Shown here piece by piece: positions 1 to 64,000 of a stretch of 64,000 bases of DNA. Numbering within the stretch: the stretch's first letter is position 1; every line of letters begins with the position of its first letter. The translations under genes and the position numbers were made by a program. This DNA comes from an uncultured Actinomycetota bacterium. Lineage in GTDB: Bacteria; Actinomycetota; Actinomycetes; JAHEKZ01. The stretch covers positions 2,217,969-2,281,968 of the forward strand of contig CAWHIJ010000003.1 in NCBI GenBank assembly GCA_963829525.1. Direction: 5' to 3'. The notes under the pieces are model-generated. The model was given only the letters and a program-made list of their open reading frames with translations, was not told the DNA's origin and ran no database searches.

Positions 1-636
1 CCGGTCGACGGCGACCTTGTCTCCGTGCACGACGTTGAAGACACCGGCGGGAAGCCCCGCCTCAGCCCACAGCTCAGCGATGTAGTTGGCCGCAGACGGG
101 TCCTTCTCGCTCGGCTTGACGATGACGGCGTTCCCGGCGGCTATGGCGATGGGGAAGAACCACATCGGAACCATGGCAGGGAAGTTGAACGGCGAGATGA
201 TGCCGACGACTCCCAGCGGCTGCCGGATCGAGTAGACGTCGACGCGCGTTGAGACGCTCTCGGAGAACCCACCCTTGAGCAGGTGCGGGATCCCGCAGGC
301 GAACTCCACGACCTCCTGACCGCGGGTCACCTCGCCGAGGGCGTCAGAGAGCACCTTGCCGTGCTCGGCGGTGATCAGCTCGGCAATCTCGCCCTTACGC
401 GCGTCAAGCAACTCGCGGAACTTGAACAGCACCTGACTGCGCTTGGTCAGCGACGCGTGGCGCCACTCACTGAAGGCCGCCGAGGCAGCGGCCACCGCCT
501 CATCGACCAGGGCGATATCGGCAAAGTCGACCTTCCCGGAAACCTGTCCAGTCGCCGGGTCGAAGATGTCGCCTTGCCGGTCGGCGACCCCGCCGAATGC
601 TTTGCCGTCGATCCAGTGGGTCACGTGCTTGCTCAT
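1..636 (-). CDS. mmsA: CoA-acylating methylmalonate-semialdehyde dehydrogenase, N-terminal part (3' end runs off the window)
   Basis: Open to the window edge, so it is absent from the ORF track. Manual reverse translation from ATG 636 gives MSKHVTHWIDGKAF ... ISPFNFPAMVPMWFFPIAIAAGNAVIVKPSEKDPS, an MmsA-type ALDH signature. GAGAGG lies upstream of the ATG. Confidence 0.75.
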   Translation of the reverse strand, partial: MSKHVTHWIDGKAFGGVADRQGDIFDPATGQVSGKVDFADIALVDEAVAAASAAFSEWRHASLTKRSQVLFKFRELLDARKGEIAELITAEHGKVLSDALGEVTRGQEVVEFACGIPHLLKGGFSESVSTRVDVYSIRQPLGVVGIISPFNFPAMVPMWFFPIAIAAGNAVIVKPSEKDPSAANYIAELWAEAGLPAGVFNVVHGDKVAVDR

Positions 637-728
637 GAAGGGAGCCTCTCGCGAGAGCGGGATGAAAGGTGAAAGCCTGCGCCAGAGTGTCGGGCTACTG
701 ATGCGGTCACTTACATACTGTAATCACT

Positions 729-2111
729 CTAGGAGTCGAAGCCGAGCCCGAGGCGGTCCAGGCTCCGGAGCCAGAGATTACGCCTCCCCTGCTGCTCATC
801 GGCACGGCTGATCGACCATCTCGTGAGCTGGATCCCGGCCGACTTCACCGGCTCGGGAGGGAAGGGAATCGGCTTCTTCCGGACCATGGCCAACTCGGTC
901 CGCTCGGTCCGCCGGCCGTGAAGGTGGTCGAGCATCACTTGAGCTCCGAACCGGGTAGCCCCCACGCCTAAGCCGGTGTAGCCAAGGACGTACGACACCT
1001 TTGCGCCGTACGCCTGGCCCCATAGCGCGCAGAATCGCGTCGATGTGTCGATGGCACCGCCCCAGGTATGAGTGAAGCGGAGACCCTCCAACTGAGGGAA
1101 GGTCGTGAAGAAATGCTCGGCCAGCGTCACGAACGACTCCGGACGCTGCGCGAGATCTTCACTCATTCCGTTGCCGTAGTGGTAGATCGCGTCGTAGCCG
1201 CCCCACAAGATCCGGTTGTCGGCGCTGAGCCGGTAGTAGTGGAACTGGTTGCCGGCATCGCCGATCCCCTGACGGCGATCCCATCCGATCGAAGCTAGCT
1301 GGTCGGAGCTGAGCGGTTCGGTCATGAGCACGTAGTCCCAGACCGGGATCACGTAGGAACGGGCCCGTTTGACCAAGTTGGGGAAGATGTTGGTCGCCAG
1401 CGCCACCTTCGGCGCCTGCACCTGCCCGTAGCCGGTCTTGGCGACCATCTGGCCGCCTTCTTCGTCGAGACTGACGACTTTGCTGCGTTCGAAGATGCGC
1501 ACGCCAAGATTTTCAGCCGCTGCAGCCAAGCCCCATGAGAGCCGGCCAGGATTGACCAGGGCAGTGCCGTCGGGTTCGTGGAGTCCACCGAGGTAGGTGG
1601 GCGAGTGAACCTCCGCCCTCATCCGGTCGCCGTCCCAGAGCTCGATGTCGACGCCGTACTCCTTGCCCTGTTCGACATAATGACCCAGTTCGTCGACCTG
1701 CCACTGCTCGTAGGCTGCCGTCAACTCACCATTACGTTCCCACTGCGCATCGATTCCGTAGCGAGCGATCGTCTCCTCGATCGCATCCAGGTTCTGATCC
1801 CCCAACCGCAACAGCGTGGGTAGCTCGTCAGCGAACCGATCGGCGCCGTTGGGCAGACCGTGGGTAAGGCTGGACGACACGAACCCACCGTTGCGCCCGG
1901 TCGCGGCCCAGCCGATCCGCTCGCCCTCGAGAAGGACGACATCAAGGGAAGGGTCCTCCTCTTTGGCTAACAGCGCCGCCCACAGACCGCTGAACCCGCC
2001 TCCAACCACCAGAAGGTCGCAGCGCAGATGCTCGATCAGCTGGGCACGCGGCTCGGGGGCACTGGGGTCGTCAAGCCAGAACGACTTTGGCTCGGCATCA
2101 CGCAGTGACAT
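729..2111 (-). CDS. FAD-dependent oxidoreductase (DadA/PuuB-like amine oxidase family)
   Basis: Track ORF 729..2234. Dinucleotide-binding motif DLLVVGGGFSGLWAA. Start trimmed to ATG 2111 (MSLRDAEPKSFWLDD); GTG 2159 is an alternative. Confidence 0.8.
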   Translation of the reverse strand: MSLRDAEPKSFWLDDPSAPEPRAQLIEHLRCDLLVVGGGFSGLWAALLAKEEDPSLDVVLLEGERIGWAATGRNGGFVSSSLTHGLPNGADRFADELPTLLRLGDQNLDAIEETIARYGIDAQWERNGELTAAYEQWQVDELGHYVEQGKEYGVDIELWDGDRMRAEVHSPTYLGGLHEPDGTALVNPGRLSWGLAAAAENLGVRIFERSKVVSLDEEGGQMVAKTGYGQVQAPKVALATNIFPNLVKRARSYVIPVWDYVLMTEPLSSDQLASIGWDRRQGIGDAGNQFHYYRLSADNRILWGGYDAIYHYGNGMSEDLAQRPESFVTLAEHFFTTFPQLEGLRFTHTWGGAIDTSTRFCALWGQAYGAKVSYVLGYTGLGVGATRFGAQVMLDHLHGRRTERTELAMVRKKPIPFPPEPVKSAGIQLTRWSISRADEQQGRRNLWLRSLDRLGLGFDS

Positions 2112-2230
2112 CCGAATGCTGGTGGGACTTACCGGGACCTCGGAACCGATTCCAGACACTTTCTCACCTCGGCACCGAGTATGGAGGACAGGGACCTGGA
2201 GCGCATCGTCGACCTGGCGGGACAGACGTC

Positions 2231-3112
2231 TCAAGATCGGTTCTTGCGGACTCCCCTGATCACCTCGGGCACCAGGACCACCACCAGAGCGATCGCGAAC
2301 ATGATCGCGCCGACGACGTTCGCCTCAGGTGGGATCCCACGGCCGGCCGCTCCCCAGATGTACATCGGGAACGTTACCGTCTGGCCGCTGGTGAAGTTCG
2401 TGATCACGAAGTCGTCGAACGAGAGGGAGAAGGCCAGCATGGCTCCGGCGACGATGCCGGGCAGCACAAGCGGGAAGGTCACTTTTCGGAACGTGGTCTT
2501 CTCGTCCGCGTAGAGGTCCATGGCTGCCTGTTCCAGACGCGAGTCGAGCCCGGCAATGCGCGCTTTGACTGTCACGACGACGAAGCTGATGCAGAACATG
2601 ATGTGGGCGATGATGATGGTGATTCGACCGAGACTTCCCTCTTGCTGCGCCGCGACGAAGAGGGTCAAAAGCGACGACCCCATGACGACTTCGGGTGTAG
2701 CCATCGGCATGAAGATCAGCAGGTTGGTCCCGCCGCGACCCCGGAAGTTGTGGCGCCCGATCGCAAACGCGATCAACGTGCCCAGCAGAGTCGCAACGAT
2801 AGTACTGACGAGCGCGATCTCAATGCTGATGGTCAGGGCGGCGGTGATCTCAGCGTCACTCCAGACATTTAGCCAAGCAGACGTTGAGAACTCGTTCCAC
2901 ACGTAGTTGTACTTGCCGGCCGGGTTGTTGAAAGAGAAGAGAACTACGACAAACACCGGGATGAACATGAAGAGCAGGGCAAAGGCAGCGAAGAACTGCA
3001 CGAGGTGCAGCCGCACCCAGCGGAAGCCACGAGTAGCCAGGCCCGGCTCGCGGTAGGGCGGAAGCTCGGCGAGCGCCTTTTCGCGCCGCTCCTCAATGGT
3101 TACTGTCGACAT
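2231..3112 (-). CDS. ABC transporter permease, spermidine/putrescine PotC-like
   Basis: 293-aa multi-TM ORF with the permease EAA-type loop (LEQAAMDLYADEKTTFRKVTFPLVLPG). Its start overlaps the stop of the upstream permease gene. Confidence 0.85.
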   Translation of the reverse strand: MSTVTIEERREKALAELPPYREPGLATRGFRWVRLHLVQFFAAFALLFMFIPVFVVVLFSFNNPAGKYNYVWNEFSTSAWLNVWSDAEITAALTISIEIALVSTIVATLLGTLIAFAIGRHNFRGRGGTNLLIFMPMATPEVVMGSSLLTLFVAAQQEGSLGRITIIIAHIMFCISFVVVTVKARIAGLDSRLEQAAMDLYADEKTTFRKVTFPLVLPGIVAGAMLAFSLSFDDFVITNFTSGQTVTFPMYIWGAAGRGIPPEANVVGAIMFAIALVVVLVPEVIRGVRKNRS

Positions 3113-4107
3113 CAGACGAGCTCCTCAGTTCCAGCGCGACGGACGTAGACCGCGACCATCGCCACGATGACGAACATGAGCAGCGTCGAGAGCGCTGCCG
3201 CCAAGGGGTAGTTGCCCGTTGTCTTGAACTGGGCATCGATGGCGTTGCCCATCATCGCATCGCCAGCCGAGCCGAGGAGAGCAGCGTTCACTGGGTCACC
3301 GGCGGCCGGAATGAACGTCAGCAGAGTTCCGGCGACCACTCCGGGGAGTGAGAGCGGGAAGGTGACCTTCCGGAAGGCGGTCCACGCAGATGAGTAGAGA
3401 TCGGTGGCTGCCTCGATCAGGCGGACATCGATCCGCTCCAGACTCGCATAGAGCGGCAGCGTCATGAAGGGCAAGAAGTTGTAGGCCAGGCCAACAATGA
3501 CGGCGAACGGCGTCGCCAAAACTCGATTCGGGTCGGTGATTCCGTCCGGAAAGATCTGCGTCCAACTCGGCCATGAGTCGGGAATGTTCGTCACCGTATG
3601 CAGGAAGTTGAGCAGACCGATGTTCTCCATGAAGGTCACGACCACGCCGTCATCAACCAAGATCGTTTGCCACGCGTTCGTCCTCAACAGGAAGCTGGTG
3701 AAGAAGGGAGCAATCACCAGGACCAGTAGGAAGTTCTTCCATCGGCCCGACTTGAAGGCGATGGTGTAGGCGAGGGGATAGGCGATCAAGAGCGTGAGAA
3801 CTGTCGCGATGAAGGCGTAGATCAGCGACTTCTGGAACACCGGCTTGTCAACCACATACTGGGTCCACGCGTCACTGTAGTTCGAGAACTGCCAGTCGAA
3901 GGTGAAAGAACCGTCGCCGCTGAACGCCGTGCCCGATGACAGCGACATCTTGAGGAGCACGAGAGTGGGCACGATGAAGAAAACCGCCAGCCACAGCATT
4001 CCCGGCGTAAGCAGCGCGTAGGGGGTCCAGCTGTGACCCCCCACTGGCCGAGCAGTGTCATCGGCTGGGGCCTTGGTGCCGGCGCCAGGTACAGGTGCCG
4101 CGCTCAC
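3112..4107 (-). CDS. ABC transporter permease, spermidine/putrescine PotB-like
   Basis: 331-aa multi-TM ORF with LIEAATDLYSSAWTAFRKVTFPLSLPG. GTG start overlaps the ATPase stop (GTGA). Confidence 0.85.
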   Translation of the reverse strand: MSAAPVPGAGTKAPADDTARPVGGHSWTPYALLTPGMLWLAVFFIVPTLVLLKMSLSSGTAFSGDGSFTFDWQFSNYSDAWTQYVVDKPVFQKSLIYAFIATVLTLLIAYPLAYTIAFKSGRWKNFLLVLVIAPFFTSFLLRTNAWQTILVDDGVVVTFMENIGLLNFLHTVTNIPDSWPSWTQIFPDGITDPNRVLATPFAVIVGLAYNFLPFMTLPLYASLERIDVRLIEAATDLYSSAWTAFRKVTFPLSLPGVVAGTLLTFIPAAGDPVNAALLGSAGDAMMGNAIDAQFKTTGNYPLAAALSTLLMFVIVAMVAVYVRRAGTEELV

Positions 4108-5270
4108 TCGTCCCCCTCAACCTTTTCGGCGCCGGCGTCGGCGTCCTGGGTCGCGTCAAGCGCGAAGGTGTGCGCCGGGTTCCAGTGCAGCACCACATCG
4201 TCACCGGTCGAAAGAGGGCCCTCAGTAGACATGTTCTGCGAGAAGACTCCCACTTCCTGCCCCCAGGACAGCTTGACGAGGTACTGAGTCGACACGCCGA
4301 TGTAGCTGGCGTCAGTGACCACCCCGGTGACAGCATTCTCGCCTTCGGTCGGAGTGCCGCTACGGCTGATCTGCATCTTCTCCGGCCGCACCCCCACCCA
4401 CACTTCGTCACGATCGGAGTGCACCCGTGCGGTCGGCATAGCCATGCGTTGGCCCTGGACCTCAAGGAGAGCGTCGCCGCCGCTCTTGCCGGTGAGCTGG
4501 CCTCTAATGAGGTTCGACTGACCGAGGAAGTTGGCGACGAAAGTTGTGACCGGGTTCTCGTAGAGCTCCATGGGCGCGCCCATCTGCTCGATCCGTCCGG
4601 CGTTCATGACCGCAATGGTGTCGGCCATCGTCATGGCCTCTTCCTGGTCGTGGGTGACGTGGACGAAGGTGATACCGACGTCAGTCTGGATGCGCTTGAG
4701 CTCAATCTGCATCTGACGGCGAAGCTTGAGGTCAAGGGCCCCAAGTGGCTCGTCAAGCAGGAGAACCTCCGGCTTGTTGATCAGAGCCCTCGCAACGGCA
4801 ACTCGCTGCTGTTGACCACCGGATAGCTGAGTGGGTTTGCGCCTGGCATAGCTGGAGAGCTCGACGAGCTCGAGCATCGCCTCGACCTCGTTGCGCACGT
4901 CTTTCTTCTTGGACCTCCGCAGCCCGAACGCGACGTTCTCAAAGATGTCCAGGTGCGGGAAGAGCGCGTACGACTGAAAGACTGTGTTCACCGGCCGCTG
5001 GTACGGCTTGCGGTGGGTGACGTCCTCAGCACCTATGACGATCCGACCCTCGCTCGGCTCTTCAAGCCCGGCGACCATCCGCAGCGTGGTTGTCTTCCCA
5101 CACCCCGATGGCCCCAGAAGGGCGAAGAACGACCCCGAAGGGATCGTGAGCGTCAGGTCGTCGACAGCCTTGAAGCTGCCGAAGCGCTTCGTGACATCGA
5201 CGATATGAAGGTCGGCACCGCCCCCGGTCGAGGTGGATTCGGCAGCTGGGGAGGGGGTCTGTTCGCTCAT
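4104..5270 (-). CDS. ABC transporter ATP-binding protein, PotA-like
   Basis: Walker A GPSGCGKTT, signature LSGGQQQRVAVARAL, Walker B LLLDEP, and a C-terminal TOBE-like domain. Start trimmed to ATG 5270 (MSEQTPSP), because the longer ORF would run through the intercistronic hairpin. Confidence 0.9.
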   Translation of the reverse strand: MSEQTPSPAAESTSTGGGADLHIVDVTKRFGSFKAVDDLTLTIPSGSFFALLGPSGCGKTTTLRMVAGLEEPSEGRIVIGAEDVTHRKPYQRPVNTVFQSYALFPHLDIFENVAFGLRRSKKKDVRNEVEAMLELVELSSYARRKPTQLSGGQQQRVAVARALINKPEVLLLDEPLGALDLKLRRQMQIELKRIQTDVGITFVHVTHDQEEAMTMADTIAVMNAGRIEQMGAPMELYENPVTTFVANFLGQSNLIRGQLTGKSGGDALLEVQGQRMAMPTARVHSDRDEVWVGVRPEKMQISRSGTPTEGENAVTGVVTDASYIGVSTQYLVKLSWGQEVGVFSQNMSTEGPLSTGDDVVLHWNPAHTFALDATQDADAGAEKVEGDE

Positions 5271-5322
5271 CGGTCCTGACTCGTGGGCTGGTATGGGTCG
5301 CGGGCGGGTGGCGGTGATTATC

Positions 5323-5378
5323 TCGGGTGCGCCCTTGCCACAGAGCACAAGGGCTCAGTGTGGCAAGGGCGCACCCGA
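5323..5378 (-). promoter_or_regulatory. Intercistronic stem-loop: perfect 19-20-bp inverted repeat between the binding-protein gene and the ATPase gene
   Basis: cgggtgcgcccttgccaca (5324-5342) is the exact reverse complement of tgtggcaagggcgcacccg (5359-5377). The loop is 16 nt. Confidence 0.6.
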
Positions 5379-5394
5379 AAAGATAGTCCTTCGA

Positions 5395-6591
5395 TCAGAC
5401 CGCGATGGCCTGGAACTCCTGGGCGTACTGCGTCTCTTCTTCGTCGTTGAGGGCCTTGAAGATCGCCAACATGCCGAGCTCTTTGTCGGACGGGAAGATC
5501 AACGGGTTCGCAGCGAGCTTCGGGTCCGTCTTGGCCAGCTCCTCCTGGGCGCCCACAACCGGGCAGATGTAGTTCACCCACGCAGCCAGCTCAGCGGCCA
5601 CCTTGGGGTTGTAGTAGTAGTTCATCCATGCCTCGGCGTTCGCCTTGTGTTGGGCATTGATCGGGATGAGCATGTTGTCTGACCAGAGCATCCCACCTGC
5701 CTCGGGGATGACGAACTTGATGTTTGGGTTATCGAACTGCAGCTGGATGACGTCGCCGGACCAAGCCATGCAGGCGGCAATCGTTCCCTGGGCCAGAAGC
5801 TGGGCGTAGTTGTTGCCGGTGAACTGCCGGATCTGGCCGGAGTCCTTCGCGGCACTCAGTGCGTCGAGCGCCGATGCCCACTCGTCCTCGGTGAAGTCGG
5901 CCGGGTCAGCACCCTGGTCGAGCAGGATCAGCCCCATCGTGTCCCGCATTTCCTTCAGCACGGTGATGGCCCCGTTGAGGTCGGGGTTGGTGAGCAGGTC
6001 AGTGATCGAGCCGACCTCGCCGGTGACGCTGGCGTCGTAGGCGATCCCAGTGACGCCAGACTGCCACGGCAACGAGTAGTCCCGGTTCGGGTCGAAGGTC
6101 GGCTCCTTCAGCGCTGGGCTGAGGTTGTCGATGTTCGGGATGTTCGCCTTGTCGATCTGCTCCAGCCAGGTCAAGTTGATCAACTTGGAGGCCATCCAGT
6201 CGGTGAGGACGAACGAGTCGACGCCAACATCCTTGTCAGCTGCCAGGATCGGCCTGATCTTGGCGAAGTACTCCTCGTTGTCGTTGACCGGCTCGCTGTA
6301 GTTGACCTTGATACCGGTCTGATCCTGGAAGCCCTCGAGCGTTGGGTAGACCTTCTCGCCATTGACCCGCTTGGTGTCGATGTAGAGCGGCCAGTTGGCG
6401 AAGTTGAGGATCTTCTCGTCGCTGGCACCGGTGTCCGAGGTGCCGCCGCTGTCGCTGCCGCAAGCTGCGAGAAGGCTAGCACCGGCTGCGGCAGCACCCG
6501 TGGCTCCCACCCCGCGCAGGAAGCCGCGACGGGACAGACCCGTGTTACGAACGCCCGATACCGGGCTGGAGATTGGGTTCAGGTCAGTCAT
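5395..6591 (-). CDS. Polyamine (spermidine/putrescine)-type ABC substrate-binding lipoprotein
   Basis: Twin-arginine-like signal plus lipobox (SRRGFLRGVGATGAAAAGASLLAAC). PotD/PotF-like body. ATG 6591 is preceded by GGAGGA. Confidence 0.85.
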   Translation of the reverse strand: MTDLNPISSPVSGVRNTGLSRRGFLRGVGATGAAAAGASLLAACGSDSGGTSDTGASDEKILNFANWPLYIDTKRVNGEKVYPTLEGFQDQTGIKVNYSEPVNDNEEYFAKIRPILAADKDVGVDSFVLTDWMASKLINLTWLEQIDKANIPNIDNLSPALKEPTFDPNRDYSLPWQSGVTGIAYDASVTGEVGSITDLLTNPDLNGAITVLKEMRDTMGLILLDQGADPADFTEDEWASALDALSAAKDSGQIRQFTGNNYAQLLAQGTIAACMAWSGDVIQLQFDNPNIKFVIPEAGGMLWSDNMLIPINAQHKANAEAWMNYYYNPKVAAELAAWVNYICPVVGAQEELAKTDPKLAANPLIFPSDKELGMLAIFKALNDEEETQYAQEFQAIAV

Positions 6592-6647
6592 GCTGGCATT
6601 TCCTCCGCGATGGTTGTGAATGAGTGCGAATCCCCTCGATTCGCCGG

Positions 6648-8135
6648 TCACCGGGATCTGAAGATGGTCCGGTGCCAGTCTTTGCGTACGACCGCGGTGC
6701 GGTCGTACATGACGTGCTTGACGTTCGTGTACTCATCAAATGAGTACTGGCTCATGTCCTTGCCGAAGCCAGACTGCTTGTAACCGCCGTGTGGCATCTC
6801 GCTGATGATCGGGATGTGATCGTTGACCCAGACGCATCCCGAGCGAATCTCGGCCGTCGCCCGCAACGACCGGAAGACGTCCCGCGTCCAGACCGAGGCG
6901 GCGAGCCCGAACGGAGTGTCGTTGGCCAGGCGGAGCCCTTCGTCATCATCGTCGAAGGGCAAGACGACGAGAACGGGACCGAAGAGCTCCTCCTGCACGA
7001 TCTCGGAGTCCTGCGCGGCATCGATGACGAGCGTCGGTTCGTAGTACGAGCCCTTGGCAAGTTCACCACCTGGGATTTGACCACCGGTGACGATCTTGGC
7101 TCCATAGCCGCGCGCCCGCTCCACGTAGCCGGCCACGCTCTCCTGCTGTTTCCACGAGATCAGCGGCCCCTGGTCGGTGGCCGGGTCAGCGGTCGGGCCT
7201 AGTCGCACCTGCGACATCACATCAGCGACCCCTTGCACGAAAGCGTCGTAGAGCGGCCGCTGTACGTACGCCCGAGTCGCCGCCGTGCAGTCCTGCCCGG
7301 AGTTGATCAAGGACCCGGCAACAGCTCCGTGGATCGCAGCGTCGAGGTCAGCGTCATCAAACACCACGAATGGCGCCTTGCCACCCAGCTCGAGATGGAC
7401 GCGCTTGACGGTCTCTGAGGCGGTCTTCATCACCTGCTGCCCTACTGGAGTGGAGCCGGTGAACGACACCATCGACACATCAGGGTGCGCCATGAGGTGA
7501 TGACCGGCGACCGACCCGCGTCCGGTGATGACGTTGATGACCCCTGCGGGAATCCCGGCCTCGTGCGCGGCCTCTGCGAACATCACTGAGGTCAGCGGGG
7601 TCATTTCAGCCGGTTTGAGAACGATTGTGTTGCCAGCAGCGATCGCCGGCAGGATCTTCCATCCCGCCATCTGAAGCGGGTAGTTCCACGGGGCTATAGA
7701 GCCGACCACGCCGATCGGCTCACGTCGGATGATGGAGGTGTGGTCGCCGCTGTACTCCCCTGCCGCACGCCCTTCAAGGTTTCGGGCGGCCCCGGCGAAG
7801 AAGGCGACGTTGTCGACGGTTCCCGGGACGTCGAACTCGGTGGCCAGACGGATCGGCTTACCGGCTTGCCGGCTCTCCACCTCGGCGAACTCTGCGGCAC
7901 GGGAGTTCAAGATCTGGGCGAATGCCACGAGTGCGTCAGAGCGGGCGCCCGGGGTGGCGCCGGACCAATCAGGAAATGCAGCAGCGGCCGCGGCGACGGC
8001 CGTGTCCACGTCCTCGGGTGTCGCCAGGGTGACCTGCTGGATGACCTCTCCGTTGCTGGGGTCGACCACGTCGTCGGTCGCGCCCGCCGAGCTCTCGACG
8101 GCCTTGCCGCCGATGAAGTGGCTGGCGATCGTCAT
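6648..8135 (-). CDS. NAD(P)-dependent aldehyde dehydrogenase (aminobutyraldehyde dehydrogenase-like)
   Basis: ALDH motifs ELGGKAP and [13 protein letters not shown]-like ([14 protein letters not shown]). Start trimmed to ATG 8135 ([11 protein letters not shown]), preceded by GAGGAGGA. Confidence 0.85.
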
Positions 8136-8487
8136 CGCGTCCTCCTCGCCTCCGCCGGTTGTCGGAAAGGCCCCAATCAACCGGTGACACTTCGGTCTGA
8201 CGAGGCCCTCAGCCACGCCATCGCACGCCTCGCGAGCAACGGTACTTGCTCTTCGGCCTGTCACGACATCTGGCACGGAGTCGATACGCGCTCACCTAGA
8301 GCACGAAGGACTGACGACCGATAGCCGCTGATCCTGACAGACAACCCCGGCCCGCACCAGCGAATCCGTCGGTCTGCCTCACATTCGCGACGAAATCGTG
8401 ACTTTTGAGCCATCTCGAATGTCGAATCAGGAGGTTAGACGGGCCGTAGCGGCACTTCCTGCCGCCTGCTCACCCGTTTTGAGCACG

Positions 8488-8520
8488 ACGAAGGCGGGCC
8501 CCAAAGGAACCCGCCTTCGT
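8488..8520 (-). terminator. Hairpin downstream of the aldehyde dehydrogenase gene (11-bp stem, 11-nt loop, no U tract)
   Basis: acgaaggcggg (8488-8498) pairs with cccgccttcgt (8510-8520). It lies 15 nt past the stop at 8535. Confidence 0.5.
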
Positions 8521-8534
8521 TGAACTCGGGGCGA

Positions 8535-9977
8535 TCAGCTCTCGATGTTGGCCATGACGTGCTTGATCCGGGTGTAGTCGTCGAAGCCGTACATGGACAG
8601 GTCCTTGCCGTAGCCAGAGTGCTTGAAGCCTCCGTGCGGCATCTCGGCGACGAGCGGGATGTGCGTGTTGATCCAGACACAGCCGAAGTCAAGGTTCTTG
8701 GCCATCCGCATCGCGCGGCCAAAGTCCTTGGTCCAGACGCTCGAGGCGAGACCGTAGTCGACCCCGTTGCCGTACCGAAGCGCCTCGGCCTCGTCGGAGA
8801 ACTTCTGGACGGTGATGACCGGGCCGAAGATCTCGCTCTGAATGACCTCGTCGTTCTGCGTCACGTCGGCGATGACGCTGGGCTTGACGAAGTAGCCGCG
8901 GTCACCGATCTTCTCACCACCTGCCGTCACCCGTGCGTGGTCTGGGAGCCGGTCGAAGAAGCCGAGCACCCGGTCGAACTGGGCAACGTTGTTGACAGGA
9001 GGAACCATGGCGTCCTCGTCGCCAGGTCCGTTCTCGTAGGTGGTCGCGGTGTTCAGCGCCTGCTCGGTGAGGGCGGCCACGAAGTCGTCGTAGACGCCAG
9101 GAGCCGCGAGCACGCGCGTCGCGGCTGTGCAGTCCTGGCCGGCATTGAAGTAACCGGCAACTGCGATCGCCTCAGCGGCCGCAGCGATATCAGCGTCGTC
9201 GAATACGATGACTGGCGCCTTGCCGCCGAGCTCGAGGTGCAGGCGCTTCAGGTCCTTGCTCGCCGACTCTGCGATCTGCATACCGGCCCGGGTCGAACCG
9301 GTGATCGAGATCAACCGTGGTGTCTTGTGGTCGACGAGTGCGCGGCCGGTGTCGCGGTCACCGGTGACCACGTTGAACACACCAGGCGGCAAGAACTCGG
9401 CGGCGATCTCAGCCATCCGCACCGTCGTGACTGGCGTGGTGTCCGATGGCTTGAGCACCGTGGTGCACCCAGCGGCAATCGCCGGGGCGAATTTCCAGAC
9501 CGCCATCATCATCGGGTAGTTCCACGGCGAGACCTGGCCGACGACACCGACCGGCTCACGACGAATCATCGACGTGTGCCCGGCCATGTACTCGCCAGCC
9601 GAACGACCCTCGAGGTTACGAGCTGCCCCGGCGAAGAACCTGAGCTGGTCGACCATCGGAGGAATTTCTTCGCTGGCGGTCAGCGCGAGCGGCTTTCCGG
9701 TGTTCTCACTCTCGAGGGCGATGAGCTCATCAGCATTGGCCTCGATGGCGTCGGCGAGCTTGAGCAAGGCCAACGAGCGCTCGGACGGGGTGCTGTCCCT
9801 CCATGTCTCGAAGGCGGTCGATGCGGCGGAGAAGGCACGATCGACGTCCTCGGCCGAGCTCTTTGCCGCCTGGGCGAAGACCTCCCCGGTGGTGGGATTG
9901 ATGAGGTCCATCATCTGACCGTCGGCCGAGTCGACCGACTCGCCGTTGATGAAGTTGCGAATGACCCGGTCGCTCAC
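8535..9977 (-). CDS. NAD(P)-dependent aldehyde dehydrogenase (second copy, PatD/GabD-like)
   Basis: 480-aa ORF with ELGGKAP and [14 protein letters not shown] motifs. GTG start preceded by GAGGAGAG. Confidence 0.85.
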   Translation of the reverse strand: MSDRVIRNFINGESVDSADGQMMDLINPTTGEVFAQAAKSSAEDVDRAFSAASTAFETWRDSTPSERSLALLKLADAIEANADELIALESENTGKPLALTASEEIPPMVDQLRFFAGAARNLEGRSAGEYMAGHTSMIRREPVGVVGQVSPWNYPMMMAVWKFAPAIAAGCTTVLKPSDTTPVTTVRMAEIAAEFLPPGVFNVVTGDRDTGRALVDHKTPRLISITGSTRAGMQIAESASKDLKRLHLELGGKAPVIVFDDADIAAAAEAIAVAGYFNAGQDCTAATRVLAAPGVYDDFVAALTEQALNTATTYENGPGDEDAMVPPVNNVAQFDRVLGFFDRLPDHARVTAGGEKIGDRGYFVKPSVIADVTQNDEVIQSEIFGPVITVQKFSDEAEALRYGNGVDYGLASSVWTKDFGRAMRMAKNLDFGCVWINTHIPLVAEMPHGGFKHSGYGKDLSMYGFDDYTRIKHVMANIES

Positions 9978-10057
9978 GTGCTCTCCTCGTTCGGGGGTGG
10001 GACAACGGTTTTCCTTACCCTAGCCCTGGACCGCCGGAAACGACAGAGTTGACCGAG

Positions 10058-10070
10058 ATCAGATACTGAT
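10058..10070. promoter_or_regulatory. AT-rich palindrome ATCAG-ATA-CTGAT in the divergent ALDH/Lrp intergenic region (candidate operator)
   Basis: 5-3-5 palindrome in the only AT-rich patch of the 163-bp divergent region. A second inverted repeat, TTGCC-N6-GGCAA, lies at 10106-10121. Confidence 0.25.
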
Positions 10071-10140
10071 TTCGTCGCCGCTACATCATTTCTCGACGGA
10101 ATCACTTGCCTTGAACGGCAAAAGGCGACAGGATGCGCCA

Positions 10141-10626
10141 ATGGTCAGCCGCGACCGCGTCTCTGAACGCAGCAATGGTGCCGTCCTCGACGATGTGTCG
10201 AAGGCGATCATCGAGCAGCTGCAGGAGGACGGACGCCGACCCTACTCGGCGATCGGCAAGGCCGTCGGGCTCTCGGAGGCAGCGGTTCGCCAGCGCGTAC
10301 AGCGACTCCAGGAGACCGGCGTCATGCAGATCGTGGCTGTCACCGATCCGCTCTCTGTGGGATTTCCGAGAGCGGCCATGATCGGGGTGAGGGTGGAAGG
10401 CGACATGGAACACGTCGCCGACGCGCTCGCGGCCATGTCCGAAGTCGACTACGTCGTCATCACCGCAGGTTCCTACGACATTCTCGTCGAGGTAGTTTGC
10501 GAGGACGATGACCACTTGCTCGACGTGATCAACCGTCAGATCCGGGCGATCCCCGGCGTCAGGCACACCGAGAGCTTCGTCTACCTCAAGCTCCGTAAAC
10601 AGATCTACTCCTGGGGAACCCGATGA
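10141..10626 (+). CDS. Lrp/AsnC family transcriptional regulator
   Basis: HTH (LDDVSKAIIEQLQEDGRRPYSAIGKAVGLSEAAVRQRVQRL) followed by a RAM domain. ATG 10141 chosen over TTG 10111. The stop overlaps the next start (ATGA). Confidence 0.85.
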   Translation: MVSRDRVSERSNGAVLDDVSKAIIEQLQEDGRRPYSAIGKAVGLSEAAVRQRVQRLQETGVMQIVAVTDPLSVGFPRAAMIGVRVEGDMEHVADALAAMSEVDYVVITAGSYDILVEVVCEDDDHLLDVINRQIRAIPGVRHTESFVYLKLRKQIYSWGTR

Positions 10627-12020
10627 GCACATCACCGCAATACGTCAATGAGCCAGGCGACGACCGCCTCGCCGAAAGCGCCCGCGATCACCTGTGGATG
10701 CACTTCACTCGTCACTCCACATTCGACGAAGGTGGCCACGTCCCTGTCATCACCCGTGGCGACGGCGCCTACGTCTGGGACGACCAGGGCAACAAGTACC
10801 TGGACGGCCTCGCGGGCCTATTCGTCGTTCAGGTCGGCCACGGTCGCACCGAGCTGGCCGAGGTCATGGCCAAGCAGGCGTCTGAACTCGCATTCTTTCC
10901 GCTGTGGTCCTATGCCCATCCGCCGGCGATCGAACTCGCGGACCGGCTCGCAGAGCTTGCACCTGGCGACCTCAACCGCGTCTTCTTCACCTCAGGTGGT
11001 GGTGAGGCCGTCGAGAGCGCGTGGAAGTTGGCCAAGCAGTACTTCAAGATGACCGGCAAGCCAATGAAGCACAAGGTGATCAGCCGGTCGATCGCCTACC
11101 ACGGTACGCCCCACGGGGCGCTCTCCATCACCGGAATCCCGGATGCCAAGAAGTATTTCGAGCCCCTCGTTCCGACCGGGATCAAGGTGCCAAACACCAA
11201 CTTCTATAGGGCGCCTGAGCACGGTGACGACATCAACGCATTCGGGCAGTGGGCCGCCAACCGGATCGCCGAGGCGATCGAGTTCGAAGGTCCAGAGACC
11301 GTCGCTGCTGTCTTCCTCGAGCCGGTGCAGAACTCCGGTGGGTGTTTCCCGCCGCCACCTGGATATCTCGAGCGCGTCCGCGAAATCTGCGACGAGTACG
11401 ACGTGCTCTTCGTCTCCGACGAAACCATTTGCGCGTACGGTCGCATCGGCGACTACTTCGCGACCAAGCGATACGGCGTGACCCCCGATATCATCACATC
11501 GGCCAAGGGACTCACCTCCGGCTACGCACCCCTGGGCGCGATGATCGTCAGCGACCGGCTCTTCGAGCCCTTCCGTCATGGCCAGGAGTACTTCGCCCAT
11601 GGCTACACGTGGGGCGGTCACCCGGTCGCGGCCGCTGTTGCCCTCGCCAACCTCGACATCTTCGAGCGTGAAGGCATCAACGAGCACGTACGGGCCAACG
11701 AGGGAGCCTTCCGTTCGACACTGGAGAAGCTCACCGACCTGCCGATCGTCGGCGACGTACGCGGTGACGGTTACTTCTACGGCATCGAGCTGGTCAAGGA
11801 CAAGAAGACGAAGGAGACCTTCGACGACGACGAAGCTGAGAGACTGCTCCGCGGCTTCTTGTCGAAGGCGCTCTTCGACGCCGGGCTCTACTGCCGTGCT
11901 GACGACCGTGGCGATCCCGTCATCCAGCTGGCGCCGCCGTTGATCGTCGGCCAGAAGGAGTTCGACCAGATCGAGTCGACGCTCCGCTCGGTCCTGACCG
12001 AAGCCTGGGCGATGCTGTAG
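10623..12020 (+). CDS. Class-III PLP aminotransferase (omega-amino acid / diamine aminotransferase-like)
   Basis: 465-aa ORF with class-III hallmarks (FTSGGGEAVESAWK, LFVSDETICAYGRIG, ITSAKGLTSGY). Confidence 0.85.
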   Translation: MSTSPQYVNEPGDDRLAESARDHLWMHFTRHSTFDEGGHVPVITRGDGAYVWDDQGNKYLDGLAGLFVVQVGHGRTELAEVMAKQASELAFFPLWSYAHPPAIELADRLAELAPGDLNRVFFTSGGGEAVESAWKLAKQYFKMTGKPMKHKVISRSIAYHGTPHGALSITGIPDAKKYFEPLVPTGIKVPNTNFYRAPEHGDDINAFGQWAANRIAEAIEFEGPETVAAVFLEPVQNSGGCFPPPPGYLERVREICDEYDVLFVSDETICAYGRIGDYFATKRYGVTPDIITSAKGLTSGYAPLGAMIVSDRLFEPFRHGQEYFAHGYTWGGHPVAAAVALANLDIFEREGINEHVRANEGAFRSTLEKLTDLPIVGDVRGDGYFYGIELVKDKKTKETFDDDEAERLLRGFLSKALFDAGLYCRADDRGDPVIQLAPPLIVGQKEFDQIESTLRSVLTEAWAML

Positions 12021-12035
12021 GACGCACTGCCCGAT

Positions 12036-12075
12036 GAGAAGGGGTCCGCGGCCTGCTGGCGGCGGACCCCTTCTC
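12036..12075 (+). terminator. Perfect 14-bp stem hairpin after the aminotransferase gene
   Basis: gagaaggggtccgc (12036-12049) pairs with gcggaccccttctc (12062-12075). The loop is 12 nt. Confidence 0.6.
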
Positions 12076-12131
12076 CTACCCCCACCGCGTCACACCCCCA
12101 CCGGCCAGTTCTGACTCACATCGAGGACATC

Positions 12132-12803
12132 ATGACCGAAACCGCCCTTCCGGCCCCTGGCTCCACCGATCGCACCACTGTTCGGCGCATCCCCGAGAAG
12201 ACCGTCAACGACCGGGCCACCGGCTACGCGATCTTGGACGCCGGCTTCGTCGCTCACGTCTCCGTCGTCGATGACGGCGGACAGCCCTACGTCTTGCCTG
12301 TTGGATACGCGCGCGACACAGACCGTGTGCTCTTCCACGGCTCCACGGGGAGCCGTCTCTTCCGGGGTCTTGCCGAAGGCCAACCCATGTGTCTGACCGT
12401 CACCCTGCTCGATGGAATGGTCCTGGCACGATCGACCTTCGAGTCGTCGATGAACTACCGCGGCGTGATGGTTCTTGGCGCTGCCACCGTGCTCGAAGGC
12501 GACGACAAGGACCACGCACTCGAGGTCATCACCGAGCACCTGCTTCCGGGACGCTGGAGTGAGGCGCGCCACCCCAACAAGAAGGAGCTCGCCGCAACGC
12601 TCGTCTTGGCTCTCGATCTCACGGAGATGTCGGTCAAGGTCTCCGAAGGTCCGCCCGAAGACGAGGAGGACGACATCACACGCCCCATCTGGGCGGGGGT
12701 GGTTCCGATCGTTGAGGCGTTCGGCGAGCCCGAGTCAGCGCCTGATCTCGTTGAGCCGTACCGCGTCCCCGACTACGTCCAGTCCTGGAGTCGGGCACGA
12801 TGA
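12132..12803 (+). CDS. Pyridoxamine 5'-phosphate oxidase family (FMN-binding split-barrel) protein
   Basis: 223-aa ORF with the PNPOx-like pattern (GFVAHVSVVDDGGQPYVLPVGYARD ... SMNYRGVMVLG). Confidence 0.7.
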   Translation: MTETALPAPGSTDRTTVRRIPEKTVNDRATGYAILDAGFVAHVSVVDDGGQPYVLPVGYARDTDRVLFHGSTGSRLFRGLAEGQPMCLTVTLLDGMVLARSTFESSMNYRGVMVLGAATVLEGDDKDHALEVITEHLLPGRWSEARHPNKKELAATLVLALDLTEMSVKVSEGPPEDEEDDITRPIWAGVVPIVEAFGEPESAPDLVEPYRVPDYVQSWSRAR

Positions 12804-12921
12804 AGGGAGGCGGCCACCCCTGGCTCTCGCCGGTTGCACCAGTCGACGCCGAATCCGGCTGGACAGATCCTGGTGCGACGCTCGCGTGGGCCGTCCCCCT
12901 CGGTCAGCCCGCGTCGACCAG

Positions 12922-13899
12922 CTAGCTGCCTGCTTGCCAGAGGTCGGCAGCCACCAGCTCGGCCACCGTCAGCTCGGCCAGGAGCCGGACGTCCTCGTCG
13001 TCGTCGTGCCGGTAGCGCACGACGTGGTCAGCGCCGTCGACCGGAGCTCCAGCCGCTACGACGGTCGACCCCCGCTCGCGGGTCCATCTCAGCAGCTCGT
13101 CCTCGTACCGGCTGCCCGGAAGCAGCAGCATCCGATAGTCCTGCGTCTTGGTCAGGTAGACGTCGACATGGCTCCACTCCCCTGTCTCCGAAGACAGTGC
13201 CGGGCGTCGCGGCCCCTCGCGGAGCATGAGCGCCGACTGTTGGGCGTTTCCGAGCCTGCGGAACGGCGCGACGACAGCGGTCACGTCGGGGCCGGCCAAT
13301 CGCTCGACGGTTTCCGGCAACCAGCCGACCCGACGGTCGAGGAGATCCTGCGTTGCTTCAACAGTCCGGCCGAGAATCGCCAGCAGATCGCGCTCGACAC
13401 CGGTGAACTTGGCCTCCAACGCCAGGAGCAGCACCTGAGTGTTGGTGTAGGAGCGGCACGACACTCCACCGCGCTCCGGACCTGCGTGCATGAGGACTGT
13501 GCTGTCTGCGACTTCGGTGAGCGGAGACCCCTCTTCATTGGTGATGACGAATACCGGCGACTGCCCGGCATATTGGCTCACCGCGTCCAGTGTTTCGCGC
13601 GACCGCCCCGAAGCAGAAATGGCAATCACGAGCTGTTCGGTGTCCGGTGGCGGCAGGAGCTCAGAAGATGCGAGCTCGGCCACCGCGTCGACCCCGTGGG
13701 CTCTGAGCCTGGCTGCGGCAACCCCGGCGGCAAACGTCGACGATCCCATGCCCAGCAGAAGGACCTGCCCGATGTCGTCTGGGACCTCCGACCACGGGTC
13801 GTCGGTGACCAGGACGCGTTGCAGGTCGCGTAATACCGCGGGTCGTGTCTCAACATCGGCGGCAAAGAGTTGCGGATCCACGGTTCTCCTGAGCGTCAC
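12922..13899 (-). CDS. SIS-domain sugar-phosphate isomerase/aminotransferase-like protein
   Basis: Two SIS-like halves (LLLGMGSSTFAA ... AISASGRSRET). GTG start overlaps the kinase stop (GTGA). Confidence 0.75.
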   Translation of the reverse strand: MTLRRTVDPQLFAADVETRPAVLRDLQRVLVTDDPWSEVPDDIGQVLLLGMGSSTFAAGVAAARLRAHGVDAVAELASSELLPPPDTEQLVIAISASGRSRETLDAVSQYAGQSPVFVITNEEGSPLTEVADSTVLMHAGPERGGVSCRSYTNTQVLLLALEAKFTGVERDLLAILGRTVEATQDLLDRRVGWLPETVERLAGPDVTAVVAPFRRLGNAQQSALMLREGPRRPALSSETGEWSHVDVYLTKTQDYRMLLLPGSRYEDELLRWTRERGSTVVAAGAPVDGADHVVRYRHDDDEDVRLLAELTVAELVAADLWQAGS

Positions 13900-15240
13900 G
13901 CTTGGGGAAACAGCGCCTGCAGCGCCTGGTCAGGCACGTAGCGCCACCGCGGCAGGTGCCGCACAGCGTAGAGGAACTCCCTGCACTCCTGCTCGACCTG
14001 GAAGGGGCGCAAGAGCCTCTCGTCCAGTAGCTGGGGACGACCCCTCTCGGAGAGACGCTTTCGGTAGGCGCCGAGGAACCGAGCCTGCGCCTCGGAAATC
14101 CAGACGCTCACCAGGCGGGCGTCTGCCCCTTTCACCCGGTGCAGGACGACGCGTCCCACGTGGTCGATCGACTGCAGCATGCCCGCCACATCGCGGGCCG
14201 CCGGCTGCGGAAGAAGCCGCAGTGCCACGGGGAGCACCGGGTTGCCGTCGAAGTCGCCAACCGCATAGCCGCCGTCCCACCGCAGGACTTGGCCGATGTG
14301 CAGGTCGCCGTGCACAGGGATGGTCATCGTGTCGGTGACCTCGCCGAACGCGTCGAAGACGTCCTCCATCTGCCCTTTGAGCTCCACCAGACGCGCGCCC
14401 TCGTCACCGTCGACAGACCCCACCGCCTCATCGAGCAGGGAGCGGGCCAGCTGGCGCCACTCGTCGACATCGGTGACCCCTGCCGGCTGCATCGGGTTGG
14501 GCATCACCTCCGTCGGTGTCGCCATTGCTGCGTGCATGTCCGCGACAACGGTGCCGACGACTTCGAGCGCAACGATCGAGTCATCGAGATCGCCGCCCCT
14601 CGCTGCAAAGTCACCGGCGTCGAGCACTGCCCAGGTCCAGCCGTCACTCGCCCCGGGAAGGAATTGCCCGACCGAAGCGATGAGCACGTCCCGCCGGCCG
14701 TCGGCCCACGTCACAAACCCCCAAGGCCGCGGCATCTCAGTGAAGCCAGCCATCGTCAGGTGAGCGATCAACGCCGGCGCCGGCGTCGGCTCAGCGTGCA
14801 CGGCCCACTTGACCACTGCCGCTTCTCCGACGACGACCGACTCATGAGTCTGGTCGACATCCATCGCTCGCTCGTCGGTCCCGGGTCGCACCGCTTCACC
14901 CACACCGCGGAACGAGTGAGGTGATCGAGAACCCGACATCTCCCAGCCGTCCGCCAACGGCCAGCAGATGCGCCAGCGTCGCCGCAGCTCCGTCGCCGGG
15001 AGTCGCCCGAACCAAGGACCCGTCGGCTACTCGGAAGGGGGCCGCCAGCAGTTGGTCGGCACCGTGGCTGAAGGCGCCGACCCAATGATCCTCGGACAGT
15101 CGAGTGGCCCCAACCAGCAAGAGGGCATCCGGCATCGGCAGGCCTTCAGCGCGACGAAGCTCTGGCAGCAGCTGGCTCGGGTCGGTCGCGGCAGCGAGGG
15201 CGGCGAGCTTCTCAAAGCTCGACAGGTCAGGTTCGGTCAC
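13896..15240 (-). pseudogene. Maltokinase-like phosphotransferase of the actinobacterial glucosamine-kinase type, split by a frameshift near 14900-14950
   Basis: Track ORF 14896..15240 (114 aa, N-terminal cap-like domain) and ORF 13896..14957 (353 aa, kinase core with HGDLHIGQVL and DFDGNP) are in different frames and overlap by 62 nt. Total span is 1345 nt, which is 3n+1. Confidence 0.65.
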
Positions 15241-16543
15241 GATGCTGCTGCGCCACCTGCTCGATCACGTCGGCCGCGCGCTCCTTGCCTCGACGCCCTC
15301 GGATCGCAGCACCCATGGCGTCCATGCGGGATCGCAGCCCGGTGTCGGCAAGGAGCTCGTCGACGGCTCCAGCCAGTTCGTCCTCGGTGAAGGCGTAGGT
15401 ACGGAGTCGGCGTCCGAAGCCCAGCTCGTCCATCCGCTGCGCGTTGTCGTACTGGTCCCAGAACAACGGAAGAAGGACCATGGGCTTGCCGAAGTGCAGT
15501 GCCTCCGTCGTCGTGTTGTTCCCCCCATGGGTGATGACCAGGTCGACCAGGGGCATCAGCGAAGTCTGCGGCAAGAACTCCGCACCCCACATGTTGTCGG
15601 CCAGCTCGTACTCGGTGTGCTGAGGTCCCTTACTCACGATGAACCGGTGTCGGGTCGTCCCGAGAACATCGATCAGACGCTTCATCAGGTCGACGTCAGC
15701 GCTGCCCAGAGATCCGAGGGAGAGGTAGATGAGCCCTGACCCGCTCGGTCGGTCGGCCAGCTGCTCCGGCACCTCGAACGGCTCGTCGGTCGAGCGAACA
15801 CTGGAGTCAAGCCGATGCCACGTCGCGTCGAGCGGACGTCGATCGACATAGTCGGCCTCTTCGGGGAACACGTAGAGGTTGGCGTGCTCGGAGACAGGCA
15901 TGAAGTCGAGGTCGGGCAGCGGATCTGCACCGCACGAGACGACGAAGGCGTTGAAGTCAGTCCACATGTCTCGGTGGGTGCGCTCATACTCCGCACGAAA
16001 GGCAGGCCAGTCGCTGTCGTCCTTGGCCGGAAGGCCGGAGAAGGTCGGTGCGATGCCAGGGCCCTTCACCTCCAGTGGGTTGCAGCTGACGATGCGCACG
16101 AAGGGAGCATCGGCCGTTGTCAGTGCCGGGAAGATCACAACATTGTCTTCGACGATGACGTCGGGCTGCTGCCTGGCGACGATCTCACGCAGGTGTGGTT
16201 CGCAGTACTTCGCTCCGTCGATCAGCGCCTGGTAGGTAGGCGCGATGAACGTCTCCAGCTGGTCGACGGTCGGCTTGCGGAACTCCGGCGAAGTCTCCCG
16301 GATGAACTCCTTCCAGAACGCGCCAGGGTCAGCGTCGTCGCCTCCTTCAGGAGCAGGGGCAAGGTCGACGAGGTCTTCGACAAAGCCCAGCGGTTCGAGC
16401 TTTCCCTTCCAGCTCGCTTCGGCTGCGAACACCACTCGATGTCCGCGCTCGAGCAGCACGTTGCCGATGCCGATGCAGTTTCCCGTCGGTCCGTAGGCGG
16501 ACTCGGGCAGGAAGAGGACGGTCAGTTGGCGGTCGGTCATCAC
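15227..16543 (-). CDS. GT1-family glycosyltransferase (MGT/UDP-glycosyltransferase type)
   Basis: 438-aa ORF with the C-terminal nucleotide-sugar motif (ITHGGNNTTTEALHFGKPMVLLPLFWDQ). Confidence 0.85.
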   Translation of the reverse strand: MMTDRQLTVLFLPESAYGPTGNCIGIGNVLLERGHRVVFAAEASWKGKLEPLGFVEDLVDLAPAPEGGDDADPGAFWKEFIRETSPEFRKPTVDQLETFIAPTYQALIDGAKYCEPHLREIVARQQPDVIVEDNVVIFPALTTADAPFVRIVSCNPLEVKGPGIAPTFSGLPAKDDSDWPAFRAEYERTHRDMWTDFNAFVVSCGADPLPDLDFMPVSEHANLYVFPEEADYVDRRPLDATWHRLDSSVRSTDEPFEVPEQLADRPSGSGLIYLSLGSLGSADVDLMKRLIDVLGTTRHRFIVSKGPQHTEYELADNMWGAEFLPQTSLMPLVDLVITHGGNNTTTEALHFGKPMVLLPLFWDQYDNAQRMDELGFGRRLRTYAFTEDELAGAVDELLADTGLRSRMDAMGAAIRGRRGKERAADVIEQVAQQHRDRT

Positions 16544-16708
16544 AGCTCCTCAGTGCGACGTGCGGGGTTCTGCGTGGGGCGGTCCTACACGAGTGCCCCG
16601 CGGCATCATGGCACCGGTGGCTTGTTACGACGCCCAGGACGCGCCAGCCCCAAGGGCCATGATGGAGTAGGTCTCTCACCTGCCACCTCCCCCAGAGAGG
16701 AACTACCC

Positions 16709-17062
16709 GTGCCCACACCGCTCCTGGTTGCCAACGCCTACGCCGAGCTTTCCGCCGACCTCGAGGACTGGGGCCTACGTGACGGAGCCGATGTGGGTGA
16801 GCCGCAGATGAGTGGCCGCATCTTCTACGAGGGAAATGGCGTCCAGATCGGGGTCTGGGAGTGCACCCCCGGCGGCTGGGCGATCCAGAGTCGTCCCGAC
16901 CACGAGACCGTCCAGATCCTTTCCGGCCGGGCTCGGCTCAGCGATGCCGACGGCGCATCGGTCGAACTTACGGCCGGCGATGTCGTCACGCTGCCCAAGG
17001 GCTGGTCTGGCCGCTGGGACATCCTGGAGACTGTGCGCAAGCTCTATTTCATCACCGGGTAG
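16709..17062 (+). CDS. Cupin domain protein (DUF861/EutQ-like)
   Basis: Only the last 117 codons of track ORF 15815..17062 are credible. GTG 16709 is preceded by AGAGAGG. Cupin strand pattern (GVWECTPGGW ... GDVVTLPKGWSGRWDI). Confidence 0.7.
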   Translation: MPTPLLVANAYAELSADLEDWGLRDGADVGEPQMSGRIFYEGNGVQIGVWECTPGGWAIQSRPDHETVQILSGRARLSDADGASVELTAGDVVTLPKGWSGRWDILETVRKLYFITG

Positions 17063-17128
17063 TTCGCGCGCCTTGGTCCTCCGGTGGTATATTGGATCCA
17101 ATCTTCCCGTCCACTGCTGGGAGCCCCC

Positions 17129-18295
17129 ATGCCGGTCCGTCCGCTCGACCTGATCGCCACCGACACCCTCCTCGATGACGAAGAGCGGGCCATCCGCGAC
17201 ACCGTTCGCCAGTTTGGTGACGACCGGCTCCGTCCGCACGTCTCAGGGTGGTTCGAGGCCGGCACGATCCCCGCCCGCGAGATTGCCCGCGAGCTCGGGG
17301 GGCTCGGCGTCCTGGGCATGCACCTGGAGGGGTACGGCTGCGCCGGCACCAGCGCCGTTGCCTACGGCCTGGCCTGCATGGAGCTAGAGGCGGTGGACTC
17401 CGGAATCCGCTCGCTCGTGAGCGTCCAGGGGTCGCTGGCGATGTTCGCGATCTGGAAGTGGGGAACGGAGGAGCAGAAGCAGCAGTGGCTGCCGGGCATG
17501 GCGGCCGGAGAGAAGATCGGCTGCTTCGGTCTCACCGAGCCCGACTTCGGGTCGAACCCCTCCGGCATGCGCACCTCGGCCAAGCGGGACGGCACCGACT
17601 GGGTGCTCAACGGCACCAAGATGTGGATCACCAACGGAGCGGTCGCTGACGTCGCCGTCGTCTGGGCACAGACCGAAGACGGCATCCGCGGCTTCGTCGT
17701 CCCGACCGATTCTCCAGGGTTCAGTGCACCCGTGATCAAGAGCAAGCTCAGCCTGCGCGCGTCCATCACCAGCGAGCTCGTCCTCGAGAACGTTCGACTT
17801 CCCGAGTCGGCGGTCTTCCCTGACGTCACCGGGCTCAAAGGTCCACTCTCGTGCCTTTCGGAGGCTCGTTTCGGGATCGTCTTCGGCGTCGTGGGGGCAG
17901 CCCGTGACTGCCTGGAGACGGCGATCGACTACGCGGTCAACCGTGAGCAGTTCGACAAGCCGATCGCCGGGTTCCAGCTCACCCAGAAGAAGCTCGCCGA
18001 CATGACTGTCGAGCTCGACAAGGCATTCCTGCTTGCGCTGCACCTTGGCCGACTCAAAGACTCCGGGGTGATCCGGCCCGAGATGGTCTCGGTGGGCAAG
18101 CTCAACAACGTGCGCGAGGCGATGGCCATCGCCCGTGAGTCACGCACCATCCTGGGCGCGAACGGCATCACCTTGGAGTACCCCGTGCTGCGCCACGCCA
18201 ACAATCTCGAGTCGGTGCTCACATATGAGGGGACCGAAGAGATCCACACACTGGTCATTGGCCAGGCCGTCACCGGCATCGCCGCCTACCGATAG
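17129..18295 (+). CDS. gcdH: Acyl-CoA dehydrogenase, glutaryl-CoA dehydrogenase-like
   Basis: 388 aa from ATG 17129 (GGGAG upstream). Motifs: CFGLTEPDFGSNPSGMRT, WITNG, YEGTEEIHTLVIGQAVTG. Confidence 0.75.
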   Translation: MPVRPLDLIATDTLLDDEERAIRDTVRQFGDDRLRPHVSGWFEAGTIPAREIARELGGLGVLGMHLEGYGCAGTSAVAYGLACMELEAVDSGIRSLVSVQGSLAMFAIWKWGTEEQKQQWLPGMAAGEKIGCFGLTEPDFGSNPSGMRTSAKRDGTDWVLNGTKMWITNGAVADVAVVWAQTEDGIRGFVVPTDSPGFSAPVIKSKLSLRASITSELVLENVRLPESAVFPDVTGLKGPLSCLSEARFGIVFGVVGAARDCLETAIDYAVNREQFDKPIAGFQLTQKKLADMTVELDKAFLLALHLGRLKDSGVIRPEMVSVGKLNNVREAMAIARESRTILGANGITLEYPVLRHANNLESVLTYEGTEEIHTLVIGQAVTGIAAYR

Positions 18296-18335
18296 GCAAC
18301 CACACCGCGCGACGACGCTCCGGGACTGGACCCGC

Positions 18336-18998
18336 CTAACGTGAGGGGAGCACCTGCTCCAAAGCCGAAACGGCCCGCTCACGGTGGGCACGCAGCAGTG
18401 TCTCTGCTCGATCTGCGTCGCGCATCTGGACGGCCTCAAGCACAGCACGGTGCTCGTCGTGGACCACGTCACGGTGGCTGTCCTCGGCGTAGTAGAGCGA
18501 CCGGTAGACGTCAGTGGCATCCCACAGCACCCGCACCAGGCGCGACAACCGCGGCATGTGGGCAGCCTCGATAAGCCCGAAGTGAAACCGGCGGTTCGCC
18601 TCCGTCATCGTTACGACATCAGCGGAGGCGGAGGCCGCTTCGACGTCCTCGAGCGCCGCAGCGAGGCCAGCGATCTCGTCATCGCTGATCTGGGCTAGCG
18701 CCACACGCACGGCCTCAGACTCCAGGAGATCCCGGATTCGGTACACCTCGCGCAGGTCGTCGATGTCAAGCTCGGCAACGAAGTAACCGCGGTGCGGCTG
18801 GTAGATCACCTGCCCTTCGCCCTCCAGGATCTTCAACGCCTCACGAAGGGGCACCCGGGACACCCCGAACCGCTCAGCCAGGGCGTCTTGCAGCACCTGC
18901 TCCCCCGGTCGCAGATCACCGGTAACGATTGCGCGGCGTAGTTCCGCGAGCACCGCCTCCTGGGCGGTTGGTGGTCGGCGGAACTGGTGACCGGTCAT
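18336..18998 (-). CDS. GntR family transcriptional regulator (FadR/FCD subfamily)
   Basis: N-terminal wHTH (LRPGEQVLQDALAERFGVSRVPLREALKILEGEG) and a helical FCD-type C-terminal domain. The start overlaps the upstream stop (ATGA). Confidence 0.85.
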   Translation of the reverse strand: MTGHQFRRPPTAQEAVLAELRRAIVTGDLRPGEQVLQDALAERFGVSRVPLREALKILEGEGQVIYQPHRGYFVAELDIDDLREVYRIRDLLESEAVRVALAQISDDEIAGLAAALEDVEAASASADVVTMTEANRRFHFGLIEAAHMPRLSRLVRVLWDATDVYRSLYYAEDSHRDVVHDEHRAVLEAVQMRDADRAETLLRAHRERAVSALEQVLPSR

Positions 18999-20140
18999 GT
19001 CGATCTCCCCCTTCCATCGCCGCGACCAGCCTGATCAGCTGCGGTGTTCCCCAGAGAGGGTGGGGCGGTGCGATAGGTGACCGGCGTCCGCCCAAGCCTG
19101 ATGGGGTTGGCGACCGTCGGCTCGCCATCAACGCTCGCCACCGGATCGAGTCCCAGCCGAGCGGCCAGTGCGAATGCTCCTTCGATATCGTTGATCGGAC
19201 CAGCCGGAACGCCGGCGGCCGAGAGCCTCGCGAACCACTCATCCGCCCCACGGGACGCAAGGCTTGAACACATCGCGGCATAGAGCTCGTCGCGATGCTG
19301 GACCCGCGAGGGATTCGTGGCAAACCTCACGTCGTCGGCCCACTCCGGCGCCCCGAGCACCTCCGCGCAGGCCCTGAACTGGCGATCGTTGCCTACCGCG
19401 ATCACCATTTGGTGATCTGCTGTGGGGTACGACTCATAGGGCGCAATGCTGGGGTGCCGATTGCCCATGATTTGCGGCACGAACCCGCCCCCGACGTAAC
19501 CCGCTGACTGGTTCACCATTCCGGACAGCAAGGACGACAGGAGGTTGACCTCAACACGCTGACCGCGACCACTGGTCACCCGCTCCTGCAGTGCCGCGAG
19601 GATTCCCACCGCGGCATGAAGTCCGGTGATCACGTCAACAAGCGCCACGCCCACCTTCACGGGCTTGTCGGTGCTCGAACCGGTGATGCTCATCAACCCA
19701 CCGACTGCCTGAACGAGTAAGTCATACCCAGGCAGTTCGGCCCCACCCGCAGTGCCGAAGCCGGTGATCGAGCAGTAGACCAAGCCAGGGTGGGTCGCGC
19801 GGAGCTCTTCGTAGCCGAGCCCCATCCGGTCGAAGGCTCCGGGTTTGAAGTTCTCGACCAAGACGTCGGCCCGAGAGACGAGCTCTTTGGCTTCAGCTCG
19901 ACCCGCGGGTGTCGCGAGGTCGACGACCACTGACTCCTTGTTCCGGTTCACCGACGCGAAGTATGTGGACTGGTCCGCCCGCCACGGCGGCCCCCACGCT
20001 CGCGTGTCGTCGCCGGCAACTGGACGCTCGACCTTGACCACCTCGGCCCCGAGGTCGGCCAGCAGCATCGTTGCGTAAGGACCAGCCAGCACCCGACTGA
20101 AGTCGGCGATCACGACGCCATCCAGCGCACCTGCAGTCAC
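18995..20140 (-). CDS. CaiB/BaiF family (class III) CoA-transferase
   Basis: GVVIADFSRVLAGPYATMLLADLGAEVVKVE signature. Start trimmed to GTG 20140, preceded by GGAGG. Confidence 0.85.
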   Translation of the reverse strand: MTAGALDGVVIADFSRVLAGPYATMLLADLGAEVVKVERPVAGDDTRAWGPPWRADQSTYFASVNRNKESVVVDLATPAGRAEAKELVSRADVLVENFKPGAFDRMGLGYEELRATHPGLVYCSITGFGTAGGAELPGYDLLVQAVGGLMSITGSSTDKPVKVGVALVDVITGLHAAVGILAALQERVTSGRGQRVEVNLLSSLLSGMVNQSAGYVGGGFVPQIMGNRHPSIAPYESYPTADHQMVIAVGNDRQFRACAEVLGAPEWADDVRFATNPSRVQHRDELYAAMCSSLASRGADEWFARLSAAGVPAGPINDIEGAFALAARLGLDPVASVDGEPTVANPIRLGRTPVTYRTAPPSLGNTAADQAGRGDGRGRST

Positions 20141-20219
20141 ACAGCCTCCACTCGTCAGGTGGAGATTGTATCCAATTCGTCTGTTGGGCGAGGCACGCCG
20201 TGGGTCTGGCCAGAAATCC

Positions 20220-20771
20220 TCAAGCCTGCTCGCGGCGCCGTTCCTCCGCCACCATCCGTGCCATGCCGAGCAGTACTCGAATGCCAGCACCCAGAAGAGC
20301 AACGCCCAACACCATCTGCACCATCGTCACCGATCGAGTGACGCTCGACGTGGGGGTGATGTCGCCGTAGCCGACCGTTGCCAACGTGGTGACGGTGAAG
20401 TAGAGCGCATCGATGCGATCCAGCGCTTGGCTATAGCTACTTGGAGTTGCTTCGGCCAGGCCGTAGTGGATGCTGGCCATCACCACGATGAACAGCGTCG
20501 CGACCAAGGCGATGGCCTCAACCGCCCGAAGTACTGGGTAGCGCGCCTTGCGGATCTGCCGCATCTGTCGGACGAAGATCGCCCCGAAGATGGCCAGGCC
20601 GGCTATCACCGCGATGGCTCTGACCCCGATGTTGTCGCGGTTGTCCACAGGCAACATGAAGTAGACGGCGAGCAGGGCGGTCACAGCGATCGCTATGCGA
20701 CCAAGCATCGCGCCAACCTGTCGAGGTCCAGCCGCTCCGGGGACGAGCGGTTGTCGAGAATCTTCAGTCAA
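20220..20771 (-). CDS. Small potassium-channel family protein (pore loop with TVGYGD filter)
   Basis: Selectivity filter [11 protein letters not shown] between hydrophobic helices. The TTG 20771 start overlaps the rlmN stop; ATG 20708 is an alternative start. Confidence 0.75.
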
Positions 20772-21892
20772 CGCTGCTCCCGGCCCGAATCATTCGCTGC
20801 AGCCAACTGACCGCATGCGCCGTCAATCTCCCGCCCCCGCGTATCTCGCACAGTCACCGCGACACCATGGTCCTCCAACTTGCGGACAAACGCCCGCTCT
20901 GCCTCTGGCGACGATGCCGTCCACACCGACCCGGGCGTCGGGTTGAGCGGGATGACATTCACATGGACCAGGCGCCTTTTGAGCATCGACCCCAGCAGGT
21001 GGGCCCGCCACGGTTGGTCGTTGATGTCGCGGATCAGGGCATACTCAATCGAAACGCGCCGACCGGTGGTGTCGGCGTACGCCCACGCGGCAGCCAGGAC
21101 CTCGTCGACCGGGTACCGCGTGTTCAGCGGCACCAGAGTGTTGCGCAGCTCGTCGTCGGGTGCGTGCAGCGAGACTGCCAGCGTGACGGGAAGTCCCTCC
21201 CCCGTGAGTCGCTCCATGGCGGGAACGAGCCCTACCGTCGACACGGTCACCGATCGCGCCGAGATGCCGAGCCCGGACGGTGACGGCTCGGTGATCCGAC
21301 GCACGGCGTCAACCACCGAGCGGTAGTTGGCCAGCGGTTCGCCCATACCCATGAAGACCACGTTCGACACCCGCCCTGCGCCTCCAGCGACTTGGCCTGA
21401 CGCCAACATCCGAGCGCCAGCAACCACCTGCTCGACGATCTCAGCCGTTGACATGTTACGAGTGAGACCAGCCTGCCCAGTAGCACAGAACGGGCAGTTC
21501 ATCCCGCACCCAGCTTGTGACGAGACGCACATCGTCGTGCGGCCCGGGTAACGCATGAGTACGCTCTCGACCATCGCGCCATCGAAGAGCCGCACGACAT
21601 TCTTCACCGTCGCCCCGTCGTCGCAGGTAAGACTCTGTACTGGCGAGAGCACTGCCGGCATGACCTGTTCGACAAGTTCCTTCCGGCCGGCCGCCGGCAG
21701 GTCGGTCATCTCGACCGGATCATGCTCCAGACGCTCGAAGTAGTGCCGAGAGAGCTGGTCGGCGCGAAAGGCCGAATGACCCAGTTCGACGAGCCACTCC
21801 CGTCGGCCCGCTAGGTCGAGATCGGCGAGATGGCGCGGAGGCTTGGCACGCCTGGGCGCCACCATCACGAGCTCGCCGGGTTTAGGGGACAT
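20768..21892 (-). CDS. rlmN: 23S rRNA/tRNA (adenine-C2)-methyltransferase, radical SAM
   Basis: 374 aa. Radical-SAM cluster motif CGMNCPFC. Conserved position next to cdsA. Confidence 0.92.
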
Positions 21893-22542
21893 CAGGACCG
21901 TCGGTGACTCTGGACGCGCCCCAGCAAGTCGCTAGCAGCGATGCCAAGTTCGTGCGCCGTCCCGGTCAACCACTCCGTTGCCAGGTCGTCGGGGGTGAGG
22001 CCGGCCCCACCGAGCACCGCTTGAACAGCCAGACCGTCCATGAGGCAGGCAATTCGCAGGGTGGTGCGGACGGAGTCGTCGACGGTGAACACCCCCGCCG
22101 CAACACCGGCATCCACCACGCGCTGGATCTCGTCGCGCCAACGCTTGTCGGAGAGCCGACGAAGTCCGTCGATCCGCTCGTCGTGCAGCCCACGCACCCA
22201 GACCTCGAGCCAGAGCTGCCAGTCGCCGAAAGCAGGTCCACCCTCGGCCGAGAGCAACGCCATGCGTACCAGCTGGTCGCGAGCATCTGCTTCGTCACCG
22301 TCTGCAAGTTCGGCGTAATAGTCGTCTTCCACCGATTCGAGGGCTGCGACCAAGACATCTGCCAGGCTGCTGAAGTGATAGAGAACGAGCGCTGGACTTG
22401 TTCCAGCGGTGGTAGCGATGTCTGCTACCCGCGTGCCAGAAAATCCTCGCTCACGGAGCACGGCGATGGCTGCAGCGAGGATGCGACGACGACGTTCGTC
22501 GGGTGCCTTGGCTGCCAAAGTCATGCCCTCATCATTCACCAT
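21892..22542 (-). CDS. TetR/AcrR family transcriptional regulator
   Basis: [44 protein letters not shown] 22542 preferred because GAGG lies 4 nt upstream. Confidence 0.8.
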
Positions 22543-22552
22543 GCGGCCTCGA

Positions 22553-23419
22553 TCACCCCGCAACAGCGGCCAGGACGAGCGCCATCACCGGCGCTGTCGG
22601 CAGCAGCGAGTCGAGGCGGTCCATGATTCCGCCGTGCTCCGGCAGGAGCCGCCCCATGTCCTTGACGCCGAGGTCGCGCTTGAGCAGCGACTCGGCAAGG
22701 TCACCGGCCGTGGCCGTCGCAACCGCGACGAGCCCAACCAGAGCGCCCTGCCACCAGGTGGCATCGAGCAACAGTGGAACAGCAACCGCCGACCCCGCCG
22801 TCGCCGCGACGACCGAGCCGGCCACGCCCTCCCATGACTTCTTCGGACTCACAGACGGTGCCATCGGGTGCTTGCCGAATCGCACCCCAGCTGCGAATCC
22901 GCCCGTATCACTCAACGCAACAGCCAAGATGAAGATCACAATTCGGTCAGCACCGTCGTCCGCGGACACCATGAGGACCGCAGATGCCGCCAGCAGGGGC
23001 ACGTAGACCGCGACGAACGCTCCAACAACCAAGTCCTGGGCCAGTCGATCCTCCGGACCGACGAGGCGCGCCGCCGCCATCGCCACGATGGTCAGAGTCA
23101 GCGCAACCGTAAGGGCATCGGTTCCGTCGACGTACGCTGCGACGACCATGGCTGCCCCACCGACCATGAGAGGAACGACAGGTACATCTATCGAGCGCCC
23201 GGACAGAACCTGACACACCTCATAGACGGCGATGACAACCGCAACGACCACCAGAGCGACAAAAAGCGCTGTCACCGTGTAGAGGGTGATCAGCACGAGA
23301 GCGGCCAATGTCACGCCGACGGCGGTCGCCACAGGGATGTTACGGCCAGCTCGGCGCTTCGCTCCCGTGGTGGAACTAGGTTCGGTCGCTGGCACCGGTG
23401 ACCCAGGTGAGTCCGTCAT
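22553..23419 (-). CDS. cdsA: Phosphatidate cytidylyltransferase
   Basis: 288-aa polytopic ORF with the C-terminal CDS signature (SLLKRDLGVKDMGRLLPEHGGIMDRLDS). Confidence 0.9.
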   Translation of the reverse strand: MTDSPGSPVPATEPSSTTGAKRRAGRNIPVATAVGVTLAALVLITLYTVTALFVALVVVAVVIAVYEVCQVLSGRSIDVPVVPLMVGGAAMVVAAYVDGTDALTVALTLTIVAMAAARLVGPEDRLAQDLVVGAFVAVYVPLLAASAVLMVSADDGADRIVIFILAVALSDTGGFAAGVRFGKHPMAPSVSPKKSWEGVAGSVVAATAGSAVAVPLLLDATWWQGALVGLVAVATATAGDLAESLLKRDLGVKDMGRLLPEHGGIMDRLDSLLPTAPVMALVLAAVAG

Positions 23420-23976
23420 TAGACCTCGAGAAGCTCAGCTTCCTTGTGCTTCAAAAGATCGTCGACCTGTGCAGTGAACTTGTGGGTGAGCTCGTCGAGG
23501 TGCTTCTCGGCCCGTCGGACGTCGTCCTCACCGACTTCCCCATCTTTTTGCAGCTTGTCGAGGTGATCTTTGGCATGTCGACGGACGTTGCGCATTGCCA
23601 CCCGTGCGTCCTCAGCCTTGTGCTTTGCGACCTTGATGAACTCCTTCCTGCGCTCCTCGGTGAGGGGCGGAAAGGAGATTCGGATGATCGTGCCATCGTC
23701 GACCGGGTTAACGCCCAAGTCGGAGTCGCGGATCGCCTTCTCAATCGCGGTGAGTGCACTCTTGTCGTACGGACTGACAATCATCTGCGACGGTTCCGGC
23801 GACTGGAACGACGCGAGCTGGTTCACCGGAGTAGGAGTTCCGTAGTAGTCGGCGAGGATTTTGTTGAACATGGCTGGGTTTGCCCGACCGGTCCGGATCG
23901 TCGAGAAGTCCTCCTTGGCAACGGCGATGGCCTTGCCCATCTTTTCCTCGGCCTCACGCATTGTCTCGTCGATCAT
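23419..23976 (-). CDS. frr: Ribosome recycling factor
   Basis: 185 aa. Typical RRF sequence along its full length. Confidence 0.95.
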
Positions 23977-23993
23977 CGACTCCTACCTTCTTC

Positions 23994-24747
<754 letters not shown>

Positions 24748-24783
24748 GAGCAGCTCCTCGGTCGGTCCTGCGCGCAGTCTGCC

Positions 24784-25605
24784 TCAGACCTGGCCGACCT
24801 CGAAACGGGCGAACCGGGTGAGCGTGACACCAGCTTCGGCGAGCACCTGCCTTACCGTCTTCTTCTGGTCTTGGACGCTCGGCTGATCGAGCAGGACGAC
24901 CTGCTTGTAGAAACCAGTGACACGACCATCGACGATCTTCGGAAGCGCCGCTTCCGGCTTGCCCTCCTCGCGGGCGGTCGCCTCGGCGATCCGGCGCTCG
25001 TTCTCGACGACGTCGGCGGGAATGTCCTCACGACTCAGGTACTGCGGCCGCATCGCCGCCACCTGCATTGCGGCCCCGCGAGCTGCATCGACGTCGCCGC
25101 CCTCGTAGCCAACGAGCACACCGACCGACGGCGGAAGGTCGCTGGCCCGCTTGTGGAGGTAGACCGTGCTGGCACCTTCGAAGACCGCCACACGACCGAG
25201 GACGAGCTTCTCGCCGATGACCGCGGCCAGTGCGTCGATGGCCTGCTGGACGGTCTGGCCGTCCGCAAGTGCCGCGGCCGCCAGCTGCTTCGCTCGACGC
25301 CGCCTTCGTGGCAGCCGCGGCTGCGGCGATCTGCGCACCGCAGGTCCTGGAACTTGTCGTTCTTGGCCACGAAGTCGGTCTCGCAGTTCAGCTCGATCAA
25401 GCGCCGATCGGTGGAGGCGACCAGACCATTGGCGGCGGTGCGCTCGGCTCGCTTGCCAAGACTCTTGGCGCCCTTGATGCGCAGCAGCTCGACGGCCTTG
25501 TCGAAGTCGCCTTCGGCCTCTTCGAGTGCCTTCTTGCTGTCCATCATCCCGGCGCCCGTTGCCTCGCGGAGGCGCTTGACATCGGCGGCGGTGAACGTTC
25601 GCCAT
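24784..25605 (-). pseudogene. tsf: Elongation factor Ts, about three frame changes (near 25596, 25340 and 25290)
   Basis: ATG-GCG-AAC at 25605 is followed by an extra base. [26 protein letters not shown] ... [18 protein letters not shown] is read in the frame of ORF 25035..26027. [15 protein letters not shown] is in the third frame. The C-terminal half ([11 protein letters not shown] ... [10 protein letters not shown]) is back in the ATG frame. Confidence 0.85.
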
Positions 25606-25644
25606 GGGGTTCCTTCCCTCGTCGATCTGGGTACGTGCAGTTGG

Positions 25645-26550
25645 TCAGGCTTGGTCAGCTGGGCTCGGTCTGCGGCCGCGGGCTCGGTCGGTGCGTCGCC
25701 GACGACCGGACTCTCGGCCGCCGACTCCTCGACTGCCGGGGCATCCACTCGCGACGGGCGGTCGGTCGTCACCGCTGAGCAGCTCGCGCTCCCACTCCGG
25801 CAGCGGCTCTGCGGCGCCTGGTTCGGCCGCTCAGGCTTGGCGTCACCAGTAGCCGCCCCGGCGCGCGAGACCAGGCCATCGGCCACAGCGTCTGCGATCA
25901 CGCGGGTAAGCAGTGCGACCGAGCGAATGGCGTCGTCGTTGCCCGGGATCGGGTAGTCGACGACGTCAGGGTCGCAGTTGCTGTCGAGGATCGCGACGAC
26001 CGGGATGCCCAGCTTGCTTGGCCTCATCGACCGCGATCGACTCCTTGTTGGTGTCGATGACCCAGAGCGCGCTCGGGGATCTTGGCCATGTCACGGATTC
26101 CGCCGAGGGTCCGCTCGAGCTTGACCTTCTCCCGGCGGAGGACGAGCAGCTCCTTCTTCGTCAGGCCTGAGCCGGCGACATCGTCGAAGTCGATCTCCTC
26201 AAGCTCCTTGAGACGCTGCAGCCGCTTGTGCACCGTCTGGAAGTTGGTGAGCATGCCACCCAGCCAACGGTGGTTGACGTAGGGCATGCCGACTCGGGTG
26301 GCCTGCTCGGCGATGGCCTCTTGGCCTGCTTCTTCGTGCCGACGAACATCACTGAGCCGCCGTGGGCGACGGTCTCCTTGACGAACTCGTAGGCGCGGTC
26401 GATGAAGGCCAGCGACTGCTGCAGATCGATGATGTAGATGCCGTTGCGCTCGGTGAAGATGAAACGCTTCATCTTCGGGTTCCACCGACGGGTCTGGTGC
26501 CCGAAATGGACACCGCTCTCAAGCAACTGCCTCATGGTGACGACGGCCAT
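25645..26550 (-). pseudogene. rpsB: 30S ribosomal protein S2, at least five frame changes
   Basis: [25 protein letters not shown] ... VGTKKQA is in ORF 26161..26727. [28 protein letters not shown] ... MAKIP is in ORF 26024..26485. [15 protein letters not shown] is in a third frame. [16 protein letters not shown] ... is in ORF 25035..26027. The acidic tail [12 protein letters not shown] is shifted again. The stop was chosen in the start frame (TGA 25645-25647), so the 3' end is uncertain. Confidence 0.8.
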
Positions 26551-26883
26551 AGCCGAAACTCTCCTCACCCGCGCTGGCGCGCGGTACTCGGTTCTGTGCC
26601 CGCGACGGCGCCGCGAACCCTGATGTCTGTCGCGGCCTGCCGAACCGATCGCGAGATCGGGCCGGACCGAGTGGCCAACCCCCGCGCCCGTGCGAACGGG
26701 GCGAGCGGGACGGACATGCGAAGTCACTCTGCGAACAGAGTGCTGGTGCGGAGTCTACGGGCCCGGTCCGGACGGGCCTAATCCGGATTCTCCGACCATG
26801 CACAGGTTCCTCGGGTACCCCCGATCCACCGTCCGGCAGGGGCACGACTCCCATCAGCGGCCCTGGCCGGAAGATCGTCGGTC

Positions 26884-27468
26884 ATGAACCCCTTTGCCCT
26901 TGGCCTGGCTACCGCGACCTTGGCCGCCCTTGTCGCCAATCTCCCCCTCACCGCCGCGACTCTCCCGGCTCGCCAGCCGCCCCCCGCCCAGCGTGCTGCG
27001 GGTCTTGCCACTCCACGTGACACCGCGGCGTCATGGCCAACGACCCCAGCCACGGTCCTCCGCCCCTTCGAGCCGCATGAGGCCTTCGGGCCGGGGCACC
27101 GCGGAGTCGACCTCGCGGCCGTTCCTGGGCAGGAGGTCAGATCGGCCCTGATCGGTAGGGTCTCGTTCGCGGGAGAAGTCGCTGGGCGGCCGATCGTGGT
27201 CATCGAACACGAGGGTGATCTGCGCACCACATACCTACCGTTGGCCGCCACGGTGGCCGTAGGTACTCGCGTCGACGCTGGCCAACCCATCGGGACACTC
27301 GCGGTGGGCGCACACTGCCCGGTGAGCAGCTGTTTGCACTGGGGGGCGCGGCTTGGCAACGAGTATGTGGATCCGCTGACACTCTTGGGGCGTGAGGTAG
27401 TGCTTCTTCCGCTCGACGGCGACACGACCTCTGCGGCTTACGGCAGCCTCAGACTGAGTGAGCCCTAG
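26884..27468 (+). CDS. M23 family metallopeptidase (LytM domain), secreted
   Basis: Signal peptide, then HRGVDLAA ... LHWGAR motifs. Confidence 0.8.
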
Positions 27469-28529
27469 TCGGGGGCGTCTGCCAGCCGTCCTCGCAGCTG
27501 CAGAACCGCCTTGGTATGCATCTGACAGATGCGGCTCTCGGTAACCCCAAGGACCTGCCCGATCTCGGCCAAGGTGAGCCCCTCGTAGTAGTAGAGCGTC
27601 ACCACGATCTTTTCGCGCTCTGGCAAATGGTTGATCGCCTTGGCGAGCAGATACTTGGTCTCCTCGGACTCAAAGGCTGCCACCGGATCTTCGGCCTTGG
27701 TGTCCTCAAGCGTGTCGACCAGGCTCAGCTTGTCCCCCTTCTCACCACCAACGTTGAGCAACTCGTCGAGTGCTACGACGTTGACGAACGAGACGCGGCT
27801 GAAGATCGTGTGGAGCTCGTCGAGGGTGATGCCCATCTCCTCGGCGACCTCTGGTTCGGTGGGAGTCCGGTGCAGCTTCGCCTCCAGCGCTGCGTACGCC
27901 CGCTCGACCTCGCGAGCCTTGTAACGCACGGACCTGGGAATCCAGTCGATCGACCTCAGCTCGTCGATGATGGCCCCGCGGATCCGGCTGATCGCATACG
28001 TCTCGAACTTGATGGCGCGCTCGAGGTCGAACTTCTCGATGGCGTCGATGAGGCCGAAAATGCCGTAGGAAACGAGATCGGCTTGCTCGATGTTGGGGGG
28101 TAGACCCACGCCGACTCGGCCGGCGACGTACTTCACCAACGGCGAGTAGTGCAGGATCAACCGCTCCCGCAGGCTCTGCTCGGCCGTGTCTTTGAAGTCC
28201 CTCCAGAGCTGCTGGAGCGCCTGCTCTGCCACCGCCGCCTCGTCGAGTGCATCGAACGCGTCGGCCGCGGCAATCGCGGCCGCCGCCTTTGCAGCGGTCC
28301 CCTTCGACTTCGCAGGCGGCGCAGCAGCTGCCTTCTTCTTCGCCGGCGAGGAGGCTTTCGACGCTGGCGTGGACTCCGCCGATTTGGCCGCCGGGGACTT
28401 CTTGGCGGTCGCCCGCTTGGCAACGGTTTTCGCCGGCGCCTTGGCGGCACTCTTCTCGGTGCTCGATCGCCCAGAGGACGCCCGTGACGCCGCTGCGTCC
28501 GGTTCAGGCGCGGGGGTGCGCTTGGTCAT
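27465..28529 (-). CDS. whiG: RNA polymerase sigma factor, FliA/WhiG (sigma-28) family, with a Lys/Ala/Pro-rich N-terminal extension
   Basis: Region 2 ([16 protein letters not shown]), region 3, and region 4.2 ([29 protein letters not shown]). The first 95 or so residues are low-complexity AKK/PAK repeats, so the start is uncertain. Confidence 0.8.
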
Positions 28530-29452
28530 ACGCCCTCTTCAGTCGGTCAACGGAGACATGGGTGTAGATCTGGGTCGTCGCGAGCGTAGCGTGCCCCAAC
28601 AGCTCTTGGACGGAGCGCAGGTCGGCGCCGCCTTCAAGCAGGTGCGTGGCCGCGGTGTGCCGCAGTCCATGCGGGCCGAGATCGGGTGCGTCCTCGACCG
28701 ATGCCAGGTGTTCGTGTACCAGGGTACGAACCGCCCGCTGGTCGATGCGACGCCCCCTCCTCCCGAGGAAGAGCGCTGGCCCGCTTCCGGAGCGTGCCAG
28801 CTCAACTCTCGGACCCGCAAGCCACCGATCGATGGCCACCTGGGCTGGGATCCCGTAGGGCACCGTACGTTCCTTGGCGCCCTTTCCGAAAACTCGAACC
28901 GTGCGCCGCCCGTCGTCGACGTCGTCGACGTCGAGCCCGCATAGCTCACTCACACGGATACCGGTGGCATAGAGCAGCTCCAAGATGGCGACATCTCGTG
29001 GACCGACCGGGTCGTCGCCCTCGGCAGCACGCTCGGCGGCGGAGTCGAGTAGGTCGATGACCTGGCCGGCACCCAGGACCTGGGGAAGCGTCCGATGTGC
29101 CTTTGGGCGCGCCAACCGGGCACCGGCGTCGCGGTCCCCTCTGCCGCTGCGTTCAAGCCACCGGGCGAAGGTACGAGCTGCCGACGCCTTTCGTGCGATA
29201 GTGCTGCGCGCCCGGCCGGTGGTCTGTTGCAACGCCAGCCAACTGCGTAGGTCAGCGAGATCGAGCTCACCAGCCGTTGCGCGCCCCCTGCGGCTGGCAT
29301 GTTCGAGCAAACTGCCGATGTCGGTGCGTGTAAGCCCGCACCGAGCTCGGCGAAAGCCCGCGCTCCGATCGCAGATGGCGCTCAAATGCCTCCGCGGCCT
29401 CCGCTAACGCGCCCGGAAGCGCCTCTTCGGCGGCCACTGGTTGATCAGACAC
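28504..29452 (-). pseudogene. xerC: Tyrosine recombinase XerC, frame broken near 29330
   Basis: The N-terminus (FERHLRSERGLSPSSVRAY) is in ORF 29267..29452. The rest, from RTDIGSLLEH to the catalytic HGLRHTAATHLLEGGADLRSVQELLGHATLATTQIYTHV, is in ORF 28504..29385. Span is 949 nt, which is 3n+1. Confidence 0.85.
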
Positions 29453-29506
29453 TGCCCTACCGTGCGTGACAGCGAACCTCGAGGCAAGCCCCCGCGCCGC
29501 CCGACC

Positions 29507-30640
29507 TCAGCCCTCCCGACGAAGAACGGTGTCAGCGGCGCCGGGAACCCGGACGAATCCGGCGGCCACCTCACGGATCAGCCCGGTAGCCGCCAGACGG
29601 AGCACGATGCCGCCTGTCACGCCGACGTCCACCCCCGCGCTGACCGCCAGCTGGGCGACCCCCACCGGGGATTCGGTTGGCATGGCCTCCAGCACCCGCA
29701 GGGACATCGGATCGAGTGAGTCACTGACCCGGAGCAGGGGGCTCGCGCGATCGGCGAGCTCGCCGATCAACCCGACCTCCTCAATCACCTCCGACGCGTC
29801 GGTGACGAGGCGGGCCGGCTCGTCACCGCGGGCCAATCGGTGACAGCCCGCGGACAGTGCCGAGGTGACCGGGCCGGGGACGACGAGGACCGGACGTCCG
29901 AGCCGGCGGGCGGCAGCTGCGGTGTTCAGCGCCCCCGAGCGATGGGCTGCCTCGACCACGACGGTGCCTCGAGTAAGTGCCGCGATGATCCGGTTGCGCA
30001 GGAGAAACCGGGGCTTGGTGGGGGTGGTACCAGGAGGGAACTCCGAGACGAGAGCCCCGCCCTCATCACGAAGCCTGGCAAAGAGGCTGACGTGCCCCCG
30101 CGGATAGGCAACATCAGCGCCGAAGGCGAGGGCTGCGATGGTGACGCCACCGGCTGCGAGGGCACCACGATGGGCTGCCGCGTCGATGCCGTAGGCCCCT
30201 CCGGAGACCACGGCCCATCCCCGCGCTGCCAGGTCGGTGGCCAGTTCACTGGCCACGTGCACCCCGTACTGCGTCGCGGCTCTGGCGCCAACGATGGCCA
30301 CCGACCTGGCTGCTGCGGCGCGCAGCTCGCCGCCGACGACGAACAGGCCCCAGGGAGCGGCAGGGCCCAACGCCATGAGCTGGGTGGGCCACTCACCGTC
30401 GCCCGGTACGAGATAACGCCCACCGTGAGCCGAAAAGGCTTCGCCTTGGTCGATCGGGGGTAGCGCGAGCCTGGCACGGTAGTGCTCGACCCCACGCACG
30501 GTCCGGTCATTGGCCTCGATCCGCGCCAGCACCTCACTGCCCGAGCTGCTCGCAAGCTCTGCGCCGAGACGTTCGTCTCCAGGTTCGGCGAGCTGCGAGA
30601 GCCTCATCCGTGCCACCCGCTCGTCGGCTAAACCGCCCAT
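29507..30640 (-). CDS. dprA: DNA-processing protein DprA
   Basis: 377 aa. Rossmann-like core (IVGARAATQYG ... VVSGGAYGIDAAAHRGAL). Confidence 0.9.
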   Translation of the reverse strand: MGGLADERVARMRLSQLAEPGDERLGAELASSSGSEVLARIEANDRTVRGVEHYRARLALPPIDQGEAFSAHGGRYLVPGDGEWPTQLMALGPAAPWGLFVVGGELRAAAARSVAIVGARAATQYGVHVASELATDLAARGWAVVSGGAYGIDAAAHRGALAAGGVTIAALAFGADVAYPRGHVSLFARLRDEGGALVSEFPPGTTPTKPRFLLRNRIIAALTRGTVVVEAAHRSGALNTAAAARRLGRPVLVVPGPVTSALSAGCHRLARGDEPARLVTDASEVIEEVGLIGELADRASPLLRVSDSLDPMSLRVLEAMPTESPVGVAQLAVSAGVDVGVTGGIVLRLAATGLIREVAAGFVRVPGAADTVLRREG

Positions 30641-32157
30641 GGGAGGCCACCTCCGCGCAACACAACCGCCGCGGACACCTCAGCGGCTCCGGGCTGATCG
30701 AGGCCACCGAGGTCGGCGATAGTCCACGCGACCCGCAGTACGCGGTCAACACCGCGGGCGGTCAGCCGACCACGACCGACTTCATCAAGCACGACAGCTG
30801 TTCCCTCTCGGTGTACCCGGTGCGTCGAACGCAGCGCCGGACCGGGCACCTCAGCGTTGGTGGTCCAGGGCTGTCCTGCGAACCGGCGACCAGCTAGTTC
30901 TCGGGCGACGAGCACGCGCTCGCGCACGGCGGCGCTCGGCTCGCCGCCCCGGCCCTCGACGAGCTCGGCCCTGGTCACCGGAAGCACCGGCACCTGTAGG
31001 TCGACCCGGTCGAGAAGCGGGCCACTCAGCCGGGCTGCATACCGCCGTTTCTGATCCGGAGTACAGACACAGTCCAGCCCGCGGCCACTGCTTCGGCCGC
31101 AGGGACAAGGGTTCGCCGCCAGCACCAGCTGGAAGCGGGCCGGATACGTGACGGTCGCATCGCCACGTGCCAACTCGACCTCACCGCGCTCCATTGGCTG
31201 CCGAAGTGTGTCGAGCACGATCCGACTGAACTCCGGTGCCTCGTCGAGGAAGAGGACGCCGCGGTGCGCGAGGCTAACAGCCCCAGGTCTCGCAACACCG
31301 ACGCCGCCCCCGACCAGCGCAGCCGCCGACGCCGTATGGTGCGGTGCCTGATAGGGCGGCCGCACCACCATGGGTCGTTCGGGCCGCAGAGCACCGGCCA
31401 CCGAGTGGATGGCAGTCACCTCAAGAACCTGTTGCTCGGTCAGCGGCGGAAGCAGGCTGGGCAGCCTTTCGGCGAGCAGGCTCTTGCCGGCGCCGGGTGC
31501 GCCGTGGAGCAGCAAATGGTGACCACCAGCGGCCGCCACCTCAACGGCCAGACGCGGCGTCGCCTGCCCATTGACGTCTTCGAGGTCGGGACCGTCCGGT
31601 GGCACTGCGTCAGGGGAGATCGCCTCGGCCCACCGGGGCTCCCGGACGCCACGCAGAACTTCGACGACTTCGGACAGATCCGAAGCAACAGCGACTTCGG
31701 CACCAGGCACGACTGCCGCCTCACCGCCGGACCACTCGGCCACCATCAGCCGCCGACAGCCTGCGGCCACCGAAGCCAGCACCATGGGGAGAACACCGCG
31801 TACTGGCCGGACGGCCCCGTCGAGGCCGAGCTCGGCGATCAGCACCCACTCCTCGGTAGACCGCTGGGGCACCACCTCGAAGGCGGCCAAGCAGGCACAG
31901 GCGAGCGCGAGGTCGAACCCGCTCCCCCGCTTGCGCACCGAGGCCGGCGACAGGCTGGCCGTCACCTTGCACGACTTCCAGACGGCGCCACTGTTGGTGA
32001 TCGCCGCCCGCACACGATCGCGAGCATCGCGGACGGCCGCGTCTGGCAGCCCCACCAGGGTCAGCCCGGGCACCCCAGGGCTGGCATCGACCTCAACACG
32101 CACCAGCGTTCCCACAACACCGGTCAGCGTCACCGTGTATGCGCTCGCGGTGCTCAC
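30628..32157 (-). CDS. comM: YifB/ComM family Mg-chelatase-like ATPase
   Basis: Walker A GAPGAGKS, Walker B VLFLDE, and a Cys cluster NPCPCG. Start trimmed to GTG 32157, which overlaps the yraN stop (GTGA). Confidence 0.88.
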   Translation of the reverse strand: MSTASAYTVTLTGVVGTLVRVEVDASPGVPGLTLVGLPDAAVRDARDRVRAAITNSGAVWKSCKVTASLSPASVRKRGSGFDLALACACLAAFEVVPQRSTEEWVLIAELGLDGAVRPVRGVLPMVLASVAAGCRRLMVAEWSGGEAAVVPGAEVAVASDLSEVVEVLRGVREPRWAEAISPDAVPPDGPDLEDVNGQATPRLAVEVAAAGGHHLLLHGAPGAGKSLLAERLPSLLPPLTEQQVLEVTAIHSVAGALRPERPMVVRPPYQAPHHTASAAALVGGGVGVARPGAVSLAHRGVLFLDEAPEFSRIVLDTLRQPMERGEVELARGDATVTYPARFQLVLAANPCPCGRSSGRGLDCVCTPDQKRRYAARLSGPLLDRVDLQVPVLPVTRAELVEGRGGEPSAAVRERVLVARELAGRRFAGQPWTTNAEVPGPALRSTHRVHREGTAVVLDEVGRGRLTARGVDRVLRVAWTIADLGGLDQPGAAEVSAAVVLRGGGLPWAV

Positions 32158-32510
32158 CCGACCGCCCCGCGAACGTGTTCGATCTCCGGGTCGCCGAAGC
32201 CCAGCACAATGCCGACGAGGTCGATACGAATCTGGAGAGGATGGACGTCGTGCGCGTGAACCCAGCACGCCGCCAACCGCCGAAGCCGGGCAGCCTTCGC
32301 CGTTGTCACCGCCTCAAGAGGGCTGCCAAATCGCCGGCTGCTACGCGTCTTCACCTCGCAGATGATCAAGGTGTCACCGTCCCTGGCAACGATGTCGACC
32401 TCGCCAACGTCGCAGCGCCAGTTTCGGTCCAGGACGATGAGTCCTTGGGCGATCAGGTGAGCCGCAGCCAGCTCTTCCCCGAGTCGGCCCCGTGCGTCTT
32501 TCGCACGCAT
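32154..32510 (-). CDS. YraN family (UPF0102) endonuclease-like protein
   Basis: GEELAAAHL ... RNWRC ... GEVDIVARDGDTLIICEVKTR pattern. ATG 32510 is preceded by GGAGGTG. Confidence 0.85.
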   Translation of the reverse strand: MRAKDARGRLGEELAAAHLIAQGLIVLDRNWRCDVGEVDIVARDGDTLIICEVKTRSSRRFGSPLEAVTTAKAARLRRLAACWVHAHDVHPLQIRIDLVGIVLGFGDPEIEHVRGAVG

Positions 32511-32628
32511 GAGCACCACCTCCACCCGAAGGAGGGTGGTCGGCTGGCTCGACAGAACTCCGGTGTCGCCCCCGGATTGGGGAGAAGTGGGCTACCGCTT
32601 CGCTGTGGATGGAGAGGGTGACGCGAGG

Positions 32629-32949
32629 TCACGCCGAAGGAAGCGTCCCTGGATCAAACTCCGACGGCACAGTCTCCTCGACGTTGACGTCCTTGAAGGT
32701 CAGCACCCGCACCTCACGGATGAAGCGGGTTGGCCGGTAGAGGTCCCACACCCAAGCGTCATTAAGCCGCACTTCAATGTAGGCATCGGACCCATCGACT
32801 GGTCTGACCTGCACGTCGACGGCGTTAGCGAGGTAGAAGCGGCGATCGGTCTCCACTACGTACCTGAACAGCGAGACCACATCGCGGTACTCCCGGTAGA
32901 GGGCGAGCTCGAGCTCGGCCTCGTACCGCTCGAGATCTTCAGCGCTCAT
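32629..32949 (-). CDS. DUF2469 domain protein
   Basis: 106 aa (MSAEDLERYEAELELALYREYRDVV ...). Conserved actinobacterial neighbour of rnhB. Confidence 0.8.
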   Translation of the reverse strand: MSAEDLERYEAELELALYREYRDVVSLFRYVVETDRRFYLANAVDVQVRPVDGSDAYIEVRLNDAWVWDLYRPTRFIREVRVLTFKDVNVEETVPSEFDPGTLPSA

Positions 32950-33009
32950 TGGTACGCCTCGCTCCTCACCACGTTCTAGCGGCGATTTGTTCGCGTCGCG
33001 CGGGCTCCA

Positions 33010-33384
33010 TCACCCGCCAGGAAGGATGAGACAAAAGGGGTGGTCCTCCGGATCGAGGTACACCCGAAAGAGGGTGCCCGGCTGCACCGCGTGCTTGCGG
33101 GCGCCCAAGGCCAACACTGCCGCCTCGCCGACATCGAGGTCATCGAGCTCGAAGTCGAGATGCTCTTGCTGAGGGTGCTCTTGGCCTGGCCACTGCGGAG
33201 GTTGGTAGTCGTCGACCCGCTGGAACCCCAACGTCGCACCGACGTCACTTCTGAGAGCAACCCAGTCACCGTCAGAGGCGCCCTCGTCGATCGGCCAGCC
33301 GGTGATCGCCGAGTAGAACTCCGCAAGGGGGCGCGGCTCCCGGCAGTCGACGGCAGTCCACGCAAGTCGGCCTATTCGATTCAT
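33010..33384 (-). CDS. VOC (glyoxalase/bleomycin-resistance) family protein
   Basis: 124 aa, single VOC module (WTAVDCREPRPLAEFYSAITGW ... HLDFELDD). Confidence 0.7.
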   Translation of the reverse strand: MNRIGRLAWTAVDCREPRPLAEFYSAITGWPIDEGASDGDWVALRSDVGATLGFQRVDDYQPPQWPGQEHPQQEHLDFELDDLDVGEAAVLALGARKHAVQPGTLFRVYLDPEDHPFCLILPGG

Positions 33385-33529
33385 GGCAGGCAGTATGGCA
33401 CCTTCATGGTCGGCGGTTATCAGCGTTTTGGCGGCACCTGGCTGCAGACCCGGGTCGCGATGGTTTGCGTCTGTCGCAGTAACTCTGGCATGCCGTGGAC
33501 CACATCGTCGATGCTGCCCGGTTCATGAA

Positions 33530-34240
33530 CTAGAGGCTCCAGCTTCGGCGGTGATGATCACAGGGACCGTGTACTCGAAGTTGGTCGCGATGGTGGTCGG
33601 ATGCATAGCCTTTGTTCGTGTCCCACCCGAAGTGAGGGTGCGCGCCGGCAAGATCGACCATCATCGCGTCCCGCGTGGTTTTGGCCAGGACGCTCGCTGC
33701 CGCCACCGACGCACACGTCAGGTCCGCCTTGACCTGGGTCACCACAGGCGGGACGGAAAGCACGGGCCAGGGCGGGGATGCCTTCACGTTACTGTCGCCG
33801 GCTTCACTGGCCCCGAGCTCCCAGAGCCCCGGTTCCTCCGTTGGCAACACGGTCCCCTGATGAGTCAGCCAGTCGAAGGACCCGTCGAGCAAAAGGAGGT
33901 CCGGCGCAAGTTCAAGGTCGGCCAGCGCCCGCAGACCAGCCAGCCGGAGTGCGCTGGTCAGTCCCCACTCGTCGATCTCCTCTGGAGCCGCATGCCCGAC
34001 AGCGCTGGCTCGGACCCATCGGTGGATCACCGGCACGAGTGCCTCGCGACGAGCGGGAGACAGGAGCTTGCTGTCTGCCAGCCCCGCCGGAACGCGACCA
34101 ACGTTGGCGTCGATCACCACAACGCCCACAGACACCGGACCCGCAAGTGCGCCACGCCCGACCTCGTCGCACCCGGCCAATAGCTGGACACCGCCACGCA
34201 ATATCGATCTCTCCCGACGCAGCGAAGGGCGGGTGATCAT
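33530..34240 (-). CDS. rnhB: Ribonuclease HII
   Basis: LAGCDEVGRGALAGPV active-site motif. The start overlaps the NUDIX stop (ATGA). Confidence 0.92.
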   Translation of the reverse strand: MITRPSLRRERSILRGGVQLLAGCDEVGRGALAGPVSVGVVVIDANVGRVPAGLADSKLLSPARREALVPVIHRWVRASAVGHAAPEEIDEWGLTSALRLAGLRALADLELAPDLLLLDGSFDWLTHQGTVLPTEEPGLWELGASEAGDSNVKASPPWPVLSVPPVVTQVKADLTCASVAAASVLAKTTRDAMMVDLAGAHPHFGWDTNKGYASDHHRDQLRVHGPCDHHRRSWSL

Positions 34241-34728
34241 GGCATCACCGCCGGGCCGACCTCGACCGGCGCGCTCGGCGGTCCGTCGCGGAGGAGCAGG
34301 TGCAGCTGGTCGGCGATATCCGGCGGGGCTACCAGCTCCTCCAACTCCCTCAGTTCAGCGACCGAGAACCAACGGTGCCCGGATAGGTAGCGACGTTCCA
34401 GCGGGGTCTGGCGCGAGTCGTCGACTTCGTGACTGCCCACCCGAGCGAAGTAGAACACCTCGTCCTGGTCATAGACCACGCCATCGAAGGAGAACTCAAA
34501 ACGCCTCGTCCAGACAAGGGGACCGGGAACGGTGAGCTCAAGACCGACCTCCTCGGCCAGCTCGCGGACCGCCGCGTGCTCGGCAGTTTCACCCGGGTCG
34601 ATCCCACCCCCCGGCGTGTGCCAGACGGCTGGCCCTGGACGCTGCGGGTCACCGCCACGGAGAAGCAGGACGCGATCGTCGGCGTCAACGAGAACAACGC
34701 GCGCCGACGATCGCCGGACGGGGGACAC
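34237..34728 (-). CDS. NUDIX hydrolase
   Basis: Nudix box GGGIDPGETAEHAAVRELAEEVG. The start is uncertain: GTG 34728 was chosen, and the track ORF starts at TTG 34788. Confidence 0.8.
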   Translation of the reverse strand: MSPVRRSSARVVLVDADDRVLLLRGGDPQRPGPAVWHTPGGGIDPGETAEHAAVRELAEEVGLELTVPGPLVWTRRFEFSFDGVVYDQDEVFYFARVGSHEVDDSRQTPLERRYLSGHRWFSVAELRELEELVAPPDIADQLHLLLRDGPPSAPVEVGPAVMP

Positions 34729-34822
34729 GGCGCCCAGCCTATCGACCAGAGCCGAGGACAACGGCCGTGCAAGCCGACACCATTCCAAAACCCCTTACCG
34801 TCATGCTGCATTGGAGCAAACG

Positions 34823-35515
34823 CTATGAGACATCGTCGAAGGCCGAAGGGCGGTCGACCAGTGCCCAATGACCGAAGGGCCAGACGATCGCGACGGTTCG
34901 CCCCTGGATGTTGTCCTCCGGGACGAAATGCTCGAGGCCCTTCTGGCAACGAGAGTCCTCGGAGACCGCTCGATGATCACCCATGACCCACAGATAACCG
35001 GCAGGAACCGAAACCTCAAACTCCCCAGAACACCCTTGGGGTGCGTCGCTTGGGCTGTTCCCCGGGTACAGGTACTTCTCCTCGACCGGTGTGCCGTTCA
35101 CCGTGATCTGGCCGTCAGGAGAGCAGCAGGCGACTGTGTCGCCCCCGACACCGATGACCCGCTTGACGAGATCCCCCTCGGCAGGATCTGGGGCTAGTCC
35201 TACGAACTCCAGAGCTCGCCGAACGGGATTGGACTCCGACTGCGCGTCCGGCAGCCAAGTGCCTGGATCACTGAACACGACAACATCACCGCGGTCGACT
35301 GTTCCCCAACGTGTGTAGAGCTTGCTGACCACAATCCAGTCGTCTTCCTGCAACGTCTGTTCCATGGAGCCGGAGGGGATGAAGAACGCCTGGGCAATGA
35401 ATGCACGGACGAAGGCCGAAACGACGAGTGCGACGACCACGACGAGCAGGAGCTCGACGAACCAGTGCGTCTTCCGTCTGGAGGAGACGCCACTATGGGT
35501 GCCGGACTTTGTCAT
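34823..35515 (-). CDS. lepB: Signal peptidase I
   Basis: N-terminal TM segment. Catalytic boxes IPSGSMEQTL, GDVVVF, KRVIGVGGD, and GDHRAVSEDSR. Confidence 0.9.
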   Translation of the reverse strand: MTKSGTHSGVSSRRKTHWFVELLLVVVVALVVSAFVRAFIAQAFFIPSGSMEQTLQEDDWIVVSKLYTRWGTVDRGDVVVFSDPGTWLPDAQSESNPVRRALEFVGLAPDPAEGDLVKRVIGVGGDTVACCSPDGQITVNGTPVEEKYLYPGNSPSDAPQGCSGEFEVSVPAGYLWVMGDHRAVSEDSRCQKGLEHFVPEDNIQGRTVAIVWPFGHWALVDRPSAFDDVS

Positions 35516-35626
35516 GTGATCTCCCGAGAAATCCGCCGCCGAGGCGCTGACCTCACACTACGGCCCGGGAGCAGAAGGGGCTGGCGCGAATCGCTGTCTG
35601 GGTTCTGCCCGAACGCTTACGGCGTG

Positions 35627-36397
35627 CTAGTTCGAGCTCGACTCCTTGTCGATGGGTTCATCGCTCTGCGCCGCATCGATTGCGTCGTTGTCGATGGTGT
35701 CAGGGCGCGTGAGGAGCCCGGCTTCTGAGAACGGCCAGATGATGACGAAAGCCCGACCCACGACGCTCTCGACGGGGATCGCGCCACCTCCTGGGTCGCC
35801 GATGTGAGCCCGGGAGTCAGAAGATTCTGCGCGATGGTCTCCCATCACCCACACCCTGTCGGCGGGGACACGCACATCGAAAGGATCGTTGGAGGGCTTG
35901 TTCCCCTCGAAGAGGTAGGGCTCTTCGATCGGTATGCCGTTGACGGTGATCCGGCCCTCTTTGTCGCAGCACTTGACCCGGTCGCCTGGCAACCCGATCA
36001 CACGCTTGATGTAGTCCTTCTCGGTGGGGCTGGCGAAGCCGAAGACGCCAGCCACCGACTGCAGAACTCTGGTGACCGGGTTACTGGGCTCGGCAACCTG
36101 GATCTCCGGATCCCAGGAGTCGACACCGTTGAAGACGATGACGTCGCCACGCTGGATGTCGCCCAGGTCGTACGCAAGCTTGTTGACCATCACCCGGTCG
36201 CCGACCTGGAGGGTCGTCTCCATCGAACCGGAGGGGATGTAGAAAGCCTGGATGAGAAACGTCTTGAGCAAGAAAGCCAGACCGAGCGCAATCACGACGA
36301 GTATGGGCAGCTCGCGCCAGAAGGATGAAGGGCGCTTCTGCTTCGGCGTCGCGGACTCAGCCACGTCGACGGAAGGGTTTACCGCGTCCGCCGTCAC
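35627..36397 (-). CDS. lepB: Signal peptidase I (second paralogue)
   Basis: [33 protein letters not shown] start overlaps the rplS stop (GTGA). Confidence 0.9.
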
Positions 36398-36753
36398 TGG
36401 CCGCTGGACGCCTCGCGGCGCTCCTTGATCTTCGCCGCCTTCCCTCGCAGATCGCGCAGGTAGTAGAGCTTGGCGCGCCGGACGGCACCGCGGGTGAGGA
36501 CCTCAATCTGTTCGATCACCGGGGAGTGCACCGGAAAGGTTCGCTCGACACCGACGCCGTAGCTCACCTTGCGGACGGTGAAGGTCTCACGGACGCCACC
36601 GCCTGAGCGTCGGATGACGACACCCTGGAAGATCTGGACACGACTCTTGTTTCCCTCGATGACCCGGACGTGGACCTTCAGGGTGTCACCGGGGCGGAAG
36701 TTGGGGATATCGCTGCGCAGCGACGCTGCGTCGAGGGAGTCGAGCGTGTGCAT
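36394..36753 (-). CDS. rplS: 50S ribosomal protein L19
   Basis: Start trimmed to ATG 36753 ([40 protein letters not shown]). Confidence 0.95.
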
Positions 36754-36894
36754 TGGGCTCTCCTTCGGCTGCCACAGGTCAACCGAGCGTGGGTCAGCGA
36801 CGGCGACGAACGCCGTGCGCATCACGGGATGAACAGAATGCCTACGGCGCGCGGTGCCCCCTGTGGCAGGAACGACACACGACGAACGGCCTGC

Positions 36895-37702
36895 TTAGTC
36901 TGCCACAGGGCCGGGCATCGACCGAAATCGACCGTCCGCGACAGTCCAGCCATTCTCGCTGAGTACGTCGAGGTCCCGTGCGTCCAGCTGACCCGGTTCC
37001 ATGCGCTCGATGAGATCGGGCCGAACACCTGCCGTTCGTCGGAGCGAAGCATCCCGCCGCCACCGGGCGATAGCACCGTGATGACCCGAGAGCAGAACTT
37101 CTGGGACGTCGAGGCCCCGCCACGAAGCCGGCTTGGTGTACGCCGGCGCCTCGAGCAGTCCGTCGGCATGCGACTCGTCGGTCAGCGAGTCCTCATTCCC
37201 CACGACACCGGGCAACAGGCGGCCAACGGCCTCAATTACTGCCAACGCAGCGACCTCACCACCGTTGAGCACGTAGTCGCCCAGCGAGACCTCGCGAACG
37301 CGGAACCGTGAGGCGGCGTCCTCTGCGACCCTTGCGTCGATGCCCTCGTAGCGGCCGCAGGCAAAGACCAACCAGTTCTCCGCAGCCCATTGCTCAGCCA
37401 GCCGTTGGGTGAACGGCTCCCCCGCCGGGCTCGGGACCACCAGCAGGGGGTCGTCGGCTTCGCGCGAGGCTCTGACATGGTCGAGGGCCGCACCCCAGGG
37501 CTCGGCCCGCATCAGCATCCCCGGTCCCCCGCCGTACGGGGTGTCATCCACCGTGCGGTGCCGGTCGTGGGTGAAGGTCGCGCAGATCATGCACGCTGAC
37601 CTCGAGCGCGCCGTCGCGGCGCGCCTTACCCAGCAGCGACAGGTCAAGGACATCGAAGTAGGCAGGGAAGATCGTGACCACGTCGACGTACACGCCGATC
37701 AC
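36895..37702 (-). pseudogene. trmD: tRNA (guanine37-N1)-methyltransferase, frame broken near 37575
   Basis: GTG 37702 (GTGA overlap with the rimM stop) gives [42 protein letters not shown]. An extra C in gac-c-ttc then shifts to the frame of ORF 36895..37653 ([20 protein letters not shown] ...). Span is 808 nt, which is 3n+1. Confidence 0.85.
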
Positions 37703-38238
37703 CCCACCGTCAGGTCGAGCAGGCCGTCTGGGAGGTCGACGACGATGCGACCACCGGCGACGTCGACCTCGGGTACGAGTGCCCCGACGAAGGGAATCAT
37801 GACGCGCCGACCATCGACCCGGGCAACCATGAGCAGATCTTGAGCGCCATGGACAACGTCGGTGACGCTGCCCAGAGTGGTGCCGCTACGGTCAACGACC
37901 CTCAGGCCGACGAGCTGGTGGTCGTAGAACTCATCGGGATCGTCGGGGGCCTCATCGGGGTCGACGTCGGTGGACAACAGCACACCTCGCAACGCCTCGA
38001 CGACGGTGCGGTCGCCGACTTCGGCGAAGTGCAGAAGCAGCCGACCGCTGTGCCAGCGGAAGTCCTCGACGGTCAGCTGAGGGTGGTCCGCGTGGTCGGT
38101 GGACAACACGGTTCCTGGCGCGAAGCGCCGATCGGGCTCGTCGGTGCGTGACTCGACGTTCACGTCACCACGGACGCCGTGTGGGCGTCCGATCCGACCC
38201 ACGACGACCTGCACCGGCTCAGCGCCTCTCGTGGTCAA
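37699..38238 (-). CDS. rimM: 16S rRNA processing protein RimM
   Basis: VVVGRIGRPHGVRGDV motif and a PRC barrel at the C-terminus. The start is either TTG 38238 or GTG 38214. Confidence 0.9.
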   Translation of the reverse strand: MTTRGAEPVQVVVGRIGRPHGVRGDVNVESRTDEPDRRFAPGTVLSTDHADHPQLTVEDFRWHSGRLLLHFAEVGDRTVVEALRGVLLSTDVDPDEAPDDPDEFYDHQLVGLRVVDRSGTTLGSVTDVVHGAQDLLMVARVDGRRVMIPFVGALVPEVDVAGGRIVVDLPDGLLDLTVG

Positions 38239-38253
38239 GAACGATGGGCAACC

Positions 38254-38496
38254 TCAGCGAGATCCCGCGGAGTCCATGAAGTCGACACGGCACCGGCGTC
38301 GGGCCAACGCGTCGACAACGGTTCGCACCGACGACGCCGTGCGTCCACCGCGGCCGATCACCCTACCGAGGTCGTCGGGGTGAACCCGAACCTCGTAGAG
38401 ACGGCCGCCGCGGCGCTGCTCGCGCAGCTGCACCTGGACATCGTCTGGGTGGTCGACGATGCCCCGGACCAGGTGGTCGAGTGCCTGCTCGATCAT
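38254..38496 (-). CDS. KH-domain RNA-binding protein (YlqC family)
   Basis: 80 aa. GRVIGRGGRT KH motif. Conserved position between rpsP and rimM. Confidence 0.88.
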   Translation of the reverse strand: MIEQALDHLVRGIVDHPDDVQVQLREQRRGGRLYEVRVHPDDLGRVIGRGGRTASSVRTVVDALARRRCRVDFMDSAGSR

Positions 38497-38535
38497 TGGC
38501 TCGGTGGGGTCTCGGCGACCGCGTCTGCGGTGGCG

Positions 38536-39102
38536 TCAGTCGGGGCATCTGCGGCTGGCGTCAGCAACGACCTCTGCTGCGGGCTCGGCAGCTGGCTCAG
38601 CGACGTCAACTGCTGGTGCCTCGGCAACAGGCTCCGAAGGCGCATCGGCGGCCTTCTCACTGGAAGCTTCAGCCTCTGGGGCTGCCTTCTCGCTGGAGAC
38701 GTCAGCCTTCGGGGCTGCCTTCTTCTTCGCCTTGGGGGTGGTGGCTGCCTTCTCATTGAGGCCGGCCGCCTCCTTGGCGGCTGCCTCGAAGACCGCCTTC
38801 TTGTCAGCCTTGGGCTCGGCCACGAGCATCGCAGGCGGAGCCGGCTCGCCCTTGAAGGCCTGCCAGTCGCCGGTGACCCGGAGAATGGCCGCGACAGCCT
38901 CGGTCGGCTGGGCGCCAACGCCGAGCCAGTACTGGGCGCGCTCGGAGTCGACCTGGATGCGCGAGGGGTTCTCGACCGGGTGGTACTGGCCGATCTCCTC
39001 GATGGCCCGGCCATCGCGTGCGGTGCGGGCGTCAGCGACGACGATGCGGTAGTGCGGTTCGCGCATCTTGCCGATGCGCTTGAGCTTGATCTTGACAGCC
39101 AC
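38536..39102 (-). CDS. rpsP: 30S ribosomal protein S16 with an Ala/Lys/Glu-rich C-terminal extension
   Basis: GTG 39102 gives (M)[28 protein letters not shown] lies upstream. Confidence 0.92.
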
Positions 39103-39230
39103 GGTTGGGCGAGCTCCTGGTTCTGGTGGGTTCTGCGCTGACATCTGGCGTGGGGTTGCCCGTGTCATCGCAAAGGGACTCGGCGGTGCAAAGCGGTTGA
39201 GAGGGCCGCCTGCCCGTCGGGTTCAACAGG

Positions 39231-40826
39231 TCAGTCTGCCAGAGGAGCCGCCGCCTGCCCAAACCGCCTCAGCGGCCGAGCAGATCGGTAAAGGCATCCG
39301 GCAGCTCGGTCAGGGTGTTGGGCGGCGCATCGGCTGGGCACCGGCGTCATCTCGGACTGCGCCGTCGGCGGCCTGCTGGGCGCGCTTGGCGGGGTTACCA
39401 CTGACTCGTCCCTTCTTGCCCTTGGCACCCTTCTTGCCTTCTTGGGGCGCCCGCCGGCTGGGCCGCCACCCAGGCCGCCCGGAAGCCCTGGCATTCCGGG
39501 CATCCCTGGAATCCCGCCGCCCTTGGCCATCTGGCTCATCATCTTGCGCGCCTCGAGGAAACGGTTGACCAGCTGGTTCACGTCGCTGACCTGGGTGCCC
39601 GACCCCGAGGCGATGCGCTGCCTACGCGAGGCGTTGAGGACTTTGACGTCAGCCCGCTCACCCGGGGTCATCGACTGGATGATCGCCCTGATGCGGTCGA
39701 ACTCTCGGTCGTCGAGGTTGGCGATCGCCTCCTTGTGCTCACCCATCCCCGGGAGCATCCCGAGCAGCTTGCCGATCGAGCCCATCTTCTGGACAGCCTG
39801 CAGCTGCGCCAGGAAGTCGTCGAGGGTGAAGTCGGTGCCTGTCGCGAGCTTGGTCGCCATCTGCTCGGCCTGGTCGGCCTCGAAGACCTTCTCGGCCTGC
39901 TCGATCAAGGTGAGCAGGTCACCCATGTCGAGGATCCGTGAGGCCATCCGCTCGGGGTGGAAGACGTCGAAGTCCTCGAGCTTCTCGCCGTTGCTGGCGA
40001 ACATGATCGGCTTGCCGGTTACCCCGCGCACCGAGAGCGCGGCGCCACCGCGGGCGTCACCGTCGAGCTTGGTCAGCACGACGCCGTCGAAGCCGACACC
40101 GTCCAGGAACGCCTGGGCGGTAGCCAGTGCGTCCTGGCCGATCATGGCGTCGAGGACGAAGAGCACCTCGTCGGGCTGAACGGCGTCGCGGATCTGCCGC
40201 GCCTGCTGCATCATCTCTTCGTCGATACCAAGTCGTCCGGCTGTGTCGACGACGACGACGTCGTACATCTTCTCGTTGGCGTAACTGATGGCGTCTCGAG
40301 AGACGAGCACGGGGTCGCCGACGCCACTGCCTGGCTCCGGCGCGAAGACCGCGACTTCAGCTCGCTCCCCCACCACCTGCAGCTGCTGTACGGCATTGGG
40401 ACGCTGCAGGTCCGCTGCGACGAGAAGCGGCTGGTGGCCCTGACTCTTCAGCCAGAGCGCCAGCTTTCCGGCGAGGGTCGTCTTCCCGGCTCCCTGCAGC
40501 CCGGCCAGCATGATCACCGTCGGCGGGGTCTTGGCGAACCGAATGCGTCGCGTCTCGCCGCCGAGGATTCCGACGAGCTCCTCGTTGACGATCTTGACGA
40601 TCTGCTGTGCCGGGTTCAGCGCCTGCGAGACCTCGGCGCCCTTGGCCCGCTCGCGAACAGCAGCAATGAAGTCCTTGACGACCGGAAGAGCGACGTCTGC
40701 CTCGAGCAGGGCGACCCTGATCTCGCGCAGCGTCGCGTCGATATCGGCGTCGGACAGCTTGCCCTTGCCGCGCAGGTTCTTGAACGTGGCGGTCAGGCGG
40801 TCCTGGAGCGTGGTGAACACGGGCAA
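39231..40826 (-). CDS. ffh: Signal recognition particle protein Ffh; the 3' tail is frame-disturbed
   Basis: NG domain (GLQGAGKTT, DTAGR) and a Met-rich M domain. After about 39437 the called frame gives non-Ffh residues. The expected KKGAKGKKGRVSGNPAKRAQQAAD and the terminal ELPDAFTDLLGR (stop 39269) lie in the other two frames. Confidence 0.88.
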   Translation of the reverse strand: MPVFTTLQDRLTATFKNLRGKGKLSDADIDATLREIRVALLEADVALPVVKDFIAAVRERAKGAEVSQALNPAQQIVKIVNEELVGILGGETRRIRFAKTPPTVIMLAGLQGAGKTTLAGKLALWLKSQGHQPLLVAADLQRPNAVQQLQVVGERAEVAVFAPEPGSGVGDPVLVSRDAISYANEKMYDVVVVDTAGRLGIDEEMMQQARQIRDAVQPDEVLFVLDAMIGQDALATAQAFLDGVGFDGVVLTKLDGDARGGAALSVRGVTGKPIMFASNGEKLEDFDVFHPERMASRILDMGDLLTLIEQAEKVFEADQAEQMATKLATGTDFTLDDFLAQLQAVQKMGSIGKLLGMLPGMGEHKEAIANLDDREFDRIRAIIQSMTPGERADVKVLNASRRQRIASGSGTQVSDVNQLVNRFLEARKMMSQMAKGGGIPGMPGMPGLPGGLGGGPAGGRPKKARRVPRARRDESVVTPPSAPSRPPTAQSEMTPVPSRCAAQHPDRAAGCLYRSARPLRRFGQAAAPLAD

Positions 40827-40938
40827 CCTTCGGGTGTGCGGGTGGTCCTACGAGGGTAACGGTTGCGCGTCGTCCCTCATCGCACCCTCATCGCCCAACT
40901 GCCGCATTCGGCTCACCAGAGGGGTTCTTGAACACCAC

Positions 40939-41319
40939 TCACTCAAGCCAGAACAACTCAGCGAGGGTGGTCAGGCCAAACAGCACCGGAAAGACCAACA
41001 GGGGGATCCAGAGCAACGACCAACTCTCATTCCTCACCTTGGCGACCACGCCGAGTACGAAGGCCAACAGCGCGACCAGCAGCCCACCGAGCAGCGAGAT
41101 GCCCCCGAGGTAGCCAACGAAATTGTCCTCGATGGCCTCGGTGCCTCCGACCGCCAGGGCGATCAAGACGACCGCGTAGGCCAACGAGACGATCACCGCC
41201 ACCAGTGACCCAAGCCCAACAGCCCATCGGGCGAGCTTGCTTCTCTCCTGCGGAAGATCGACGACCGGAGTGACTGTCATCGAACTCACCTCCTCGGAGT
41301 AGCGATTCGCTTGCTCCAC
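40939..41319 (-). CDS. Hypothetical membrane protein (3 predicted TM helices)
   Basis: 126-aa ORF with hydrophobic stretches (LGSLVAVIVSLAYAVVLIALAV, LLGGLLVALLAFVLGVV, LLWIPLLVFPVLFGL). No family recognised. Confidence 0.5.
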   Translation of the reverse strand: MEQANRYSEEVSSMTVTPVVDLPQERSKLARWAVGLGSLVAVIVSLAYAVVLIALAVGGTEAIEDNFVGYLGGISLLGGLLVALLAFVLGVVAKVRNESWSLLWIPLLVFPVLFGLTTLAELFWLE

Positions 41320-41463
41320 TTCAAGGATCCTCCAGTGGCAGACCCATCACTAGGGCACAAGGCACCACGCCGTTGCAGTGATCCCGTCGCATCGTCGCCG
41401 TTGCCAGCGCTCTCACCCGAAGACCGGGCCGCCTGGGTAGCCGGATCGCTATCGGCGCGGAGG

Positions 41464-41787
41464 CTACCTGCGGCGGCTGATCTCCCGGTCGACGTCGGCG
41501 TTGGTGATCGGGCGCCGCCCGAAGACCTCCCATGCGTGCAACGCAAGGAGAACGCCCCAACCGGCCATGACCCATCCGGGCCAGAAGTATCCGGCACCGG
41601 TGACGAGCCAAACGAAGACGAGGAAGACGTTGATTACGACGTACGACACGACGTCCGCAATTATCTTCCGTCGGGCCTCCAGATGCCTGCGCGCCTCGGC
41701 GCGCTCGTCAGCGGCCGGGTCTCGGTCGGCAGGACCTGCGTTGCCGGACGCTGGGCCAGAGTTCAAAAACGGGGTAGGCACTGACAT
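41464..41787 (-). CDS. 2TM-domain membrane protein
   Basis: ATG 41787 (MSVPTPFLN ...). The C-terminal half, RRKIIADVVSYVVINVFLVFVWLVTGAGYFWPGWVMAGWGVLLALHAW, resembles the 2TM domain family. Confidence 0.55.
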   Translation of the reverse strand: MSVPTPFLNSGPASGNAGPADRDPAADERAEARRHLEARRKIIADVVSYVVINVFLVFVWLVTGAGYFWPGWVMAGWGVLLALHAWEVFGRRPITNADVDREISRRR

Positions 41788-42083
41788 CTCGCACCTCCTA
41801 TGCACTGATCCCCTCTTGCTCCCATTGTCCAGCGGTTCACGGCACGCTGGCAGAGTCAAAAGCCTGTGATCTACTCGGTCAGGCTGGGGCTCCCGAGCCG
41901 TCCACCACGTTTCGACGGTACTCGTCGAGAATGCTCTTGAACATCCTCTGACGTAGCTGCGGGGCGGGCCCAACGCCTCTTGCCCGAACGGGCTCCTGGG
42001 CGGATGCTGCGAATGTCAGCGGCGATTGAGGCCTTCGGTCTATTTGGCGTCCTGTTGCTGACTCGGGGGATGGGAGGACGATC

Positions 42084-42503
42084 ATGAAACTCCAGAAGCG
42101 AGATCTTGTCGCAACCGGCTTGGTGGTAGTTGCCGGGGTGATTTACCTGCTGTGGCTCCTTGACTCCGTTCCCACAAAGATGAGCGGTGTCCGGACAACA
42201 GGCGCCGTCATCCTTGTGCTCGGATTCGCAGCCTCTGCCACTGCGGTCGTGCCAACTTTCGATCAGCTTCTCCGCGGTAACAAGGTGTACCTAACCGTGA
42301 CATCCTTGCTTGGCTTGGTGGCCCTAGTTGCCGGCGTATTGATGCTGGTCGAAGCGAGCGAGACCGCGCTGGCCGTGGTGATGTTCGCCATGGTCGCGAT
42401 GTGGCTGATAGCGACAACCCATCACAGCCTCCTGGCCCAGACCACTTCGCCGAAGCCTGCACAAGGGGCACGTGAGACCTGGCGGCCAAAGGTCAACGTC
42501 TGA
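42084..42503 (+). CDS. Hypothetical membrane protein (4 predicted TM helices), atypical codon usage
   Basis: 139-aa ORF with GGGAGGA 5 nt upstream of the ATG. By manual count, roughly a quarter of its codons end in A or T. Confidence 0.55.
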   Translation: MKLQKRDLVATGLVVVAGVIYLLWLLDSVPTKMSGVRTTGAVILVLGFAASATAVVPTFDQLLRGNKVYLTVTSLLGLVALVAGVLMLVEASETALAVVMFAMVAMWLIATTHHSLLAQTTSPKPAQGARETWRPKVNV

Positions 42504-42642
42504 GGGCTGCACTGTGGTGCGACCAACCTGACCAACGCCCTGCAGCTCTGCCAGGTCCTCGGCACTGCAGTGTCGTACCTCGACCACATCGGGAGGTCGA
42601 TCTCCAACAGACCCCAGATCGTCATCGAGCATGCGATCTCCG

Positions 42643-43822
42643 CTAGCCCAGCAGGGCGTCGACGAAGACCTCTGGGTCGAACGGCGCAAGGTCGTCGGGG
42701 CCTTCGCCAAGGCCGACGAGCTTGACGGGAACACCGAGCTCGCGCTGCACCGAGACGACGATCCCGCCCTTGGCGGTGCCGTCGAGCTTGGTCAGCACAA
42801 CGCCGGTGACATCGACCACCTCGGCAAAGACCTTGGCCTGCGCCATGCCGTTCTGACCGGTCGTCGCATCGAGGACCAGCAAGACTTCGTCGACAGGAGC
42901 CTTCTTCTCGATGACTCGCTTCACCTTGCCCAGCTCGTCCATCAGGCCCGGTCTTGGTGTGCAGGCGCCCCGCGGTGTCGACGAGCAGCACGTCTGCCTC
43001 CGAGTCGATCGCAGCCGTCACCGCGTCAAAAGCGACACTCGCCGGATCACCACCTTCGGGTCCACGAACAACAGGCACTCCGACCCGGTCGCCCCAGGTC
43101 TGTAGTTGGTCGGCGGCTGCGGCCCGGAACGTGTCTGCCGCTCCCAGCACGACGTCGCGATCTTCTGCAACCAGTACGCGCGCCAACTTGCCGGTCGTCG
43201 TGGTCTTGCCGGTGCCGTTCACTCCGACGACAAGAACGACCGCCGGTCGACCAACAGCCTCAACGGCCAACGACCGGTCAGCGGCAGGGTCGAGGAGACC
43301 GAGCAGCTCGAAAACGCAGAAGTTTCGAGGCGAGGCTCCTGGCTCAGCGCGCAGTGCCGCCCGCAGACCCTCGACGACCTCGGCGGCGATGCCAACGCCG
43401 GTATCGGCGGCGATCAGTGAGTCCTCGATCTCTTCCCACGTCGCATCGTCGACGGTCGACCGTGATAGCAGGGCGACGATCCCCTGCCCTAGTCCACCCG
43501 ACCGGGCCAGGCGGTCCCGGAGTCTGGCCATTCGCCCGGCGACCGGAGCCGGACGGTCCAGGATGGCGAGGTCGCCGCTACCATCTGCACCGCGCCTAAA
43601 TCGGCGTCGTCCGGCAGCGGCACCGTCGCGATGGTCCGCTTCGGAGTGTCACGCGGCGGCGCAGCATCGTCGCCCACTCCCGGGACGTGCGTGCTCACGC
43701 GGCGGCGCCCCCGCGGTCGGGGCCGAGCGGCCCCGACCGGCTCGGAATGCGAGCATGCCAAGCCCGAAGACGAGCGCGAGCGCCAGAAGGCTGATGAGCA
43801 CGATGAGCGCGATGGGATCCAC
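42643..43822 (-). pseudogene. ftsY: Signal recognition particle receptor FtsY, about three frame changes
   Basis: The N-terminal anchor [24 protein letters not shown] starts at GTG 43822. The acidic linker ([19 protein letters not shown]) is in ORF 43489..43761. The NG domain start ([12 protein letters not shown] ... [10 protein letters not shown] ... [11 protein letters not shown]) is in ORF 42422..43531. The end ([11 protein letters not shown] ... LTKLDGTAKGG ... FVDALLG) is in ORF 42643..42942. Confidence 0.85.
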
Positions 43823-43948
43823 GGTCGGAGTCTCTCAGAGCGTCAACCCTGCCCGGCAAACGGTCCAGTGGGCCACCGCAGCCGGCGTGGGCCGCTCAGC
43901 CGGCGTGGGGGCCTCTAGAGAGCTCGCTCCCAGTAAGCCTCTCGGTGG

Positions 43949-46900
43949 TCAAGCAGACTCGGCCTCGCGCAGCCGCTGGCTGATGACCGCGCTCACTCCG
44001 TCGCCGCGCATGGAAACGCCGTAGAGCGCGTCGGCTACCTCCATGGTGCGCTTCTGGTGGGTGATCACGATCAGCTGGCTGTTCTCGCGAAGCTCCTCGT
44101 AGATATCGAGGAGACGGCCAAGGTTGGTGTCGTCGAGCGCCGCCTCGACCTCGTCCAGGACATAGAACGGGCTCGGCCTCGCCTTGAAGAGTGCGATGAG
44201 GAAGGCAACTGCCGTCAGCGACCGCTCACCACCGGAAAGCAACGAGAGCCGCTTGATCTTCTTGCCTGGAGGTCGTGCCTCGATGTCGACACCGGTCGAG
44301 AGCATGTCCGACGGGTTGGTGAGTACGAGCTGTCCCTCGCCTCCGGGGAAGAGTCTGGCGAAGACGTCGACGAACTCGCGCGCGACGTCGTGGTACGCCT
44401 CGGTGAAGACCTGCTCGACGCGCTGGTCGACCTCGCGAACGATCTCGTAGAGGTCGCGTTTGGTCTTCTTGAGGTCTTCAAGCTGCTCGGTGAGGAACTG
44501 GTGACGCTCCTCCATCGCGGAGAACTCCTCGAGCGCTAACGGGTTGACCTTGCCCAGGATGGCAAGGTTCCGCTCGGCGGCCCTGAGCCGCTTCTCCTGC
44601 TCGGCGCGGACGTACCGAATGGGCTCCCGAGGCGGGTCGGGCTCTTCTTCGCCCGGGGCCAGCAGCACTGGTGGCACGAGCTGGTCAGGTCCGTACTCGG
44701 CGATCAGCGCGTCGACGTCGACCCCGAACTCTTCCATGGCTCGAGCCTCGATCTGCTCGATCCGAAGACGTTGCTCGGTGCGGGCCACTTCATCACGGTG
44801 GACGGAGTCGGTCAGCTGCTCGAGCTCGCCGGCGATTGATCGCGAACGCGCACGGACATCGAGGAGTTCGGCCTCCAAGACGGTCCGGCCGTGCTCGGCC
44901 GCCGCGCGGGCTTCGGTGGCCAAATGTAGGGAGCGGTCCAGCCTGCTGCCGACGATGTCGCAGGCGCGAAGTACTGCCCTGGCGACCTCCGCTTCGCGCG
45001 CCGCTCTCTCGGCGAGCTGACGAGCCTCTTCGCGTGCCGTGCGCTCATCCTGAGCTGCGCGGTCGAGTTGGTCGGCGCGCCCGTGCAGAGCTCTGGCTCG
45101 CTCCTCGCCGGTGCGCACGGCGAGCCTGGCCTCGGTCTCAGATTCGCGGGCAACAATGAGTCCGGCCGCATACTGGTCACGCAATCCGGTGTCCGGCTCC
45201 CCGACGTCCGGCGCGTCCTCGGCGGCGGTGAGTCGGCCCTCGAGCTCGTGGAGCGTGGCCTGCGCCTCGTCATGTCGCTGCACCGCTGAGGCGATGGCCG
45301 ACTTCAGCCGGTCGGCCTCGGCTGCTGCCGAGCGGGCGGCCGAGCCGAGGTGCCCGAGTTGCTCGGCGACCGCCGACAGGCGTGCGTCAGACTCGTGCAG
45401 CCGGGCAAGAGTGCCGTCGACCCGCTGCTGGGCTTCCTGCTCGGCCGCCGTGCTCTGGGTGAGTGAGAACCGAAGCCGCTCACTGCGGTGGGTCGTCGCG
45501 ACGAGCTGCTCCTTCGCCTCGTCGACCGCAGCCTGAACCTCCAGGAGACTCGGCGCGTGTGATGAACCGCCTTGGGCGAACGCAGCTCCGAGCAGATCGC
45601 CGTCACGGGTGGCGGCGGTGACCGACGGCTCAGCCGCGACCAACGACCGCGCCTCGCCCAGACCATCGACAACGGCAACGCGCTCCAGGAGGAGCCGCAA
45701 GGCGGGCCGTACCTGCTCGGGCGCCTGGACCAGGTCGACGGCGTAGGTGGCATAGCCGGGTAGTGACGGCCATCCAACCGATCCATAACGCTCACCCCCA
45801 CCGACCAAAATTCCGGCGCGGCCAGCGTCGTCGCGCTTGAGCTGTGTCATGGCGGCAACTGCAGCGTCGAGCGAGTCGACGGCGACAGCATCGGCGGCCG
45901 CGCCAAGGGCGGCCGCGACCGCAGCTTCTGCCCCCGGCTCAATGGTGAGGATCGCCGCAACGGATCCGAGCAGGCCCGAGACGGTGTCGGTCGCAGCGAG
46001 CAGTGCCGCCGAACCATCCTTGCGGTCCAAGCCCATCTCCAGAGCCTCTACCCGGGCGACAAGACCCACCCGCTCCTGCTCAGCGGCACGCTCCTCCTCG
46101 CGCAGGGCGGCAACTCGCTCCTGCGCCTGGGCGAGCGCTTGCGATGCCCCTTCAAACTCGCTGTCAAGGTCGACCTCACCTTCGTCGAGCCCAGCGATCT
46201 GTGACTCAAGGCTGGTGAACTCCTGCTGGGCCGTACGCGCACGCGCTCCTCGGCGTCGGCCATGGTCGCGTTCAGCCGCTCCTGCTCGGCAGCCGCACTT
46301 TGAACGGTGGTCCGCGCCGCGCCCACCTTCCCGACCAGCCGTGCCATGCCCTCGCGGCGGTCGGCGATCGCCATGAGCTGCTCGGCGATCTGCGCCTCCT
46401 CGGTGGCCAGCGCACGCTCGGCCTCCAGCCGGTGCTGCTCGGCCACGGTCAACGTCACACGGTCCTGCGCCACCGTCGACTCAAGAGCCGTTTCCTGCTC
46501 GCGGATCTCGCGCGCTTCCGCCTCCATGTCCTCTGGCTCACGACCCGAGGTGCGGTGCGTCGGCACATCTGCGGCGAAACGGACCCGCTCAGATGCCAAC
46601 GAGGCGAGTCCTCTGAATCTGTCACGAAGCCCGGAGAGTCGGAACCAAATCTCCTGCGCATTGGTAAGTGCCGGGAGCGTCGCAGCCACGGCACCCTCGA
46701 GCTCGATCTCGCGCTGCTGCGACAACGCGAGAGCCGCCTCCGCCTCAGCACGCAGCTTGAGGAGAGCGTTTTCGTCGGCAACCTCCTGCTCAAGGGCCAA
46801 CCGGAACCCCGATAGATCATCGGAGAGCAGACGAAGCCTGGCATCGCGCACGTCAGCCTGAATCACGCTGGCACGCTTGGCGACCTCAGCCTGCCGACCC

Positions 46901-47514
46901 AACGGCTTGAGCTGGCGTCGCAGCTCGGACGTGAGGTCGGTGAGCCGAACGAGATTTGCTTCCATGGCGTCAAGCTTTCGCAGCGCCTTTTCTTTGCGCT
47001 TGCGGTGCTTGAGGACGCCCGCCGCTTCCTCGATGAAGCCCCGGCGGTCCTCTGGCGTGGCCGACAGAACGGAGTCCAGCTGGCCCTGTCCCACGATGAC
47101 GTGCATCTCGCGGCCGATTCCGGAGTCGGAGAGCAGCTCTTGAACATCAAGGAGCCGGCAAGGCTCCCCGTTGATCGCGTACTCAGAGCCGCCATTGCGG
47201 AACATCGTTCTGGCAATCGTCACCTCGGCGTAGTCGATCGGCAGGGCGCCGTCGGTGTTGTCGATGGTGAGCACAACCTCGGCGCGTCCCAGCGGAGGTC
47301 GTCCCGAGGTGCCCGCGAAGATGACGTCTTCCATCTTGCCGCCGCGAAGCGACTTTGCGCCCTGCTCACCCATCACCCACGAGAGCGCGTCGACGACGTT
47401 GGACTTGCCTGACCCGTTAGGTCCGACGACACAGGTGATTCCCGGTTCGAAGCGGAGGGTCGTTGCCGACGCGAACGACTTGAAGCCGCGGAGCGTGAGG
47501 GTCTTGAGGTACAC
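43949..47514 (-). pseudogene. smc: Chromosome segregation protein SMC, frame broken near 46250
   Basis: The N-terminal head (GPNGSGKSN) and coiled coil are in ORF 46048..47514. The hinge, second coiled coil and C-terminal head (LSGGERSLTAVAFL, VLDEVEAALD) are in the frame of ORF 43949..46069, which is open back to about 46250. Span is 3566 nt, which is 3n+2. Confidence 0.88.
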
Positions 47515-47827
47515 CGGCTGTTACTCCTGCGGTGTCGGCCCAAGTGCCGGGACCCCGTACGCAGAGCGCGGGCCCTCCCAGGACAAGGGTGGGGCGGACC
47601 GATGCAACTTGCGCCACACCGGCAGTGACCCGGCACGGTGGGGAATGCCTGTGCCAGTCGAAAGCAAGCGAGTCAGATTGAGCAGGTTGGATTCGAAGCC
47701 ATTGGAAGAGACGAACGGGCGCCCTGAGCCTACCCAGCGAACCTGTCACCTTGACACCGGACGCGCGGACACCGCGAAACAGGTTGGAGCAGACCCGATG
47801 GCAGAGCGACAGGCAAGTGCCGTTGCG

Positions 47828-48049
47828 TTAGGCGAGAGCCGGAGCAGAGCGCTCGGGCAGCGGAGCATCCAGCGTGATGATCTCCTCGGCGAGCGAACCA
47901 CCGATCGAGTCAGGCAGAAGGGCCTGGTTCTCGGCGGTCAGCCGGTCGACCTCGGACTGCAGCTCGGCCACCCGGCGACGCAACCGCGCCACCTCGGACA
48001 AGAGTCGTGGGTCAGGACCGCCGATGTGGCCAAGAATCGCCTTCGCCAT
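47828..48049 (-). CDS. Small conserved coiled-coil protein of unknown function
   Basis: 73 aa. MAKAILGHIGGPDPRLLSEVARLRRRVAELQSEVDRLTAENQALL with a heptad pattern. Confidence 0.6.
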   Translation of the reverse strand: MAKAILGHIGGPDPRLLSEVARLRRRVAELQSEVDRLTAENQALLPDSIGGSLAEEIITLDAPLPERSAPALA

Positions 48050-48243
48050 TTCTGGGAAGCCCCTTTCCTCGTCATGCGCGGCAAGTACCGAGAACCTGGT
48101 GGTCTCTCGACACGTCCGAGCGCAGCTCTGGCTGTCTGCTGGTCTCCGGTGCTGGTGGCCGGGCTCCTAGCCCGTGCAGATGATTCACCTGCGCACCACA
48201 CCGCCCCTTCAGGGTGACATCCCGGTGTCGAACAGGTCAAGAA

Positions 48244-48263
48244 GCGGTCACGATCGTGACCGC
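48244..48263 (-). promoter_or_regulatory. Perfect 20-bp palindrome GCGGTCACGATCGTGACCGC (terminator hairpin or operator)
   Basis: Self-complementary over all 20 nt. It lies 28 nt downstream of the mutM stop and about 195 nt upstream of the small coiled-coil gene. Confidence 0.4.
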
Positions 48264-48291
48264 AGACCGCCTGTCACATCACCCGATCGGG

Positions 48292-49227
48292 CTAGTCCAA
48301 TGGGGTGCTCGCACAGCTGACGGCTCTAGGTACCGCAGCGGAACGGGGCCGCGGAGGCCGCTGGCATCGCTGGCACACGAACGAGGATCGATTCTGAAAG
48401 TGCAGTCGTCGAATCGAGGCCCCGCAGCGCAGGCAGGCCTGGTCCTGCCGCCCGTAGACCGCCAACGAACGCTCGAAGTAGCCACTCTGGCCGTTGACGT
48501 TGACATACAGGGCATCGAAGGAGGTGCCCCCCTGCTCGAGCGCCTCTGCCATCACCTCCTTCGCCGCATCCAGCACTGAGGCGACCGCCTGCCTCGACAG
48601 CCCATGGGCCGAGCGCGCCGGATGTACGCGGGCCCTCCACAATGCCTCGTCCGCGTAGATGTTGCCGATCCCCGACACCACCGACTGGTCGAGGAGCACC
48701 CGCTTGATCTCAGAGTGACGCCGCCGCATCTTCGCCACCACCCGCCCTAGCTCGAAACTCGGTTCGAAAGGGTCGGCCCCGATGTGAACCAGCGAACTTG
48801 GCACCGCCCGAAGTCCGGCGGCGTCAGGTCCCAGGTGGTCCCACGCCAGACCGCCAAAGGTGCGCTGGTCCAGGAACGAGAGCCAGCGGCCGTCGTCGAG
48901 CTGAGCGTCGAACCGAAGGTGCGGGTGGTCGCTGAGGTCCTCGTCACTGACGCGGAACTGGCCGCTCATTCCGAGGTGGGCGACGAGAACATCACACACG
49001 GGAGCCGATGCCTCCCCCTCGGCGACCAAGCAAACCCACAGATACTTGCCGCGCCGCTCAACGCTGGCGCAGGTGCGGCCGGCCAACCGCGCACACAGAT
49101 CGGCGCCCCCTGCCTGGTGGCGCCTGGCCACCCGGGGGTGGTGAGCGTGCGCGCTGACAATCGTGCGTCCGGCGAGGTGGCCGGCCAAGCCCCGTCGGAC
49201 CGTTTCGACTTCGGGAAGCTCAGGCAC
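48292..49227 (-). CDS. mutM: Formamidopyrimidine-DNA glycosylase
   Basis: Start trimmed to GTG 49227, giving (M)[14 protein letters not shown]-terminal zinc finger CLRCG ... CQRCQ. Confidence 0.9.
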
Positions 49228-49981
49228 GTGACTCGTTGGCCCCTGGCGAGTCTCCGGGGCGCGCAGCTGCATCCCCTGGCCTGCCCGCCAGCGACTCCCA
49301 GGTGGCGGCCGCCGCCTCCTGCTCAGCCTCTTTCTTGGAGTGACCGCGACCACTTCCGTGCGGGCCGTCGCGGAGTACGACGGTGGCGACGAACGATTTC
49401 GCGTGATCTGGGCCAGACTCAGTGATCCGGTACTCCGGAACCCCGAGCTCGAGGGTGGCGGTCAGCTCTTGAAGGCTGGTCTTCCAGTCGAGTCCAGCCC
49501 CAAGGTGCGGAGCTCGGTCCAGCAGTGGGTCAAAGAGCCGGTGGACGACCAGCGCGGCAACCTCGTCACCACGGTCGACGTAGACAGCCCCGATCAGCGC
49601 CTCCAAGCCGTCGGCCAGGATCGAGGCCTTGTCACGACCGCCGGTCGCTTCCTCGCCCTTTCCGAGCCGGAGGTGTTGGCCAAGACCGATGGCGCGCGCC
49701 ACTTCGGCCAGGGCACGCATGTTCACGACCGCGGAGCGCAGCTTTGCTAGCTGGCCCTCGGGAAGGTCGGGATGGCTGAGGTAGAGGCTTTCGGTGACGA
49801 CCAGGCCGAGGACTGAGTCGCCGAGGAACTCCAGGCGCTCGTTGGTCGGCAGTCCACCGTTCTCGTAAGCGTACGAACGATGGGTCAGCGCCTGATCGAG
49901 CATCTGCGGCGCGAGCTCGACATCCAGGGCGGTCAGCAAGGGGTGCGGACCGGGCAGGGAACCCGATTCTGGGGTGGTCAT
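49220..49981 (-). CDS. rnc: Ribonuclease III
   Basis: [12 protein letters not shown] signature and a C-terminal dsRBD. Confidence 0.93.
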
Positions 49982-49994
49982 GGGTGCTGACCGG

Positions 49995-50168
49995 TCAGAC
50001 AGCGGTGACCTGTCGCTTGTTGTAGGTACCGCATGTCGGGCATGCGATGTGCGGCAGCTTGGGCTCGCGACAGCGATCGCACGCGACGATCGTTGGGCGA
50101 CTGGCCTTCCAGTTGGCCCGTCGCGAACGGGTGTTGGAGCGCGATGTCTTCCGCTTCGGGACGGCCAC
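49995..50168 (-). CDS. rpmF: 50S ribosomal protein L32
   Basis: Below the track cutoff. Manual translation from GTG 50168 gives (M)[56 protein letters not shown], 57 aa. Confidence 0.9.
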
Positions 50169-50188
50169 AGCGATGCCCTTCTAGTCCT

Positions 50189-50752
50189 CTAGGACGCGCT
50201 AGGCGCGTCTGGTGCGTTCGAGTCCTGCCGATGCAGGCCCCCCAGGGCGGCCCATCGAGGGTCGACCTGGTCGTGCTGGTGCTCCGGGTCATCGTTCAGC
50301 CGAGCGCCGCACATGGCGCAAAGGCCGAGACAGTCGTCCTGGCACACCGGTTGCAGGGGCAGGGCGAGCACCACGGCGTCCCGCAGAACTGGCCGGAAGT
50401 CGACGAGCTCGTCCTCCACCTGCGTGATCTCTTCCGCATCCGCAGCCGCGGTGTCGGGGTAGGCGAAGAGCTCCTGGATGTCGAGGTCTAGATCGAAAAC
50501 CAAAGGATCTAGACACCGCACACACTCACCACTTGCCTGTGTCCGACAGGTGCCGGACACCAGCACCCCCTCGATCACCGACTCGAGCCGCAACTGCAGC
50601 TCGATCGGGGCACCTTCAGGGACACCAACCACGTCCGTGCCGAGTCCGGGCGGCGCATCGAGCGTGCGACTCACCTCAACCATTGCCCCTGGGCGCCTCG
50701 CCACCGCTTGGGTGTCGAGAACCAACAGGTCACGCGGGTTGAGGCGAGACAC
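50189..50752 (-). CDS. DUF177 (YceD family) protein
   Basis: Conserved partner upstream of rpmF. C-terminal CxxxCxGLC motif (CQDDCLGLCAMCG). GTG 50752 is preceded by AGGAG. Confidence 0.85.
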   Translation of the reverse strand: MSRLNPRDLLVLDTQAVARRPGAMVEVSRTLDAPPGLGTDVVGVPEGAPIELQLRLESVIEGVLVSGTCRTQASGECVRCLDPLVFDLDLDIQELFAYPDTAAADAEEITQVEDELVDFRPVLRDAVVLALPLQPVCQDDCLGLCAMCGARLNDDPEHQHDQVDPRWAALGGLHRQDSNAPDAPSAS

Positions 50753-50960
50753 GAGCGGTGTTCTCCTGGCGCACACCGCTCAGCTCGCCAGGTGGCGAGG
50801 TGTTAGGCGTGCCCTTGGGCAGTCCGGACCACGGCCTCGGGGACGAGACCGCTGTCTAGGGTAGCCGAGCACGACCACCGCCCCAAACCGGCATCGGCCC
50901 CCTCCCTGCCTGGATGCTGGCCCGGATGCTGGGGGTGGCAGGTTGTGTGCGGCACCGGGC

Positions 50961-51515
50961 TCAGCGCTGAGCCGGATGATCTGAGTCCTTGCCGTCCTGA
51001 TCGCTTTCACCGTCGGCCCCGTGCCCTTCATCGAAGTCGGGCAGCGAGATCCCGGAGAGCTCCTCGACGGCCCGGCGGCCTGCGATCTTGTCCCGGCCTC
51101 GCGCCACGGCTTCAAGCGTCTTGGTCAGCACCAGTTCGAAGTTGGCGAGCTTGGCATCGATGTAGTCGTCGATCTCGCGCCGCATCCGCTCGGCCTCGGC
51201 CTCGGCGCCCGCGATGATTCGGCCGGCTTCACGCTCGGCCTGAGCCTGCACCTCGGTCTGGGACACCAGGCGCATCTTCTCCTGGTGGGCGCCGGCAATG
51301 ATCTCCTCGCCCTGCAGCCGCGCCTGGGCGCGAACGCCTTCGGCGTCAGCCAGGAGCGCGTCAGCCCTGGTCAGGTCCGATGGCAGTTGGCGTCGCACCT
51401 GGTCGAGCAAGGCGAGGACGTCAGCCCGGTTGACCATGCATGACGCCGACATGGGGACAGCGCGAGCGCTCTCGATGACCTCACCGAGCTCGTCGAGCTT
51501 GTCGTGGATCTCCAC
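50961..51515 (-). CDS. DivIVA-like coiled-coil protein (Rv2927c/SepIVA family as I recall it)
   Basis: LDELGEVIESARAVPMSASCMVNRADVLALLD at the N-terminus and DDYIDAKLANFELVLTKTLEAVARGR at the C-terminus. GTG start preceded by AGGAGG. Confidence 0.65.
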   Translation of the reverse strand: MEIHDKLDELGEVIESARAVPMSASCMVNRADVLALLDQVRRQLPSDLTRADALLADAEGVRAQARLQGEEIIAGAHQEKMRLVSQTEVQAQAEREAGRIIAGAEAEAERMRREIDDYIDAKLANFELVLTKTLEAVARGRDKIAGRRAVEELSGISLPDFDEGHGADGESDQDGKDSDHPAQR

Positions 51516-51595
51516 GAGACCTCCTGGGGTCGAAGCGGACCGGGGGGTGCTGCTGATGCGAAGTCTGGATTAGGCGGGTGGTCGACCAGGAGTCC

Positions 51596-52087
51596 TCATG
51601 GAAGTGGGTCCGGCGGTGTCAGCGCCGCCACGAGCGGGGCGAGCACTGGTGGGGGCACCAAGCCCTCGACGTCACCACCGAAGGCGACGACCTCTTTGAT
51701 GAGAGTCGATGACAGGAACGAGTAAAGCGGGTTGGTCGCCACGAAGAGCGTGTCGACCTCGGTGAGCCGGTGGTTCATTTGTGCCATCTGCAGCTCGTAG
51801 TCGAAGTCGCCGACTGCACGCAGTCCCTTGACGATCGCACGGGCGCCTCTTGCCTGGCAGTAGTCCACGAGCAGCCCTGAAAACGTCTCGATCGTGATGT
51901 TGTGGAGGTGGTCCAGCGACTGCGTCAAGAGGTCGATGCGGGTATCGACCTCGAACAACCCACGCTTGTTGGGGTTGACCATCACCCCGACGAAGACCCG
52001 GTCGGCAAGCTTGGAGGCGCGCTCGATGATGTCCACGTGTCCGTTTGTGACCGGGTCAAATGACCCGGGGCACACGACGCTCAGCAC
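51596..52087 (-). CDS. coaD: Pantetheine-phosphate adenylyltransferase
   Basis: CPGSFDPVTNGHVDII motif. 163 aa. Confidence 0.93.
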   Translation of the reverse strand: MLSVVCPGSFDPVTNGHVDIIERASKLADRVFVGVMVNPNKRGLFEVDTRIDLLTQSLDHLHNITIETFSGLLVDYCQARGARAIVKGLRAVGDFDYELQMAQMNHRLTEVDTLFVATNPLYSFLSSTLIKEVVAFGGDVEGLVPPPVLAPLVAALTPPDPLP

Positions 52088-52110
52088 GTCGCGACGCTAT
52101 CACTGGGCGC

Positions 52111-52710
52111 TCAGTCGCTCGCGAGGCCGGCGATCCACAGATGCGCCTCGCCATAGGCGCGGTCGCGGATTGCCTGAAAGCCCGGCGGCCAGGTCCAAAC
52201 CGGGTCGCGGCGGCCTCGCTCCACGACCACGACTGCGCCGTCCGCAAGCAGCTGGTGCCGCCTCAGTCTCTCCAGCACTGAGCTCACCACTGAAGCAGCC
52301 ACAGAGTACGGCGGGTCGCAGAAGACGACGTCGTAACCCGGGCCACGGTGGCTCATGGTGATCCACCGCTCGACGGTGATCGCGTGCACGTGCGCCCTGC
52401 CCCCTGCGGACGAGCCGGTTCCCGAATGCACGCCAGCGCTGACCGCCGATCTGTTGGCCTCGATCACCTCGACCGCTTGGCGGTCTGACTCGACGAGGTC
52501 GACGTGGGAAGCACCCCGGGAGAGTGCCTCCAGACCAAGCGCACCCGATCCCGCATACAGGTCGAGAACAACTGCACCGGAGAAGGGGCCGCGCACCGAC
52601 TCAAGACTGGAGAAGACCGCCTCGCGTGCCCGATCGGAGGTGGGGCGGGTCCCGGCACCGGGGACCGCGAGCCGCCGACCTCTGGCACTGCCTCCGATGA
52701 TTCTTGTCAC
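52111..52710 (-). CDS. rsmD: 16S rRNA (guanine966-N2)-methyltransferase
   Basis: (M)TRIIGGSARGRRLAVPGAGTRPTSDRAREAVFSSL, SAM motif VLDLYAGSGALGLEALSRGA, and DPPY. Confidence 0.92.
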   Translation of the reverse strand: MTRIIGGSARGRRLAVPGAGTRPTSDRAREAVFSSLESVRGPFSGAVVLDLYAGSGALGLEALSRGASHVDLVESDRQAVEVIEANRSAVSAGVHSGTGSSAGGRAHVHAITVERWITMSHRGPGYDVVFCDPPYSVAASVVSSVLERLRRHQLLADGAVVVVERGRRDPVWTWPPGFQAIRDRAYGEAHLWIAGLASD

Positions 52711-52770
52711 GCACTCTCCAGGTACGTCATGGCTTCTCCAGGTACGTCATGGCTTCTCCAGGTACGTCAT
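52707..52770 (-). other. Three consecutive overlapping 7-codon mini-ORFs (MTYLEKP, MTYLEKP, MTYLESA) linking the recG stop to the rsmD start
   Basis: ATG 52770 overlaps the recG TGA. Each mini-ORF TGA overlaps the next ATG (at 52750 and 52730). The last TGA (52709-52707) overlaps rsmD GTG 52710. Each ATG has GGAG 5 nt upstream. Translation has not been demonstrated. Confidence 0.4.
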
Positions 52771-52786
52771 GACTTCTCCAGGTACT
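52716..52786. repeat. Tandem direct repeat, 20-bp unit ctccaggtacgtcatggctt, 3.5 copies
   Basis: Copies at 52716-52735 and 52736-52755 are identical. Copy 52756-52775 has one substitution (g to a). A partial copy spans 52776-52786. Confidence 0.95.
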
Positions 52787-54971
52787 CGGCCTGCTCATCA
52801 GACTCGAGGATGGTGACAGCGGCCTCCAGGTCTGGGTAGGAGGTGAGCGATGCGTCGTCAGCGACCAGTGAGACCGCGTCATCCCTGGCAGCAACGATGA
52901 TCTTCTCGTCGGAGACAGCTCGCAGCACCTTCAGACTCGACCGGACCCCCGACTGGGCTGCGCCAAGCACGTCGCCCTCCCGGCGTTGCTCGAGGTCTAT
53001 CCGAGCCAGCACGAATCCGTCGCTGGTTCCGGCAACCGCTTCAAGCCGCTCGCGAGCCGGACTCTGGTCGGGCAGCTCGGTGACCAGGAGACAGAGGCCG
53101 GCGACGTCACCTCGACCCACACGACCACGGATCTGGTGCAGCTGCGAGATACCAAACCGATCAGCGTCCATGACCACCATGACGCTGGCGTTGGGGACGT
53201 CGACACCGACCTCAATCACGGTGGTGGCGACCAGGACGTCGATCTCGCCGGCGGCGAAACTCGACATCACCGCCTCCTTGACCTCAGACGGAAGCTGTCC
53301 GTGCAGGACGCCCACGCGGCAGTCGGCCAGCGGACCGTCAGCAAGGAATCGAGCGAGGGCGAGCACCGAATGCTGTTCTGGCACAGCGGGCTCTCCAGGC
53401 GCAGCACCACCGGGCCCGTCGAGGTCGTCACCGATCCTCGGGCAGACGACATAGGCCTGCCGCCCCTTGCCGACCTCCTCGGTGATCCGCTCCCAGGCGC
53501 GGTCGAGGTACCTCGGCCGATCCGCGGCCGGAACCACGTGGGTACTGATCTGCTGGCGGCCCTGGGGTAGCTCGGTCAACGTCGAGACGTCGAGGTCGCC
53601 AAAGATCGTCATGGCAACGGTCCGCGGAATCGGAGTTGCCGTCATCACAAGCACATGTGGCGGAGTCTCGGCCTTGGCACGCAGAGCCTCGCGCTGCTCG
53701 ACCCCGAAGCGGTGCTGCTCGTCGATGACGACCAGCCCGAGGTCAAAGAAGTCCACATGCTCCTGCAGCAGCGCATGGGTACCGACCACGATCCCTGCCT
53801 CGCCCGACGCGACGTCGAGCAAGGAGGCTCGACGCTGCGCAGTGGGTTGGCTTCCGGTCAGCAGCCGGACACGAGTTGCTTGAGGGGGTGAGCCGAGCAG
53901 ACCACCGTCGGCCAAGGGCCCCAGCATCGCCGTCATCGTGCGGAAGTGCTGCTGGGCCAACACCTCAGTCGGAGCCAGCAGAGCCGCCTGGCCACCGGCG
54001 TCGACAACGCTGACCATGGCCCGTAGCGCGACAACCGTCTTGCCTGAGCCGACCTCGCCCTGCAGCAACCGGTGCATCGGATGCGTCTGGGCAAGATCGC
54101 CGGCGATCTCTTCGTTGACCTCGCATTGACCTGCGGTAAGAGCGAATGGAAGGCGGGCGTCGAACGCGGTGAGCAGCCCGCCGTCGAGAGGTACCCGCGG
54201 CGTGGCCGCAGTCTCGGCGAGCACCGCTCGTCTTCTGGCGAGGACAGTCTGAAGCACGAGCGCCTCGTCGTACGCCAGCCGCCGACGCGCGGCGTTCACC
54301 TCGTCCATCGAACGCGGGCGGTGCAGCGTTCGATAAGCCTCAGTGCGAGACATCAGTCCCTCGCGCGCCGTGACCGCTGGCGGCGTCAGCTCGGGCAGTT
54401 CGGGCATGGTGTCGAGCAGGACGGAGACGGCCTTCTGGATGCGCCAGGTGGGCAGCTGTGCCGTCGCCGGGTAGATCGGGATCAGGAAGCCGGTGAACGC
54501 GGCAAGGGTGCGCAAGTCACGCTCGATGTCACCGTCTGCGCCGAAGTCGTCGGTCGCACCGAAGATGACGTAGTCAGGGTGGGTAAGTTGTCGGCGTCCC
54601 GCGCGAACGTCAACCGTGCCCGCGAAGAGACCTCGCATGCCCACCTGCAGCTGACGCTCGCGCCATGGCTGGTTGAAGAAGGTCAGCGACAACTTCTGTT
54701 TTCCGTCCGTGACGATGACTTCGCAGATTGTTCCTTTGCGCTGCCGCATGCGGCGCGATGACACCGCTGCAACCTGAGCCAAGACCGTCGCCTGCTCCCC
54801 CACCTGCAGGCGTCCGATGTCGGAGAGCTGCCCGTGTTCGCCATAACGTCGAGGCAGATGGTCGAGGAGGTCACCCACTGTCTGCAGATCCATGGCACCG
54901 AAAGCCTTGGCGGTGGCGCCGCCGACCACGCCCCGCAGTGGCTGGCGCAGCCAATCGGCGGAGTCGGTCAT
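52767..54971 (-). CDS. recG: ATP-dependent DNA helicase RecG
   Basis: 734 aa. Wedge domain plus SF2 helicase motifs (GEVGSGKT, DEQHRFG, MTATPIPRT). Confidence 0.93.
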   Translation of the reverse strand: MTDSADWLRQPLRGVVGGATAKAFGAMDLQTVGDLLDHLPRRYGEHGQLSDIGRLQVGEQATVLAQVAAVSSRRMRQRKGTICEVIVTDGKQKLSLTFFNQPWRERQLQVGMRGLFAGTVDVRAGRRQLTHPDYVIFGATDDFGADGDIERDLRTLAAFTGFLIPIYPATAQLPTWRIQKAVSVLLDTMPELPELTPPAVTAREGLMSRTEAYRTLHRPRSMDEVNAARRRLAYDEALVLQTVLARRRAVLAETAATPRVPLDGGLLTAFDARLPFALTAGQCEVNEEIAGDLAQTHPMHRLLQGEVGSGKTVVALRAMVSVVDAGGQAALLAPTEVLAQQHFRTMTAMLGPLADGGLLGSPPQATRVRLLTGSQPTAQRRASLLDVASGEAGIVVGTHALLQEHVDFFDLGLVVIDEQHRFGVEQREALRAKAETPPHVLVMTATPIPRTVAMTIFGDLDVSTLTELPQGRQQISTHVVPAADRPRYLDRAWERITEEVGKGRQAYVVCPRIGDDLDGPGGAAPGEPAVPEQHSVLALARFLADGPLADCRVGVLHGQLPSEVKEAVMSSFAAGEIDVLVATTVIEVGVDVPNASVMVVMDADRFGISQLHQIRGRVGRGDVAGLCLLVTELPDQSPARERLEAVAGTSDGFVLARIDLEQRREGDVLGAAQSGVRSSLKVLRAVSDEKIIVAARDDAVSLVADDASLTSYPDLEAAVTILESDEQAEYLEKS

Positions 54972-54994
54972 GACGGCGTCACCGAACCTTCATG

Positions 54995-56704
54995 TCACTC
55001 GACGCCGATCAGCAACGGATAGTGCGACTGGCCTCCGTCGTAGACCACGACCTCTACGTCGAGCCGCGTCTGGTGGAGGTGTCGTCGCACCGCCTCGGCC
55101 AAGGGCCGACCGGGCAGCGGATCCTCACCACAAACGAGGGTGACCAGCTCACCTCCCGCGGCCAGCATCCGGTCCGTGACAGCGCAGGCGACCACCTCTG
55201 CGGCGTCACCGAGTACGACGATGTCGTTCTCCACCAAACCGAGGATCTGTCCGGGGTGGCAGATCCCAGCCGACGTCATGGCTTCCCGCTCGGCTCTGGC
55301 TAGCCCTCCGAACCGGGTGGCTGCGGCCGCAGCGGACATGGCGACGACGTCCTCGGTGAACGTTCGCTCGACATCTCGCACGGCCATCGCGGCTAACCCC
55401 TGGACGTCGGCGTGCGTGGGCAGAACGGCGACCTGTGTGCCCTTCTCGCGCAGCTCGACGGCCGCCGCCTCGGCCGCCGCTCGATGATCGTCGTCGTTGG
55501 GCAGCAGCAGAACTTCCTCCGCAGACCCGGCTGAGGCAACGAGCGCAGCCGGGGTGGGACGGTGGCCCGACCCACCGATGACGACCGCTGCCCCAGCCGC
55601 TTCGAAAAGTGCCGCAAGAGCCGGACCCGATGCCACGGCAACAACCTGCCGAGGGCCGCCACGCCCCAGCACGTGATCGCCATGGCCAGTTGGCAGTGTC
55701 GGCGTCATGGTCGATTGCGGGCGGAGCGGGGTGATGCGGATCCGATAGACCCGACCGGCGGCCACGCCGATCTCGACAGCTGGGCCGGCGTCGTCGGTGT
55801 GCACGTGGACGTTCCACAAGCCGTCTCCGCCCACCACGACCACCGATGCCCCGATTTCATCGAGCCGCTGACGAACCTGCGAGGCGGCATCGTCACCAGC
55901 ATCGAGCAGGTACATGACCTCGAAGGCGCCGTCACCGTCGCCGAGGAGCTGAGCGGCGTGGACTGCGGCCGACAGGTGCCCGGGCTCGGGCGCCGGAGCG
56001 TGGCCGAGCCCAAAGCTGCTGAGCACCGCGGCCGCAGATGAGGCGCTCGGGTCGACGGTGGCCCGCAGGGCTTCCAGGATCAGGACCAGCCCCTGACCGC
56101 CGGCATCAACCACCCCCGCTGCCGCGAGCACGGGCAATAGCTCTGGCGTCACCGCCAATGCATCGGCGGCGCCATCGGCAGCTGCCGCGGTCACAGCGGC
56201 TAGGCCGGCGCTCACCTGATCTGTTGCGGCTACGGACGCAGCAGCGGAGACGGTCAAGATTGTCCCTTCAACCGGTCGCGCCACTCCTGTGTAGGCGAGC
56301 TCTGCGGCCCTGACCAATGCGGCCGCCAGCACCGACGCCGCATCGGCCGCTTGGAGTCGTTGGTCCTGCGGCCCGGTGGACTCCGCGAACGTCTCCGCAA
56401 TCCCGCGCAGGAGCTGGGCCACGATGACACCTGAGTTGCCCCGGGCACCGAGCAGGGCGCCACGCGACCAGGCGGCTGCGGCGGCGGCGAGGGGCGGCAC
56501 GCCGTCGGGTCGGCCGGCAATGGCCTCAGCCAGCGCCGTGGATGCTGCCTGCCAGGTCAACAGGAGATTTGTGCCCGTGTCGCCGTCGGGCACCGGGAAG
56601 ACGTTGAGTGCATCGATGTCATAGCGAGCCGCCTGCAGGAGGACCTCACCGCGGCTGGCCCAGTCTGTCAGCTGGTCGCATCCGAACTCTGTCGTCACGC
56701 TCAC
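54995..56704 (-). CDS. DAK2 domain fusion protein (YloV family)
   Basis: NVFPVPDGDTGTNL motif. 569 aa. Conserved neighbour of recG and rpmB. Confidence 0.85.
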   Translation of the reverse strand: MSVTTEFGCDQLTDWASRGEVLLQAARYDIDALNVFPVPDGDTGTNLLLTWQAASTALAEAIAGRPDGVPPLAAAAAAWSRGALLGARGNSGVIVAQLLRGIAETFAESTGPQDQRLQAADAASVLAAALVRAAELAYTGVARPVEGTILTVSAAASVAATDQVSAGLAAVTAAAADGAADALAVTPELLPVLAAAGVVDAGGQGLVLILEALRATVDPSASSAAAVLSSFGLGHAPAPEPGHLSAAVHAAQLLGDGDGAFEVMYLLDAGDDAASQVRQRLDEIGASVVVVGGDGLWNVHVHTDDAGPAVEIGVAAGRVYRIRITPLRPQSTMTPTLPTGHGDHVLGRGGPRQVVAVASGPALAALFEAAGAAVVIGGSGHRPTPAALVASAGSAEEVLLLPNDDDHRAAAEAAAVELREKGTQVAVLPTHADVQGLAAMAVRDVERTFTEDVVAMSAAAAATRFGGLARAEREAMTSAGICHPGQILGLVENDIVVLGDAAEVVACAVTDRMLAAGGELVTLVCGEDPLPGRPLAEAVRRHLHQTRLDVEVVVYDGGQSHYPLLIGVE

Positions 56705-56789
56705 CTCCTCTCGGCACTCTGCTAGGCGTCCAGCGGATGCCGGCCCGGCACCAGACGGGTGAGCCTAACGGGACCAACCGACGTCCGGT

Positions 56790-56819
56790 TTGGGTCCGCC
56801 AGAGCCGATCGGGTAGTCT
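56790..56819 (+). promoter_or_regulatory. Candidate sigma-A-type promoter for rpmB (TTGGGT, 18 nt, TAGTCT)
   Basis: Hexamers at 56790-56795 and 56814-56819. This would give a leader of about 130 nt before GTG 56958. Confidence 0.3.
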
Positions 56820-56957
56820 GACGTGGCTGTCGCAGGCAGGTCTCGGCCCCCGAGAACCCCCGCTCAGCATCCCGAGATACCGGTAACTACCCGCGCATGC
56901 GCTCCGGCGATGCGCCCCTGCGGCAGAAGACGCCGCCTGAGTCCTGGAGGAGCCACC

Positions 56958-57143
56958 GTGGCTGCCAAGTGTGACGTCTGTGGCAAGGGCCCGGGCTTCG
57001 GTAACAGCATCTCCCACTCGCACCGCCGCACGCCACGCCGCTGGAACCCGAACGTCCAGACGGTTCGTACGACGATCGGTGGCACGCCCACCAAGCTGAC
57101 TGTCTGCACGTCGTGTATCAAGGCCGGCAAGGTCACCCGCTAA
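56958..57143 (+). CDS. rpmB: 50S ribosomal protein L28
   Basis: GTG 56958 is preceded by GGAGG. (M)[33 protein letters not shown], 61 aa. Confidence 0.9.
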
Positions 57144-57152
57144 CCACCGTTG

Positions 57153-58157
57153 TTACCCGTCGAAGTGCCGGTGGCCCGACGGTCCGCTCCACTGCTCCCC
57201 GTCGACGGTGACTAGATGCTCCCCTTGAGGGTCAGCCGATGATCGTGCGCGCTCCTTCACGCTCCCGATTCGGGTGAACCCCTCTGGTAGCAGAGCGTCG
57301 GCAGCAAACGCTCCCACCAGGGCGTGGTCGTGGCCTCCGGTCAGGACCCATGGCAGGGGATCACTTCCGTAGGCAGCCGCCACCGTCGCCACCGGATCAC
57401 CGATGGCGACGAGGTTGCTCTCGATGTCGATACGCACGTCACTGCTGACGGCGATGTGCCCAAGGTCAGCAACGAGGCCATCACTGACGTCGCACATCGC
57501 GTGCACCCCTGAAGCCGCAGCACCCAAGGCCGCCTCGTACGGGACCTCAGGGCGACGGTAGGCCTCGACAAGTGCCCGCGGCGACCGAAAGCCGCGAGTC
57601 AGCACGGCCAGTCCGGCTTCGGCCCATCCCAGACGACCGGCGACGGCGACCTGGTCCCCAGCAACGGCTCCGCTGCGCAACACAGGAGCTCGTCCCCCGA
57701 GCCCCCCGATCCCTGTCACCGTCACCGAGATGGTCTCTCCTCCGGACAGGTCGCCCCCGACGACCGACGCCCCCGTGAGCGCTGCCTCGTCGCGCAGTCC
57801 GTCGGCGATCCGAAGCACCCAAGCGGCATCAGTCGAACGAGGAGCGGTCAGGGCCACCACAAGCGCCACCGGGCTCGCACCCATCGATACGAGGTCTGCC
57901 AGGCTCGCAGCAGCGGCTCGCCTGCCGATGTCGTCGGCGCCCGACCAGTCTGTCCGGAAGTGCACTCCGGCCACCAGGACGTCGGTCGTGAGCACGATGG
58001 GCGTGTGGTCGACCAGCACAACGGCGGCGTCGTCGCCTGGCGGCACCGAGACCTCCGCACCCTGGGGCAGACGGCGGGTAATGGCCTCGATCAAGGCGAA
58101 CTCGCCCCTGCCCCCGATCGAGTCGGCAGGGTTCTGGGCTGCTGAGGGGTCGCTCAT
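57153..58157 (-). CDS. thiL: Thiamine-monophosphate kinase
   Basis: 334 aa. PurM-like fold motifs (GEFALIEAI, GDDAAV, DVSDGL). Confidence 0.9.
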   Translation of the reverse strand: MSDPSAAQNPADSIGGRGEFALIEAITRRLPQGAEVSVPPGDDAAVVLVDHTPIVLTTDVLVAGVHFRTDWSGADDIGRRAAAASLADLVSMGASPVALVVALTAPRSTDAAWVLRIADGLRDEAALTGASVVGGDLSGGETISVTVTGIGGLGGRAPVLRSGAVAGDQVAVAGRLGWAEAGLAVLTRGFRSPRALVEAYRRPEVPYEAALGAAASGVHAMCDVSDGLVADLGHIAVSSDVRIDIESNLVAIGDPVATVAAAYGSDPLPWVLTGGHDHALVGAFAADALLPEGFTRIGSVKERARSSADPQGEHLVTVDGEQWSGPSGHRHFDG

Positions 58158-58205
58158 CGCACACCCGACCGGGTACGGTCATGGCCTGCAGACGGGAGAC
58201 TTGTG

Positions 58206-58439
58206 ATGGTCACGGCATACATCTTGATCCAGACCGAGGTGGGGCGCGCAGCCGAGGTGGCTGACCAGATCGCAAAGGTCGCCGGTGTCACGCTGTCGGA
58301 GAATCTCATCGGGGCCTACGACGTCATTGTGCGCGCCGAGGCCAACAGCGACGACGAGCTCGGCCGGTTCGTGGTCGCCCAGGTCCAGGCGGTCCCCGGA
58401 ATCACCCGAACCTTGACCTGTCCAGTCATCAACCTCTGA
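58206..58439 (+). CDS. Stand-alone Lrp/AsnC ligand-binding (RAM) domain protein
   Basis: 77 aa (MVTAYILIQTEVGRAAEV ... VPGITRTLTCPV). Confidence 0.75.
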   Translation: MVTAYILIQTEVGRAAEVADQIAKVAGVTLSENLIGAYDVIVRAEANSDDELGRFVVAQVQAVPGITRTLTCPVINL

Positions 58440-58442
58440 GGC

Positions 58443-58925
58443 GTGCGAGTCGCCCCGCTGCTCACCCTCCTTGCGGTCGTGTCCGGCTGCTCTGGCGCCG
58501 TGGAAGTAACCGCTCCGAGCAATGTCGACCCGGAAACCGCGCAGATCTGTGCTGACCTCGTCGGCGCGCTCCCCGAGAGGGTGTCCGGTCAAGATGCCCA
58601 GGACACTGACCCGGAGTCGACGCTCACTGCCGCCTGGGGTGACCCGGCCATCGTCTTGCGATGCGGCGTACCGCGACCCGCCGCCCTGCAAGCCACGTCA
58701 TCGCTGACCAACGTCAATGGAGTCGACTGGTTCGCCGAAGAACTGACTGGCGGCTACCTCTTCACCACCTACGGACGCCAGCCGTACGTTGAGGTGACTG
58801 TTCCTGACACGTATTCGCCGGAGATCGGACCGGTCGCAGAACTCTCCGCGACCGTCGCCGACACCGTGCCGGAGGGATCGGAGGCGGAACCGACGCCCTC
58901 CCCCAGCCTCACGACGTCACCGTAG
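58443..58925 (+). CDS. DUF3515 domain lipoprotein
   Basis: Lipobox LLAVVSGCSG. Conserved position between thiL and ddl, like Rv2980 as I recall it. Confidence 0.7.
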   Translation: MRVAPLLTLLAVVSGCSGAVEVTAPSNVDPETAQICADLVGALPERVSGQDAQDTDPESTLTAAWGDPAIVLRCGVPRPAALQATSSLTNVNGVDWFAEELTGGYLFTTYGRQPYVEVTVPDTYSPEIGPVAELSATVADTVPEGSEAEPTPSPSLTTSP

Positions 58926-60029
58926 GCCGCGGCGCTTTCCCAGGGCCGTGCGTACCAGGCGGGCGACGAGATCGGGATACTCGACGCCGGAGGCCTGCCA
59001 CATCCGTGGAAAGAGTGAGATGTGCGTGAAGCCGGGGATGGTGTTGATCTCGTTCAGCACCACCTCACCGTCGTCGGTGACGAAGAAGTCCACCCGGGCA
59101 TAGTCCTCGCAACCCACAGCGTCGAAGACGGCACAGGCGGCTCGCCGTACGCGCTCGGAGACCTCCTCGGGAAGATCAGCCGGAACGGCCAGCTCGGTGA
59201 CATCGTCAAGGTACTTGGCCTCGAAGTCATAGAACGTATGGTCCCCAAGCACGCGAACCTCGGCACACACACTCGCTTCCGGTCCACGACCGTCGGTGCG
59301 AGCCAACACCCCACACTCGATCTCGCGGCCGACGATGCCCTGCTCGACCACCACCTTGGGGTCGTGCTCACGCGCCGCCTCGATCGCCGGCTCGAGGTCG
59401 GCCCAGTCGGTCACGCGGGTGATGCCGACACTGGAACCGGCCCTGGCGGGTTTGACGAAGACCGGCAGCGACAGAACACGCACCGACCGCAGCGCGCGCT
59501 CCCGGTCGAACGACCAGTCGCGGTCAGCGATGACGACGAACGGGGCCTGCGCGATTCCCGCCGCCGCCACCAAGATCTTCGTGACCGCCTTGTCCATCGC
59601 AGCCGCACTGGCCAGGACCCCTGATCCCACGTAAGGGACCCCGGCAAGCTCGAGCAGGCCCTGGATCGTCCCGTCTTCCCCATAGGGACCGTGCAGGAGC
59701 GGGAAGACCACGTCGACATCGGCCAGCACCTCGGGAACGTGGCCTGGCTCGTGCACACTCAACGCCCGGGAAGGGTCAGCGGTCCACGCCACCGGGGGGC
59801 CGGTGTCGTCGCCGACCGAGGGAAGCCGACCGTCGTCGATCGCGAGCCGTTCAGGATCGGAGTCGACCAGCACCCAGCGACCCTCTGGGGTGATCCCTAC
59901 CGGCACGACATCAAACTGCTCGGGGTCGAGCGCTCGTAGGACGCCACCGGCGGAGATGCACGAGATCTGGTGCTCGGTGCTGCGTCCCCCGAAGACAACG
60001 GCAACGCGAATACGGGGTGAGGAGATCAC
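58917..60029 (-). CDS. ddl: D-alanine--D-alanine ligase
   Basis: 370 aa. VVFGGRSTEHQIS at the N-terminus and an ATP-grasp core. Confidence 0.93.
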   Translation of the reverse strand: MISSPRIRVAVVFGGRSTEHQISCISAGGVLRALDPEQFDVVPVGITPEGRWVLVDSDPERLAIDDGRLPSVGDDTGPPVAWTADPSRALSVHEPGHVPEVLADVDVVFPLLHGPYGEDGTIQGLLELAGVPYVGSGVLASAAAMDKAVTKILVAAAGIAQAPFVVIADRDWSFDRERALRSVRVLSLPVFVKPARAGSSVGITRVTDWADLEPAIEAAREHDPKVVVEQGIVGREIECGVLARTDGRGPEASVCAEVRVLGDHTFYDFEAKYLDDVTELAVPADLPEEVSERVRRAACAVFDAVGCEDYARVDFFVTDDGEVVLNEINTIPGFTHISLFPRMWQASGVEYPDLVARLVRTALGKRRGLR

Positions 60030-60033
60030 CGGC

Positions 60034-61059
60034 TCAGCCTATGTCGGGCGCCACGGCGCGGTGCCACTCCGGCTTGGCAACCCGACTCATCAACGACACA
60101 ACCATGTCACGCGGCGACCAGCCCTGCTCGATCACTCCGGAGACGTGCTCGGTGATAGGCATGTCCACCTGGTGCTCCTGGGCCAGCTCCAGTACCGCTG
60201 CGCAAGACGTGACGCCCTCGGCTGTCTGGGCGGTGATCGCGGCAACCTCATCCATCGTCATCCCACGGCCGAGGTTCTCGCCGAACGTGCGGTTCCGTGA
60301 GAGCGGGGACGAGCAGGTCGCGATCAGGTCTCCCACTCCAGCCAGCCCCATGAAGGTCAGCGGGTCTGCCTCCATGGCAACCCCCAGTCGGGTCATCTCG
60401 GCCAGTCCCCGCGTCATGATCGCCGCTTTGCTGTTGTCGCCGAAGCCCATCCCTTCGGCCATGCCGGTGGCCAAAGCGATGACGTTCTTCACCACTCCGC
60501 CGAGCTCAACCCCGACGACATCGGCGTTGGTGTAAGGGCGAAAATAGGGGGTTCTGGTCCACTCCTGGACCTGGGTGGCGACGTCCCCATCGGCACACGC
60601 GATCACGCTGGCGGTCGGTTGACGCTGTACCACCTCGCGGGCGAGGTTCGGGCCGGAGAGCACCGCGATGCGTTCGGCCGGACAGTTCCCCTCCGACGCC
60701 ACCACCTCGCTCATCCGGGCGTGCGAGCCCTGCTCGAGGCCCTTCAGGAGGCTGAGCACGACGGCCTTGGGCGGGATCTGTTCCGCCCACATCGAGAGGT
60801 TGGCCCGCAGTGACTGAGCCGGGACAGCCAACACCACCAGATCGGCACTGGACAGTGCCTCGCGCGTGTCAGCGAAGGCTGTCACCCTCGCTGGCAGCTC
60901 GAGGTCTGGATGGAACTGGGCATTGCGGCGTGATGAGTTCACGGCGGCAACTGTTGTCGGGTTGCGCCCCCAAAGGCGTACCTCGTGGCCGGCGTCGGCA
61001 AGGACGAGACCGAAGGCGGTGCCCCACGAGCCGAGCCCCATGACGGCTGCCTGCATCAC
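60034..61059 (-). CDS. gpsA: NAD(P)H-dependent glycerol-3-phosphate dehydrogenase
   Basis: GLGSWGTAFG NAD motif. 341 aa. Confidence 0.93.
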   Translation of the reverse strand: MMQAAVMGLGSWGTAFGLVLADAGHEVRLWGRNPTTVAAVNSSRRNAQFHPDLELPARVTAFADTREALSSADLVVLAVPAQSLRANLSMWAEQIPPKAVVLSLLKGLEQGSHARMSEVVASEGNCPAERIAVLSGPNLAREVVQRQPTASVIACADGDVATQVQEWTRTPYFRPYTNADVVGVELGGVVKNVIALATGMAEGMGFGDNSKAAIMTRGLAEMTRLGVAMEADPLTFMGLAGVGDLIATCSSPLSRNRTFGENLGRGMTMDEVAAITAQTAEGVTSCAAVLELAQEHQVDMPITEHVSGVIEQGWSPRDMVVSLMSRVAKPEWHRAVAPDIG

Positions 61060-61114
61060 GGCCTCCTTCTAGTTCTGACGTCGCTCAGGTGATCACAGTC
61101 GCGCTCACGACGCG

Positions 61115-61867
61115 TCACACCGGGTCGCGACCGGCGCGGCTCTGATTCTTGCGTGGGTTACCGGTCCGTGGCAGGTCGGACGCGCGCGGGTCGAACAGTG
61201 AAGTTGGCGCGAGGTCGTGCCGGAGATCGGCGAGCAGTCCGCTCACCGACGTCATGATCGCGCCGGTGAGTGCGCGAAAGTCCGGAGGATCGGTCGTCGA
61301 GAGCTCAAGAGGGGGCCCGGCCAGCACCCGAATCAGCGGTCTGCGCCACACCCGGGGTACCCGACCGTACGGCGCAAGGAGTTCTTCTGGCCCCCACTGT
61401 GCGACCGGAATGACGGGGCACCTGGTCTGCCACCACACGCGGGCGGCCCCTGTCTTGCCCAGCATCGGCCAGAGGTCGGGATCCCGTGTCAGCGTTCCCT
61501 CGGGGTAGATCACGACGCACTCACCCCTTCGCACCGCGTCCACGGCAGCCGCCAGGGCCGAGCCCGCGTGCTCGCTCTCTCGCTGGACGGGGATCTGACC
61601 GGCCGCGTGGAGCAGGTCACCGAGGACCGGAACGTCGAAGAGTTCAGCCTTCCCCAAGAATCGCGGACGCCGGCCCGCGGCGTCGACGAAGTCAGCAATG
61701 GTCAGAGGGTCCGCGTGCGAGACGTGGTTGGACACGACAACACAGCCGCCTTCGGCCGGAAGGTGCTCCTGGCCGCTCCATTCCCGGCGACTGGCGATTC
61801 GCAGGGCGGGGCGGAGGATCGCGCGGGCCACCGAGTACGTGGCACCAGGGCCGCTGGCAGCGCCCAC
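61115..61867 (-). CDS. plsC: 1-acyl-sn-glycerol-3-phosphate acyltransferase
   Basis: NHVSHADP and IYPEGT motifs. Start trimmed to GTG 61867 (GAGAGG 5 nt upstream). The longer track ORF would overlap the divergent cofC. Confidence 0.82.
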   Translation of the reverse strand: MGAASGPGATYSVARAILRPALRIASRREWSGQEHLPAEGGCVVVSNHVSHADPLTIADFVDAAGRRPRFLGKAELFDVPVLGDLLHAAGQIPVQRESEHAGSALAAAVDAVRRGECVVIYPEGTLTRDPDLWPMLGKTGAARVWWQTRCPVIPVAQWGPEELLAPYGRVPRVWRRPLIRVLAGPPLELSTTDPPDFRALTGAIMTSVSGLLADLRHDLAPTSLFDPRASDLPRTGNPRKNQSRAGRDPV

Positions 61868-61990
61868 ATGCACCTCTCTCCACACCTCTCCCCGCCGGGC
61901 TGCCCTTGAGTCTCGTCCCAGCACCCCGCGGTGTCGAGGACCGCCACCTGCCAGCCGCCCGGCACGAACCATCCCCGTACGCTGCCCCAA

Positions 61991-62620
61991 ATGTGGCACG
62001 TGGTCGTTCCCCTCAAAGGCTGGGGCGCTGCCAAGTCGCGTCTTGCGCTGCCGAAGGCTGCCAGGCGCCAGATGGTGCAGGCGATGGCATCAGACACACT
62101 CGCGACACTCACGGCCTGCCCAGAGGTTCAGACCGTCTCGGTGCTCGTGCGCGATCGCGATCTCATCCGTTCGCCGGTGCTGCGGGATATCGCCACCGTT
62201 GTTGCCCAACCGGATGACGCCCCCTCGCTCAATGCGGCGCTCACTTGGTTCGCGACGACCGTCCTCACCGAGCCGGGGCCGCTCGCGGTCGTGGTTGCCG
62301 ATCTCCCCGCCCTGACGGTCACCTCGCTGTCAAAGGTTCTCCGTCAGGCGCAGCAACACTCCTCCGCCATGGTTGCCGACCGCTCAAACTCAGGGACGAC
62401 TGTCCTGACCGCACTCGTGGCCGCCCACGTGGACCCGCACTTTGGGCCGCGCTCTGCGGCAGCCCATCGAACGGCCGGCGCGACTTTGGTGACCAGTCCT
62501 GCCGACGTGGCCTGCGACGTCGACACGCTCGCTGATCTCGCCCATGCGCGACTGCTCGGGGTGGGTCCGCAAACCGCCACTTTGCTGACCGACTCGGCTA
62601 TCAGCACCTGGCTAGGCTGA
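61991..62620 (+). CDS. cofC: 2-phospho-L-lactate/phosphoenolpyruvate guanylyltransferase (F420 biosynthesis)
   Basis: MWHVVVPLKGWGAAKSRL ... VVADLPALT pattern. Confidence 0.8.
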   Translation: MWHVVVPLKGWGAAKSRLALPKAARRQMVQAMASDTLATLTACPEVQTVSVLVRDRDLIRSPVLRDIATVVAQPDDAPSLNAALTWFATTVLTEPGPLAVVVADLPALTVTSLSKVLRQAQQHSSAMVADRSNSGTTVLTALVAAHVDPHFGPRSAAAHRTAGATLVTSPADVACDVDTLADLAHARLLGVGPQTATLLTDSAISTWLG

Positions 62621-62625
62621 CCGTC

Positions 62626-62856
62626 ATGAGCGGCCACCCCATGCAGGCAACGGTGCATGAGTTCGACGCCAGGACCGGAGTCGGGTCGGTGATCACCGAC
62701 CAGGGTCTGGTGATTCCGTTCGGACCTGACTCGTGGGAGTCAGGTCCCCTGCTGACAATGCGTCAGGGCCAGCGAGTTCGCGTGGCGATCGCTGGAACAG
62801 GTGTCGACGCCGCGGTAACCGCGCTGACGCTGGTGACGTTCCCACCACTTTCGTAG
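62626..62856 (+). CDS. Hypothetical small protein
   Basis: 76-aa ORF with genome-typical codon usage. No family recognised. Confidence 0.5.
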   Translation: MSGHPMQATVHEFDARTGVGSVITDQGLVIPFGPDSWESGPLLTMRQGQRVRVAIAGTGVDAAVTALTLVTFPPLS

Positions 62857-62866
62857 AAGCATGCGA

Positions 62867-62898
62867 GAAGGCCCGGACCGCATGCGGTCCGGGCCTTC
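62867..62898. terminator. Bidirectional hairpin between convergent genes
   Basis: gaaggcccggaccgc pairs with gcggtccgggccttc (13-15-bp stem), between the stops at 62856 and 62913. Confidence 0.65.
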
Positions 62899-62912
62899 GT
62901 CGCCTGCCTGGT

Positions 62913-63365
62913 CTAGCGCTTACGCGCCGTCTTCTTGGCTGCTGTCTTGCGAGCCGGGGCCTTCTTGGCAGCGGTCTTGCGGACCGGGGCCTTCTTGGCA
63001 GCGGTCTTGCGAGCGGGCGCCTTCTTGGCGGTGGCCTTCTTTGTCGTCTTCTTGGCAGCGGCCTTCTTGGCCGGAGCGGCAAGCTTCTTCTCGCCGTTCA
63101 CGACAGCCTTGAACTCCGCACCCGCTGTGAACTTGGGAACGGACTTCTTCTTGGTCTTGACGGTAGCGCCGGTCTGCGGGTTACGGGCAGTGCCAGCGGG
63201 ACGGATGCGACGCTCGAACTTGCCGAAACCGGTGATCGCGACGGCCTCACCCTTGGCCACCTGGCGAGTGATCGTGCCGATCACCGCCTCGAGCGCGTTG
63301 TGGGCAGCGCGGCGGTTCCCGTCGAACTGGCCGGCGAGTTCATCAATCAACTGAGCCTTGTTCAC
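62913..63365 (-). CDS. hup: HU family nucleoid protein with a Lys/Ala-rich C-terminal tail (HupB/Hlp type)
   Basis: HU fold at the N-terminus (MNKAQLIDELAGQF ... RNPQTGATVK), followed by an AAKKAPARKT repeat tail. Confidence 0.92.
   Translation of the reverse strand: MNKAQLIDELAGQFDGNRRAAHNALEAVIGTITRQVAKGEAVAITGFGKFERRIRPAGTARNPQTGATVKTKKKSVPKFTAGAEFKAVVNGEKKLAAPAKKAAAKKTTKKATAKKAPARKTAAKKAPVRKTAAKKAPARKTAAKKTARKR
62931..63050. repeat. About 4 tandem 30-bp repeats encoding the AAKKAP(A/V)RKT decapeptide of the HU tail
   Basis: cttcttggc recurs at 62931, 62961, 62991 and 63021. Confidence 0.85.
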
Positions 63366-63532
63366 TACTTCCCCTTCGAAAGCCTGTGCGGTCGGGCGTT
63401 TTCCCGACCGATGGGAACGTTAGGCAATCTGGGGCCAGGACACAATGCATACACGCCGGAAAACGCCTTGTGTTGCAAGGAGATTCGTCACACCTGGACT
63501 CATCATGCTTGGCGATCGCTCTGGGCGAACCC

Positions 63533-64000
63533 TTACCCGGTAACGGTTGTGGGCATCCAGACTGGTCGAGCCGCCTCGAACTCGGTGATGAGATCGGTGT
63601 GGCGCAAGGTCAAACCCACGTCATCGAGACCCTCGAGCAGACGCCACTGCGCATAGTCATCGAGCTCGAACGGCACTGTTTCACCAGCAAATCGCACACC
63701 GCGAGCCTGCAGATCCACGCTGACCTCGATCGCGGGGTCGGCCTCGGCCGCTTCCCACAAGCGCTCAACGACATCTTCGGGGAGCTCAATGGTCAGCAGC
63801 CCTCCCTTGAGGCTGTTGCCTCTGAAGATGTCAGCAAAGCGTGGCGAGATGACGACGCGGAACCCGTAGTTCTGCAGTGCCCACACAGCGTGTTCGCGAG
63901 AGGATCCGGTGCCGAACTCAGGTCCGGCGACGAGGACGGTGGCTCCCGCGTACTGCGGCTGGTTGAGGACGAAGTCGGGGTCCTTGCGCCATGCCGCGAA
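63533..64000 (-). CDS. leuD: 3-isopropylmalate dehydratase small subunit (5' end beyond the window)
   Basis: [28 protein letters not shown] motif. The frame stays open to the window edge. Confidence 0.9.

Follow-up and report, generated by a model that had tools for sequence, protein, structure and literature searches.

The junction between recG and rsmD on the minus strand of the window (the whole 64-kb stretch of DNA that was analysed) is occupied by a tandem repeat of local origin, the copy number of which varies among close relatives and the stop/start phasing of which is retained across the clade that carries it. As an explanation of the whole, to which we assign a probability of about 0.6, we propose that an ancestral NTGA overlap between the recG stop codon and the rsmD start codon was duplicated in tandem, that slippage has since altered the number of copies and that the copies form a relay which would preserve translational coupling. 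The mini-ORFs of this relay may be translated with reinitiation from one to the next, and the repeat itself may be nearly neutral.

The repeat lies in a block of genes on the minus strand with the order yloV–recG–rsmD–coaD, which is common to relatives. The first gene of the block (54995..56704) is a yloV/fakA-like gene with a DAK2 domain, matching TIGR03599 YloV with 418.1 bits. The product of recG (52767..54971, 734 amino acids) scores 1014.8 bits against the NCBIfam RecG model NF008167 (cut-off 995), covering positions 4–744 of 744, and ends in ...AEYLEKS* with its TGA at 52769..52767; across 80 actinomycete genomes, RecG normally ends in EYLEK[GTSA]*. The rsmD gene (52111..52710, 199 amino acids, MTRIIGG...) begins with a GTG at 52710 that overlaps the last TGA of the junction, with a GGAG at 52719..52716, 5 nt upstream of the GTG. 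Its product scores 135.2 bits against TIGR00095 RsmD (cut-off 117.5) and is identical to a database protein (P0001), and its homologues begin MTRI[IV]. The next gene of the operon, coaD (51596..52087; TIGR01510, 183.1 bits), lies 23 nt past the rsmD stop.

When the minus strand was read again, all of the coordinates and readings that the earlier sequence-only reading had given for the array proved to be correct. Four 20-nt units follow one another head to tail over 80 nt (52785..52706), from the last recG codons (EYLEKS*) as far as the GTG with which rsmD starts, and the strand reads ...GCCGA, GTACCTGGAGAAGTCATGAC, GTACCTGGAGAAGCCATGAC, GTACCTGGAGAAGCCATGAC, GTACCTGGAGAGTGCGTGAC, AAGAATC.... 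Unit 1 (52785..52766) comprises the 3′ end of recG and its stop, units 2 (52765..52746) and 3 (52745..52726) are identical to each other, and unit 4 (52725..52706) is a diverged terminal unit, the last 5 nt of which are the start of rsmD. Tandem Repeats Finder describes positions 52715-52785 as 3.5 copies of period 20 with 98% matches and a score of 135, the second highest in the window, and such high-identity head-to-tail copies are characteristic of a VNTR or minisatellite. With up to three mismatches allowed, the unit occurs three times in the 64-kb window, always within the array (the fourth, diverged unit has four mismatches), and it was matched in none of 100 dinucleotide-preserving shuffles. 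The T-to-C change that is common to units 2 and 3 indicates stepwise growth of the array.

The composition of the unit is accounted for by its neighbours: its first 15 nt are the conserved coding tail of recG (YLEKS) and its last 5 nt are the rsmD start. The 20-bp periodicity, which sets the direct repeats two helical turns apart, could also suggest an element acting at the level of DNA, with sites for a regulator or an internal promoter for rsmD and coaD, and the senX3–regX3 MIRU region does have promoter activity (PMC4213456). However, no promoter or terminator match was found between recG and rsmD, and specifically no sigma-70-like promoter match; coding and translation signals explain the sequence entirely, and the terminal units have diverged everywhere but in their translation signals, which makes a DNA-level element very unlikely. 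No stable RNA structure was found at the array (z = +0.53), and a search of the array against Rfam gave no match.

The loci of relatives were obtained through members of the 90% cluster of RsmD. Exact-protein look-ups with the RsmD and RecG of the window gave no match, and a pair of adjacent units was not matched in a pattern scan of a collection of metagenome contigs; a scan of genome contigs with the C-terminal half of RecG returned nothing closer than 68% identity and was used as an outgroup survey, and a protein-based metagenome scan yielded a single close locus (L085), with a sequence that ends short of the junction. Among independent assemblies that are 93–96% identical at the locus, two units are present in L081–L083, three in L084 and four in the window, and such differences in copy number at an orthologous locus of close relatives are those expected of a VNTR. 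In all of the more distant members of the clade, with RsmD 66–77% identical, the arrangement persists, either as such or in degenerate form. Three units are found in both L144 and L145, at least two in L141 and two in L137, the second of which is diverged (VTYSEIL*). In L142 a diverged 46-nt spacer, with one in-frame 30-nt expansion, contains a single 17-codon ORF joined by a GTGA overlap to the recG stop at one end and to the rsmD start at the other. In the sister lineage L146 an 8-nt repeat is present, and the chain that starts from recG is interrupted 4 nt ahead of it. The stop/start phasing was kept in every relative examined from the clade that has the 20-nt repeat.

The repeat is therefore real and variable, and it is not an artefact of assembly. 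The view that it is more than a trivial assembly stutter had originally been based on a single substitution, and it agrees with the arrays of the relatives and with the substitutions duplicated between units. A stutter in the assembly or sequencing of the source genome is extremely improbable, since the repeat is present at two, three or at least two units in eight other independent lineages (ENA, Logan, JGI and NCBI assemblies), since the substitutions that distinguish units are themselves duplicated and since typical short reads would span the whole array of only 80 nt. The copy number provides a strain-typing marker for this uncultured actinomycete group.

In a tree of RsmD the carriers form one clade, and lineages outside it have a direct NTGA overlap (GTGA in L087, TTGA in L052 and ATGA in L096), which we propose to be the ancestral state. 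The ancestral overlap would have read ...GCCGA[GTACCTGGAGAAGTCrTGAC]rAGrATC, where the brackets enclose the duplicated segment. The duplication would be old and passed down through the whole clade of uncultured actinomycetes, the copy adjoining rsmD having diverged save for GGAG and GTGAC, and replication slippage would later have shifted the copy number to 2, 3 or 4 among strains that are about 96% identical. Because the microhomology flanking the unit is only 1 nt, a single origin is favoured over recurrent duplication. A different origin was also considered, as CTGGAGAAGTCATGACGTAC is common to Longivirga (L071) and the window and ATGACGTAC might have been left over from another downstream gene, with an alpha/beta-hydrolase-like ORF starting MTY as the candidate source. 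This was rejected, since no base is left unexplained by the duplication model and the sharing beyond coding constraint amounts to only 4–5 nt.

Three 7-codon ORFs are contained in the array, and the start of each is an NTGA that overlaps the preceding stop. Mini-ORF 1 (52747..52770; ATG ACG TAC CTG GAG AAG CCA TGA, MTYLEKP*) overlaps the recG TGA as ATGA and is preceded by a GGAG at 52779..52776; mini-ORF 2 (52727..52750, MTYLEKP*; GGAG at 52759..52756) overlaps the TGA of mini-ORF 1 with its ATG; and mini-ORF 3 (52707..52730, MTYLESA*; GGAG at 52739..52736) likewise overlaps the TGA of mini-ORF 2, while its own TGA overlaps the rsmD GTG. The four junctions, ATGA at 52770, 52750 and 52730 and GTGA at 52710, each have the GGAG 5 nt upstream of the start, and at all four the stop and start overlap as NTGA on one transcript, as is expected of translational coupling.

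The sequence-only reading had listed a GGAG, a start and a phased ORF in each copy, a phasing that is not independent evidence of function. Because the unit contains an NTGA and its length of 20 nt is −1 modulo 3, the phasing of the relay is automatic; any tandem repeat with an NTGA and a period that is not divisible by 3 yields such a relay, and the phasing by itself is no evidence of design. Nor is the relay a statistically unusual motif, a possibility that was rejected on the counts: mini-ORFs bounded by NTGA at both ends are not enriched in the window (145 observed, compared with 176 ± 13 in simulated sequence), and chains of at least three such ORFs number four, compared with about five per 64 kb simulated. 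Two further NTGA chains in the window, one after fpg (48282..48238) and one antisense (57208..57276), are chance products that are not tied to gene ends.

In the mechanism that we propose, the GGAG supplied by the Leu-Glu codons of recG would serve as a Shine–Dalgarno-like site in each unit, which also carries an NTG start 5 nt later and a TGA overlapping that start. Because of the length of the unit, translation from the start in one copy would run through the following copy in the recG frame and stop at the TGA of that copy, which overlaps the next start. Ribosomes that finish recG, or that load at any of the GGAG sites, would thus translate one 7-codon ORF after another, being handed from stop to overlapping start until the GTG of rsmD is reached. 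Each mini-ORF probably hands the ribosome to the next. With such a hand-over along the chain, the insertion would leave the translational coupling from recG to rsmD, and on to coaD, intact, and the repeat may have survived because a junction duplication of this kind does not break coupling. The effect of copy number on the output of rsmD and coaD is most likely to be little or only modest.

How ribosomes pass between overlapping genes, whether by 70S or 30S scanning, by reinitiation or with RNA unfolding, is unsettled, as is the efficiency of each hand-over (PMC12548453). The locus offers a natural allelic series of near-identical junctions with one, two or three seven-codon relay ORFs, together with one lineage that has a single 17-codon ORF, the direct overlap being found only outside the clade, and with this series one could measure how efficient reinitiation is at each step.

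The same observations could be read in another way, with the mini-ORFs barely translated, the array an inert spacer, rsmD initiating at its own GGAG-N5-GTG and the relay purely geometric in appearance. The Shine–Dalgarno-like GGAG that rsmD retains at 52719..52716 has a good spacing, with which rsmD could initiate independently; the automatic phasing and the frequency of such ORFs and chains by chance agree with this reading, as do the mini-peptides, which are not conserved (MTYLEKP, MTYSEIL, MTDLDKS, MMHLVKS). However, the GGAG-N5-NTG of rsmD is present in every unit, so that if the rsmD site is in use the upstream copies should be in use too, and the −4 (NTGA) spacing is a well supported arrangement for coupling, being the commonest and an efficient one (PMC12548453). 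Moreover, L142 retains one exact bridging ORF over its diverged spacer, and recG itself, the ATG of which has no preceding GGAG, is reached by a second NTGA relay that is conserved. We therefore regard an inert spacer as unlikely.

This second relay (54968..54998, minus strand; GTGA C ATGA AGGTTCG GTGA CGCCGTC ATGA) leads in three steps, which encode VT*, MKVR* and VTPS*, from the stop of yloV (54997..54995) to the ATG of recG (54971). Its NTGA positions are kept in L142 with different filler bases, and in L137 the yloV–recG spacer is expanded to a 10-nt repeat of six copies. At the recG–rsmD junction, an alignment of eight terminal units shows GTGAC to be invariant and GGAG to be present in six of the eight (it has become GGTC in L145 and GGAT in L141), the intervening 4–5 nt varying freely. 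All members of the clade have TCA or TCG as the final sense codon of recG, which gives an ATG or GTG start; these two codons make up 44% of the Ser codons in the genes of the window. The retention of GGAG and GTGAC, the bridging ORF of L142 and the conserved yloV–recG relay may be taken together as weak evidence of selection on coupling, a signal that rests on few independent events, namely the L142 expansion and the retention of GGAG in six of eight related lineages.

That the array might tune rsmD and coaD to recG had been suggested from the sequence, and in its strongest form this would make the locus an adaptive rheostat, similar to a contingency locus, in which slippage reversibly sets the ratio of RsmD and CoaD to RecG and the variability is itself selected; each relay step would shed ribosomes, or each extra GGAG and ATG would recruit more. 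Near-identical strains do differ in copy number, the architecture persists in the clade at RsmD identities as low as 66%, none of its members having reverted to one unit, and NTGA repeats occur at neighbouring junctions, as in L137 before recG (10 nt, six copies) and before coaD (17 nt, 2.9 copies), and at the rsmD start of L146 (8 nt, three copies). On the other hand, the range is just 2–4 copies, most lineages have two or three with a diverged, slippage-resistant terminal unit, and neutrality also accounts for persistence once the copies have diverged. We know of no reason for a variable dosage of rsmD, a housekeeping rRNA methyltransferase. The rheostat is thus quite doubtful, and a nearly neutral, coupling-preserving repeat accounts for the data no less well than tuning does. 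Arrays derived from stop/start junctions are found at four places (the 20-nt recG–rsmD array, the two in L137 and that in L146), and the wider proposal that they are recurrent, selected and slippage-adjustable rheostats for the stoichiometry of yloV, recG, rsmD and coaD across the clade seems similarly improbable. If this wider proposal were true, a MIRU-like solution would have evolved without a mobile element; a neutral repeat would still illustrate the filter on the junction duplications that operons tolerate.

Contingency loci have phase-variable repeats in coding regions or promoters and switch genes on and off by frameshifts or changes in promoter spacing. Simple-sequence loci of this type share with the array slippage-prone tandem repeats with copy numbers that differ among close strains, whereas any copy number of the array keeps the flanking frames and the coupling geometry.

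The sequence-only reading had likened the array to mycobacterial MIRU elements, and the likeness is valid for the small ORFs that overlap the flanking stop and start within an operon, as described for MIRUs in a 2025 review (PMC12548453), although the array is not a MIRU and resembles one in function. As in MIRU-VNTRs (Supply et al. 1997, via PMC12548453, PMC4213456), tandem units stand between co-oriented operon genes, a small ORF and the gene downstream of it are coupled at −4 nt (NTGA), and the copy number varies among strains (here 2, 3 and 4 units in assemblies 93–96% identical), which is tolerated because coupling is kept. In contrast, MIRUs are dispersed at many loci and apparently mobile, while the 20-nt unit is of local origin and, with up to three mismatches allowed, is confined to the array within the 64-kb window; MIRU units are about 40–100 bp in length, those of senX3–regX3 being 53 and 77 bp (PMC4213456), and the carriers of the array are uncultured, non-mycobacterial actinomycetes. 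Start codons are indeed sites of MIRU insertion, the internal ORF being coupled at −4 nt and the copy number variable (PMC12548453), yet the insertion of a mobile interspersed element of this kind at the rsmD start codon is highly unlikely, because the unit consists of the recG tail and the rsmD start, which indicates local duplication, and because no further copy was found in the window outside the array and no match in the metagenome contig scan for two units. A MIRU-like, coupling-preserving intergenic repeat can therefore arise from the gene junction itself, without a mobile element; our literature searches returned no account of repeats that originate from such a junction of stop and start.

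In known NTGA coupling, whether by termination–reinitiation or by 70S/30S scanning (PMC12548453), two genes are joined directly, whereas the array, in which all four junctions have NTGA and an upstream GGAG, places up to three 7-codon ORFs, polymorphic in number, in series between them. The short upstream ORFs that deliver ribosomes in mycobacteria (Shell et al. 2015, cited in PMC12548453) resemble the mini-ORFs in that only position and frame are kept, although they stand at the 5′ end of a transcript and the mini-ORFs are junction copies between two coupled genes. The lack of conservation of the peptides suggests that the role of the mini-ORFs may be to deliver ribosomes.

On the minus strand, positions 52795–52700 match the transcription given in the sequence-only reading, and the three overlapping mini-ORFs that it described were confirmed. 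The recG gene (52767..54971, minus strand) ends in GAG TAC CTG GAG AAG TCA TGA, and four 20-nt units begin at the G of the GAG that opens this stretch: unit 1 (52785..52766) is GTACCTGGAGAAGTCATGAC, units 2 and 3 (52765..52746 and 52745..52726) are both GTACCTGGAGAAGCCATGAC and unit 4 (52725..52706), directly followed by AAGAATC, is GTACCTGGAGAGTGCGTGAC. Tandem Repeats Finder (TRF) reports the array with period 20, 3.5 copies, 98% matches and a score of 135, the second highest in the window, and the unit occurred in none of 100 shuffled sequences. Mini-ORFs 1, 2 and 3 (52770..52747, 52750..52727 and 52730..52707, minus strand) read MTYLEKP-stop, MTYLEKP-stop and MTYLESA-stop; the ATG of each overlaps the preceding TGA, and the final TGA overlaps the GTG of rsmD. 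The identities of the flanking genes rest on matches above curated family cut-offs: RecG (NF008167, 1014.8 bits, reaching the last profile position), RsmD (TIGR00095, 135.2 bits), YloV upstream of this pair and CoaD downstream. Since EYLEKS-stop is a family-typical RecG C-terminus (EYLEK[GTSA]-stop in 80 actinomycete genomes), the first TGA is the true recG stop. The proposed rsmD GTG, at 52710, also holds, giving the 199-amino-acid database protein P0001, the homologues of which begin MTRI[IV]. The JGI call for rsmD in a three-unit strain (L084:1177-1662) starts 38 codons downstream and yields 161 amino acids; automated gene calling evidently does not put the start of rsmD in a consistent place here.

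Close relatives were reached via the RsmD 90%-identity cluster, which has two members besides that of the window; the contigs that encode them, from four independent assemblies, are 93–96% identical to the window across 2–6.6 kb. L081, L082 and L083 each have two units, ...AAGTCGTGAC GTACCTGGAGAGTGTGTGAC, with one mini-ORF (VTYLESV-stop), and L084 carries three, with mini-ORFs MTYLEKS-stop and MTYLESV-stop. Together with the four units of the window, these counts, read from assemblies, therefore form a 2, 3, 4 series among strains of the same or sister species, as expected of the variable-number repeat that had been suggested. Units 2 and 3 of the window share a T-to-C change that is absent from unit 1, so the array grew step by step. 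The total array length is 80 nt, which ordinary short reads should span, and an assembly artefact appears to be effectively excluded as its source, because independent assemblies carry two and three units and because of the shared T-to-C change. A second intergenic variable-number repeat, GACCCAGCATCC(C), lies downstream of a 184-amino-acid gene, with around five copies in the close relatives (L081:4761-4823 and L084:2823-2882) versus only around two in the window (50908..50932). A 30-nt repeat of 3.3 copies (62931..63029, TRF score 156), inside a minus-strand ORF, looks like an in-frame coding repeat of Ala- and Lys-rich codons.

More distant relatives were collected through their RsmD proteins, and those that carry the array form one clade in a neighbour-joining tree of RsmD. 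Two units, the second diverged (GTACTCGGAGATCTTGTGAC; VTYSEIL-stop), are found in L137 (RsmD 77% identical to that of the window), at least two in L141 (76%), the contig of which begins within the array, three near-identical units in L144 (71%) and three in L145 (66%; MTYLEKS-stop and MMHLVKS-stop). In L142 and L143 (74%) a 46-nt spacer is read by a single 17-codon ORF (VTYREVVQLSTTHPETR-stop) with a GTGA overlap at each end, one on the recG stop and one on the rsmD start, and the final 20 nt of the spacer are still recognisable as a terminal unit. The sister lineage L146 (GCA_024644435.1; RsmD 63%) is without the 20-nt repeat; an 8-nt triplication of its rsmD start (L146:1485-1510; GTGACAGG GTGACAGG GTGACCAGG) gives two VTG-stop mini-ORFs relaying into rsmD. 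Outside the carrier clade there are direct overlaps (GTGA in L087, TTGA in L052 and ATGA in L096) or ordinary spacers. The simplest history that these sequences suggest would start from an ancestral ...GCCGA GTACCTGGAGAAGTCrTGAC rAGrATC..., where one NTGA held both the recG TGA and the rsmD NTG; a single 20-nt tandem duplication of this overlap would have freed the rsmD-adjacent copy from recG coding constraint, this copy would then have diverged, and lineage-specific slippage of the upstream copies would later have altered unit numbers. Recurrent duplication at identical boundaries is unlikely, as the unit is flanked by only 1 nt of microhomology. In Longivirga aurantiaca (L071:4135-4160) the recG end, ...CTGGAGAAGTCATGACGTAC, is the same as the first junction of the window over 20 nt, and its ATG starts an α/β-hydrolase-like gene (MTYDET...) inserted before rsmD, as is a putative toxin–antitoxin-like pair (assigned by reading the sequence); outside the conserved recG tail, the match is probably coincidental.

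When an NTGA-containing unit is repeated, translation that starts in one copy enters the next with its frame displaced by the length of the period. For a 20-nt period (−1 mod 3) the frame entered is that of recG, and the ORF runs to the following TGA, which belongs to the next NTGA. Such a relay arises with any period not divisible by 3 (in L137 the relay of a 10-nt array falls on every second unit), whereas periods that are multiples of 3 would lengthen the RsmD N-terminus. The window holds 145 small ORFs with NTGA at both ends, versus 176 ± 13 in first-order Markov simulations, and four chains of at least three links, versus around five per 64 kb by chance, with two of the four unconnected to gene ends. 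Because the relay is a geometric consequence and such ORFs and chains are common by chance, the phasing of identical copies is not evidence of design; the relay architecture itself holds. Geometry does not by itself supply a chain that leads from a genuine stop to a genuine start codon. Nor does it explain four further features. When eight terminal units are aligned, all share GTGAC and six retain GGAG, while the intervening 4–5 nt differ freely (AGTGC, AGTGT, ATCTT, ACCAG, AAGTC); the 30 extra nt of L142 keep the frame without a stop; recG always has TCA or TCG as its final codon, which produces ATG or GTG, and these two codons make up 44% of Ser codons in the genes of the window; and reversion to a single unit is seen in no member of the clade. 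Taken together, these five points suggest that the translation signals, rather than the peptide, are under constraint, each point being weak and drawn from few independent events in related lineages.

The −4 nt (NTGA) spacing is of established efficiency in translational coupling (PMC12548453), and a ribosome relay is proposed for this reason. GGAG lies 5 nt ahead of all four starts (the three mini-ORFs and rsmD), and the array would be entered by ribosomes that have just finished recG at its TGA, or by 30S subunits that bind one of the GGAG-N5-NTG modules; these would translate a 7-codon ORF, terminate on the TGA overlapping the next start and reinitiate, the cycle repeating up to the rsmD GTG. 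We infer stepwise reinitiation from recG through the mini-ORFs to rsmD; that rsmD initiates independently, making the mini-ORFs irrelevant, is unlikely. At the recG–rsmD junction there was no stable RNA structure (z = +0.53), no promoter or terminator match and no Rfam family, so that these searches offer no other function for it. Judged from the sequences compared, the array is most likely a near-neutral, coupling-preserving repeat with a small effect on rsmD and coaD output; adaptive tuning of this output, as the sequence-only reading had raised, is quite improbable.

Mycobacterial interspersed repetitive units (MIRUs) insert at start codons in such a way that an internal ORF couples to the gene with −4 nt spacing, which keeps the effect on expression to a minimum (2025 review, PMC12548453), and those of senX3–regX3 have 77- and 53-bp units in numbers varying by strain (PMC4213456). 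They are the closest analogue of the recG–rsmD array, and the proposed likeness holds for the intra-operon site, the ORFs overlapping the flanks and the copy-number polymorphism. It fails for membership, as the array differs in unit size, interspersion or mobility, and sequence origin; no further unit copies were found in the 64-kb window with up to three mismatches allowed. The locus would act like a MIRU array while standing outside the MIRU family. Literature searches found no published tandem repeats derived from a stop/start overlap itself. The array is valuable mainly as a naturally occurring series in which reinitiation could be measured step by step, and as an example of operon junctions that tolerate duplication.

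The yloV–recG spacer (54998..54968, minus strand), GTCGA GTGA C ATGA AGGTTCG GTGA CGCCGTC ATGA CC, forms an unbroken NTGA relay: three mini-ORFs (VT-stop, MKVR-stop and VTPS-stop) lead from the stop of yloV to the ATG of recG, ahead of which a GGAG or SD-like motif is absent. In L142 every NTGA of this spacer is kept and six other bases have changed, namely the C that follows the first GTGA and the five of GTTCG, where L142 has ACAGA. L137 (GCA_027118455.1) has here a 10-nt repeat of GATGAAGGCA in six copies (L137:83-143), the chain still ending on the recG ATGA, and at rsmD–coaD a 17-nt repeat of AGCGCCCAGTGATAGCC, containing GTGA, in 2.9 copies (L137:3106-3155). Each of the two repeats includes NTGA and builds a mini-ORF relay, and the window has a single copy of each; short NTGA-containing junction repeats thus recur in the group, which fits either a mutational tendency with a filter for coupling-preserving duplications or active use of arrays. 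In L145, L146 and many homologues an RsmD tail of the type ...PSDSVAPC-stop is still coding, and rsmD there overlaps the coaD start (GTGCTGA). The RsmD of the window ends just ahead of a 23-nt rsmD–coaD spacer (52088..52110, minus strand; GCGCCCAGTGATAGCGTCGCGAC), which looks like a relic of this C-terminal tail.
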